From Sphyrna mokarran (Eukaryota), in assembly GCA_024679065.1 (NCBI GenBank), contig JAGIQG010000005.1:47926001-47990000 (forward strand): 64,000 nucleotides of DNA, in the 5' to 3' direction. Positions 1-64,000 of this stretch are shown here, piece after piece (within the stretch, counting starts at the first letter, position 1; each line of letters starts with the position of its first letter). The position numbers and the translations under genes are program-made. The notes under the pieces were generated by a model. That model ran no database searches and was not told the DNA's origin. It was given only the letters and a program-made list of their open reading frames with translations.

Positions 1-919
1 TTTAACTTTTGTTTAAAACTGGGTTTCTTTTACAAATAACTTCTAAAAAAAACTTTATTCCATCCAAATCCAAATTCCAATCCAATCAAATTCATAGTTC
101 CCAGAAGGAAGAGAAACAAGATCCAGGCTGAGAAGATGAGACATTGCACTCCATCTTGGCCTTGATCTGATACCAAAAGACCAAGATGGTTTTGAAAAGT
201 TGAGCCAAGTGACATCTCAGTCAAACCTCACTGGCAATCCTGATTATTGACTCTACACTCATCTGGGAGATCCCTTGCATGAAATATGGTTTCACCCCGA
301 CCACGTGACAGCACACCTGGAGTGTAGTGGACTACCTCATCCTAGGCAAACGCGCCTACATGATCATGGCTTCACCCCTTTCAGATATTGCCTGTATGTT
401 TCCTGCTCTTGTGTTAGACATTTCTAATTGCTTTGTTCATTTGTCACAACTGAGTTTCAATGCCATTATAGACAAATCTTAAATTCTCCTTCCTATGTTT
501 TTAATTTAGGCTCAGGGTATTCACAAATCAAATTGATAATGCTTTGTGATTTCAGCCATCCCATCTACCACCAAGTGTTACTAATAACAGCATGCACAAT
601 TACATTTTCAAACAGAGGTAATTTGTTAATGTGCATATAAAACCATATTAACTGGAGAACAACTTTGTCAGAAGTATCTGAGATTTCATAAATTGATCTT
701 AGAAATAAATTCTGTGATAATTTTAATAATAATACTGCATATAAGATGACATAGAGAGTGAAAGTTGACATGTAGAAATAAAGTGATGAGGGATGAAATA
801 ATGTCCTGATTACATTGCTTCAATTAGATACAGAATTAAACAGAGTTAGGCAAGTGTATCCTGGCAAAGAAATGATTAGATAATATAATAAATAGCATGT
901 TTTAACAAGCAAATGAATC

Positions 920-1260
920 ACATAGATTGGTTTGAAATCACAGGGGTCTGATCTATACTTAGTTAGTTGACTTCACCAAGAAGTTGGTAGGGGCAGTACA
1001 ATTGACTTTGGTAACCCTGGGATATAGAGAGGAAAAATAAACCACAGTTCCTGCTTTTGATAACTATCCAATGACCTCTGTTAAGAATGTATGTGTCTAG
1101 TGAAGGCTGAATTGGGCTCAGCTGTGACCTTACTCCATTATTGAAATGCTTGCCTTCCAGCCCTTCTACTTAAGTTCACACATAAAGAATTACCATTTCA
1201 GTATGGTGTCAAAAGGTGCTGACAGTTATGGAAGTGTTGCCAATTTAAACCATGGTTTGA
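920..1260 (+). mobile_element. Ancient decayed SINE-like repeat
   Basis: Resembles from memory a widespread old fish repeat (GTAGGGGCAGTACAATTG...GTTCCTGCT..TGAT..CTATCCAATGACC). Not verified. Confidence 0.35.
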
Positions 1261-3980
1261 AGGAGTCGTGAAGAGAAAAACAGAAAATAAAACTGCAAGA
1301 ATAAAGCTTTGAAAGTTTAATGAATATTAACAAATCTTAGAGATAAGTTATTACTGGAAACATTCTTACATATGTTACTTTACATTAATTACACCCGGTG
1401 TATGAGGAAATACTGTAATTTCTTAATAATATAACAGTTTTTGCGCAGATTGCAGTGATATTGATCCATATGATTTATACAGCCTTACAATGGTGTGGAT
1501 TTTGATTTCATGATTTGAACTTATTTAAAAATAAGATATTTTTGTACATCTAGAATGAATTCAGGATTTTATACACAATATGCCTGAAGTATTTTGAACA
1601 AATTGCTGGTTGCTTAAGTAAACATTCAGACAAATATATCCAAAAATAATCATAGGATCAATTGATGATCAATAAAAATGGTGGGCAGCTACAAGCCTTG
1701 ATAATTGAATAAAATTTGGTTGAAGTATATTGGCAGAATGAGCATTGCCGTATGTCTAATTTTTGATATGCTATACCTAGCAGTGTTACAAGTTTTTTTT
1801 TTAATTTATTTGTGCTAACAGGTGCCCTCCAGTCAATATGGCATGGCCTTGTTCATGTGCCAGTCATAAAGTTAGAACACTTTTCAGGCAACATTTTAGC
1901 AATATCACTGGCACTGAAGAAAGAAGTTTATTTTGATGGAGAAGGCAAGGCTTTATAATGATGAGTTTTAAAAGTGTTTTAAAAGCCAGTTTGGAAATGA
2001 GTTGATTACAACTGCCTCTGTCAAATTACATCACAGATTTATATTATTTGTTAATGATACAATTATGAATAAATACATTCCTGGTTTCTTTATGCATTTC
2101 TTGTTTGTCAAATTCATCAGCTCCCATCCTCATGCCCGAACAACATTGACTCTTTCTTGAGATATTCTTCTGTTTACATCAGTCATCTCCCTGTACCTCT
2201 GTGAAATAGATTGGCTCATCCAAAGGAATGAAATAGAATAATACTGTTGCATATATACAGAATTGAATTAGAAAAATTATGTGCAGCTTGTGAATCTCAC
2301 CTTCGAAAAGATACATTTGTTTTAAAGGGAATCCAAATGCAACTGACAGTGGCATGAAACAGGCAGCAGCAAATAAGACATTAAAAATTGGGCAGACAGC
2401 CAATCTGTTATTATATATCCCTGTAATGAAGGGATTTAGCAATAATAAATGGTTAAACCAGGACATCACATGAAGCTGAGAAATAAGCAGTTTTATTAGG
2501 GTTGCATCTCATGGAAATAAAACAGCATTCACAGTATTTTGCTTTTGTTGTTACAGCCCATATTACTGAGAAGGTTAACGAGAATCTGATGTGGTACATA
2601 ATGAAGATAGTTGACATAGGAAAGCTTTCTTGGACTGGAGAATCTAGAACCATTAAGTTCTTTGGACAATGGAGAAACCAATGGAAAGGAAATTAGTGGG
2701 CCATTTAATTAGTGCTCAATCCACAACTTACAGCCTCATTGCTCGAAGTAAAAATTGTTCTTGTAATCTTGGAGTTGGAAATAAACTAGTCTCTTTTTTT
2801 ACATAAATTGTTATAAAACAGGAAGTGAGTATATCCATTAAACCATTGAAGCAGAATTAATGTTAGCATTCAAAATGCAGATAGCTACTTGCTATAGCAA
2901 TACAAGCCATAAGGGATAACTATTCATTTTCCTGTATTCAACTGTTGGCCTAGACAATGAATGAAAGCCAGGTAATCAACTAATCAGCATTATAAGGGTG
3001 TACTTTCCACTTAGAAAGGCCTTTGGGATGCTGACCAGTAAAACCTACCAGCCAACCACCTAATAATCACTGCACAAGCACATTTTAAGCTCAAGACGTA
3101 TTAGTATCAAGCCAGCAGATTGCCACTAGAAATTGATCATCCTAGGGGCAGCCCGAGAGCTCCAAGCTACTCCAATGTCAGATGGCCCTGTCTTCCTGGC
3201 CCAAATATAGATTCCTTGATCGGGTATGTAGAGTGACAACAGCTAGGCTGGTGTTATAAGTCTTAAGGGTTACTTTTGCAGCCGCTGGCCACACAGAAAT
3301 TAAGTATGAGTTTCCTTCCTAAACCTCATCAATCCAGCTGCAAGATACTGGCTGGCACAATTATTTTTTGATCAAGAAAATAGTCTTTGACTTTAAATTC
3401 TCTCTTGGAGATCAAAACTGAAACAAATCCATTAGTCTTTATTTCCTCCTTCTACCTTCCAACTTTTCTGGCAACATTTGGTGTTGTCTCAGTACTACTT
3501 CCACATTCACGTCACATCTTTCATTGTTTTCACTTTTAGTGTTGTCCAAGCCATATGCCATGGCCTTCAACTTGGTTTCTCAAATAAATAAAACATATAA
3601 ATGGTTTTCAATGTTTAGGATTAGAGAACGTGAACTGATAAAGTCCACCTTCATTTTCTGAAAATCTGAAAAGACACATGTATGAAATTTGAAATTCTTT
3701 CAGTAATAGCACGAAACAGACAGTTGAAGAACAGCCACCAAAAAATAGAAAGTTGACTGATCTCAAGCACTCATTTTGCCCCATTACCAACATTTAGTTC
3801 CACCTCCAAAAATGTGGCTCATTGAGAACATTAGATTATCACATTTTTCCGATGTTTAATTTGTGAAACAATATTTGATGCTGCCTTGATTCTTATGCTG
3901 ATTCTGCTGCAGAACCGTAAAAATGTTCAGAATTAGTAATATATCAATGCTAAGTTTTCCTTTCCGCTGCCTGGATTCAT

Positions 3981-4257
3981 ACTGCTGCCTCAAAACACCA
4001 AGGACCCAGGTTCAATTCTGACCTCAGGTGTGGAGTTTATACATTCTTCCCATGTCTGCGTGGGTTTCCACTGGGTACTCCAGTTTCCTCCCACAGTCAA
4101 AAGATGTGCAGGTTAAGTTGATTGGCCCTGCTAAATTGCCTCTTAGTGTCAGGGGGACTAACAGGGTAGGTATATGGGGTTACAGGGATAGGGCCTGTGT
4201 AGAAATGTTGCAGACTTGATGGGCTGAATGGCCTCCTTTCTGCATTGTAGGGATTCA
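3981..4257 (+). mobile_element. HE1-like V-SINE
   Basis: B-box-like GGTTCAATTC, V-domain GGAGTTT...GTTTCCTCCCACAGTCAAAAGATGTGC and CR1-like tail GATGGGCTGAATGGCCTCC. Confidence 0.85.
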
Positions 4258-5876
4258 AAAACTTCTATAAGAATTAGTATGTCCACTTTTAGCATAGTTT
4301 TTGTGAATCAAGAATCTACTAAGCATTGTGCAAAACCTGATGACTATTTCCTAGTTTAATTCAAAGAGGCCAAAAAATAAGTGGTAGGGAAATGAAAAAA
4401 TAGCAATAATGCAATTTGGTACAGTGGGGGCAAGTTGGAACAAGTAGCATAGTTCTTTCGAAATTGGGTGAAATACAAAGAGACAGGCTCAAACCAGTTT
4501 TCTAAGATAAGTTATTCATAAGATTCTAAGTTTATTGTGTCTTATGCCGATAATGATGGCGAAAGGTAAACTTCCAGAACTGATATCCATTATCACCACA
4601 AATTAAAAATTTGCAAATGGGACGACATGAACTTGAAAAAGAACAGTTTTAAGGGTGAATGAAATGGAGTTGCATCTTTTAAAGGGGTTTATTCAAAATG
4701 GTCACTTCTTTATTCTTAATATACATAATATATAAATATGTAGATAATACATAGTCAAAATTCATAAGTTGGCTTTAAGAAATGTATACCATTAACAGGT
4801 AATTTTGAGAATGTATGTATTATACACAAATACCACAATATTTGCCCTTTAAATGCAGTCTGTTTTATCTCCACAGCTGAGGGAAATCCAAGGTAATCTC
4901 AGAAATATTCCGGAAATGATACTGAAATTACGTTTTAAATAAAGTGAGAGCAAGTTCAGTAATTGTGTATAAAACTGTTGTCATTTCAGTTATAAACTTG
5001 ATTACTATAGTCAAGAAATATAAAACGGATAGAGTGTTCGGAATGACAGGTTTCTCAAGCAGGTACAACTGATAAAACGAAAGGTCAGGGCTGACGAGAC
5101 CCCGCAATTGAGTTAAATAGGAAAGCCGTGTATTCAATTCTTGTTTCTTGAAGAAACAAAATGTGCATAACGAAAAATAAGTTGGGTGAAAACCAGAAAA
5201 GATTTCGAGGCCATTTGTCTTTCGGCTTTTACGGGTATTTTCCCTCCGTGATTGTCAAGAACAGATAGTGAAGTCATTCAGCCATGTTTTCTGGACATGG
5301 GCTCCCAGCAGAAAGGCTGCCGAACGAGGTCACATATTGCAGCCTGGTATTTAATGAGGTGGGGGGAAGTGGGTGGGGGGGTGGCGGAGAAAGAATTAAG
5401 GATCATGTGTGCATATTACTGCTTTTATTGTAATTTATATAAATGCAACATGTTTGTTTGCTATGACCAATGGCATCAAGACATACAAAATAACTGAATG
5501 GATACTTTTGTAAGTTCCTGACGTTGTTTTTCTTTAGAAAATAGCTGCCAAATGAATACAAAATAAAGCATTTGACAATTAAAATGTTATTCACACGACA
5601 TTATGTGGAGAACCCTGCGAGGGTACATCTCCTAATTTCCATCGACGCCGTGGACAACTCTGCTATTCGCCTTGGCTGGGGCAAAATCTATCCCTCAACG
5701 TCCAGCTATGGATGGTACCGTCTGTCCACTGTCCCGAAACGTAAGGTTTAAATGACACAATTTATAATTTGAATAAATATCTCGACATTAAAAACATCGT
5801 GAAATTCAGCAGGTTTTCTGACCGAATATAATTTTAAAAATCTCAGGAACAAATACACGCTGATATTATAGTGCAG

Positions 5877-5943
5877 TTTATTGCTTTACTGAAAGATGAA
5901 AGAGAGAAAAAAAAACCATTTCATTTCGGAAGCAAGGTTTATT
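5877..5943 (-). terminator. Candidate tandem polyadenylation signals
   Basis: AATAAA on the minus strand at 5938-5943, followed by a U-rich downstream element (GGTTTTTTTTTCTCTCTTTC), and again at 5877-5882. Confidence 0.5.
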
Positions 5944-8900
5944 ATGTGTTCGTTTGTTTCTTGAAGACAGATTGGTTTTCATTCAACCAGTAGGTGGACA
6001 GACCTAGCAACATAATCTGTCTGAGAAGTGAAGCAGCATCACATTTAAACTGAATAAAATACAACAAAATCACAAGGTACTCAACGCTTTTTTTCTTAAA
6101 ATGAGACCACAACTGGACAATAAACAAGTTCTACCCATCACCTTTACAATGTGTCTAGTGAACAGAAATCAGATAGTGGACTATCTAGCGTCAAGCATTT
6201 TCAACCCACTCACAGAGGTATGGAATCATAGATAAATACCCCGCTACTGGCTCACCATATTTACAATCCCATTAAATTAACATTAAATAAATATATACAA
6301 ACATGACAATGACAACCCGCCCTCCCCCTCCAAGCTGATTCCCAATGGCGATTCGGCAGAACTGATGTTCCAAGTTGTATAACTATCTGGATTTTTTTTA
6401 AAAAAAAGATAATCAGGTTGCCTAAACACCAGAGTCAAAACATTTTTTCCCCCAGCATGTGACAAGGATGGGAACGGTCCAAACTATGTTATCTGCTCAT
6501 AACGTGTTTTTGGCACATTGTAATAATGAGTTCAAAGCACATTTTGACAACGTAGCATCCAGTCTAAATGTATAAGCAACTTGTAAAGAATTGAAGGTGA
6601 TTAAAGTGTCATATTCTTTCATGGCGTGGGAGAAGGGGACCCCTGGCAGGATTGTTGAAGGCTATGATCTTTTGTTGAATTTACAACTGTTTCACACTAC
6701 GGCTGCGAATTAGAAACTTGCCACATTCAATGTTAAAGGATGCCACTCAGGTAAAAGGTTCATTTGGAAGGTATGGTAAACAGAAATGTTCATTCAAACT
6801 GACTTCGCGTACTGAGTGTACTTGTGTTGTAACATTTACACTTGATTTATAATAATATTGATTACAAATGGTTGCTGGACATACTTCAGCTGGTACTGAA
6901 TATTATTGAAATCAGGATACAATCTGTTTCATATTGTCAGGGAGTTTCTCGAGGATTGATGATGACAACATTAGGAATGGACGAGATGACACATTCCTTC
7001 CTGTGTCAGTAAATCATTTGTTAAATAAAAATTACGCTCTTCAATCGATTACTTTTAATGTTTGCGCTGAGCAGTGATAATTGTAAAGGTTTCTGTCAAT
7101 CGGTAGTTTAGCAAAGTCACATGCCAAACGATGCTATAAGCGCGCAGGATCTGTTAACTGCATTTATTTGTGGGGTGCCTGACCAGGTCAAGGGGTTTTA
7201 AACTGAGTTACAACATCATTGTGATCTAACTTTTAATCGAATTTTTGACCAATTTGCGATATTTATTGTCAATTTCTAATTACTTCCCGTTGCACATTGG
7301 ACACTATGTTTTATCAACTTTTAAGGTCAGAGTGAGGGGATGGGGGGAAGGGAATTAACAGTGCAATTAGGTTTTCATCAGTTTATCAAATAAAACGGCA
7401 CGGTTACGATGGACCGAATGGCCCCTCTCTGCTTTGTAAACTTGTATGGCTGCATATTAAGAGATGAGAGCACAATTGGCATCAGACAACTGAAGGTAAG
7501 CTGAACATTTCATGTGCCGGGCATTTAAAACCTCTGTTACTAATCTTGCATGTATCTCAGTTGGCTTTAACTATGAGGTTAATCAGATCTGCGTGTGTCT
7601 TTTGAACTGCAGTGACCCCGGAATTCCAGGAATCCACGGTCACCAAATCTGATCCTCACCTGTTCAGACCCTAGAGGGGAAAGGAGAGGACAAAGTAGCC
7701 GAGATGGGAGTGGGAGAGGGGGGTGGGAGTATGTATGGTGGAAACAACAGAATGAAAGCCTGCCTTTGCCCTGCTTATCCGAGTGCTGCAGATGATATTC
7801 ACTTTATACAGTGGCGTTTTGGCAAGAATGGAAGCGGATTATATTTATGTATAAAGTGGCCCTAGAATTATTGCATCAATACTGGTCAAACACTGGGGTT
7901 TACCCGTCGAAATACCAACTTTGTATCTGATTCAGGACAAAACGGAGTTATCATCAAAAGTGAATTGACCTCCGATCGGGTTACATGAACGTCCTCAATA
8001 CAGAAGGTGGGGTTGTTTTGTTTTAACCTGGGGGTAAACTTTAATGCATCAGTTTATTCTCACAACTTGAATTTGGCCGCCATTTACCACTGCCATTCAT
8101 TTTTTTGTAGATGACAGAAGCGGCCCTGAGTCAGTGGAAAGAAAATAGGCAGCAAACAATATACTTCATAAATTGATCCTGTTTGCTTATTGCATTCTAC
8201 TTACAACAGAATTCTAAAGAACAATCCGCACAATGGCAGTGACCATTGCCCATATATCTGTTTCCCTTGCAGATTCTCGGGGACCTTACTGTCAGTGACG
8301 GTTTTAACTCGGAATATCAATGTATTTTGTCAAATAAAAAAAGATTCAAAATGAACAAGAATAAGTGCCGAAGTAACAAACCAGTCAAACGTTCCTTTCA
8401 CGCCTGAATACTTTCAGGATCCAACTTTCCTGCCATGTATCTGATGAGTCTGGCCAGTATTTTTTGATGCCGGGATGGCTTCGGGGGATAACACTCCACT
8501 ATAACCCACCTGTGGACTCATCGAGAAACACAGACGGCTTGTGGCAACTCTTACACTGAAATGCATAGCCTGGGGGCAAAGAAGTGGGAATCAAGGAAAA
8601 CACGTGAAAAGGAAAACTTTTTCTCAAAAGAGCTTTGCGTTTTCTACAACGTCACAGTGTTTTATCTTTCTATATCAAAAAATGATTCATTTAGTAGGGT
8701 AACATAAATATGCTCATAAGTATTAAGAAATGTTGTTGGATGGCCGGCTATTTGAATACAAGACTGTAAAGTGACTGTACATTCTAGCAAGAAAGACGCA
8801 AGATGTGAAGAAGAACAATAGGAACAATGACTGTATACTGAAAATATTACGAGGTGTTTTAATAGTTATGACTACCATATGGCTGTCCGACAGATTAATA

Positions 8901-10992
8901 GGGTCCAAATTGTTGAATGTTACAATAATGCCTTCCTTCTAAATCGATAATTAGTGTAACTGGATATGCTCAAAACCGTGTCCAGATGCAGATAACTGCA
9001 TCCCTCTCATTCTTCGAACCGCAAAGTGGGATTAATGAGGAACAATCGGGCTCCATTGATTTGCCTATCGTGATTTACTAACTGTTCAGGTGTGGAATTT
9101 GGTGCGTGTCGCCCCACCCCTCACAATATTGCTATTAAACTTGTTTCAAACTCTTACGCAGGCGAGATGTGAGTACAGCGCTGTTCCATTGACCGAAACA
9201 CTGTAGATAGGAAGCAATTCGAAATGTTTATACATTCATAACTGATTAACGTTTCCTGGGCCGTGAGGACAGAATTTGTTATCCTTTCCAGGAAATACAG
9301 AAAACAAACACAGTTAAGAAACAAGAACGTTGTTATTGTTAGAAGAACGCCACTCCTTTAGTCCCAGAGAGCCCCAGGACTTCCAGGCAACCCAGCTCCA
9401 AGAATCTGCATGCTAATTTAAATCCATGGTTTACCTACCAGCCCGTGTCTGCTGACTTGCATTAACCAAGCTCTCTTTTAAACGTAGCCCTCGTCCTTTT
9501 TCTCGAGTGTATGCTGTCAGTTTAATAAAGTATTGAGCAGGATGTTAACTTACTTATGTATGAGTACAACTGACTAACAACGATTAATGTAGTCTTGAAA
9601 ATATACATGTATAATTTGGAAATAAAAAGATAACCTTGACAAGTGCCTATGGTGCAATTCGGAAAAGAGGTTCTTTTCGAACCAGCAAATATTTTAATAA
9701 CTGAGAATTTTCTTCCTGAATGATTATACTAGGCTGTTCCGATATTGTAATAGTCCATATGTTTGCTGCTAAAATCTCCCATCGACAATTCCGGCCATCA
9801 GTTCACTAGGTGTAAGGATTTTTGTAAGGACAGTGCCTTCAGTGTGTTCATTGGCCACCTCTGTCCAAATTCATATTGAGCAAACGTCACATAAGCTGAG
9901 ATCAAAAGTGCTTTGGGTGGAGATGTTGCTTTTTCGTCCTCTCTGCTGAGGGAGGTTGCACGATAAGTTAGGCGTCCTTGAAGGGACAGTGGAAAGGTCT
10001 TTTTTAAAAGCAGCAAAAACAAGATCGATCAAAATGCTAATGGATTTTAAGGGGAGTAACCTCTCATACTGAACATTTAACTAGCTGCTGCCAAACGCAG
10101 AACAATTATTGAAAGGAAGACGGGTTAATTTTAATGATGTGTCGGAATATACCAAGAATTAAAGAGAGTGCGTCATTTGGTGGGGGTGGGGTGGGGTGTG
10201 GGGTAGAGGTGGACCACTGCCCATTTCTATTATGCGATGATCCCTTCTCATTAATCTCTGTTGGATTTCAGTCTGTCTCTTTAAAGTGAACTCACTGTCT
10301 GGCTGTACTCGTTCTTTCGCAGTTTTTTTGCAATGCTGTGTTCACCTTGAACTTGATCTGACAACTGCAATCGAGGGTGAATAATTATCTCCTTAGAGCT
10401 CCATCCCTCGTTTAGATTGATGTAGAGCGGAAGGTGATGGTCAGCCATGCCACTAACTGTAGGGTGATGTCTGGAGTTAGAATGAGCAGGTACATGTCAT
10501 TACTGTCACCATATGTTAAATTTTGTGTGCAAACCATTAGATCATTGAGAGTACAGGCTCTGTATTAAAGCTAATGCATCCAAACAGGGAAATAAAAACT
10601 ATTAAGTGTTTATGTTACCTGATAGTCATTTTCTTTTTGCTGAAATGTTTCCATCCTCATAACATGCAGAACTGTGCACAGAAATCGGACCTGAAATGAA
10701 CGTGGGACCAAAGGATTTTGATAATAATATTTAAAAAATCAATCAATTTGCAGTCGCACAAAGGGATCTTGGAATCACCTGCCATTCTGACATAAAATGG
10801 AAGTCAAAATGTTTGCAAAATTGGAAAAATACCAAGAAAAAATGTCTTGATGCCTTGCATCCAGGTCCATTGTGGTTGCAAACAGTTGACCCAGTGTTGC
10901 TCCGTTATGTGTGCGTTGTTGTCCTTTCCAAGTCAATAGAAGATTTTTTTTATATAAAGCTACAGAAAATAAAAAGTTTGGAGGACTGTTTC
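5920..10992 (-). other. TFAP2B: Probable long 3'UTR of TFAP2B
   Basis: Nearly repeat-free stretch after the stop codon, ending at minus-strand AATAAA signals. The end point is inferred without transcript data. Confidence 0.5.
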
Positions 10993-11290
10993 TCATTTCC
11001 TGTTCTTTTCCTCCTTGTCTCCAGTTTTGCTGCCTGCCTCCCCACCAGATGTGTGTCTATTTGGGTTGTTGTTTAGGAACATCTTGTCCAGTCCCTTTAA
11101 TGCTTCCGTCAGGTAGTTCTGGACAGCTGTGAGAGCAGCACAAATGGCAGGAGAGCCAAAACCATGCGTAATGAGGCTAAAGTGAGTCAAACAGCTCTGG
11201 ATGCCTGGGTCTAGGATGGGGTTGGGCCTGGTGTTCCCCAATGGAGATCGATCCTGTGCCAGCAGATCTGTAAATTCTTTGCAAAGTTGC
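10993..11290 (-). CDS. TFAP2B: TFAP2B exon 7 coding part ([16 protein letters not shown]...[12 protein letters not shown])
   Basis: ORF 10993..11340. Acceptor CCCCCAG, TGA at 10993-10995. The C-terminus RHTSG...KTGDKEEK is beta-type. Confidence 0.97.
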
Positions 11291-11368
11291 CTGGGGGTTA
11301 AGAAAACAAGACAAAAGAATGCTGCCGTCAGATAACACAAATCAGATGTATGCTATGCACATTATCCG

Positions 11369-11382
11369 GTTGCTATGGAAAT
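11369..11382. promoter_or_regulatory. Candidate RFX X-box
   Basis: GTTGCTATGGAAAT compared with consensus GTTGCYATGGMAAC. Confidence 0.4.
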
Positions 11383-12118
11383 TGGTTTAACCCCCCCTCC
11401 CCTGCCCCCACCTCCGCCCCCCGCCCCACCTCCCCTCCTCAACCCGCACATCGTGATTAACGAAAAGCTGCCTGTATGGCAATGAGTTCCAAAGTATACG
11501 AATGTCTACAATAGTCTTCTCTACAACTACAATTGTCAAAGAAGTCAGGATGTTTTTAATGGAATCTCATGTGTTCTCAATTCCCGTAATGACCCACGGA
11601 TGTGAATCTTTCTTTAATTTAGTAAGGAATGAACGTAGTGGTGCAAACTAAATATAGATTAATCTTATTGTGAAATAATTCTGTTGAAAACAGCGTAGGT
11701 TCATACGGGTGGAAGAGTTAAGGTTAGGTAGGGTTACACGTCTACTGGCGGGGGGGTCATTTTTCAACCAATAACACATGAGCGATTGCAGCATAATTTG
11801 GCCATTGGAAGCAAATATCTTGCTCCTTAAGAAGTGCGCGAAATCAGAAATGATTACAAATGAACACACCGGCGAACACATGGAAAACTAATTCAAACAG
11901 GGCATTTTGGAATCGAATCAGAGAGGGCATGAAATCTTCAGGGGAGTTAATATTTAAAGAGTTAAATTGCAGATTTACACTTGTGGATTCCAGTGAAAGT
12001 CAAACAGTTTTCAGAGCTTTCCGTTCGCTGTTCGTAAAGGCACTGTATGATATAAACTTCGTTCTATCTAGTTTCTAGTAAATTAAGTTTTTTTTAAGAA
12101 CATTGTTGAACATTGACA

Positions 12119-12245
12119 GGGCGGAATTTTACTAGCACGTCCGCCCAGGTTTCGCACGATCCCGCCCGAGACCGACAGAGAATGCCAGTCAGCGAGCCGA
12201 GCCCGCCCCGGGAATAGTGGCTGGCATGTTGGTAAAATTCCGGCC
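12119..12245. mobile_element. MITE / non-autonomous DNA transposon
   Basis: Terminal inverted repeats GGGCGGAATTTTAC ... GTAAAATTCCGGCC around a GC-rich interior. Confidence 0.8.
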
Positions 12246-12316
12246 TGAGTGACTAGAGAGACACATTAGATGAGCATGCTGTTACTTTAAATCCAGGTAG
12301 ACAGGGAAATCGAGGT

Positions 12317-12890
12317 CATAGAGTTTCACAGCATGGAAATAGGCCCTTCGGCCCAAGTAGTCCGTGCCGCCCTCTTTTTAACCACTAAGCTAGTTCCAAT
12401 TGACCGCATTTGGCCCACATCCCTCTATGATCATCTTACCATGTAACTGTCAAAAATAATTTTTAAAATACAGAATTGTACCCGTTTCTACTACTGCCTC
12501 TGGTAACTTCTTCCAGTCACTCTGAATGAAAAAAAAAGTCCCTCTGGACACTTTTGTACCTCTCCTCCCCTCACCTTAAACCTATGACCTCTAGTTTTAG
12601 ACTCTCCTACCTTTGGAAAAAGATGTTGACTATCTTCTACCTCATTTATACCCCTCATTATTTATAGACTTCTATAAGATCACCCGTAAGCCTCTTACAC
12701 GCCAGGGAAAAAGTCCCTCTCTACCTAATCTCTCCTTATATCTGAAACCATCCAGTCCCGGTAGCATCCTAGTAAATCATTATGATATAATTATATTTCT
12801 ATAAGTTGACCAAAACTGAACGCAGTATTCCCAGTGTGGCCTTAGTAATGTCTTGTACAACTTGAACAAGACGTCCCAACTCCTGTATTT
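12317..12890 (-). mobile_element. CR1 LINE 3' fragment
   Basis: Tail CATAGAGTTTCACAGCATGGAAATAGGCCCTTCGGCCC. Colinear with 61520-62270. Confidence 0.85.
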
Positions 12891-15794
12891 AAGTGAATGT
12901 TTGTTCTGTTGATTGTCCGAATTGGATTCCCAGACTGAGCGATGGGGTTAGGGAGATACGGTAGAGGTGCAGATCGGCAATGGTTCTATCGCTCACCTCG
13001 CGAAACAGCCAGAAAACCCAGGGAAAAGGTGTGAACCTAATGGGAACCAAAACGATCTCAGAGAGGACCAGTTGGAGGTGCTTCCCCAACTTTCCATCAT
13101 AACGAAATCCGCCACCCCATCCCTCTCCATGTGAGCAAATTGATATTTAAACTCTGCTTCTAAGGAACTTGAACATTAGCTTGACTCTAAAATAGCTTCT
13201 GTGTCATGGCTTGAGTGTAAGTTTGGCCGAAAAGGGTGAAAATAATTTAAAAGAATCTCTGCAAGAGGTAACACCTCACTCGTATTTAACATTGCACGCA
13301 GTGTATTTCTAACATATGTTAAATCTGAAATTTGAAGTGTTCAAGGCCCTATGGTCTTCTTGCACATTTTCCCAACCTATCTGGAAAGGCTGGGAATGTC
13401 CATGGGGTGCTCCTGTCTCTGAAGGTTTAAATTCCTCAGTCTCCTGTAGGGGACGTTTGCAGTTCCAAACTGAAAATACAAACTAGTCCCTGCAAGGTTG
13501 GAACTGAGACCACAGCCACCCGGATCAGACCGGAAGCTACCGTATAATTGCAACAGCTGACCTGGAAATAATGAATATGGATACGGAGTGTTGAAATGGA
13601 AAAGTGTTCCCATTTCCCAGTATTAGCCTTCTTCAACTTGACACACAAATAATCTCACCGAAACACTCCTTGAAGAAAATATTTGAAGAGGAAGGTTTCA
13701 CAATGAAGAAAGTTAAAATCTCAGAACATGGAGCGGTCATTAATACACTGTGAATTATTTACAATTTAACACTCTGTTGCCAACTGGATTAACAATTTAT
13801 CGAGTAGTACCGTTTTGGAATGACAAGGCTGGCACCTAGATTACTTCCTTTTGTGTCTAACGGCTCTGCATGAGGTTCCATGCCAGTGCCACTGACATGC
13901 AATGCAGGATGCGCCACTGCATTCCATTGAATGTCACGTTTTCTTTGTTAGTCTTATCAACGGCTAGAGAATATAGAATTGGGAGTGATTACAGTTTCAT
14001 TAAGTGAGGCTTATAGAACACAAATTATGAGAAAGAAGTCTAAAAGGATTAGTGGCATCATTTCAAACCTAAATTATCATGCAACCATGTAACCATTTCC
14101 ACTGTGTAAGTCTTAATTCAACAATATGTAGATTGTCTCGTTCATAAGGATATTTCGGACCCACTTAGAATATGCGGATCCACACCAGAATATTGTGAAT
14201 ATTAATATTCAAAGTATTCTACGCCCCGGATGCTGGGTAGACTCACTCTGAAGAATTGGGAAACATTCAATGGTTTCATGAATGACCAATTTCTGGGGGA
14301 TAATCCAATTATTACATGCTATGCAGAAATAACTTTTTTCTAATAAAAATGCAAGAACATGTATGGTGAGTAGTCTTCAATGACCATGAAATTATGCATA
14401 TCTCAATGGGGCATTTGATAGAAACTCTGTCAATATCAACGCACAAGGTGAGAAGATTGGTGAACTTGGAGCCATAAATATCTGTTATCATTATTATCGA
14501 TATCATTAATAGTGAGAATTGTTGAGTAGCTAGCCGGAAACTTTTGTAAATGGGGCCAAACAAATCATTGCTTTATACATGAGCCTCAAATAATGAAGTT
14601 ATCAAAATGTAACTTTAAATACCTTTGTACTTTGAATATCCCCAACAACAAAAACAAAGGTGCACCACTCCTACACAAAGCTCTTAAACACCTAATGATG
14701 GAGGATAGTAGTGGCGAGGGAGGGGGATGGGTAGCAGCGAGATGCGGTTTAGTCTGGCCGAAATTTATTTGCAGAAAACTCACAAGAGACATTAGATGGC
14801 TGGCAATCCCGGCCACTTTGCAGTGGGATATTCTGATGACAGCAAATGTTCAATGAATTATATTTTTAAATAATATATTTGTTTCTTTTTTGCGTTCTCC
14901 GTCTCTGTTGTCTTTTCCCCCTTCCTACGTTGCTTTCCGCGTGTGTGGCAAGGTAACACGCATATAAGAGAGACGCATAGGAAATTGCTGTGGGAACATT
15001 CTAAACGCCTGCATTCATCGTCCTTGTAATTTTTTTACTATGTAAAGTAGGAAACGTTCACTGTGAAGGATTAATGGCAGGGAAGCCAAGCGCTTCTAGT
15101 CTTCAAAGAAAAAGAATCGCCTGCAAGCAATTAAACTTCTGAGATTGTAATATCTTCTGACCCGGCGGAAAGAAACAATTAAATTCAAATCACGTCTAGC
15201 TAACATCTGGACAAATTTGAGCAAATGATTTTTCAGTCTTTTCTTTCCAAAATCATTGGTGGGAATTTTAGAGGATTTGTTATAAACAACCACAGAGACA
15301 TTTTTAAAGACTTTTTTTGTCGGATCTGATTAAAACTGCAAGACTCATTAAGGTTTGTAATTATTTATGCTGTTCTGAAAACTATTTTTTTAACTCTAAT
15401 GTACTGCGTAAAACAAACCGTGGGCTTGATCATTTAAATGTATCTAAGTATTTAGCACCCACTTTTCCCACTGAATGAAATAATGTTTTAAAGTTTTGGG
15501 AACTCCTATTTAATGAGTTTTTAAAGGGCATAAAATCAGCGACCAGTTTATACAATTCACCATTTTGTTTCTGTCCACTTCAAATGTGTGTTGATGCATT
15601 TGTTGGAAAAAAGCCTAAAATCACAGTGTTTGGAGCTTTCAGTCAGGCACATGCTACTTGGAGCAGATGCGACACAAATCATCCACCTAATTTCAAATAT
15701 CGCATACTGTTCATGTTTCATTACCGAGCACCTGCAATATTAATAACAACCGATTCTTTCTGCGATCCCTGAAAAGAATAAGTGAATGACTCAC

Positions 15795-15936
15795 TTTGTG
15801 GCCAAAATCATGTTCTTTCGGGAGTGCAACTCGCTGGGATCTGTGTGCTGTCTGTTCAGGTAGTCGGCCGCAGCTTTGGCAGGGAATTCTGTTTCACAGA
15901 TATACCCAAAATCCCGGGCTAAATGCACGGCTTCAC
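15795..15936 (-). CDS. TFAP2B: TFAP2B exon 6 (helix-span-helix, [21 protein letters not shown]...KNMILATK)
   Basis: Manual translation. Acceptor CTTACAG, donor AA|GTGAGT, 142 nt, phase 1 to 2. Confidence 0.97.
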
Positions 15937-16541
15937 CTGTAAGACAGAACAAAATAATTTTCATTCATCGTTCACATATAGACACGTATGTACTTGCGTA
16001 TGCAAGTTTTCACCTATATCCTATATATATCAATATCTGCACACAAATTTATCAAAGGGCTGGAAAATGAATGGAGCAAAAAAATTAATCACGAACAATA
16101 TTAACCGTGCATTGACCTAATCTGTTACAATTTACATTTCGAGAGTTTTGTGTCTACGTCGCACCGTGCGGTGCTAGTATCAGTAGTATTAAGTATCCCT
16201 CTCGGGTAGGTTATGTCTCTTAATGTACTATCCTTGCATCAGCTCGGAATATTCTCTGCACCACCTCCTCTGAGAATTCAGGAGAATCTCCAAGCTGAGA
16301 AGTAAATGGGCTCCCAATATGCTATATTCTTACATCTAATAAATTTAACATTGAGATGATCTGATTAACAAATATGCATATGCTAATTTAGCAATCCCTG
16401 TCTCCTATCGGCGAAACTAGAAGGAAAGGTCAAAACCAAGTTATCTACGGCTAATATTTTACACATTACAAGCAATTCCAATTTAATATCTTCCAGTTTA
16501 TAATGTTCTTTTTTCACATGATTTACTTTGTGTATACAGAT

Positions 16542-16565
16542 GATAGATAGATAGATAGATAGATA
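16542..16565. repeat. (GATA)6 microsatellite
   Basis: Directly visible. Confidence 0.9.
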
Positions 16566-19162
16566 TAATTCTTCGTTAAGAATAGAGTGTGGAGAAATTA
16601 TTCTATATTAAGAATACAGCGTAGGGCAAGGGTGAGGGAATACCTGGGAAGTTGGAATGGAGTAGATTGGAATTGGAATTATTTGGAGCTCGCATCTCAC
16701 ATCCAGATTTAGGTAGGTTTTTATCTCACACATAGTTCATAAACATTGTGAGCAAAACTCACACATCTCGTTATCGATACAAAGTGGCTTAATCACTATT
16801 GTGAGAATACATTGTCAAAATAAAGCTTCTAAGAATTTAAAGGAAATATTTGGATTAATTAGTTTTTTTTGCAAAATGGTAGCTATGTTGTTACCTTTTG
16901 GCCTATATGTTATGTGTTCAGTAATTAGACGGCGCATATATGTTGCTGAGTTTTGTCGGGTTATGTGATGGTTTGCTTTACTTATATCGTAGTGGCTAAG
17001 ATATTCGTTATTTACCTCAGGTAGATGTTTAAGTATTTGCTGTAGGCAATCTAAAACAAATGCCCGTTGAACTACGTTCATTCCAAAGCAGTTGACTGTT
17101 ATGAAGGGGCTGACTGTGTAACATTTATCTTTGAAAAGATAAATATTGTAATTAAACGAAGGACCCCCAGGAGTTTCTAACAAGCAGCAACTGAGTGTTA
17201 CTTGCCAAAATAACAAACTGCAACAGTGAAGTGTGAGCTTTCAGAATGTGATCAGTAATGTCTGATGGCACTCATGCAGAAGCAAGAAGAATAATTACAA
17301 TCCATCTATCTGTTTGTCTATCTGTCATGGAATATATATTCTGTATATGGATATCCATCTGTCTGCGTCATGCAAGGAGCTGCTATCCAGCATTCTCCAC
17401 ATAAAATGTTGAGAACTTAGATACATTTTTCAAATAAGAATTAGAAAAATAGTATTGCCAATTATGGCGAAATAATATGGTACAATTTATTTCCATTGGG
17501 GACAATAAACTACAATACAGTAAACAAGACAGTTTACTTTGGAGCAAGACAATTCTTAAATAGTACTGTTTGCAAACTTTGTGGGTCAATTAAGAACAGC
17601 TAAACAAATCCTCATCAGAATAATTTAAATTGCTGTAAACTGATAAATACTCTCTTGTTCCCGCCCTCTTCTATCTCTGAGATGTTTTTAAAATGCAGTT
17701 TAAACAGCACAGACCAGATAGAAAATACCTATTCCCTACATAGCCATTTTAAGTATGCATGTGTGTTTATTAAGAACACTCTGCAGGGAGTTCCATGTCA
17801 CCAACCTTCCCCGCCTGATGCTGATGTTTCAGAGTGCAGGGAAGGCTGGGTAACACTACAAAGCCAAGCTCTGGGGGAATTCCAGTAGATAATGCCTCAA
17901 CCCTCCAGCATTGAATCTTTTCAAACAAAGTACTTTGCAGGGGATAGCTTAGGCATTGCATATGAAATTATCACCGGCACTAGATGATTCAAACAGATAC
18001 CGTACAGCTAATGATCAAACAAAGCATTGTCTTTTTAAAAAATTGATTTAGCCCTAATGACGGTGTTGCCATAAAACACATATTCATAAAGTACAATTTT
18101 CAATTTCTGTTACATCTTCTGGAGAACAGAATTGGAAAAAACATAGTTTAATCAGCTCACTAATTTTAAATATTTATTATGTTGACCCACACAGGAACGA
18201 TAATTTTGTATGTATATGTCAGAAGCCGCGGTAAACAGAAAATGGGTAATAGACATTCTACATATCTGCAATGCCAATTTTCCTATTATGAACCATTCAA
18301 CAATATTATAGAATATTTCAGTATTGTTACTAGAAGAATACACAAGATCAACGATTCTTTAGTTGTTTAAAAATGTATAACATTAATTCCATTAATTATT
18401 TAATTCATAACCCGACCCAGTTTTCGTAAAATTAGATGGGCTTGTATCCTTTATTGAGAAATATGATTTATTTACATAATTGTGCACACACGAATGATAG
18501 TGATTTTTTTTTCTAAACACGTTTTAGTTAGCATTAATACGGACTGGGGAAGCGATGCTGGGAAATTATGAGGGAGAAGAAACGGGTACTCAAATGTACT
18601 TCATAGCATTGCACAGGAAAATAAATAGAAATATAAATAGGAAAAAAGTTTTGTGTGTGTTTGTGCGTATAGGAAACTAATTTTTTGAAAACCTAAACAT
18701 TTGAACATACGAACATTTGAAGGCAACTACAAATTATTCATGAAGGTTAATTAAAACTCTTTATGGCCACAAGGTAAATGTATTTCTAACATTTATTTAT
18801 TATTTGCACCATACGTATGCAAAATTAATTAATTAATGATATATTTTTTCTTGGAAGTTCAAATAAATTGTTTGCTTAACATGTTTTTTTAATAATCGTG
18901 AAAATAAAATAACTACGATATTTTGGTCACTGATTCTCACAACTATCTTCAGTGCAATGAGCATTGGCCAATGTGCAATAAAATAACGCAGCGAAATTAT
19001 ATCCCTGTCATCATGATCTATATTGAATACGGGCACACAAATAACCATCAGCTTCTTGAGTGATTCAGATAAGTTATTGTGGGCGGCATTAATTTTGGGA
19101 CCATCATGCCCATCAGGTCCAGCCAAGAGAGTTTCTTAATGAAAGTGTTACCGTGTCTTTAC

Positions 19163-19281
19163 CTTCTACTAGCGAGGTTAGTAAAGTGACATTTGCAGCT
19201 TTACGTCTGCCTGCGGGTAAATTTAATCCGATCTTCTCTAGTTTTTCTCTCAACGACCTTCCACCGTTTTTCGATTTGGCT
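19163..19281 (-). CDS. TFAP2B: TFAP2B exon 5 (basic region, [39 protein letters not shown])
   Basis: Manual translation. Acceptor TTTTCAG, donor G|GTAAAG, 119 nt, phase 2 to 1. Confidence 0.97.
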
Positions 19282-19919
19282 CTGAAAACAATACAGAATA
19301 CATTTTCAAACTCTGCAATACAATAAGAAGCCGTCTTTAAACTATGTGTGTTTCTATGTAGAACCGTTCAAAGACTACACGCGTCCACAAAATTTCATAC
19401 ATCCCAGAAAAGGAAGACTCTATTAAAAGGTGACTCTGCACACGAGGTTCCAGCGGAAATTTATAATGATACCCATGGGCCAAGTCATTATTTCTTAAAG
19501 ATGTAGTTATACAGCTATTTTCATCTTAACAGTGAGCTGTTTTGAATGTGTATGAACCCAAACATGGCAATATAATTGGAAGGCAACTCCCAAGGTAAAC
19601 CCAGTACACTAACGGCAGGAAATTGTGACATCATGCTACAAGACTCCTTCTCCCACCATTTTGAGTTCACATGAGGTGCAGTGTAACGTCAGGTCAAAGC
19701 AAGGCCAATTTTCAAAGTACTGAATTGGTCAAGTAAATGATCGTGGTGCTTTATAAACTTATCTCTTCTTTAGGAGGTGATTTTCTTTTGTTTCCTCTAG
19801 TCAAAATCTGTATTTTCCTGAGTGCATTGGAGATGAGACACTGTCGGCAGCATAACCTTGGTGAACTAGCTAACTACTCCACTAGCCTAACTCTGGTAAC
19901 TGCAAACTAACTGTAGACT

Positions 19920-20848
19920 TAGAGCACTGCAGCCTCAGAGAACCGCAGCGTCAAGGTACTGCAGCTTAGGGTATTGCAGCTCAGGGTACTGTAGCTTAGG
20001 ATATTGCACTTCACGATACTGCAGCTCAGGGTATTACAGCTTAGGATTTTGCAGCTCAGGGTATTGGAGCTGAGGGTATTACAGCTCAGAGTGCAGCATT
20101 CAGAGCATTGCAGCTCAGGGGTATTATAGCTAAGGGAATTACAGCTCAGGATATTACAGCTCAGAGTGCTGCAACTCAGAGTACTGCAGCTCAGGATATT
20201 ACAGCTCAGGGTTTTGGAGCTCAGGGTATTACAGCTTACAGCACTGCAGTCAGCATATTACAGCTCAGAGTGCTGCAATTCAGGGTATTGCAGCTCAGGG
20301 TATTACAATTCAGACCATTGCAGTCAGCATATTACAGCTTAGGGTGCTGCAGCTCAGGGTATTACAGCTCAGGGTATTACAGCTCAGAGTGCTGCAGCTC
20401 AGGGTATTGCTGCTCAGGGTATTGCAGCTCAAAATATTACAGCTCAGAGTGCTGCATTCAGAGCATTGCAGCTCAGGTTATTGCAGCTCAGGACATTACA
20501 AGCTCAGAGTCTGCAGCTCAGGATACTGCATTTTGGAGTACTGCATCGCAGGGTATAACAGCTCAGGGTATTGCAGCTCAGGGTATTACATCTGAGGGTA
20601 TTGCAGCTCAGGCTGCTGCAGCTCAGGGTATTGCAGCTCAGGGTATTGCAGCTCAGGGTATTACAGGTCAGGGTACTGCAGCTCAGGGTATTACAGCTCA
20701 GAATGCTGCAGCTCAGGGTATTGCAGCTCAGAGTGCTGAAACTCAGAGTACTACAGTTCAGGTATTACAGCTCAGGTTGCTGCAGCTCAGACTATTACAG
20801 CTCAGAGTATTACAACTCAGGGTATTACAACTCAGGGTATTGCACCTC
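19920..20848. repeat. 15-bp minisatellite (GCTCAGGGTATT[A/G]CA)n, left part, about 60 units
   Basis: Directly visible tandem array. It produces the QGIAA / LRVLQ / SSGYY repeat ORFs. Confidence 0.95.
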
Positions 20849-23225
20849 ATAAAACAGAACATTACAGTGCAGTACAGGCCCTTTGGCCCTCAATGTTGCG
20901 CCAACCTGTGAAATCAATCTAATGTCCATCTAATCTACACTATTCCAATATCATCCATATGTTTATCTAATAACCATTTAAATGCCCTTAATGTTGGTGA
21001 GTCCACTACTGCTGCAGGCAGGGCATTCCATGCCTTTACAACTCTCTGATATCTGTCCTATATCTATCACCCCGCAATTTAAAGCTATGTCCCCTCGTGC
21101 TAGCCATCTCCATCCAAGGAAAAAGGCTCTCACTGTCCACCCTACATAATCCTCTGATGATTTTATATGCCTCTATTAAGTCACCTCTTAAAGTTATTCT
21201 CTCTAACAAAAGCAGCCTCAAGTCCTTCAGCCTTTCCTCATAAGACCTTCCTACCATACCAAGCAACACCCCGATAAATCTCCTCTGCACCCTTTCCAAT
21301 GCTTCCACGTCCTTTCTATAATGTGGCAACCAGAACTGTATGCAACACTCCAAGTGCTCCAGAGTTTTGTACAGCTGCAACATGACATCATGGCTCCTAA
21401 ACTCAATCACTCTACCAAGAAAAGTTAACACACCATATGTCTTCTTAACAACCCTATCAACTCGGGTGCCAACTTTCAGGAATCTATGCACATGGACACC
21501 GAGATCTCTCTGCTCAACCACATTACCAAGTAACATATCATTAGCCTAGTACTCTGTATTCATGTTACTCCTTCCAAAGTGAATCACTTCACATATTTCC
21601 ACATTAAACTCCATTTGCCATCTCTCAGCGCAGTTCTGCAGCTTATCTATGTCCCTCTGTAACCTGCACCATCCTTCCACACTGTCCACAACTCCAGTGA
21701 CTTTAGTGTCATCCACAAACTTGCTAATTCATCCTTCTATGCCCTCATCCAGATCAGTTATAAAAATGACAAACAGCAGTGGCCCCAAAACAGATCCTTG
21801 CAGCATACCACTAGTAAATGAACTTCAGGATAAATATTTCCCATCAACTGCCACCTTCTTGCAGTTAGCCCATTTCTGATGCTAAGTCGCCCTTAATCCC
21901 ATGGTCTTGTATTTCCTGCAATAGCTTATCATGGTAAATCTTATGAAACATTTTACTGAAATCTGTGTACACGAAACAACTGCTTTATCCTCATCCACCT
22001 CTTTGGTAACCTTCTCAAAGAACTCAATAATGTTTGTGAGACACGACTGACCAAAGAACAAAGAACAACACAGCATGGGAAACAGGCCCTTTGGCCCAAT
22101 GAGCCCGCGCCGTCATTTTAACATTGTGAGTTCCCTCTTCCACCCATGATCTTTGTCTATGCTTATGGCACTCCACACTGGAAACCAGATTGAGGGGAGA
22201 CAATTTAGGGACAATTTGTCACACCAACCAGCCTAAGAGCACATCTTTGGAATGTGGGAGGAAACCAGAACACCCGGAGAAAACCCATGCAAGCACGGGG
22301 AGAAAGCGCAAACTCCCATAGATACTGGCCTAAATCATGTATCTGCAGTGCAAACAGTGATAGTCACTGTCGTGTTGCCCATCAGCTAGTCCAGTTTAAG
22401 CATATTCTAACAATGTGAAGCACTAGGCTACTCTTGAAACATCCAAGAGCAGCCCTCGCACAACCCACTGTGTGTATGCCCCTTGTTGGTCAACAAGGCG
22501 GACCGAAACACCCGTGGATTAAAAGAGAAAAACCCTTCACAAAACCATCCCTAATCAAATTATTCCTTTCTAGATGATTATAAATCCTATCTCTTATAAT
22601 TCTTTCCAAAACTTTGCCCACAACAGAAATAAGGCTCAGTGGTCTATAAAACCAGGGTTGAACCTATTCCCCTTCTTAAACAAGGGGGCAATATTTGCTA
22701 TCCTCCAGTCTTCTGGCACGATCTCTGCAGACAATGATGACCTAAAGGTCAAAGCCAAAGGCTCTGCAATCTCCTCCCTAGCCTTCCAGAGAATCCTAGG
22801 ATAAATCACATCTAGCCCAAGGGACTTACCTATTTTCATACTTTCCAGATTCCTCTTATGAACCTCAATCCTGTCTAGTCTGATAGCCGTATCTCAGTTT
22901 TCTCCTCAATAACATTGTCTTTTTCCTATGTAAATACAGATGACAAATATTCATTTAGCACCTCTCCTATCTCTTGGGACTCCTCTCACAGCTTCCCACT
23001 ACTGTTCTTGACTGGTCTTAATCTCACCCTAGTCATTCTTTTATTCTTGACATACCTATAGAAAGTATTAGGATTTTTCCTTGATCCTGTCTGCCAAAGA
23101 CTGTACTTTCGTGGCTCTTCTTAGCACTCTCTTTAGGTCCTTCCTGGCTAACTTATAACTCTCAAGCGCCCTAACTGAGCCTCCATGTCTCATCTTGACA
23201 TAAGTCTCCTTCTTCCTCTTCACAA
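20849..23225 (-). mobile_element. 5'-truncated, decayed CR1 (HER1-like) LINE inserted in the minisatellite
   Basis: ORFs 21036..21536, 21882..22076 and 22636..22839 carry CR1 ORF2 motifs (PEDWRIANIAPLFKKG, SCLTNIIEF, QRDLGVHVH, LERVQRRF, TRGHSFKL). The 3' tail is at ~20850. Confidence 0.92.
22052..22532 (-). mobile_element. Nested insertion: structured segment + decayed tRNA head + V-SINE core + CR1-type tail
   Basis: Interrupts the host LINE (GACACGACTGAC|...|CCCTTCACAAAACC) and is colinear with 63253-63725. Confidence 0.85.
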
Positions 23226-23735
23226 GTTCAGGGCATTACAGCTCAGAGTGCTGCAGCTCAGAGTGCTGCAGCTCAGAGTATTACAGCTCAGGGTGCTGCA
23301 GCTCAGGGTATTGCAGCTCAGAGTGCTGCAGCTCAGGGTGCTGCAGCTCAGGATATTACAGCTCGAGGTATTACGGCTCAGAATATTGCAGTTTAGAGTA
23401 TAATAGCTCAGGATATTACAGTTCAGGCTGCTGCAACTCAGGTTATTGCAGCCAGGTTATTGTAGCTCAGCGTATTATAGCTCAGGATATTATAGCTCAG
23501 GGTGCTGCAGTTCAGGGTACTGTAGCTCAGGGTATTGCAGCTCAGGGTATTGCAGCTCAGTTTATTGAAACTCAGGATATTATAGCTCAGTGCTGTAGCT
23601 CAGGGTATTGAAGCTTAAGGTACACTCAAGGTATTGCAGCTCAGGATTTTACAGCTTAGGGTATTATTGTTCAGGATATTGCAGATCAGGGTTCTGCAGT
23701 TTGGGGTACTGCACTCAGGGTACTGAAACTTCAGG
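23226..23735. repeat. 15-bp minisatellite, right part, about 34 units
   Basis: The same unit resumes immediately after the LINE. Confidence 0.95.
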
Positions 23736-23969
23736 ACAGTCATGGATAAAACTAAACTGTTGCTGATACTTTTGAACATCCATTGATGTGACGGTGAAAG
23801 TGTCTGGACATTCCCCTATCTAATAAGTTTGATGGAGTAAAAGCACTTCCAAAGATTTTAATTACAATCAGTTCAATGTGATGAAATAAGTGAAATTCTT
23901 GCCTGCAGTCTTCAGAAGAATAAAATATATTGGGGGTGCGGTCAAGTTTTATTTTCATTCTTTTTTGTT

Positions 23970-24490
23970 AAGGAACATACTAATTTGGACCAGGAGTAGG
24001 CCATTTGGCCCTTCAAGCCTGCTCCCCAATCCATAAGATGATGGCTGATCTGATTGCAGTCTCAATTCTACATTCCTGCCTTTCCCCATAATGTGCCACA
24101 CCTTTGCTTATCAATAATTTATTCAGCTCTGCCTTAAAAATATTCAAAGATTCTGCTTCCATCACCTTTTGAAGAAGAGTGTTCCAAAGGTTCTATGAAA
24201 AGAAATATATCTCCTCCTATCTTCAATAGGTGACCTCTTATTTTTAAACAGTGACTCCTACTTCTAAATTCTCCCACAAGAGGAGACATCCTTTCCACAT
24301 CTACCCTGTCAAAACCTCTCAGGATCTAAAGGTTTCCATCAAACCTCTTCTAAACACCAGCCTTGTCATAAGACAACCTGCCCATTCCAGATATTAGTCC
24401 GGTAAACCTTCCCTGAACAGTTCCTAACACTTACATCTTTCCTTAAATAAGGAGACCAGCACTGTGCGCAATATTCCAGATGTTGCCCAC
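23970..24490 (-). mobile_element. CR1-like LINE 3' fragment
   Basis: Tail AGGAGTAGGCCATTTGGCCCTTCAAGCCTGCTCC plus a decayed ORF2 end. Confidence 0.7.
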
Positions 24491-25006
24491 ATAGCGAGGA
24501 ATCTGATGTTCTGATCAGTGGCCTCATTGTTTATTTTAACAAAACGAAGTATGGGAGAATCACTTGTGTTCAAACATCCTTACCTATGGATGCTTTGTGA
24601 CTGACCCATCGCGTGATGCAGCGGAGAGTATTCCTCAGATCTGCCACTGAGTATACAGGCTACACATGTAAGTTTCAGACAGGAGGTTTTGGCATAGCTG
24701 TACTCTTACATGCCCACTGGCATCCAGATTTGTGTTTTAATGATTACTAATGCTTTGTTCTATAGTTTTGAGAAAGGACAAACAGAAGAGTGAATATGAA
24801 TATATTGACTATAATATTATGGTATGTTAAAAAAGTGCTCGAGTTCCATACGTCTGATGGATGGGTAGATGGACAAAACTGCGACATGCCGTCCAAGCAT
24901 AAAAGTCCAAGCATTTTGTGCGGTGCAGCAAAAGTGCCGAATGTTTTTCTGCACATTTCCAAGTGATTCATTGTAAAAAATTGGTTTGTGTGTGTATGTG
25001 ACCTAC

Positions 25007-25223
25007 CTCCTCAGCACTCCCCCCAACAATGATGCGTTCAGACATTCTGGTGGGGACAGGCGCCTCTGGACTTCTCCCACAGTCACCTTGTACTTGGACG
25101 TGGAGCTCAACAAGGATAAGCGTCCGGGCACCGAACAGAATACCTCGTTATGGTTAGCAATTCCACCGAGTAGATTGTCTTTATTCATCATCAGAGAAGT
25201 GATATTCTTCTGAGGAAGAGGGA
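25007..25223 (-). CDS. TFAP2B: TFAP2B exon 4 (start of DNA-binding region, [23 protein letters not shown]...GGVLRR)
   Basis: ORF 25003..25242. Acceptor CCTTTCAG, donor AG|GTAGGT, 217 nt, phase 1 to 2. Confidence 0.97.
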
Positions 25224-26871
25224 CTGAAAGGAAAAGACACAACAGTAGAAGTCAGCACTGCGTCCATCTAAACACGGATACCATCTGACACTGAATATCA
25301 CATCATTAACATTTAAAGCCCAGAGTGTCATTCGGCCCAACGGGTCCGCATGGGTTCAATTGCAACATATTTTCGGCGGACAAATGTTTGTATAATTAGC
25401 ACATAAAAATAAAGCTAGTCGGTTCCATGGGGAATGGATCTGTGCTTCAGTAATGAACTGAAATTGTGAGAAAATGTATATTCATATTTCTGGATAGTTT
25501 CCAATCTCTTCCAAAAAAACATTGGGGCATTGCCTGGAGCGTGCTTTAATCGACATTGGATTCTACATAAACTCTTCTCTGTTACGTTAGACGGGATAAA
25601 TCATGTAGACTGTAAAATTATAATGTTCATGGGGAATTCTAGGTTTCCAAATTGGGAAACTAAACCTGATAAAATAATAAAAAGGTTCCAGAGATTAACA
25701 AAATTGAAAGATGTCTACTGAACGCTTGCACTGCATTTCTTCTGAATATTTGTCAAGGAAGTTCAAATCATTTCAAAAGGGTTAGTTGGTTGGAATCTTC
25801 AACTACTACAAAGGCTGGAATGGAATCGGTTGTTAAAAAAAATCCAATGTTCATTTGAAATGCATTATTAATTATAGTTGACTGACTGGGGCTGTGACAG
25901 ATGGTGAGTCCCCATATGTATCATTTCTATAATTTAAGAATTATCCAATTTAAAATAAAAAGGGAGAAAAATACTGTGTTATTAACACTATTGGTGACAA
26001 CTAGATAATTGTTGCATGTGATCGCTTCCGATGCACATTAAAATACGACAGCAGCCCATTAGCACAAGCTAATACGCTGAGGCTAACAAAATACTTTGAT
26101 GTCCCCGACTTATCTCCTTAATCCCTTCAAAACATTTTGCTACTGATCAAACAAATAAACGACAGTCAAAAATTCACGACTGCAGAGTAATGGGAATATG
26201 GTATATTTCGGTGTGAATTTATGTGCAACATAAAAATGTGTTGGGTTCGGAATTACTTTAATGGCATCTTATTTCGTTTTGCACATTTATCAAATTGATT
26301 TTTGCGTCTTTCACTCAAAAATCCTAAATGATGCATAAAACCTCGATTTTCAACATCAGGGAAGTGTGCTATTTTGTCCACAATATGTTTACTTTAAGCA
26401 TTTGTGGCTTAAATTATTTAGCCAATAAACGAGGAAAATATAAAAACCAGAGCCAACTATGGTCATGGATTTTCAACCTGCGTTAAATCACTCACTTGTT
26501 GATTGACTTCGAGCAATCCTCCCCTACAGATCCCTTCCAAGGTATACAAATAATTATAAACATTTTGAGCATTTTTATTTCTTTTCTCGTTCTTTGTCGT
26601 TTATATAGTTGCAATGACGTTAGCGGTAAAACTGGTTGGTTGGAATCACTGCAACCTAACAGTATAGCGAAGTGAACTCAAACCCCCAGCTGGTCAGCGG
26701 TGGTGTACCTCATTACTCCCCTCACTTGGTGGGGTTCAGTAACTCCTTGGGGAGCATTTTTGCAATAATGCCGTCAGCATTCACCGTCTGGCAGAAGAGG
26801 TTATTCGTGAAGATGCCAGAGAATTAGACCGGATTGAGTAAAAGAAGGAAAGGTTAAACTGGATGACTTCA

Positions 26872-27190
26872 GGGGCAGAAAGATCGCACAGTGGCCAGCA
26901 ATGCTGACTCAAAGCGCCAGGGACCCGGGTTCGATTCGGCCTTGGGTCACTGCTTGTGTGGAGTTTGCGCATTCTTCCTGTATGGGCCTGGGTTTGCCCC
27001 GGATGCTCTAGTTCCGTCCAATAGTCCAAAGATGTGCAAGTTAGACGGATTGGACATGCTCAATTGCCACTTAGTGCCCCAATGTGCGAAGGTTAGTTAT
27101 GATAAATATGGGGATAGGGTCTAGGTGAGATGCTTTTTTGGAGAGTCAGATACGGACTCGATGGGCCAAATGGCCTCCTTCTGCATTGTG
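26872..27190 (+). mobile_element. HE1-like V-SINE
   Basis: tRNA-like head with GGGTTCGATTC, V-domain and tail GATGGGCCAAATGGCCTCCTTCTGCA. Confidence 0.88.
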
Positions 27191-27800
27191 GTGATACATA
27201 CATTGTAAATCCACTTTTCAATATTTAACCTAGGCTTGCTTTTGCGGATCACCCAAGGTGTTTAGTTTGAAAACTGAAAATATCATTTATTAATTAATAA
27301 AAGGCAAAGCGTGCTTATTATTCGATGAATCTGAAGTTCCCACGCTCAGGTCACGTATCAATTTCCACTTCAGGTAAAGTTTTTTTGGTAACAAGCTGGC
27401 GAGTGCGTTCTTTCCAGATCTGTGAGCGTTTTGATGAAACCCAGATGGACTCGAAAGCCGCGTCTGTTTCCAAATAATGTTGAAATTTGGCTTGTGAACT
27501 AGAAATGCTGTCACTAACACATTTATAATGTAGTTAATTGTCCGCCCAGTTCAGAAGGAAACCACCGATTTTTATTTCATCAGTTTAAATTGAAAAGTGC
27601 CAATTGTGTTCGAGAGTGTATTACCGAATTCCATTAGGGATGAAAAAAACAATTCCTGTTTGGCTACTGCGCCAGCTGCTAGGGACGGCAAGTTTAAACT
27701 TTGAGACGAGCTGATGAAAAATCTACGGTTGCAATTTCGTTACGAGTTCACGCTTTTGTTAAATTACATTGAAATATGTCTAACGAATTGTCCATTTGGT

Positions 27801-28020
27801 AAATAAAAACAGAAAGTGGTAAACAAAAAAAACCCTAACAGATCCGGCAGCATCTATAGAGAGAGAAATACACAACAGTTTTGAGAGAAACAGAGAGGGA
27901 GAGTCTCTTCGGACTCAAAAGTTTAACCCCGTTTCTACTGCCAGACCTGCTGACACTTTTCCAGTAAGCTCCTCTTTTTTTCAATGTCAGATCTCCAGAA
28001 TGCACTGTATTTTGCAAACC
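27801..28020. mobile_element. Palindromic Penelope-like terminal-repeat relic
   Basis: Arms CAGATCCGGCAG and CTGCCAGACCTG are in inverted orientation. A related arm lies at ~35290-35410. Confidence 0.55.
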
Positions 28021-31000
28021 TTTCTTGTTCACTCTTTCTCACTTCAATCCGATTGCAATATTGCAATGACGTACGATCACTAGGTCCACCCATTTGTCAA
28101 CGTGTTACGTCGAAAATTTCCTCTCAACCGTCCTCCCCACACCTCCCCCCCCCCCCCCGCCCAGATGAAGGGCAGTGTAGATACATTTCGTCAATGAACC
28201 TCGGCATAAGAAATCGAGCTAGTTAAATATAATTAGCTTCTCTTTCAGTTTTCAAGTGGGGGAGAAATATATGAGTACTCTTAACAAGAAAAAAGATGCA
28301 CGAAATTTGACAACATTTAAGGCACACCACAGAAGAACCTTTGGCCACTAGTGGAAGATGTATGCTTACAGTTGGATTCCATTGCACCTCCTATTTTGTT
28401 GAATTTACGTTGTGTCGCGAAATATAATTCATGCAATTGTCAATTATCCGTCTGCTTTGCTGAGAATGCTTAGATCTTTGGCCACGTCGTGTTAAAATCC
28501 CACTTGAAACAACTCAAGTGAACCTGTATAAGCTAGTGGTAACTAACTCAATTGGATCTGCAGACAATCCTGAAGCTATTAAATGATTTCCAAGCTTGCT
28601 AAAATAATTGAGAATAGTACTGCTGAGATGCAAATTCGCGACAGTTACTTTATTGGCTCAGACCCTCTAAAAATATATCTTATTTTAACTAACGTTTTAA
28701 CATGGACTTTTTATGCCTGATTATGTTAGTCTCAGTGCTTCCAATAAGCTACTCCAAAATTAGACGTGCAAAGTATAGGCCACGAGTCTGAATTTTCAAT
28801 GTGCTGAAGGGTCTGAAAAATGTATCGCTGAGAGCAATCTGAGTCACCTCTAACTGCAGTATCCCACAACCATGAACCATGAGAAAAGAAGTTGTCATTA
28901 ATTGGGCAGTAAACACGCCCATATATAGATATATATCTACATATATATACATATGCCTGAATATTTATTTATAGCCTAAATAATCTGTTTGTTTATCTGA
29001 CTGTACATATCTTGCTGTTTTTGATGTTTCACGGAAGGAATGAGTGATACTGGATCGATACATACGCAAGTATAGATATTGCCTAGTTACAAAACACCAT
29101 CCGCCCAACAGTTTACAGGATGCAGTGCAAAACAAACCATTGGAGCAGTAGCTCCTTTCAGTACTTTCAACCATATTTATTAAAGTCTTGTAATATCACT
29201 TTGCTAATTTAGCCCTAGAATATCTCGAAGGCATATTTTCATGTTAATTTCTTTTACAGATCATCAATATGGAAAATAATACTTGCTTCATTTGTTAATA
29301 ATTATGAACAGATTGTGCTTTGAAACATAATTCTGCAACGAACTTGATAGCGTTCAAACGACTAGAGGAAATCGCAAACCAATGGACCGTGACAAAAACG
29401 CAGCTTGAAGCCTTCAATTCCTTACGTGTTCAGAATGTTCAGCCTCACATCTTCAGTGTGATTTCGTAATGCAATGTGTAAATATGTTGCAAGTGTACAT
29501 GCAATTGTTATGGAAGTTAATGCATTAATAATAACCTTGAATGGGCACACATTTAATGTAGTTAACCTAATCCGTGATTAATTCTGACTGCAAACAATAC
29601 AGTATACGAAGACATTCGCTTCTATTCAACAGCAATCCTAATTCAGTTATCTTTCGTCAGCGATTATCAGGACTTATCCACATGTCCAGAGCTGCCTTTG
29701 CAATTGACATTTCCTTAGTTAGTAACCAAGAATGTCCTTTATCCACAGCAAAAGTTAGTATTAATAGGCATCGTGTTTTGTATGTGAATGCATATTAAAT
29801 TACCTTACTATGTGTAGGTCTAATTTGACAGTAGGACCCAGAAATATCTGTCAATGGGTAAGTGCGTACGGCTATTGATACAGCTAATGTTTAACCTAAA
29901 ATGAAGCTTTTAAAAAAATACCTAGACAAATGTTTTAAGCTACTTGTTCCCGTTCTTCTTCGAGTACCAATGTTGATGGTCACATTATGAGTACACAATG
30001 TAGTGCCTCTATCCATTCATCTGTCGATTTGTCAAGTGCCCCAGTTGGTCAAATATAAAATGTGCAAGTATTTCAATGACTGCAATAGTCATTATAAGCA
30101 TTGGCGTGGCCACAAAGATAACCCGACATTAAATAACTACTGTTCAAGGTTCTGTTTGTGCGCACTTTCTCCCATTGCTTTGTTTGATTTTTTAAAAATC
30201 TGGCTAATGTAACACAGCACCACCATTTTCACTTTATTGATTGCTCATTGACCAAGCTCTTGCAAATCATATTTGCCTCCCTCTGTCAATTTATATTAGC
30301 AGAAACATTTAAAACACCTCCCATTATCTACATATTGAAATCAAGAATGTGTTTTAATGTTAGCTGTAATGTCTCTGCTCAGACAGGAGCCACGGTCCCT
30401 GAGTACTGTATTAATAGCTCAACAGGGGCTAATACGGAAAATTAGACTTAAACGAGCTCTAGAGATCCCTAAATGAAAGCGTCATTTATCACGCTGGCTA
30501 CTTTAACTCTCCTCGTTTGCTCTCTCTTCTGGGACCAACTCATTTCCTGTTAAGTAAATTACCTTAAAAAGTGCCAGGCAGCTATTCCCACACAAAATAC
30601 GGCACACTGACTCTTGACCATCTCGTTAACCCCACTTTGGAAACGCAGCCATTCTGTATTTTACAATTAAGTATTAGCTTCCCCCTTTTCTCGGTTGGCC
30701 TGCGCTGTATTTAATCCTTAAAAAACATGAAATCACTCATCTCTGCAACGGAATGCCTCCAATTTGTGCGAGAGTATAAATAAATGGTCGCAGGGAAAAC
30801 AAAAGCAACAGAAAAGGTGAATATTGAAGGCGCTAAATAATACGTGCTGACAATTTCTAATTTGGATTTATCTGAAATCTCGGTGCCACATGTTTCATAA
30901 TCGTTATGGCGACCTTTGCAAATTCTACCCCGAAGTTAAGGTCCTCTAAAGACATTTATTTCTAGATATCAGTAATCAAATATTACCTAATATCGACAAC

Positions 31001-32249
31001 TAACATTTTCAGTTACATGCAGGCGCAGTTTTTGTTTCTGTTGTTAATATCTAAAAATAATAACATTATTTTCCTTAGAAAATCGACATTATTTTTATCA
31101 GGTTTGATTGCCAACCGTTATTCAAATGAATACATTTGAGTGTGCACATGATATTTCACAAACCAAGATAACTCAAATCCGTTAATATGAATTACTCCAA
31201 TATTTAGACATCTATTTGCATCAGTTTCTCGTTTATAGTTTACACTCAGCCAAACATGCTTTAATAGCTCCTGAGAGTGAGAGGGCCGTTTTCTGCCTAA
31301 CGGTCGTGGTTTCAGGAATGAGTATTCACCTTAAGCAGTGTCAGTGACATATTATTAGTCCCATGTATAATTGTAGAAGACCACTGCTAATGTTATGTCA
31401 CTTAAACATGAGAATCGGATAACCGTGTCCAATATATACAGGTTACAAATACCCTCCTCCCCATAACAAAATAAATCCATATTAGCAGATCTAAAAGTGC
31501 TGCTTCTACATCATTCATATTACATACAATTCGCGTCTGCAGTTTCAATCTATAGAATTACATTTTGATCTTTAGCAACTCAAAAGTGAATAATCGAATT
31601 TTAAGAGAACGCGTTATTGTGGCAAGCACTGAAAATGTATGACTAGCGACTGAAAATGTGCAAGCTGTCAAAAACAAGATTGCGAACAATTGTGTAAAAG
31701 CTGTGGAACCCAAATCTTGTGTGGAGCCGCTTCCTACACATGCGCATTGCATGCCACGGGAAGAAGAGGTGGTGCCACTACATCAGGATCTGCTGTCCTC
31801 ATGTTGTTAAGCAAACTTGAGTTTGGCAAAGTTGTTGGAATTCTGAGTGTTTCCAACAACAGTTCCATTTCACAGCTAGAATTTTTAATCGCTTCCTTTA
31901 AGCTATTGACATTGTGAAGAGTCGGATTTTACACATGCACATTACTGTTCTTGCTTGACATTTCGCCTTTTACAAGCACTTTAATCAGCACGTTTGCTAA
32001 ATGTGCAAACGTTCATTGGCTTGTCAGTAGTGGACTGGAATCGTCTGCGCGCGCGGTGAAAACATTTAATGTTTACTTCTCTCCATTTTCTTTATAGGTA
32101 CACATCAAAACCCTCCAAAATAGGGTTTTACAAGTTGTTGGCTAAATTTGGAAAATTTCTTATTTTACTAGCTCAGCATAACAATCCTTCAAATGCTGAT
32201 AGTTTAACACAGTCGTAATGAAACATTAATCAACTTTTCAACTGTTGTG

Positions 32250-32545
32250 TGGAACCAAGGAGACTTACTGCACAGAAAGGACATTTGGATTATTACATCT
32301 GAACTGGTTTTAGCTGGAATAATCTGAACGCTAAACGCATTGCCCTCTTCCTCCCATAGGTTTGTATCTTCTCAGCTTTTTGATATTCATCCAAATTCCC
32401 CTTAAAAGATATAGTGGCCTCCGCCCAACCACTTCCTGTGGCAAAACATTCCAAGCTCCAAGAGTCCTCTGTAAAAACATGTTTTCCAAACATCTCCCAT
32501 GCACTCTCACTGACAATTTTAAATCGATGTCCTCCTCACTCCAGT
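32250..32545 (-). mobile_element. Decayed CR1 3' fragment
   Basis: ORF 32331..32516 contains LGAWNVLPQEVV, a CR1 C-terminal motif. Confidence 0.6.
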
Positions 32546-32627
32546 GAGTGGCAACCCAATGAAAATAAAATTTATTTAATCATTCAATGAAAAGTTTTCA
32601 TAATTGTAAACAAAACTTGAGTAAATT

Positions 32628-32918
32628 GGGTGGCATGGTGGCACAATGTTTAGCACTGCTTCCTCTCAGCTCCAGGGATCTGGGTTCAATTACAGCCTTG
32701 GGTCATTTTGTATGTGAACTTTGCACATTCTCCTCCATCTTCCTGGGTTTTCTTCACAGTCCAAAGATATGCAAGTTAGGTGGACTGGCCATGCTAAATT
32801 GACCTTAGTCTCAGGGGAATAACAGGGTAAATATGTGGAGTTACGGGAATAGGTGGGATTGTGGCTGATGCAGATTCGATGGGCTGAATGTCATCCTTTT
32901 GCACTGTGGGGATTCTAC
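32628..32918 (+). mobile_element. HE1-like V-SINE
   Basis: GGGTGGCATGGTGGCACAATG head, partial V-domain and the same tail. Confidence 0.85.
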
Positions 32919-34109
32919 AAAATTCTTGGCTTAGCTTTCCCTGATCTCGTGGATGTAGGATAGTATAGGACAACTTATACAAGGGTTCTCTGGATTGCTA
33001 ACCGAAACTTTGGTATAAAATTGTCTGAACCATTTATATTCTTTCTGCAAAATTTCAACTGATTTTCTGCCAAAATAATGGCATAAGAAGGTCTGCAGAA
33101 TTTTAACCCTCACCCAATCCCCAAATATCCCCAAAGAATATTAGTTTTCAGGTATCATTCTGAGGAATCCAGGCTGTATATTTTGTATAGCATTAATGCC
33201 TTTGCTGCAATAGAGCATGCTGAGTTTTATGACCTAACCAATGTAGAGGCAGTACTGTAACCAATGTTTTCAGAAATTCATTACTACTTTTTCACTGTTT
33301 ATTTTAAACATCTATTTGCAAAGCACAGCATTATACTTTTTTTTTGGATATTTACCTGCAATGTGGCTTTCTGGAAAATATCTAAGTTAAGTCATTCATA
33401 TATATCATAACTTCTGGTCTATCTTTCCATTTTGAATTATCTTATGCTTAACCCCTTTAAATTGCATCTGACACCTGTACATCATTTGTCTTAACTCTCC
33501 ATGTGTCCTTTAATGAATCTTTTACTTTTGTGTTATCAACAAATTTTGAGTTTGCCCCAAGGTTGCCTAAATTACATTCAACCAAATATTGGAAAAGATC
33601 TTTTTCAAGACTCCAAGCAACCATATAAAACAGACGGTAAATGTGTCTTGCATGTACTAATGGGAATCTAATACTTATTTTAGAAATCCACTGGGAAACC
33701 AAACTACTCTGCTCAGGCTTCGCTGGTGTGCATGCAACTTAATATATGGTAAAATCCAAAAATGTGAACAAATTTTTTTTCAAGTTTACAAACAGGAGCA
33801 AGGCTCTTAGGGAATGCTGCTTATCTACAATTGGCTTCTCCTATTGCTCATCCTCTAGCACTTATTTGAGAGCCATTGCTGGTGAGACAGGTGACCTAAA
33901 ATTGGATTTCACAGTAGGGGCCAAGCTAATTCTAGAGGTGCAACAAATATTGGCATCTCAGCCAAAATGTTGAAGATGAAACCTAAAGGAAGAAATTCAA
34001 ATGGTCCCTTGGGCAGTATTTCCAGGCATGTGCAACATGAATGTTACCTGGTTCAGTCTGAAGACAACCAAATTATCCCACTATTTTCCACAACTATTCA
34101 TCATATTTG

Positions 34110-34560
34110 TTAAAGAGTTTAAATGATGGGATAGAAAGCCACATATCCATATATGCCAATGACATAAAGATAGGCATTGAAAGCAGTGCAGGTGGAACAT
34201 TAAACTGAGAGATTAAGCAAATGGACAAAGTTGTGGCAAATTGATTTCAAATTGATTTCAATTTAGACGAATGTGAGGCCATTCAGTTTGGATGTAAAAA
34301 GGATAAAACAGGGTAATTTCTAAGGGGGAAAAATGGGAAACAATGGCAGTTCAAACAGGCTTTGGAGCCTAGTTTCACTGTCCATTTAAACACTGTGAGC
34401 AGAAAATAATCCAAAAGATGTACTGGTCTTTATATCTAGAGAACGAGAATAGAATATGGTAGAAATCATGTTTCAGCATTACAAAACCCTGATTAAATTG
34501 CATTTGAATGACTGTGAGACAGCCAGGCCGCAGGGTCCCAACTGATATAACATGGCACAC
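34110..34560 (+). mobile_element. Decayed CR1 RT fragment
   Basis: ATATATGCCAATGACATAAAGATAGG resembles the (F/Y)ADDTK motif region, followed by W..KW..FN-like sequence. Confidence 0.5.
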
Positions 34561-35929
34561 TGGTACGCCGTGTAGACCTCCCATAAATGTGCCTCAAAAT
34601 AAGATTCAAAATGATTAAAGATTCATGTGACTAAAACTAACTTTCGTCTTCAGCTCTGTGGTCGACAACTCCAATATTCAATTAACCTTAGGCCTCCCTT
34701 GCATGCACTGGCCAGGGAAGAGCCACACATGCATGGTTTAGATTTTTATTACATTGGTCAGGCCCATGTGCATGAACAGTGGGACCCAGAGCTAAAGACA
34801 AAGGCCCCATGCATCCACACCAAAAGTAAAAACTCTAAAAGTGCACACAAACACTGGGACAAGTGAGAGAGATAGCGAGAGGAAAAAAAAATTAGCATAT
34901 ACTGTTCTGAAAATCATAATATTGAAATGATGCTAATAACTTGTATCTATAGTTATGCTTAGCTAATACCTAGATATTAGATTAGCAGTGTGCTAAAATT
35001 TCTGTTTTGCGCAGTAATTCACTACCCCAAAGTGTGGTGGATGCTCAGACAGTGAGTAAGTTTAAGAAAGAGCTAGAGAGATTTTTAACTGGTAATAATT
35101 TGAAGGGTTGTGGGAAGAAATTGTGGATGAAGAGCATACCAGCTATGATTGAATAGCAGAGCTGACTTAATGGGCCGAATAAGTTATGAACTTGTGAACT
35201 TGCTTCAGCTTTCTTCTCTTTTTCAATGAAGTTTCCATTTTCTCTCATATTTTGTTATTCTACTTGAAGTAACGGTACTCAAAATATTAATACAAAAGCA
35301 AAATACAGTTGATGCTGGAAATCTGGCATTAGAAGGAAAAATGCTGGAAAAACTCAGATAATCACGCAACATTTGTGTAGAGAAACAGTCAACGTTTATG
35401 TTGCTGACCATTTCAAAATGTTAAATCTTGCATGAACCAGATAAGTTATTTGTGAACTATAGTATTTCAGGAAATCATGGTTCCTTCATATAGATTTTAC
35501 ATTTATATTGTATTGTTCACATTTTTCCACACCAATAATCTGAATTTTGTGGTAGCAACACTATCACAGTTACGTCCACAGCTACAAACACCTAACCAGC
35601 CACACAACAACCCACTCGCAAAGTAAAAGAACCAACACTCATACCCGTTCTCCACAAGCACACATTCAAAGTCTCGGCATTATTACAGTGGAAAGATTTG
35701 TGACATCCATATATGTACAGTAAAACATGGAAAGGCGTACTTCCCAATTCTGTTTAGATTTTCTGCCCATATTGCATTCTGTCTGACAGCAAAGGAGGAC
35801 TGAAAATCACCCACAAAAATTATTTTGGTCGAAGGCATTTGAGAAAAAATAGCCCGGCCTCAAAACTTTTTATAGTTTAAAGGTGTGCAATGACATATAA
35901 AAGATTGGGAACTATTGATCTACGCACCA

Positions 35930-36545
35930 GACCTGAGGAAGGATATATTGCTTTTAGAGAGAGTACAGCAAAAGTTGCCAGAATAATCCCAAAACTCCAG
36001 AGGTTAAGTTAACAGGAAATATTCATTAACTCGTGTTATATATCCTGGGATTTAGAAGGTTGGGGATTGATTTACATAGATTTTCAAAATAATAAGGACA
36101 AAAGATTGGGAGAAATTTATTCCATTTGTTAGGAATTGTGGAGTACAGTGTCATAGTGGTAAGCACTGCTGTCTGACAGAGTCAGGGACCCGAATTTAAT
36201 TCCTGGCCTGGGTCAGTGTCTGTGTGGAGGTGCATTAGCCATGCAAATTTCTCCCTCAGTGTCGCTGAACATGCACCAGAGTATCATGACTAGGGATTTT
36301 CATAGTAACTTCACTGCAGTGTTAATGTAAGCCTTCTTGTGACACTAATGAATAAACTTAAAACTTTTGAACTGGGAAAAATAGTCTAACAATAGGTTCA
36401 GCTATCTCTGGAGTGAAATTAAGAAATATTTCTTCATGCGGAGATTGGTCAAAATTTGGAATTCTCTTCGAGAGATGGCATTTGATTGTATACTTGATAA
36501 TTTTAAAACTAAGATTGAAAGATTTTTGTTAACCATATGAATATG
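35930..36545 (+). mobile_element. Decayed CR1 3' fragment hosting a SINE
   Basis: Degenerate KDI..LE.VQ..F and FF..R.V..WNSL motifs on both sides of the SINE. Confidence 0.55.
36140..36365 (+). mobile_element. tRNA-derived SINE with alternative tail (internally deleted), nested in a CR1 relic
   Basis: Head GTGGTAAGCACTGCTGTC and tail GCAGTGTTAATGTAAGCC..TTGTGACACTAAT. Reverse-complement match to 37590-37895. Confidence 0.75.
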
Positions 36546-37331
36546 CAGCAAAAAAGTTTTTTTGATGTCAAAATGATGTCATTTTGAATTATGTCAAATT
36601 AAAAATTAATCAGTGGTGGAATCAGGTGACCAAATAGTTTCCTGTCCCTATATTTCTATGTTTCATCTACCACAAGTCTAAATCCTCTTTATACATTGGG
36701 AACAAAAATGGTTAGCTGCATTAGTATACCATTTTCAAACCTTTCCCAATCTTTAGCCTAACACTTCCATCTTTCTACCTCCCTCTTATGCACTGGGTCT
36801 GATTTATTTTCAACAAGCCATTTCTATGACATCATCAGATTTCTTCCAACTATCCAAGTTCAGTAAGTTGACTTAATTAGCCTTCTCTATCCAGTTGGGC
36901 TCCTTCAAAAATTACAAATCAGAAGTTGCCTTTCACAAGTTAGTGCCAGTTCCCATGTTTTACCTTAAGCTTACCCATTTTATCATGGGTGATGGATTCT
37001 AATAGTGGAACTCCAATCTTCAAAGGGGTGGGGGGTGAGGGTGGGTGGGCAGAGGTTGCACAAAATAGAAGTCATGTTTCTCTTGTTGATTGCATACCCT
37101 AATCCATTGAGTGGGATAGCTGATATATTATTGCCCATTTTAACTCTGAACGATGTTGATGTTTTACCTGAGTTCACCTAGAACTGATGCATGACTTAAT
37201 ACCATACAGTCACTCAGTTTACCCTTCTCACCCTTTCTGAAGAATTATTAGATTGTTCACTGCCCCTCCCAATGATGCACATTGTACATTCAAGGAGAAA
37301 AGATATCAAAGATTTGCCACCCACTTATTTT

Positions 37332-37480
37332 ATAGAACATAGAACATTACAGCACAGAACAGGCCCTTCGGCCTTTGATGTTGCGCCGACCAATATAAAA
37401 AGCAATGCCCCTCCAAACTAAATCATTCCCTTCTCTTCCATATACTTATCAACTAGACATTTTGAACAATGTCTATGGGA
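37332..37480 (-). mobile_element. HER1/CR1 3' tail relic
   Basis: ATAGAACATAGAACATTACAGCACAGAACAGGCCCTTCGGCC. Confidence 0.75.
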
Positions 37481-37589
37481 AATGTTATTAGAGACTATGA
37501 TTTTGCTAATCTTAATTCCGCTTATTTTCTATAGAAACTAATTTTCTATCAATACATCAATCATTTTCCATATCCTCTCCAGTACACTT

Positions 37590-37895
37590 ATTTTTATTTA
37601 TTATCAGTATCACAAGTAGGCTTACATTAACACTGCAATGAAGTTACTATGAAAATGCCTTAGTTGCCACACTCTGGCACTTGCTCAGGTACACTAAGGG
37701 AGAATTTAGCATGGCCAATGCCCCGAACCAGCACATCTCTCAGACTGTGGGACAAAACAGGAACACCAGAGGAAACCCATGCAGAACTAGTAGAATGTGC
37801 AAACTCTATAGAGACAGTGAACTAAGGCTGGAATTGAACTCGGGCCCCTGGCATTGTGAAACAGCAATGCTAACCACTGTGCCAACATGCCACCC
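37590..37895 (-). mobile_element. V-SINE with alternative tail
   Basis: Reverse strand shows a tRNA-like head, V-domain and the tail shared with 36140-36365. Confidence 0.8.
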
Positions 37896-38740
37896 TATTT
37901 GTGTTTAGTCCACCACCACAGATAAAAAATAACAAGTTTTTCAAAAAACCGTCAACAACATCAGCAACAAATCCAGGTATATCTTCATCCTCAATAATAA
38001 GGCTTATGTGCTGTAGTCCTATTATTTTATTGTTTCAATGTATACAAGCCAATTTATTGTTTATTTTCAAAGTAGTATTTTCTCATATTCTCGTCTTGGT
38101 CTCCCAGAACTCTTGATCTTATCATAATGGCAGGGCAAGCTCGAAAGCCTGACATACTCCTGCTCCTAAATCCTACGTTCGCAAGTCTATCCTCTCCCAC
38201 GAAATTATCCACATTCTTCATGATTATCCTCAGCATTTAAAATGCAACTTGATCAGCTTAAGTGGCATTTTTGAGGGATTCCGGTGGGAGGCGGGAAGCA
38301 TTGAACCAAACTTATCTGTTTTTATCACCACCGTTTAGCGATTCGATCGCGTGTAAAAGCTTTACGTAATGAACGCAATTCATATTATTTTCTTTGTAAC
38401 AAATCATGCAAAGTTACTCTGTTCTCGTTATTTTTTTTATTTTATTTTTAATTCATCGGTTTAATAGCGGAAATGATGAACTTTTAGCTCTTTTGTGAGA
38501 TGCACTTGCAAGTGTAGAATGTTATAATACTTTTAAAACTTCGCAACGGTGACAAAGCGGTGACAAAGCACATCATTGACAAATGAAGGTACCACGAGGA
38601 AACAATATTTACTTCTGTCCGGCTGTCTCAATATTAGCTCAGCTTAAAATACAAACCCCTTTTAGTGGTTTAATTCGAGATAAAATTCGCGACAAATCAT
38701 GCAAACTTGCCCTCAACGGTGATGGTCATGGTTTCTTTTG

Positions 38741-38868
38741 AAGATTCCCCGGCCGCACTCGCGTTAAAACCGGAGAATCCCGCTTGAGGTTAATGGACCT
38801 TTACGCGGTCTGCATCCCCGCCCGCCCGCTACATTTCCTGTGGCGTGCGGGACGGGAGAATTCCGGTC
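38741..38868. mobile_element. MITE relic, related family
   Basis: GC-rich island ending GGAGAATTCCGGTC, with internal ATCCCGCTTGAGG similar to the 12119 copy. Confidence 0.6.
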
Positions 38869-39499
38869 ACGTCGTCAATCGGATATCCACCGCAATGAAG
38901 TGGGAAATGATTTGAAGCCCTCCTGGCAGTACAAAAAGAAACGGTATCCATATATTTACTCGTGTGGAAAATGCCAACGAGCCTGTTACCCCCTACCCCC
39001 GCCGCAAGTTAAAATTACCTTAAATGGTTGCATATGAAAAAGCAGTAATGGTGTATTGCAGAAACAATGTGATCAAGAAACTGATTGGTAGTTATTTTTG
39101 AAAATCGTAAAAAAAAAGTTGGCCGTTCCAAAATTAAACTCGCCTCTTGCATGAAAGATGAGTCGACAGTGAACTTTGCAGGCTATTGCATTTACTTTTA
39201 AAACGAGTATGGGTCATTATTGTTAACTAGCTTATCTTTATTTCGAGGTTACAAGGAACCTTTTCGGTAAATCAAGTTTGGTGTCAGTTTGTAAGAAATA
39301 AAAAGCTCAACTTTGTCAAAGAACAATGAATTGACAAGTCGGTTGAAGTACATGTGGAGGAAACGGTTTTACTGGTAATGACCCGCACTTGTAAAGTTAA
39401 TAGCAGAAGGAAAGATAACTCTGGAAGAACTTAATAGCAGTAATAATTCGCAGCTGTTGTTTTGTTACTTTTCTGGGACAGTCAGATTGAGTTACACAT

Positions 39500-39930
39500 T
39501 TTAAGAAGGATATGAAGGTATTGGAGAGTGTGCAAAAAAAAACACCAGAATGGTCCAAAGGATAAGGAATTCAGTTGGTAGATAGATTTGAGAAGTTGGG
39601 ACTGTTCCGCTGGGGAAGAGAAGATTGAGAGGATACTTGATAAAGGTGCTCCAAATCACGATGTGTCTGGACTGCGTAGGTAGGGAGAAATTGTTCCCAT
39701 TTTTAGAAGAATGGAGAACCAGAGGTCACAGATTTAGTCGAATTGGCAAAAGAAGCAATGGCGACATGAGGAAAAAACTTTTTCCATGCGGTGATCTGGA
39801 ATGCATCGCCTGAGACTATGTGGTGGAGACATGTTCAATGGAAGCTTTCAAGAGGGAATTGGAGCATTAGCTGAAAAGGGATAATGAGAGGGTCGCAGAC
39901 GCGAAGGGCCGAATGGCCTCCTTCTGTTTA
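39500..39930 (+). mobile_element. CR1 LINE 3' fragment
   Basis: ORF 39625..39813 (RGYLIKV...EKLFP...RTRGHRF) and tail GGGCCGAATGGCCTCCTTCTG. Confidence 0.8.
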
Positions 39931-42179
39931 GGCATCATTGTTTGATTCAAATGATTATCCCCATGTTCAGAAATTAGCATCAGATTTAGAAAGTAAGAGA
40001 CACATTAGATAAAACTATTCGTGTTTTCCAAGATCTTCATTCTAGCTCACAGGTAATAAACAAAAATATTGGGGAACGATAGCTGTTCTAATGGGGCGGA
40101 TGTATCGTAGGACCGGCTATAGTTTCATTATTTTTATATTTTAAGTGACAGCTTTAAGGGCAGTGGCCGAAGTGTTTCTTTTGAATCACCAACTCTTTTA
40201 AAAATGGCTATAAAGCGTTTATCTTCACGAGTTATATTCTTTTCCCCAAAAGTCAGAGGTGCCAAAGATTACAGAATCTCACTTTATTCAATTATTCTAA
40301 TATTTGGCATCTTCTTTGATTACTGGCAGCTTGGCTTCTGAACTTTACCCGAGAAAATGTAGGGCAGTCGCCTCAGCCAAGCTAAGCGGACACTTTAGCT
40401 CTGCCGTCCCTTTGTAAAAAGAGTCAATGGAACCGGGACGGATATGCCATCTCCTTATAGTCACCTGGTGACGTGACAGCTGCGAACAAGCAGTTTCTGT
40501 CCCCTGTGTCTTTTCTTAAGAAAAAACTCGCTGACGGAGATTAGAGCAGGCTGATCGGTCAGACGTGGAAAAAATAGAAAGCTAGGCTGTGCACGGTTCA
40601 CGGAGCTTGCATTGGGATAGCAAGGTTCAGGGAATGTCAAAACAATCACAACACATCAGCACAGGTTACCACACACATACAGCAACACAAAAGCGGGGGT
40701 ACGCGCGACCAAACGGAAGCAACACTCCAATACCGGTAACTTAGTGCAGAGAACCAGTGAAGCAAAGCCTGTGCTTCACTGAGAAGGGGAGAGAAGCACA
40801 AGCATTGGGTATAGACTGGTGCTGAAGGCCTGGGATACAAGCAAAAATGCTTGGTACCATCAGTACAATAAAATATAACATATGTGATCACAATAACCCT
40901 CAAACAAGGAACACCTGACAAGAACATGGTCAGTAAATTATTACAAAGCAGAAAACCACCATTCGTCTATCAACAAACACAACCAGCATATGATAACAGA
41001 AACAACAATGGCCAACACACCACTTACAATATTACGTGAAGAGTATCAGCAAAACCATCTCAAAGGATGTTGAGGAGAAAGGGCACGAGCAATGGAAAGC
41101 AACATCGAGTTTAAATATGTATATTTCTAATCTTTATTTTCTAAACAAAAACCTGACATACTTTGTTACACCGCCCATCCTTTGGGTAAAATTAATGTTG
41201 TCTTCAATCTTAACTCAGAAAATGCAAGGGTTAATTTGTCCAGCGAAGAGTAAAGCTATAGCCATCTGCATTTCCATTTTGATTTCGTCTACCAATCACA
41301 AACGCTGACGGGACTAACATTTGTAATTGTATTTATCTGATAAATGTCTAACCCTCTGATTGTCCATTTGCCTATCCATCTCTTCTACTGCCCAGTGTTT
41401 CCATCCTTCTTTCCACCCATTCATCAACCCGTCCATCAAACCATCTTTCCATTGCTCCATTTATCTAGCCATCAATTTATCCACCCCTTTGTAAACATTT
41501 CTCGGTAAACTGATGACTCTTCGTGATTTCAAACATTTTTTGGGAACGTTTACAGAACAAAATTTTAAATTGGATCTTCTCAGCGTGTTTTATTGTTAAA
41601 ACTACAGCGTAGTTCTTCAAGAAACGATTCTTGTTGTGTTGGATATGTAGCGAGAGATGGAGAGTAAAAGGGTAGTGGCAATACTTTAAATATTAGATTA
41701 TTTAAAAATTTAAGGAATTTACATGAATAGACCTGATGGCATCGGGCTAATCCTTAATCTTTTAAATTTGCTGCCTTTTCTTTCATACTCAGTGCATGTT
41801 ACACATGTTCATGCTCATGCATTCTGATCCACTCCCCAAAAGTATCATCGACAATCCCTGCATGAACTATCCCACATTCCGTCTCTCTAGTCCAGAAAAG
41901 TGTCTCAGATCTGGAATCAAATATATTGACGAGACAACTTCGGTATTTTAATTACAAACCACGATGTGGGATTACATTTAAATGAACTATAAGCACGCTT
42001 AAACAACATCAAAAAATAATGCTATGTGGATTCCGAAATCACTCCATTTAGTGGACAATTTTGATATCGGGCTATACATATATTTATATTTAAGCAGGTT
42101 CGTACTACATGGTTAGTGGAATACATAATGAGACTGAGCAATTTAACCATCCATTTCAATTCATTTTCACATTCCATAC

Positions 42180-42240
42180 CCTTTTTAATGACAGATTGGT
42201 CCAATAAACTCATGCCCGTGGTACCCGTGTCATCCAAAGC
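42180..42240 (-). CDS. TFAP2B: TFAP2B exon 3 (ALDDTGTTGMSLLDQSVIKK)
   Basis: Branch-like CCTAAC, T-tract and TAACAG acceptor. Donor G|GTATGG, 61 nt, phase 0 to 1. Contains the AP-2 motif LLDQSVIKK. Confidence 0.93.
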
Positions 42241-42484
42241 CTGTTAATATAAAAAAAAACACAGTTAGGGTCATATCACTATTCAAAATGACTTGATATT
42301 AAACAGTCATGTATATAAATCAAGTTCAATCGAACTCGACTATCTGTTATTTCCATTTATATTACCTGGTCGGAGGTTTATTATTCTAAGAAAAAATTAC
42401 CAGAGGAAATCAAATTCGCCAGAATTACATATTATCAGAAAATAAGCTGTCCAACATCTGGGACCCATGACATTTTTTATTATC

Positions 42485-42511
42485 GACTGCACAGACTGCA
42501 CAGACTGCACA
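42485..42511. repeat. (GACTGCACA)3 tandem repeat
   Basis: Directly visible. Confidence 0.85.
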
Positions 42512-42680
42512 GAAGAAGCACGTAAATAAAAAAAACTGTTCTTTTATTATAATGTACAACCCTGTAAGCGAATTAGATACATTTTACCCGAGTGATACAA
42601 TATATTCATGCATACATGTAAATAGAATGGCACACAGATACATCATTCTCTCTTGCAATAGATGAATGTACATACACGCC

Positions 42681-43487
42681 TATGTGGTGCATAGCTACTC
42701 TAATAGTTCATGAGATATATGCATGCCGATGCGATTCAGATAAAATTCTACGTGGCCTTTAGCATTTATTGTGATAGCATCGCAAATAAACACTGACATC
42801 CTTCCAGTATGTGGTATAAATGAATGTAAAGGAGTAAACAATGAAACTGTTATTTTTGCATTGAAAAGAGTTCCAATTAAGCATGTGATGTTTTAGAGTT
42901 TGTCAATAGGAATATAGCGTACTGCAGCAATTGGCATACAATGGGCCGCACGATGACTTTGAAAAAAGGCGTTTAACTAGAGTTTGTAATTTAGATACGA
43001 CTATGCGCTTCATTGACCCGTGGGGAACAAGCCAGAGCAGAATCTTACCACATCCTTAACTAAACCATGATCATGAAACTGCTGAAGATTTTTTTGAATG
43101 TGCTTTTGTATTCAGGTGCTTGTGATAATCTGACTGTTCAGATGATGCCGTATGATATGCACGGTCATTTCTGAAATGATTAGTTTGTTTTTGTTTTAAT
43201 GATCTCAATCTATTGTTTAGGTAAAATAGTGACACGAACTGAGTGATATGTAACTGAGTGAACTCTAGTATGTTCTCTGGGTGATCATAGATGCATCGTC
43301 TAATTGGTTTATCTATGCTGGTTAGACATATATATGGTGCATAACTACTGCAATAGTTCAAGATATATATGCATATCGATGCGATTCAGATAAAATTCTA
43401 CGTGGCCTAATATGTATTATGAAAGCATCGCAAATAAGCACTTAAATCCTTCCAATGTGAATGGCATAAATTATGTAAAGGAGCAAA
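42681..43487 (+). repeat. Pair of ~160-bp direct repeats (42681-42840 and 43331-43487)
   Basis: Identical core CGATGCGATTCAGATAAAATTCTACGTGGCCT with alignable flanks. Confidence 0.9.
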
Positions 43488-45377
43488 TGATATCCTGCGT
43501 TGAAAAAATACAAAAAGTTTGTTATTGGGCAAAGAACACTTCCATCTGGGCAGCTATAATCCATACAAACGTAAAGTGAATGCATAAGTTCAACTCAAAC
43601 AGCTGTGATAATTTTTCCAAAGCTGAAAGCATAGTGTAGAAGTAAAACTGATACTGAATATTGGCGAGCAAGATCTTCAAAAGAGAATTGGTTCCACCTT
43701 ACAGATTTAAGATTATGAAGGAAGCGCCACAATGTCTTTCCACTAGTTCTTCAGCTTTCTCGTATTGCAGTTTCTTTTTAAATGATAAGTTTGTCTTTAT
43801 TTATTCAATCCTTTAATGACGCTATGTTTTTTACTTGTGTATTTAATGTTGGCACAATGGTTATGGTTGGTGTGGGATTCCTAATATCAGGCGGCAGTAT
43901 TTTTTTACGTCGGCACATATAGCTGTTTGGTATATACAGAGGGAAAAATCAGCAAACGCAATTTACTGTTACAGAAATAATCGACGGAAATATTTTTTAC
44001 AAGAACGTGGTCATGTCCACGTGCCTTCGAGACACGTGTTTTTGTCTTTCATTGATATTAGGTATTCGGGCGATAACATACAAAGTAAAAATAAGATATC
44101 ATTGCTGTGAAAAACGTTTTGCAAAACGTTTTGAGTCATTAAAATACGCCGAAATTCGCTCTTGGAACATCAGTTCAGTATGCTTTGGTATGTGTTAGGT
44201 CCGGTGTGTAGTGTAAAATTTCATTTTGATATTACAATTAGTTCTGTTTATTTAAATGTTAACATGTAATATAGTGGAAAGTGAAATATGGTACACATAG
44301 ATCTAAATAATCTTCTTTATAATTTAAGATGCGCTTGATTTGATCTACTTGGTCAATCGGTTAGCAAAAGTATTTTGAGGGGGTGGGGAGTGGGGTGGCT
44401 GGTGCTGCAGAACTTAAACAGAATGTTAAGAAGAAGTTTATGTAGCTAATGAGAAAAGGTCTACTTTGATTTTCTATCTAATTATCACCGCCTGCTGGGT
44501 TTTTGTAGAGGATATTCACACAGCATGTTGGCAGTTAATAGTCACAGAGAGTATCATAAAGATTTAATTAGAAATGCATGCGGAAATGAGGGAAAAACAA
44601 CTCACACTTTTAATTACCAGACTCTTTGCTTTAAAGGGATGCGAACAGCAGGATTTTAACAAATTGCGAGAGGAAACGCGTGCACGCTTACAAACAGTTT
44701 ACTGAAATGTATTCCCCTTGCATTTCACCTCATTTTTATTGTTTGCTTTCCTTTACACGTGGTGTCTGCAGTGACGCGCCCTCTACACTTCAAACGACTC
44801 GCTCTGGAATTAAAGTGAACGGGAGCTTAAATTTTCGAAGCCATAGCGTCCAATTTGCTCACAGCCTGCGTGTGACTGTCTTACATCTACAATTAGTCAG
44901 GCTCTGATGTATGCACACTTATGTCCGATTTAGAAGCAAGGTCGCCAGTAACCACATGGTAGGCACGGGGAGGGGAGAGGGGGGAGGGGCGAAGAGTAAC
45001 TATTTCACCAGCGGCATATCCCGCCATGTTACCACATTTCCACAAGGATTTGGAAACTGCCCGAAAAAGCGGCTGGTATTGTGAGATGCCGTTTACAGCA
45101 CTGCCTACCCTGCTGCCAAGTTTGTTTTTAAATCTACTTTCTATAGGTCGCAGGTGACTGGAGAGAAGATGGCATTGTTATTAAAACAAAGCCATGGAAT
45201 TCTCTGATCCCAACTGAAACCCACAGCTGAACAGATGAAATCTTCTTGGCAATATTTACAGTCTAGATTACATGCAGACTGACAGAAGCACACACTGCCC
45301 AAGCGCGTTTCACTTTCCACACGTTAATGTCCTATTTACTGATAACTCATATAAAAACATCAGTGTCAGTTTTTTTT

Positions 45378-45660
45378 ATAGAACATAGAACATTACAGCG
45401 CAGTACAGGCCCTTCGGCCCTCGATGTTGCGCTGACCAATGGAACCAATCTTATCACCCTCTGATTTAAACTATTCCAATGCTATCCATATGCCTATCCA
45501 CTGACCATTTGAACGCCCTTAAACTTGGCGAGTCCACAACTGCTGCAGGCAGGGCGTTCCACGCCCTTATTACCCTCTGAGTAAAGAGCCCACCTCTAAC
45601 ATCCGTCCTATAACTATCACCGCTTAATTTAAAGCTATGTCCCCTCGTATTAGCCATCTC
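45378..45660 (-). mobile_element. HER1/CR1 3' fragment (same family as 20849-23225)
   Basis: ORF 45466..45657 (TRGHSFKL...RAWNALP) and tail (TAGAACA)2. Confidence 0.9.
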
Positions 45661-48600
45661 CCTTATGGAGCGAAAATCGCTGGTAGATGAATAGAAAGTG
45701 TGACAAGGAAGGCACTGAATGGGCTGATACCAGATGGGGACGATGGTTTACATAGCTAAACGAAAGGGCATTTAAAATGCCGACGACATTCCTCAACTTA
45801 CAACAGGAACTTATTTTTATTAAAGCCCACTTCCCCCCGCCCCCTCTCTTATTAAAAACTGGCGCTGACCCCTTACGAATTATCATGGTGATTATCTTAA
45901 GCGGATGTTATCCTTCATGTCATGTTAAAATCGAAATAATATTCTTCCTGTGCTTTTTTAAAAAAATATTTATTCAATTAATCGTTGATAAGACGTCCAA
46001 TCTATTTCAATCGAAATGCGATGCTTAGTTTAAAAAAAGATTATTATCACAAAGGACAGTTTGCTAAATTAGAACCAACTTGATCTTAAGGGCGAAATAC
46101 ATGGTTAGAGATCATCGTAAATGAACCAAGAAAACATCAATCACTTTTCTCCTCTTCCCCCCTCCTTCTGAGTAAAAATCCATTCAGCGAAATTATGATT
46201 AATCCTGACTCGCTTTAGTGATGTTTTCCTGTTCAATTAACCAGATTCTGCCAAATTTAAAGGTAGCGAGAAGTATTGGAGGTAAAATTGCTCTAATTTA
46301 CACACAACAACTTTACTCACAAATATTTGTCCTTTATTCCTTAAAATAATGGAGGTTTTTTTAATTATTATTCTTCGGGAGTTCCACTAACTCACAGAAA
46401 CCCTAGCACTCAAACTTTTTTTCGCCGCTGATTAGCCCGCGCCTTACGAGATATTTGAGGCAGAGATTTTACTTTTGCCATCTCTCCCCCTGTTCCTGGT
46501 TTCTCCTAGCACTTTACCTGCTAAACCAGGACATACTAAACTCAGCACAATGTTCAGCAATGTGACATTCTACTTAACCCTCAGTTGCTGGTATTATTTA
46601 CGAGTATGGACTGAGTACATTGTATTTTCAAAGAGAGAGAAAAGGTAATACTCGGCATAGGTGACTTGTTTAGTGATGTTTCACCTGGGTTCAGAACGTA
46701 TTAAAAACGCCCAGAAATTTTGAGGATTTAACCATTTACGGAGAACAACCATTATTAAACGTGCTTTCAGGCTGAGGGGGATTAGATTGGTTACAATAAT
46801 CTGTCATTTTATAGGATTTCCCAGGTGTATTTTCCGATTATACTTTCCTAATGCATTTACATTAACGAAACATAAACTCTTGACTTAAAACCTATTATTC
46901 AGTTTAAATATTAAGCTTTCCCATTTCCAATATGTCGGGGCGAAAAAATCCATACTGTTATCATTGAAATGCCATCGATTATGTTGGTTGAAATGGGCTA
47001 ATAATTGTTCTCTCGCTATGCTCCTAAATGTTCAATATGGCTTGGCGCATTGATAATATTCTTAAATAACATCAACTCAGTTTTATGACTTGCCGCCTAA
47101 TAATAAGGGGAATGCGAATCGAACGGAAATGGACGGATTAGAGGTTCAATTAAGAAGTTGAACATTTGTGCCAAAATAAATATTAGTGAAGAAATTTCAT
47201 TTTGCACCATATGATTACAGACGCTTTGACTTTAATTTGTCAAAAGAGCAAAAAGGGTAGCAGGGAATTCAAAGTCAATTGCGGGGACGCTAGTGTGAAT
47301 TGAATAAACATTCATTAACATTCTAGGTTTCAGATTTCTCATTTTATAGTCCGATGCATGCACAAAGACCAAGAGCACTACGCTTAAACAATGTAACGCT
47401 TCCTATGAACAGGCACTCCTGGCGGTATCAGCTGCACGACACTATTTTTGATACTAACGGGAAGTGTATTTTGATATTGTCCCGCTCCGCAATGCTAACA
47501 TACTCGCACAATTGACTTCTCTAATTACCGAGGACACTTCCCCTTTACTTGAAGAGCTCTTGCAAACGCTACACCTAAACACGCCATGTTTTCTACAGAA
47601 TCTCTTGGTCCTATTGAATTTTTTTTTCAATCTCCTATTCGACAAATATAATGCGAACCAGGACTGGGGCCGCCTATATAATCGAGATTTTCCTCTTCAG
47701 TGAAAACGTTCTCCCGTCATGAGTTTACCAATTTGAAAAGGCAATGAGACCGAATTGAACACAATAGCCTCGCAAATAATGAGCGGCTCCCATTTGTAAT
47801 TGCTCTGAATCTTAGATTTTGGAAACTGCTCCCTTATTTGAAGTTTGAATTCAAGGTAATTGTTATAGTTGGGAATTCCATTTGTCGGCTGAAGTATTAT
47901 GGTGATTGTCTGATATAACATATATGGATCAATTTTGTCTTGGACAATAAGTATTTTATACAATTGGACGTATCAAATGTGAATTACTATTCCATTCACA
48001 TTGACTGTGCGCACACGGAGCAATTTCTCCAATAATGAATGCAGTTTTACAGCAAATACAAGTATGGGCACTGGCATCACGGTAAGTTATCTTACTGATG
48101 CTGTGAAGTTCAGTAATTATACAACAAAATATCATTTTGATTTCAAAAGAAATCCCATTGAAGTGTTGATTTGAGATGTGCACACGTATCAACGTGGGAT
48201 TTCCCCCGATTAAATTTATGGCTGACGCTAATCATCCTGAAGTGAAATCACAAAACAATATTCTAGCTATGGAAAACGCACTAAGACATTGATAGAGTCT
48301 CGCGCTGCATGCATAATTTTAAATGTGCAAAAAAAAATAGTTATGACAAATTGCCTGGGCCTATCATAATGATGTAGAGAATGAATAAATGCACGGCTAA
48401 ATGGAAGTCTCTCTGTAGTTAAAGCATGCAGCTACAAGCCTACTCGTGCTTGTGTAGTCCCCTGCTGAAAATGCGAACACGCGCACAAAAAATGTCACAG
48501 TGAAGACAGCAACACAATAAGTGATCTTCATAGACCGTGCTTTGGAGCTATCAATAAATCTACATCATCCTCTCATTCGTTCAGACAGTAGCAGCTACCA

Positions 48601-50550
48601 AGTGAATAAGCTTTGGAAGGACAGATGTCAAAAACAATCCGAAATTTGTCCCCTGTGAACATTTGGAAGTGATAATATTCTTCTTGTATAAATCAGCGCG
48701 GCATTTAGCATGCTCCATCCTTCTCAGCACTTAATCTTACTAAAAACGACCCAATAACAATAGAAATAAAGGGGCCACATTATCAATTTATACTGATCTA
48801 CCGAGGACAGCATAGAGGCCAAGACAGTCACAAAATGCAAGGTTAAGCACTTTGTGAAATCATGATTTGGTGATGGCTTATTTACATATGACTTAGGTGA
48901 GAAAAATTTATCTTCCGCGAAAGCCAAGGACGTGTTTGTCCAGTATATTGCTTCTAATTGAATGGTCATTTCTGAAGATTGAGTGAAAAGATTAGGACGC
49001 CAAAGCTGCAAAGAAGCACAACTCAGCTTATGTCTGAATTGCAAGCTGATCCAAAAGCTAACATTCAAGACAATTCAGGGAATTATGTTCTGTAATAAAC
49101 TCTGCTTTTACTCAACAAATACAAAGAGACAATGATTGTCGATTTTTTAAAGAAATGTATGCATGCTTTGCAACAGCCAATCGTGACTTCAGAATTAAAT
49201 GTGTACAATATACTTGTAGTTCTAACATTGCCGAAATATTGCAAGGTGCTAGATATGCCATCGTTACGGTGAAAGCGCAATCGCTAACCACAGCGGCCAT
49301 CTTTGTTTATGAGTAAGTGCATTTTTTTCTAAACAAACCATGTTTTCTTTCTTAAAAGAAATTCAGAATTATTCAAACTTCAATTGTTTATAATATTCCT
49401 AGCTTGGGTATGTTAATAATGTATGTACCAATCTTCAAAATGCTGGGGATCCTTTCGGATACATAAAGACAATCTATTCAGCAAATCCGGCACATTAGTA
49501 GCTTTCAATACACATACAGGCTTTCACTGGATAAATGCTAAGTACAGTACTATAAAAGTAACAATTTACAGACTGCTGTCATACATATTTTGCATAGTTC
49601 CCAAATTCCACACATGTACAAAGAACAAACTAACGTCCATTCAATCAAAAGGAGGGTAAATAATCAATAACAACAATCAACTACATAATACTTTCTTGAA
49701 TATTATTCCGAAGTCACAGTACACCAGATTAATCTAATAGTTCATATTTTGTGTGCTTCGTAAACATCTCATTCTTTCCTCACACCCCTACCCATTGTAG
49801 CTGAGTAGAACTTTGCAGTCTTCTAATTTCACAAAAGTCATTTTTCGAATTGTACAACCGCTTTTATTACATTTATTTATTATGATATCGATTCCACCAA
49901 AATGAACTGAGATAACAATGCAAATGGATTAGATGCACCACATCGTTTTATTGCAGTTAAAGGCGCATCAGAAAATGGTGTTATGGAGCACCATCATTCA
50001 TATTCCAATGTGATTTCCTCTCTGGGGGCTAGTTCTGATAAGCGAAGACAATTTTGTGGCCGACAGAGTACATGCTTAACAGAAATGTATTGTGTACAGA
50101 TGGGAGTGGGAACTACATGCATGAACTGCAGTGTAGATGTAAAGGAAGCCTTGGTCATTTGCACCTTGCACTGGATTCTAGGGTCTGCTCTCCTAGTGGA
50201 ATGAGCCTTGCCCTGAAAGGTGTTCATGATATGGGCCCTTATAATAATTTCGTCACCTAACAAAGCGGCAATCAATCTTTTCTTCTAAGGACTTCGGTCG
50301 GAAAAAGTTAAGAGTTTCAATCGCTAAAACAGCGTTTTACTGTACTTTAAAATCTGTGTTAATAATTTAGCATTCTGATTCCTTACAAGCTTACAAGTCA
50401 AACAAGCCAAATGCTCGAATGTGCCGCTCTGAGATTTGACTACGAATTGCACCTTTATGTTGATATAACCGATGTCACCGTACATGAACGTTGAACCGAC
50501 ATTAAAAACTGTGAGCGGACTGGAATGCAAGTTGAAGAGCGTAGGCTCAC

Positions 50551-51000
50551 CTGAATATCTTCCATTCCATGGTGGCTGATTCCATGCAGAGACAGGCTGT
50601 CTCCCATCCCCGAATCGAGTCCATGAGCAGAGTGGACGAGCACGTCAGGCCGCCGCACACCGGGATAATCCCGGCGAGGGTCGAGCCCTGTGATCTGGGG
50701 TAGAACCCGGGGCTGGTGTAGAAGGCTAGGCTCGGCACCCACATCCTGCCGCTGCCTCTGCTGCCAAGGATGCTGCTGGGGTTGGTGCAGAGCGTTCAGG
50801 GAGTAGGGGTCGTTGACGTGTGTGTAAGGGTCCTGGCTCTGGTGGTAAGGGAGAGGTTGGTAAGGAGGAGGGAAGTAAGGTGGCTGGAAGTCCGAGGTCG
50901 GGGTGTGTGAGAGTGGTGGAGCCGTCGAGTAGTGTCCCTGGGAGACCGACCCGATCTGGGACAGCCTCGAACTGTGGCTGTTAACTCCATCGTGCCGGTC
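50551..51000 (-). CDS. TFAP2B: TFAP2B exon 2 (Pro/Gln-rich activation domain, PY motif FPPPY)
   Basis: Lies within ORF 50455..51144: [15 protein letters not shown]...HGMEDIQ. Acceptor TTCCTTGCAG, donor CAG|GTGAGC, 450 nt. Confidence 0.97.
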
Positions 51001-52073
51001 CTGCAAGGAAGAAATAACAGGACTCAGTTTAAATATTGCTCTTGTTTTAGGACATCTTATATTCCTAAAAGTAAAATGCACATAATGTGTAAAATAAAGG
51101 TAACGGGCAGCCAAGAACCGTGGTTCGAAAAGAGGCCCTTTCATTCTGGTCTCATTATTTGACTATAAATAGAAAAATATTGAAAAAGAATGCGATCAAA
51201 ACTGGAGAATGTTGCAGAGTAAGAGTGACATGAGGAAAATGCAAAGAAAACCCGCATTAAAATGTTAAAAAGTGGTGACGGGATAACAAAGTAGAGTGTA
51301 ATATTGGGAGAGAGAGAGAACCCGAAATCAGAGCCTGATTATTTTTTTGAATTTCCAAACTTAGATACCCGAGAAAATGTGTTTAAAAGGGCTGCACAAT
51401 TAACAGCGGCTCTGGGCTGGCAGGATATGAACTGGGATCGTAGTAAACATCAGTTCGGAACAAATGTTTCAAAATGAACAGCAGACAGTCCAGTCTCAGG
51501 CCAATGCTGCTAACTCAATCACGGGTTAATAGAAGGGTTGAGGGGGGGGGTTGAATTGGGGAGGGGGGGGAGTTACAAATACACCTTTACATTCGATATC
51601 ACAAATATAATGAAATACTGTGAAATAGAAGAACCCCACCCCCTCCACCAATACGCACGTAAGTTCAGACAGGAAGGAAAATAAAGACAGCAGCAGATGT
51701 TTGCACACGCCAATTGCTTTTCTTTTAAAAAAAAGTCCCCAAAAAAGGCGATGGGGATGCGAAATAAAGGCAAACGATGAATTTGGGCAATGCAGCTGCG
51801 CTCTGGAGGTCGCTTCGGTGATCACAAAAAAACAGTCCGAGTTGGCAGCGGAATGTCAAAGTAAAGTAAATAACATCTTTAACTAAAATTGAAACTCAAA
51901 TCGCCAAAAGCGATGGAGCGCGGTGGAAAGTTTTAGTCCAATGACGCGTCCATCTAAACCCGATTAGATAACAATGCAAACACGAGAGAAAGAGGCTGCA
52001 ATTATGGACTAAATTACTAAGCCACCAGCGTTTGGGGCGAAATGGGATTGTGTCGAGCACTGATCCAACTCAC

Positions 52074-52100
52074 CATGGCTGTGTAAGTGTGGACTAGCAT
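52074..52100 (-). CDS. TFAP2B: TFAP2B alternative first coding exon (MLVHTYTAM)
   Basis: ATG CTA GTC CAC ACT TAC ACA GCC ATG|GTGAGT, phase 0, compatible with exon 2. Resembles the MLVHSFSAM-type alternative first exon known in AP-2 genes. Confidence 0.88.
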
Positions 52101-52520
52101 CTGTAGTAAATCTGATCATAGACCATCAACCAGAAGGGGAGAGAGACTGCAGAGAGAGAGAGACGCTCGCTAGCCTGAAGTATCTCCAACACTATATCCA
52201 TCAAAATTGGCCAAAAAGAGGACACATGCTGTATATGCATATATTTTTTTAAAAAATCTCCAGCTTCACATCCAGTGCTCACCTCTGCAAGGCAAGGTGC
52301 TGACTGTTCACATCCCTCTCTGCCACTCTACACCGCCTCATAATAATTGATATTCATGACTATTAATATTACACGAATACTTAAAGGAAGAATGGTGGCA
52401 AATCGAGCGTGAAGCAGCCAGCGAGCGCTCCCCTACTATTGTAAATGACGTGCATTCAGACGAGAATTACTAGATGTAATCAGACAAGGAGGGAGGGAGT
52501 TGGGAGGGGGGAGGGGAGGG
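52101..52520 (-). promoter_or_regulatory. TFAP2B: Probable 5'UTR and promoter of the alternative first exon
   Basis: Upstream of the MLVHTYTAM exon. Contains a CRE-like TGACGT (~52446), homeodomain-like TAAT clusters and a G-run at ~52490-52520. Confidence 0.4.
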
Positions 52521-55500
52521 CAGTGAGGGCTGAAAGCACCCTGGCCAGACTTTTGGGCAAAAAAAAAGTTTTGTTGAAAAATAGTTAGACGATCAAAAGA
52601 TCGTAGCGAAGCGGTCCAGTCAAATAAGCAAAACAGCTGTCTTAAAGGAGCAGCACCCTTGGCTTGCTTCTGTTCCGTTTAAAAGTGTGCGTTGTTCAGC
52701 GTCCTCTTTAATGTCGCCCAACCTTCCAGAGCGATTGCACGCAAACGCCTTCTTCAACCATCCACTCCGCTAAGTTTAGTCTTTTCTCTCTTTAACTTGC
52801 GTGTTTTACGTTTCAATACGGAACTCGGAATTTTGCAATGCCACTGTTGACTTTACTATATTCGGAACCGAATTTCAATAACCGCATCAAAGGGGGCAAA
52901 AAATGTCCCGCCCCTTGCACTTTATTGAGGCAGCTTACAGGGGGAGGAGGTGGGGAGGGAATAATACCGCATCTCCTTAAGGGAAAAATAACTTTTTAGT
53001 TCCAAACACTGTGAAGTGAATTAGGGGGAAATGCACAGCCTAATGTTGCTACTTTCTAAATCAGCAGTTTGCCCCTTAAAACTCAGCGACGTCCTAAAAC
53101 TGTGTTTAAACCAATCCGACTCCTGATAAGATCCAATACACCTTGTCCCTCCGGCTGCATGAAGTTGATCTTATCAAAAATCCATTTGAATAAACTGCCT
53201 CGCGCATCTTCAATGTTACACGGTGTTTGTCACGTGGTTTTAGATTAAAAAGTTAAACCAAAAGCAAACAAGCATTAGAGGAAAACAATATTTTGGTTTT
53301 AATTTATAATTCTCTCTCTCTCTCTCTCTTCAAATGAAGTGCAATGGATAGGAATTCGCCAAAGTAGAAAAAACAAATGTCCAGAACTCCACATGAGTAA
53401 TGGAAGAAGGAGAAGATGTCAGACATTTTGCAAATTGCTTTTGGAAGGCCAAAGCTTCCTTTGTTATCTCAGCCCGTGATCTAAGGCGTTGCAAGTCCAA
53501 CCCTCGCTACGTTATCGCACTTAAAAATAAAGTCCCCCTTTCCTGCCGCCAGCTGTAAAACATTTACAAGGGTTTCTGTGCAGACTCTTGTTCTTTGCAA
53601 TGTTGCTTCAAGCCAGAGGGGCCTGTTTGGGTTTTTTTTTGGGGGGGGGGCATGATGTGAAATACTTGTTCCGGGTTACTGCCGAACCCGTTCGACTGGC
53701 TTGTCCGGCCTTTCTGCTAATATATTCACCTCCTCCTCACATCAGTTGCCTCGAACACATCCTCCACGACTACCTTAAAAAGTTCAAAATCTTCCACTAA
53801 CTGGAATCGAACACGATGGAATCATTCTCTCCCCCCCCCCCCAGGTCAGCCCCCTATGTATCCAAAAACACTAACCCCGAGCACCATACATTGCAAATAA
53901 ATAAATGTATTTTTTATATTCATATTTATAACTGGAGGGGTTTCCTTTCATGTGCTGGATAATTGGGTTCCAAAGTCGATGTTGCCTTACAACTGAATCC
54001 AGAACATTAATTTAACAGCCTGACATGACCAGCGCAAATGCTATCCTCCAAATACATTTCCATGTAAACGATGACTGATCATAAAAACATGTGCGTTAAT
54101 TCGCATTGAAGAGTAGGGCATTTAATTATATTTGGCTTTCAAATTATTGATGAATCTTTAAACAGTTTGGACGTGACAAGAGCTTGGCATTAAACAAATC
54201 GGGAAATAGGCCTAATTTCGACATGACCATAGGATAAGAGATTGGCCTTAAAGGGAGCAAAAATGTACAACAGTCAACGAGATTTGTTTTGCTGTTTGTT
54301 GACCGCCGCATGGTTAAAATGAAAGCAGCGAAACAAAAGTTAATTCTTGTCCAGTACTGTTTAAACACTGATGTTTAATTGCAATGCGACGGGGCTGTAC
54401 GGGTCCCATCAGAGATTGGTCAAAGATTTTCTCACCAGTGAACAGCGAGAAAGTTAAAGTCACCTTTTACCCGCCTGTGCTGAAATTCTGTCGCGAAAAT
54501 GTTTCGGACTTTTGCCAGCTTGGGGTTGATAATTAGCCTGACGGGAGCCTTGAGAGCGGAGACATTTGTGGCTGTATGGAGGGCGGCTACCCGCTGAGGT
54601 GCTCGAAAAGCTTCGTAAGCAGCACATTGGCATCAATTCATCAGCCTGTTTACTCTCTTTCATGGGCCATTTTCTGGCCTCTCCGTGCATTGTTATGCTA
54701 GTCGCTTAATTCAACAAGCCATTCCGGGAACACATTATGAAACCTTTACCAACGCGTGTTATTTGCCTTTAACTTTTCCGAGTCTGCAGCCTTTTAGAAA
54801 GCCAATTTATTTTTGGGGAGGGTGGCAAGGGCGGGGGTGGGGGGGGGGGGGGAGAGCTGCTATAGTTTCAAGCAAAACACTCCGCTGACATCATTTATCT
54901 GCAATCTCTCCTTCCGCTTACAATTCTGGTTGCACGCGTGTCCATATGTGACACCTCCCTTCCTCTAATCTCCCCATAAATTAAACCGTGCCAAACGTGT
55001 CGAGTGTGAGCTACAACTTTTTTTTTGTATTAAACATTAACCGGCTCCCCGAATGAGTCGCTCAGAGAATCTGACCTCTCGCAATCTCTAGCCTGACACC
55101 GTCTCACTTCAGCGGCTGCAGGCGCGCACAACCTCCGAAACCGGTCTCCTAAAATGCACTTTTTATCATTTGGAAGCAATTACATTATCATAAGCAAACG
55201 GCTGGAGACAGGAACATTGCCCTCGTTTTCCGAGCAGCCTTTGCAACAGACATCCCGGCGCACAAAAAAAAGCTCACTTAAAAACTGCACATAAAATCTC
55301 TGCCTTAACGAAAATTGCGCCACTACAATCCCCGATCGCCCGTTCACTATCAGGAGGCCGGCACACATGAACAAGATTCACCTCCCCACCCCACTCCTGT
55401 GTTGATAATGCTATGGAAAGACAGACTTTGTCTTCATAACTGAAGTTAAGCTGACATTTCAGGGAGAGACTAAAATCTATCTCAAACCATAACTGACAAA

Positions 55501-55624
55501 TGCTTCGTTTCGGTGAACGAAGCAGATTGCCCTACTTAGGCGACACACACAGCACTGGGAAAAGCCATTCACATGGCCCTCAGTACAAATATATACATAT
55601 CAAAAAATCCCCGTGTTTGCTCAC

Positions 55625-55705
55625 CTCGTAGATGTCCTCGTACTTGACATTTTCCACCAGTTTCCAAAGCATATTTGCAGTCTGATATTTAGAAGATGGG
55701 TGCAT
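55625..55705 (-). CDS. TFAP2B: TFAP2B coding exon 1a (MHPSSKYQTANMLWKLVENVKYEDIYE)
   Basis: Manual minus-strand translation gives the AP-2 N-terminus MLWKLVENVKYEDIYE with the beta-type 11-aa extension. Ends GAG|GTGAGC (phase 0), 81 nt. Confidence 0.95.
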
Positions 55706-55830
55706 TCATGTGAAGAGCAGCTGTCTGCTTTCTCTCTCTCTCTCCTCTCGTTTTTGCTGTCTCCTTCTCTCTCCTCTCTTTCCTCCCCTCGCTAAATGAT
55801 CGACTTAATTGGAGGGAGAAATGGGGAACC
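55706..55830 (-). promoter_or_regulatory. TFAP2B: 5'UTR (GA-rich) and probable core promoter of exon 1a
   Basis: Purine-rich (GA)n tract directly upstream of the ATG, with a CCAAT motif near 55808-55812. TSS not determined. Confidence 0.5.
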
Positions 55831-58800
55831 CGATTCCGAGGCAAATTCCTACAGCAGTCGATATAGTGACACTAGTGCCTCAGCCCCCAGACCGCACACA
55901 TTTACCAACTCAAACGGTAACCTCCAAACTTTAACCCAAACCCGAAACAGCAAACTAAAGACAACGGATTTATTTGATAATGGAAATCCCATCAATGCCG
56001 TAGATTTAAAATCCCCCTTACTGTCTGTATGGCGTGCAAAACGTAAAACCAGCCTGCCTGTTTGCCTGCCTAGTTTTCTATCTATTTATATGTCGATCTA
56101 TCTGAAACATTTAGAGATAGGATATATGCCTGTACAGTGCAATATGAGGGCACACCTCCGCCTGCCTCTCCATCAATCTATCTCTCCCATTGGATGCACA
56201 GCATCTCAGGAAAACTTGTAATTGGAGTATATGGAGTGTTTTAGTTCGTTCTGTTGAACCCGACACTTCCTTAGTTTCGGTACACTATTACATGAAATTA
56301 AATATCACTTTCGAAGCAAAGGCAGTCACTAACATCACACATAGTCTAGCACCCCTACTCTCAATGAATTGAGTCATTTTTATCATTTTGACCTTCCTGA
56401 CTTTCAGAATAATTCTTCACCTATCAGTCATCAGGTTACTGATGAATAAGTGCATTTTTTTCCCCGCGAAATGTTAAAATTTACTTGACGTCCCTCCTTT
56501 CAAAGACACTCTGTTCACCCTTTACAGCCATCCCAACTCAAATGGGATAACCACCCTGGAAGGAAAAACTAGCTTCCCGAAAATGGATTTAACAATTATC
56601 AATTTCATGTTAAAGAGTTAGGAGGCGATCGGAAAATGGATCAAACAATCATAGCCGCCGTTTCTGAAATAGCAGGAAAACATACACACACATAATATCA
56701 TACGGTTGAAATTTGTGTTCGTAACTTCTAAAATAGCAAAGCAATAGCGATAGTGTTTGCAGGATTGAGTCACCTTTTCTCAATTTGATAAGAACTCTCA
56801 GAAACCTGTATTACAACAAATTGGGTTCTTACATTTCACCAAAACGGCTTTTTTAAAAAAAGATACAGGTTTTTAAAAATATTTATTGGTGGTTACACAA
56901 ACATAAAATAAAAATTCCATATATATCGATAGATAATCGTTCCATTCTCTGTATTTCTACACGAAGCAGATATAAAGCGAACCGCGGCCGATAAGATTCA
57001 ATATTAAAATGCGTGTGTCTTTTCTATGCCGTCAAACATATTAAACAACTTCCCTAACATACACGCATCGTTTATACAATACATGCAAGAAACAGATGGC
57101 CATAAATAGATACTAAAATATCTAGAGAGATAAACAGGTTTCAATTGACAACCGTGTGAACTTGTTCCTGTTCTTTTTTTCCTTTGGAATATTCTAAAGA
57201 TGGAGATAGACTGATAACATATAGATTGATGTAGAGGTGGGCGAGTGAACAGACAGAAATACAGACAAATATTGAACGAGTCAATTCTGTAGCACAACTA
57301 GTATAAAGTAAAACGCTGTTCGAGTAAATCCTTTGGAGGTCAGAGTGGTCCCAGAATCAGCATATGTCCTTTCCATGTAGTCAAGACCAACTAAATAATG
57401 TTTCTGGCAAATGCACATCGCACATATATAATGAGAAACGAAGTTTCAGGAGCTGCGATATTTGGAAACAATTATATTTGCCAAAGCTAATCCATAAGTT
57501 GAAAGAAACTGCACGGAAACTCAATTTGATTGATTGGCTATGGCTGGGTTGCGATCATTTAATGATGAAATGATTTTTTTTTTGGCTGGAGCTGGGAGGG
57601 TGTGTGGAGCCTGCGGTTACACCCGGGTCCACCGCTCCATCAGTAAAGCCAACAGCTGCTTCGATCAGCTGATCCCGCACAAAAGAACGTTCAAATTGAA
57701 TTGTGTGTTATTCTGAATAAAAGTAACCCAACTATTGCCCACACTGACAGTGCTGGTAACAAGCACGGCCTCTTTGTTAGAGAAAATGTAACCAAGTGCG
57801 GTCATCCCAACTCAAGATTACGCCTCAAAATAACTCAAGGGGAAAAGTGAGACTCAGAAATTATCCACTTTTCTTAAAACAAATGGCAAAAGTGTTGTGA
57901 TAGTTCTAATATGTGGAATGGCTATTATAACTGCGTTATGGTGAAAATTGCTGATTACACACACGTACTATAAATATTAACAGATTAATTTCAATTCTTC
58001 ATATAAATCGAAGTCGTTACAAACAGGTTACATTGTTAAACTGCTAAGCGTTTCATTTTATAATACCCTTAATTTATACGTAAGCCAAATAATTTCATTA
58101 AGAATCGTCCCTCCAAGTAGTTGCCCCTCGAATTACCCCTTTTCTGCCTCCCGGGGGGATTGAACTTCTCGAAATTGTGAACCGTTTTTGATTTTGTAGC
58201 GGAAATCCCTAACTTTAGGACACTGGAACGGCGAGACACTGCAGAGGAAGCTTCAAAGGGCAATTCCGACTTGGGAATGATCTGGCTCGGCGTGGGCCAG
58301 GCGATTATATGTAGTTGCTCTGCCCTCTGTCGGAGATTGGGTGCAAACGCCACTGCTGGATCAGAGAAAGAAAAACCCACATCGCCCATTCATTACACGT
58401 TATTCGAATATTTTGCTGCCCTGCCCCCGTGGGAAAATAAACAAATCTCAGCTATAAATACCGATTCGAATGCAATTTGACATTCTCCCCTTTCAATCGG
58501 CACTTCAATTGTTAAAAGCGGGACGATGTGACCTTTATACTGTTAACGTATTTTCTGAACCCTGTGGAAATATTGACTTGTTTTCAGCCTGCCTATAATT
58601 TGCGTTGTTTAGTCAGATAATCAAAGAGTTTTAGCTGTAATGTTAATAAGAGGTTAATATACTTGTTGCCCGAACACAAACGGACATCAATTGATATGAA
58701 CATCCACAGATACCAAAGGATTGTGCATGGCATATCATGTATTTGACTAACTGTTGAATTGTAGGGCTGATAGATATCTGCACAATGCTCTCACTCACTG

Positions 58801-59386
58801 TGCTGGACAGCCACGTTCGTGCCGGACTTTGTTACACCCTTGTGTGAAACTGTTTGATTCACCATTTCAGGAATCGCTGAGCAACTACGGTTGTTTTCTC
58901 TAAAACTTGAGACCTTCCTCTCTCAGAAAGATAGGTTGGAATGGAATTAGACCATGACTATTTGTTATTAAATTAAATTTCAGAATCAGTTTTTACAGCT
59001 ACTCATCCTCCACTCGAAATATCCGTTTAGGCTCAACCCAAAAACACGATTCACAACTGCATCGTTTTAATAACTCCTATTGTTGAAGAGATTCGTTAAG
59101 TTGGTCTTTTCGCTCAAGACAAGCACATTTTTAAATCAATTCGTGAATTCAGAGAAAAAGCTGCTCCCAGTGCAATAGAGTTGAAGTACTCAGGACTCCC
59201 GATTGCTAGTTCCAGCGATTCCAGTCGCTTATTTTGTATAGATTTTCACTTGAACTTTACAAGCACTAAAACGTCCATGCAGGTTTAGTTTGAATGTATA
59301 AGCTTGGGCTTTATCTCTGTCTCGGCGATAGTGAATTAAACCAATTTGAAAAACCACTGCAGGTTAATTCACAAATTTATTCACAA

Positions 59387-59403
59387 TAGCGCCATCGTGT
59401 GGA
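59387..59403 (-). promoter_or_regulatory. Candidate CTCF site
   Basis: Minus strand TCCACACGATGGCGCTA compared with a consensus-type site CCACCAGATGGCGCTA. Confidence 0.5.
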
Positions 59404-59769
59404 GTCCGCGGAGACACACAAGATAAAATCTTCATCCAGATGAAATCTAAATCTCCCCATGAATTCATCCAATTCATATGACGCCATTATAGCCTACTAA
59501 GAAATCCAGGCAAATTATCTTATCCTTTAGTGCAATCGCAATTTCCACACTGCTCCAAACTGGTTTCACCCTGGCATTGACGCAAACTACAAAACATAAT
59601 TGCAACCAAGCTGGTTTTGTCGTTCGCAGTTTCAAAGACTCCCAATCGAAGCAAAACGGTGCACTTATACTTTCTGTTATTTACATATTTATCCTATTGT
59701 GATTATAATCAGGGGAATCACACTTTTTAAAATCGAAAAATAAACTTTACAAAGAGCCAAAATAGCCAA

Positions 59770-60090
59770 CAACAACTTGCATTCATAACGCGCTTTTCAC
59801 GGTTATTGGACTGTGGGCATCACTGGCCATATTGTTGCCCATCCCTAATTACCCTTTGAGAAGGTGGTCATGAGCTGCATTCTTCAGTCGCCCCAGTGGT
59901 ATAGACAGATCCGCAATACTGCTAGGGAGGGAGCTCCAGAATTTTGATCCAGTAAAGGCATGGAGATGATAGTTGCAAGAATAATGTGCGGTTTGGAGGG
60001 GAACTTGCAGGTGGTGGCATTCCTATACCAATTAGGACTTGTCCTAAGTGGTAGAGAGTGCAAGTTGGGAATGTGCTGCTGAAGGAACCT
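59770..60090 (-). mobile_element. LINE 3'-end relics
   Basis: AACAACTTGCATT (L2-type tail, reversed) and TTGCCCATCCCTAATTACCCTTTGAGAAGGTGG, which I recognise as a common fish LINE end. Family not verified. Confidence 0.5.
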
Positions 60091-60184
60091 ATGCCAGGGT
60101 TGAGATGATTGGTTTCAAAAACTACAACCATCTTTCTTTGCATTGGTTATCATTCCAACAAATGGAGAGTTTTCCCCCAATTCA

Positions 60185-60400
60185 TTAAATCATTGAATCA
60201 CCCAGTTGCTGCAGAAGGAGGCTATTTGGTCAATTGAGTCTGCATCAACTCTTCTACTGAGCACCTTACCCAGGTCCACCTGTGCCATATCATGTAACCG
60301 TACACATTTACCCCAATAATCCCTTTAACCTGCTTATCTTTGAGACACTAAGAGCCAATTTGACATGGCTGATTCACCTAACCTGCATATGTTTGGATTT
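60185..60400 (-). mobile_element. Decayed SINE fragment(s)
   Basis: GCAGAAGGAGGCTATTTGG tail and ACCTAACCTGCATATGTTTGGA (edge of the V-domain, reversed). Confidence 0.6.
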
Positions 60401-60816
60401 TCTCATCTTTTCAGGGACTTTTCATGCTAGGACTACTTGATGAGACACTCAAGTCAGTTGCTACCTTGATGTCAAAGGCAGTCATTCTAATCTGATGTTG
60501 ACAAAGGCTTAAGTAAAAATTAAGCCAAAGAAGAAACAGCAGAAGATTATGAAATGCTTGATCTGAGATTTGTGTGTTAAAGAGATTCTCAAATTAAAAA
60601 TAGGAAGCTGCAGAGACAGAGGGATTGAGAGAGAAATTCCTGAGAGAGGGATCTGAGCTGAAAGCAAAGTTATTAGTGATAGATTGAATGATGGAGACAT
60701 GTGCATAATGCATCAGTGCTCCCCTGCAATGATTAGCACTCAGAGGCAGAAATGAAAAAGCAGGGGCATAAAATGTACTCTAGGTAAGAAGCTTCAATGT
60801 CCAACACTGTACTAGA

Positions 60817-60966
60817 AGGCGGAATGGTCAGAATGAGCCTGGTATGAAGGATCCAGCAGAACCCAACCAAGGCTCATAATATCCTGCCTGAGGCCAATGG
60901 AGAATGCCATTCTGTGGGCATCACCTGCCCCGATTCTGGTGCGGGCAAAGTGGTAAAATTCCAGCC
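60817..60966. mobile_element. MITE relic, same family as 12119-12245
   Basis: Starts GGCGGAAT, ends GGTAAAATTCCAGCC, and shares internal GAGAATGCCA. Confidence 0.7.
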
Positions 60967-61519
60967 TCACTGTGATTAACCTTGTCTTCATCAATCGATC
61001 TGTTGTAGGTATGTGTTTTTGATTATAACATGTTCAGAGTGTGCACACAATTCTCACGCAGACAAAATCTACCTTCACAGTGATGCCCTCCTCCATTATT
61101 TACGATGGAACTAGTGTAATGTTAAGTGGAACAGCACAAGGACAGATAACAAAAATATATCAAAACTGGGCATTGGCAGGACACCTGTGGAACATCGGAG
61201 TTATGTTCCAATTCAATCTATGACTTTATGGCCCCATACATCTTCCTTCCATCAGCTCTGTCAAGGAGATAGGTGAATCCTGAGTGTATAAGAATGCTCG
61301 AGGAGCAGACTAGATCTATCTTGGTACGAAGCATCAATTTAGCAAAATTACAACACTGAGCTGTCTGTATATTAATTAATTAAAGCTCGCGACTACGCAC
61401 AGACAGGGAAAATCTTTAGTCTTATCACAGCCAATTGAAAACCAGGAAAGTAATAGGAGCAGAAGACTCAATGAATGGACTGTGCTCCACTTATATCAAG
61501 TCTTACCTGTCATAATTTA

Positions 61520-62270
61520 GAGCCATAGAGGTTTACAGCAAGGAAACAAGCCCTTCGGCTCAACTTGTCCATGTCACCCTTTTTTCTTTAATGACTAAGC
61601 TAGTCTCAATTGTCCACATTTGGACAATATCCCTCGATAGCCATCTTAACTCATGTAACTGTCTAAATGTTTTATAAAAGACAAAATTGTAGCCACTCTA
61701 TGGGCAGCTTGTTCCAGACACTCAGCACCTTTTGTGTGAAAAAAACTGTCCCACTGGACCCTTTTGTACCTCTTCCTTCTCACCTTAAATCTATACACTC
61801 TAGTTTTAGACTCCTCTATCTTTGGGAAAAGATATTGACTATCTAGCTGAGCTATGCCCTCATTATTGTACAGACTGCTAGAAGATCACCCCTAAGCATA
61901 TTACGTTCCTGAGAAAAAAATCCCAGTGTATCCAGCCTCTCCTTATAACTCAATCTATCAAGTCCGGCAGCCTCCGAGTAAATCTTTTCTGCACTCTTTC
62001 TAATTCAATAATATCTTTTCTATAATAGGTGACCAGAACTACACAAATTTTCCATGTGTGGCCTTACCAATGTCTTGTACAACTTCAACCAGACATCCCA
62101 ACTTCTATATTCAATGTCCTGACCAATGAAACAAAACATGCCGAATGCTTTCTTCATCACTCAGTCTATCTGTGACCCCATTTTCAAGGAGGTATGAACA
62201 TGTACCCCTCGATTTCTTTGTTCTATAACGTTTGCCAAAGCCCTACCATTAACTGAGTAAGTCCTGCCCT
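61520..62270 (-). mobile_element. CR1 LINE 3' fragment (same family as 12317-12890)
   Basis: Long shared blocks, e.g. CTAAGCTAGT, CTCACCTTAAA, TAGTTTTAGACTC and GTCTTGTACAACTT. Confidence 0.85.
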
Positions 62271-62379
62271 TGACTTAGTGAATTAGTGCTTTTCTTCTTA
62301 CTTCTTTTGTTTTTCCTTTACATCTTTTGCACGCACACCTTTGCAATATCACCTATAAATATGAGGTTAGCTTCTTGAA

Positions 62380-62820
62380 CCAAAATGTACTCTATTCATC
62401 CTTTGTCCATGTGCTTGCTGATCTACATTGAATGCCAGTCCAACAACACTAAGATTTTAAACTGCTCATTGTATGCAAATCCCTCTATGCTTGGCCTCTT
62501 CTTCTGTAACCCACTCCTTCCATGTGACCCTCCAGAAACTCTGCATTCCTTAAAATCTGACTCCTGTGTATCTTTTGCTTGCTCTGTCATTCCAAATGTG
62601 GCTGTGCCTTCAAATATTTAGGAGTTGGGCTCAGGAATTTTCTCCTGAAATATATTCACCTCCTCACCAATATCTCCTCCTTAAGAGCCTTCTTTAAATG
62701 TAGCACTTCGGTGAATCTTTCATTCCCTTTCTGAATGTCTCATTCTTTGGCTTGGTGTCAGCATTAGTCTGACGGTACTCCTATGGAGTATTTTGGATGT
62801 TTTACTACAATGAAGGCTTT
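62380..62820 (+). mobile_element. L2-like LINE 3' fragment
   Basis: Degenerate GCCTTC...GGAAT..CTCC...TTAAGA...GGATGTTTTTACTAC end pattern. Confidence 0.5.
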
Positions 62821-62940
62821 GGGTGGAATATTTCCATCCCGCCCTCCATGGGAATCATATCGGGAGGGGTGGACCATGTAAAAGGTTGAACCAGGCAGGA
62901 TATTCCCATCTTGGGGTGAGCACGGCTGGAAGTTCCCATT
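62820..62940. mobile_element. MITE relic
   Basis: Starts GGGTGGAATATTTCC with a degenerate opposite end. A further partial copy lies at ~63160-63250. Confidence 0.5.
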
Positions 62941-63252
62941 CATTACGGTATTGGAAATTGTTGTTTCATTGACTGAAACACCAAAGAGGGCATAAATTAC
63001 CCTGTAGACATTTGCATAAGTTTTCCAGCAAGGTTTTCCAGAAGGTGTCATCAAAGCTTAATTTTATCCATCAGAAAAATTTTTGTTAATGTCATGCCCA
63101 GTGAAGATATGTGCTATTCCTAACTTTAGATAATGGGCAGAATTTTCCAGCTGTTCATTCTGGTGGAATTTTCCAGTCCCACTGCAATGAATGGAGATTT
63201 GACTGAGCATTAAATTCTCCATCTTCACACACAGCACTGGCATGGCATGAAT

Positions 63253-64000
63253 GAACAAAGATCAAAGAACAAAACAGCACGGGAAACAGGCCCTTTGGCC
63301 CAACGAGCCCGCGCCGTCACCCCGACGTTCCCACCTCTACCCGTGATCCCTGTCCACGTTTATAGATCTATGGATTAAAAACCAAATTTGAGACAACTTA
63401 GGGAGAATTTATTTTGCCAATTAGCCTAAGAGCGCATCTTTGGGGTGTGGGAGGAAACCGGAGCACCCGGAAAAAACCCACGCAAGCACGAGGAGAATGC
63501 GCAAACTCCCACTGACACAGGCCCAAATCCATGTATCTGCACAGCACAGCAATAGTCACTGAGCTGTCGTGCTGCCCATCAAATGGTCCAGGTCAAGCGT
63601 ACACTAACGACGTGAAGCAGTAGGATACTCTCGAAAAAGATCCAAGAGCAGCCCTCTCACGACCCATCGCGTGTATGCCCCTTGTTAGACAACAACGTGG
63701 ACCAAAGCACCTGTAGAATAAAAACAAGTACATCAATATCATCATCTATTTACACACTTCCCAGGGACTCCCAAGGCTCATGATCCTATTTTAAATCAGT
63801 TTTCTATACCCCTCCATTCCCATTCTGTTCATGTGCCCATCTAAGTATTTCTTAAATAACTCCAGAGTACCTGTCTCCACCACTTTACTTGGCAGCGCAT
63901 TCCATACCCCCACCACCTCTGTGTGAAAAAACTCCCTCAGGCATCCAAATTATATCTTACCCCCCTCACCCTAAGCCCATGACCCTCATGCTATTCGAGT
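63253..64000 (-). mobile_element. CR1 ORF2 3' end followed by an extended 3' region containing the same structured segment and V-domain
   Basis: Minus strand reads VVGVWNALPSKVVE...FKKYLDGHMNRMGMEGYRKLI* (stop 63791-63793), then sequence homologous to 22052-22532. Runs off the window edge. Confidence 0.85.

Follow-up and report, generated by a model that had tools for sequence, protein, structure and literature searches.

The window, a 64,000-nucleotide stretch of the Sphyrna mokarran genome (contig JAGIQG010000005.1, positions 47,926,001 to 47,990,000), carries two minus-strand copies, A and B, of the same structured domain, which belongs to the 3' untranslated region (UTR) of a single CR1 LINE lineage. 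The features of the two copies and of the element that hosts copy A are as follows.

22533..23227, minus strand: upstream part of the broken ORF2 of another CR1, the host of the copy A insertion (six-frame translation)
22512..22532, minus strand: copy A's pyrimidine tract and acceptor position, where GG has replaced AG; copy A is 5' truncated at this point
22388..22504, minus strand: structured domain of copy A (subfamily A1, old and CpG-decayed), with a closing helix, hairpin 1 at 22481-22498 and a long arm at 22399-22480
22319..22380, minus strand: decayed tRNA-type SINE head of copy A, with an altered A box and a B box broken by deletions (alignment to the genome's free SINE head)
22107..22318, minus strand: V-SINE-type body and variable linker of copy A
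22052..22106, minus strand: CR1 3' tail hairpin and short tandem end repeats of copy A
21500..22051, minus strand: downstream part of the same host CR1's broken ORF2 (RT region), continuing further left
63791..64000, minus strand: end of the CR1 ORF2 of copy B, with the stop codon at 63793-63791
63737..63790, minus strand: variable 3' UTR spacer of copy B (81 nt from the ORF2 stop to the AG)
63711..63736, minus strand: branch-point-like motif, pyrimidine tract and CAG with the look of a 3' splice site, intact in copy B
63585..63703, minus strand: structured domain of copy B (subfamily B, young), with hairpin 1 at 63680-63696 and the long arm at 63596-63679
63512..63577, minus strand: decayed tRNA-type SINE head of copy B
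63311..63511, minus strand: V-SINE-type body and linker of copy B
63256..63310, minus strand: CR1 3' tail hairpin and end repeats of copy B

Copy A is a 5'-truncated piece sitting in the ORF2 of another CR1; copy B retains its own ORF2 end and extends ~1,160 nt beyond the domain on its 5' side, past the window edge. The two align over ~480 nt at 78%. A sequence-only reading of this DNA had placed the minus-strand closing helices at 22504-22388 (copy A) and 63703-63585 (copy B), and these coordinates are exact; all of the helices it named are recovered in the predicted folds, which share an architecture of closing helix, small hairpin and long arm. The predicted folds have energies of −50.4 kcal/mol for copy A (z −3.86) and −47.3 kcal/mol for copy B (z −2.96), each equaled by 1 of 200 shuffles, and the plus-strand folds are weaker (z −2.2 and −2.5, respectively). 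Two 15-bp minisatellite arrays (19945-20849 and 23228-23722) flank the CR1 relic hosting copy A, which looks as if it had been inserted into one minisatellite array. Other SINE-body or tail matches in the window, at 4032-4109, 26960-27037, 37693-37806, and 12327-12382, lack the structured domain.

Relatives of both copies are abundant in the 2.77-Gb genome, with 2,796 candidates for copy A (the best 40 at ~90% identity) and 1,048 for copy B (the best 40 at ~98%). There are 191 distinct full-domain copies in the data set, of which 170 fall into six subfamilies (A1, 22 copies; A2, 11; B, 73; C, 28; D, 18; and E, 18) and 21 outliers were excluded; the A1 and A2 copies were picked by likeness to copy A, and the subfamily consensuses, which are majority calls with CpG restoration, are mutually related. 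All six subfamilies are organized in the order ORF2 stop, spacer, CAG|G, domain (~120 nt), SINE, and CR1 tail. Upstream of the domain, copies enter the C terminus of a CR1 ORF2 or end at random truncation points, and downstream lie a decayed copy of the genome's free tRNA-headed SINE head (with a broken B box), a SINE body, and the CR1 tail; the domain is thus part of the LINE 3' UTR. The same upstream context led to rejection of the domain as a Pol III SINE head, and no Pol III A or B boxes are found in it by pattern.

We take the carrier to be of the CR1 clade from its ORF2 C-terminal motif and tail type. It has a same-strand upstream ORF2 with an APE-type endonuclease and reverse transcriptase, is 5' truncated (37 of 49 B copies within ~900 nt), and ends in a fixed 3' tail of a hairpin and short tandem repeats; the domain lies ~350 nt from this tail, and the lineage retains the conventional tail hairpin. 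Young relatives have open frames of 500 to 840 aa, and the 839-aa frame of one D copy (L224) matches Pfam RVT_1 (E 5e-34) and Exo_endo_phos_2 (E 5e-10); the 52-aa ORF2 piece inside the window has no Pfam match. The embedded SINE (63311-63577 and 22107-22380) is promoter-dead, yet it is steadier across the subfamilies than the domain or ORF2, with divergence between subfamilies of 0.01 to 0.18 for the SINE head and body and 0.04 to 0.36 for the structured domain. The embedded-type head is present on 17 of 128 SINE-body matches in 600 kb. The SINE is presumably of the V-SINE/HE1 type, a label drawn partly from a table of PMC3747384. The HE1 V-SINE and the HER1 CR1-type LINE of sharks and rays (PMC3747384) are a close parallel to the part 3' of the domain, a decayed copy of the genome's free tRNA-headed SINE that ends in a CR1 tail. 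In this lineage, however, the SINE has been taken into the LINE and its promoter is dead; the structured domain is not part of the SINE, and in A1 and B it showed no alignment to the free SINE head.

Subfamily B alone has at least 18,182 copies genome-wide, as counted with one 24-letter pattern. Twelve 50-kb stretches taken at round coordinates contain 15 matches, three of them from one local repeat, which scales to a total of ~69,000 copies (15 in 600 kb; Poisson range, ~39,000 to 114,000). Subfamily B is ~3-fold denser than the genome mean in a 4.4-Mb region at the start of contig C1 (G000:C1:88861-4377032), with 100 exact matches, and the numerous small indels of copies in L271-L272 could reflect errors of assembly.

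Covariation between copies A and B had been offered as support for the structure, but it does not count as evidence. Thirteen paired columns differ between the two copies, and the single two-sided change, G-C to A-U, has CpG positions at both letters and is explained by CpG decay in the dead copy A, which differs from its own subfamily consensus at 11 positions, seven of them CpG sites. Among 32 other A-type copies, both changes are present in six, only one or only the other in seven each, and neither in 12, as expected for independent events (Fisher p 0.72). Among 45 B copies, non-CpG changes acquired after insertion are found at 1.4% of paired and 1.2% of unpaired sites. Because mutation affects both kinds of site at equal rates and the CpG changes are independent, dead copies are uninformative on selection, and genuine covariation is confined to comparisons between the subfamily consensuses.

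At the level of the subfamilies, the structure of the domain is very probably under selection. All six consensuses fold better than expected on the sense strand (z −3.2 to −5.5), with antisense values of −2.0 to +0.35. In a window scan of four families, the z score of the domain is the lowest in two, tied or near-tied in D, and close to that of one ORF2 window in C, and the domain folds independently within the consensus fold of the whole 3' part. A parsimony tree has 57 substitutions, 36 of them in 94 paired columns (0.38 each) and 21 in 26 unpaired columns (0.81 each), a difference in rate with a p of 0.006, or 0.039 without D. Simulations with the same number of changes on each branch were run under three mutation models (300 each), which included transition and CpG bias and fixed paired and unpaired counts. 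The observed tree has 19 broken pairs versus 37 to 40 in the three nulls, and a mean energy of −54.6 versus about −44 (0 of 300 in every case); with D removed, at most 1 and 3 of 300 simulations reach the observed broken pairs and energy, respectively. In a repeat with controls, the domain has a z of −4.9 (0/70), or −6.4 on a second tree, and seven controls (antisense, four ORF2 windows, and two SINE windows) show no signal (z −1.6 to +0.9).

Two-sided changes number 5 versus 1.2 to 1.9 expected (P 0 to 0.04), although one sits in the decayed hairpin of D and is probably accidental, and without D there are 2 versus 0.5 to 0.9 expected (P 0.10 to 0.23, not significant). The four credible two-sided changes are at arm pairs, and three of them pass through a wobble or mismatch present in another subfamily. 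Across 13 real copies, pairing holds in 96.5% of cells, a level reached by 0 of 500 shuffles, compared to 36 to 45% when the partners are slid, and RNAalifold, applied to 13 aligned genomic copies as the sequence-only reading had proposed, agrees with the pair counter, for rows that are related and from which the structure was itself derived. This derivation biases the broken-pair and paired-cell counts, and the energy statistic is unaffected. There is no A-to-G excess in the domain (0.0058 versus 0.0053 in ORF2 and spacer), and thus no ADAR-type editing footprint of a duplex in vivo.

The long arm is predicted to form 34 pairs over 85 nt, including G-U pairs, with small internal loops and a variable terminal loop, and the closing helix of the three-way junction is nearly invariant in five subfamilies. 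In the young subfamily D, hairpin 1 has decayed and is deleted in some copies (5 deletion-type and 59 other D motif matches among the fetched loci, a non-random sample), and new pairs close the former junction to give a single unbranched rod of similar energy. What the lineage conserves is thus the long irregular helix rather than the three-way junction. A conserved reading frame in the domain was considered and rejected, as the terminal loop differs by 2 to 3 nt between subfamilies.

A cmscan search against Rfam gives no gathering-score matches in the whole window, and at E≤10 none overlaps the domain of copy A or B; the classes without a match on the domain include tRNA, 5S, 7SL, Y, vault, snRNA, snoRNA, microRNA (miRNA), ribozymes, and internal ribosome entry sites (IRES). 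The SECIS core (RUGA...AA...GA) is found on 0 of 6 sense strands. The hammerhead core, CUGANGA and GAAA at a three-way junction, is absent from the sense strand of all six consensuses, and the HDV-like fold, a nested double pseudoknot (P1-P2-P3-L3-P1.1-P4) with a catalytic C, is found on 0 of 12 strands with a strict descriptor and on 3 of 6 sense strands with a loose one, not common to all; these patterns, like those for SECIS and the Pol III boxes, are uncalibrated descriptors. A covariance model built from 13 copies gives 44 matches over 1.05 Mb, all at LINE-domain places known from a DNA profile, and there is therefore no remote or free-standing relative in these 1.05 Mb. A degenerate 24-letter motif has no matches in metagenome and viral contigs. 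A full-text literature search found no account of the domain, including in the accessible portions of PMC5499810, PMC6887750, and PMC8535693, and the terms "splic," "secondary structure," and "ribozyme" have 0 occurrences in the accessible text of a vertebrate CR1 paper (PMC13343379); Repbase or Dfam may list the family under another name. The domain is real and, by the models above, selected, and is undescribed within the literature and Rfam searched. The proposal that the element contains an undescribed, selected structured RNA module thus stands on the subfamily data and not on the two copies originally cited for it.

A second feature accompanies the domain. Seven bases before the closing helix, all six consensuses have a branch-like motif, a pyrimidine tract (pyrimidine fraction, 0.71 to 0.82), and CAG|G, which together are the sequence features of a 3' splice site. 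The spacer from the ORF2 stop to the AG is 164, 163, 81, 103, 21, and 19 nt in the six subfamilies, and as it shrank from 164 to 19 nt the branch-like motif, pyrimidine tract, and CAG|G were retained in all six; selection on the acceptor-like motif is suggested. One chimeric copy (L336) has an A2-type spacer joined at the acceptor to a B-type domain.

The reading that best accommodates these features, with a probability of a little under one half (~0.47), is that the 3' UTR fold is kept in active master copies as a cis-acting signal for mRNA stability or export; if the structure is taken to be under selection, then export or stability is somewhat better than an even bet as its job. Selection in the active masters would retain the long irregular helix, whose arm of ~34 pairs, G-U pairs among them, is interrupted by small internal loops and may provide a functional surface, and host RNA-binding proteins would bind the fold and stabilize or export the unspliced LINE mRNA. 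Shape-reading host proteins are the most likely partners, because the fold is located in the mRNA after the stop codon and before the tail and can be remodeled as long as the long helix stays, and the domain likely helps the element RNA to survive or to leave the nucleus rather than to cut itself. The pyrimidine tract and AG could recruit U2AF- or PTB-type factors with little real splicing, and the lineage may have captured an entire module (intron end, structured exon, and V-SINE) into its tail. That CR1 domesticated a terminal-exon module in this way, with an unused 3' splice site and an RNA rod together forming a CTE-like export or stability signal, is a more specific and doubtful proposition.

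The CTE of MPMV and the RTE of IAP are likewise structured cis elements located after the last ORF, in carriers whose RNA must stay unspliced. Structured export elements after the last ORF are also described for MusD (the MTE) and LINE-1 (a 3' element) (PMC4588558), and the requirement for unspliced RNA is common to the MusD carrier. At ~120 nt, the domain is smaller than the MTE (~400 nt), and no conserved pseudoknot or kissing loop was found in the six consensuses. It also differs from the CTE, RTE, and MTE in belonging to a CR1 LINE, and is likened to them by position and kind, the sequence comparison being through Rfam only.

CR1-type LINEs are thought to require just a small tail hairpin, and the rod could serve the element's own proteins or copying, either as a second ORF1p or ORF2p site or as a self-contained fold that shields the tail hairpin, which reverse transcriptase must recognize, from mispairing with the long captured UTR. 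This alternative is unlikely, although the same selection signal and the independent folding of the domain fit it. It also has precedent, as stringent LINEs depend on a 3' stem-loop that is bound by ORF2p (PMC4176376) and needed in cis, and the stem-loops of ZfL2-1/ZfL2-2, UnaL2, and CR1 are 3' UTR structures kept by compensatory change (PMC4176376, PMC3747384). However, the stringent-LINE stem-loop is small, lies at the extreme end, and is also present here in conventional form, so that the domain is an extra and much larger structure ~350 nt upstream; the alternative also leaves the conserved acceptor-like motif unexplained.

The long arm might instead be a Drosha or Dicer substrate, yielding small RNAs or limiting the element RNA. 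Its 34 pairs over 85 nt and variable terminal loop are close to pri-miRNA geometry, and the stem length fits a pre-miRNA, but this is improbable given that there is no Rfam miRNA match, that the invariant letters are scattered with no invariant 20-nt block in either arm, that the stem has several internal loops, and that cropping would destroy the transposition template.

It is quite improbable that the acceptor is truly used, with the domain opening a last exon spliced from the LINE 5' UTR or from host genes and the fold belonging to that short RNA. The acceptor features of all six consensuses favor it, as does a donor-like site that immediately precedes ORF1 in a long D copy, but the genomic copies show little trace of such splicing. 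A purine stands at −3 in 333 B copies, and of 30 viewed, 27 are point or indel variants and 3 are truncations; another 160 B copies have nonstandard −6/−5 letters, and the 30 viewed comprise 14 variants, 1 chimera, and 15 truncations that lie in unrelated DNA with no common exon. None of these 30 plus 30 B loci (56 distinct) is spliced. All 20 such D copies were viewed: 17 are truncations, 2 are variants, and one has a GT..AG-shaped deletion of 516 nt; 0 of 20 are joined to the 5' UTR donor. The deletion copy, L350 (G000:C668:13222118-13222137), is missing 516 nt from ORF2 to the acceptor, beginning with GT and ending with AG, which would suit splicing, but the junction is single in the genome, has a weak donor, and is fitted equally well by GT microhomology. 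L350 separately lacks hairpin 1 through a different deletion. Junctions landing on the AG thus amount to 1 ambiguous case among 76 distinct genomic loci viewed, and at the sequence level there appears to be no sign of a recurrent spliced retrocopy of the domain. Assembled contigs from four sequencing runs (coded organisms A, G, and D and a metagenome) cover the domain bins at ≥82% likeness in 4 of 4 runs, with their RNA status uncertain and DNA not excluded. The spacer bin of run X8 is nearly uncovered, which proves nothing, and no GT..AG joint onto the acceptor occurs among the 15 contig joints listed (there are 18 more), which is not evidence against splicing.

It is very improbable that the domain is a passive relic of a captured structured RNA, with pairing persisting through short history and transition and CpG bias. 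Inserted copies do decay neutrally, CpG decay accounts for the signal between A and B, D does without hairpin 1, and the domain sequence is not strongly conserved, with several arm pairs broken in single subfamilies; between D and C/E, the domain (0.23 to 0.25 differences) evolves faster than four-fold sites (0.15 to 0.17), so that its divergence in C, E, and D equals or exceeds the four-fold rate. In contrast, domain differences between the A/B and C/E clades are 0.11 to 0.22 versus 0.30 to 0.37 at four-fold sites, the nulls with transition and CpG bias and fixed paired and unpaired counts never reach the observed energy, and the signal is strand-specific with G-U pairs kept, unlike DNA palindrome repair.

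A new self-cleaving ribozyme on the three-way junction, one option in the sequence-only reading, can be largely dismissed, for although ribozymes are frequent in retroelements, with HDV-like and hammerhead ribozymes of non-LTR elements as comparable structured RNAs (PMC6765202), and the closing helix is nearly invariant in five subfamilies, the junction is lost in D, neither a hammerhead core, a strict HDV-like pattern, nor a conserved pseudoknot was found with the descriptors above, the ~80 projected junction starts at the 5' edge (15/30 viewed × 160) are near the 58 to 78 from ordinary truncation and so give no sign of cleavage there, and a cut at this internal 3' UTR site would presumably split ORF2 from the needed tail, whereas the ribozymes of that paper free the element from a cotranscript.

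A second, larger selected fold in addition to the tail hairpin would point to an unrecognized step in the CR1 RNA life cycle, be it export, stability, or RNP assembly, and the six subfamilies, the hairpin-less D variants, and the young copies with open ORF2 form a natural mutational series. If the terminal-exon module was indeed domesticated as a CTE-like export and stability signal, it would be the first such element described in a CR1-group LINE, and its three-way junction would have given way to an unbranched rod during the spread of the lineage to tens of thousands of copies. The ~69,000 copies would spread acceptor-like sites across the host genome, and the lineage would thereby have seeded ready-made splice acceptors genome-wide.

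Several individual copies have unusual organizations. L139:3024, L140:8350, and L142:2388 are near-identical partial copies, with the acceptor and the 5' two-thirds of the domain, that lie in a locally repeated unit and have at least 1.5 kb of upstream sequence in common. Two B copies, L322 and L342, have an inverted piece of their own domain at the 5' end, resembling a fold-back or twin-priming product. The long D and C copies L232 (~4.8 to 3.9 kb upstream of the domain) and, similarly, L229 have a TATA-like motif in the 5' region, and the long D copy has a ~200-nt tandem repeat together with the donor-like site, a strong one, directly before ORF1.
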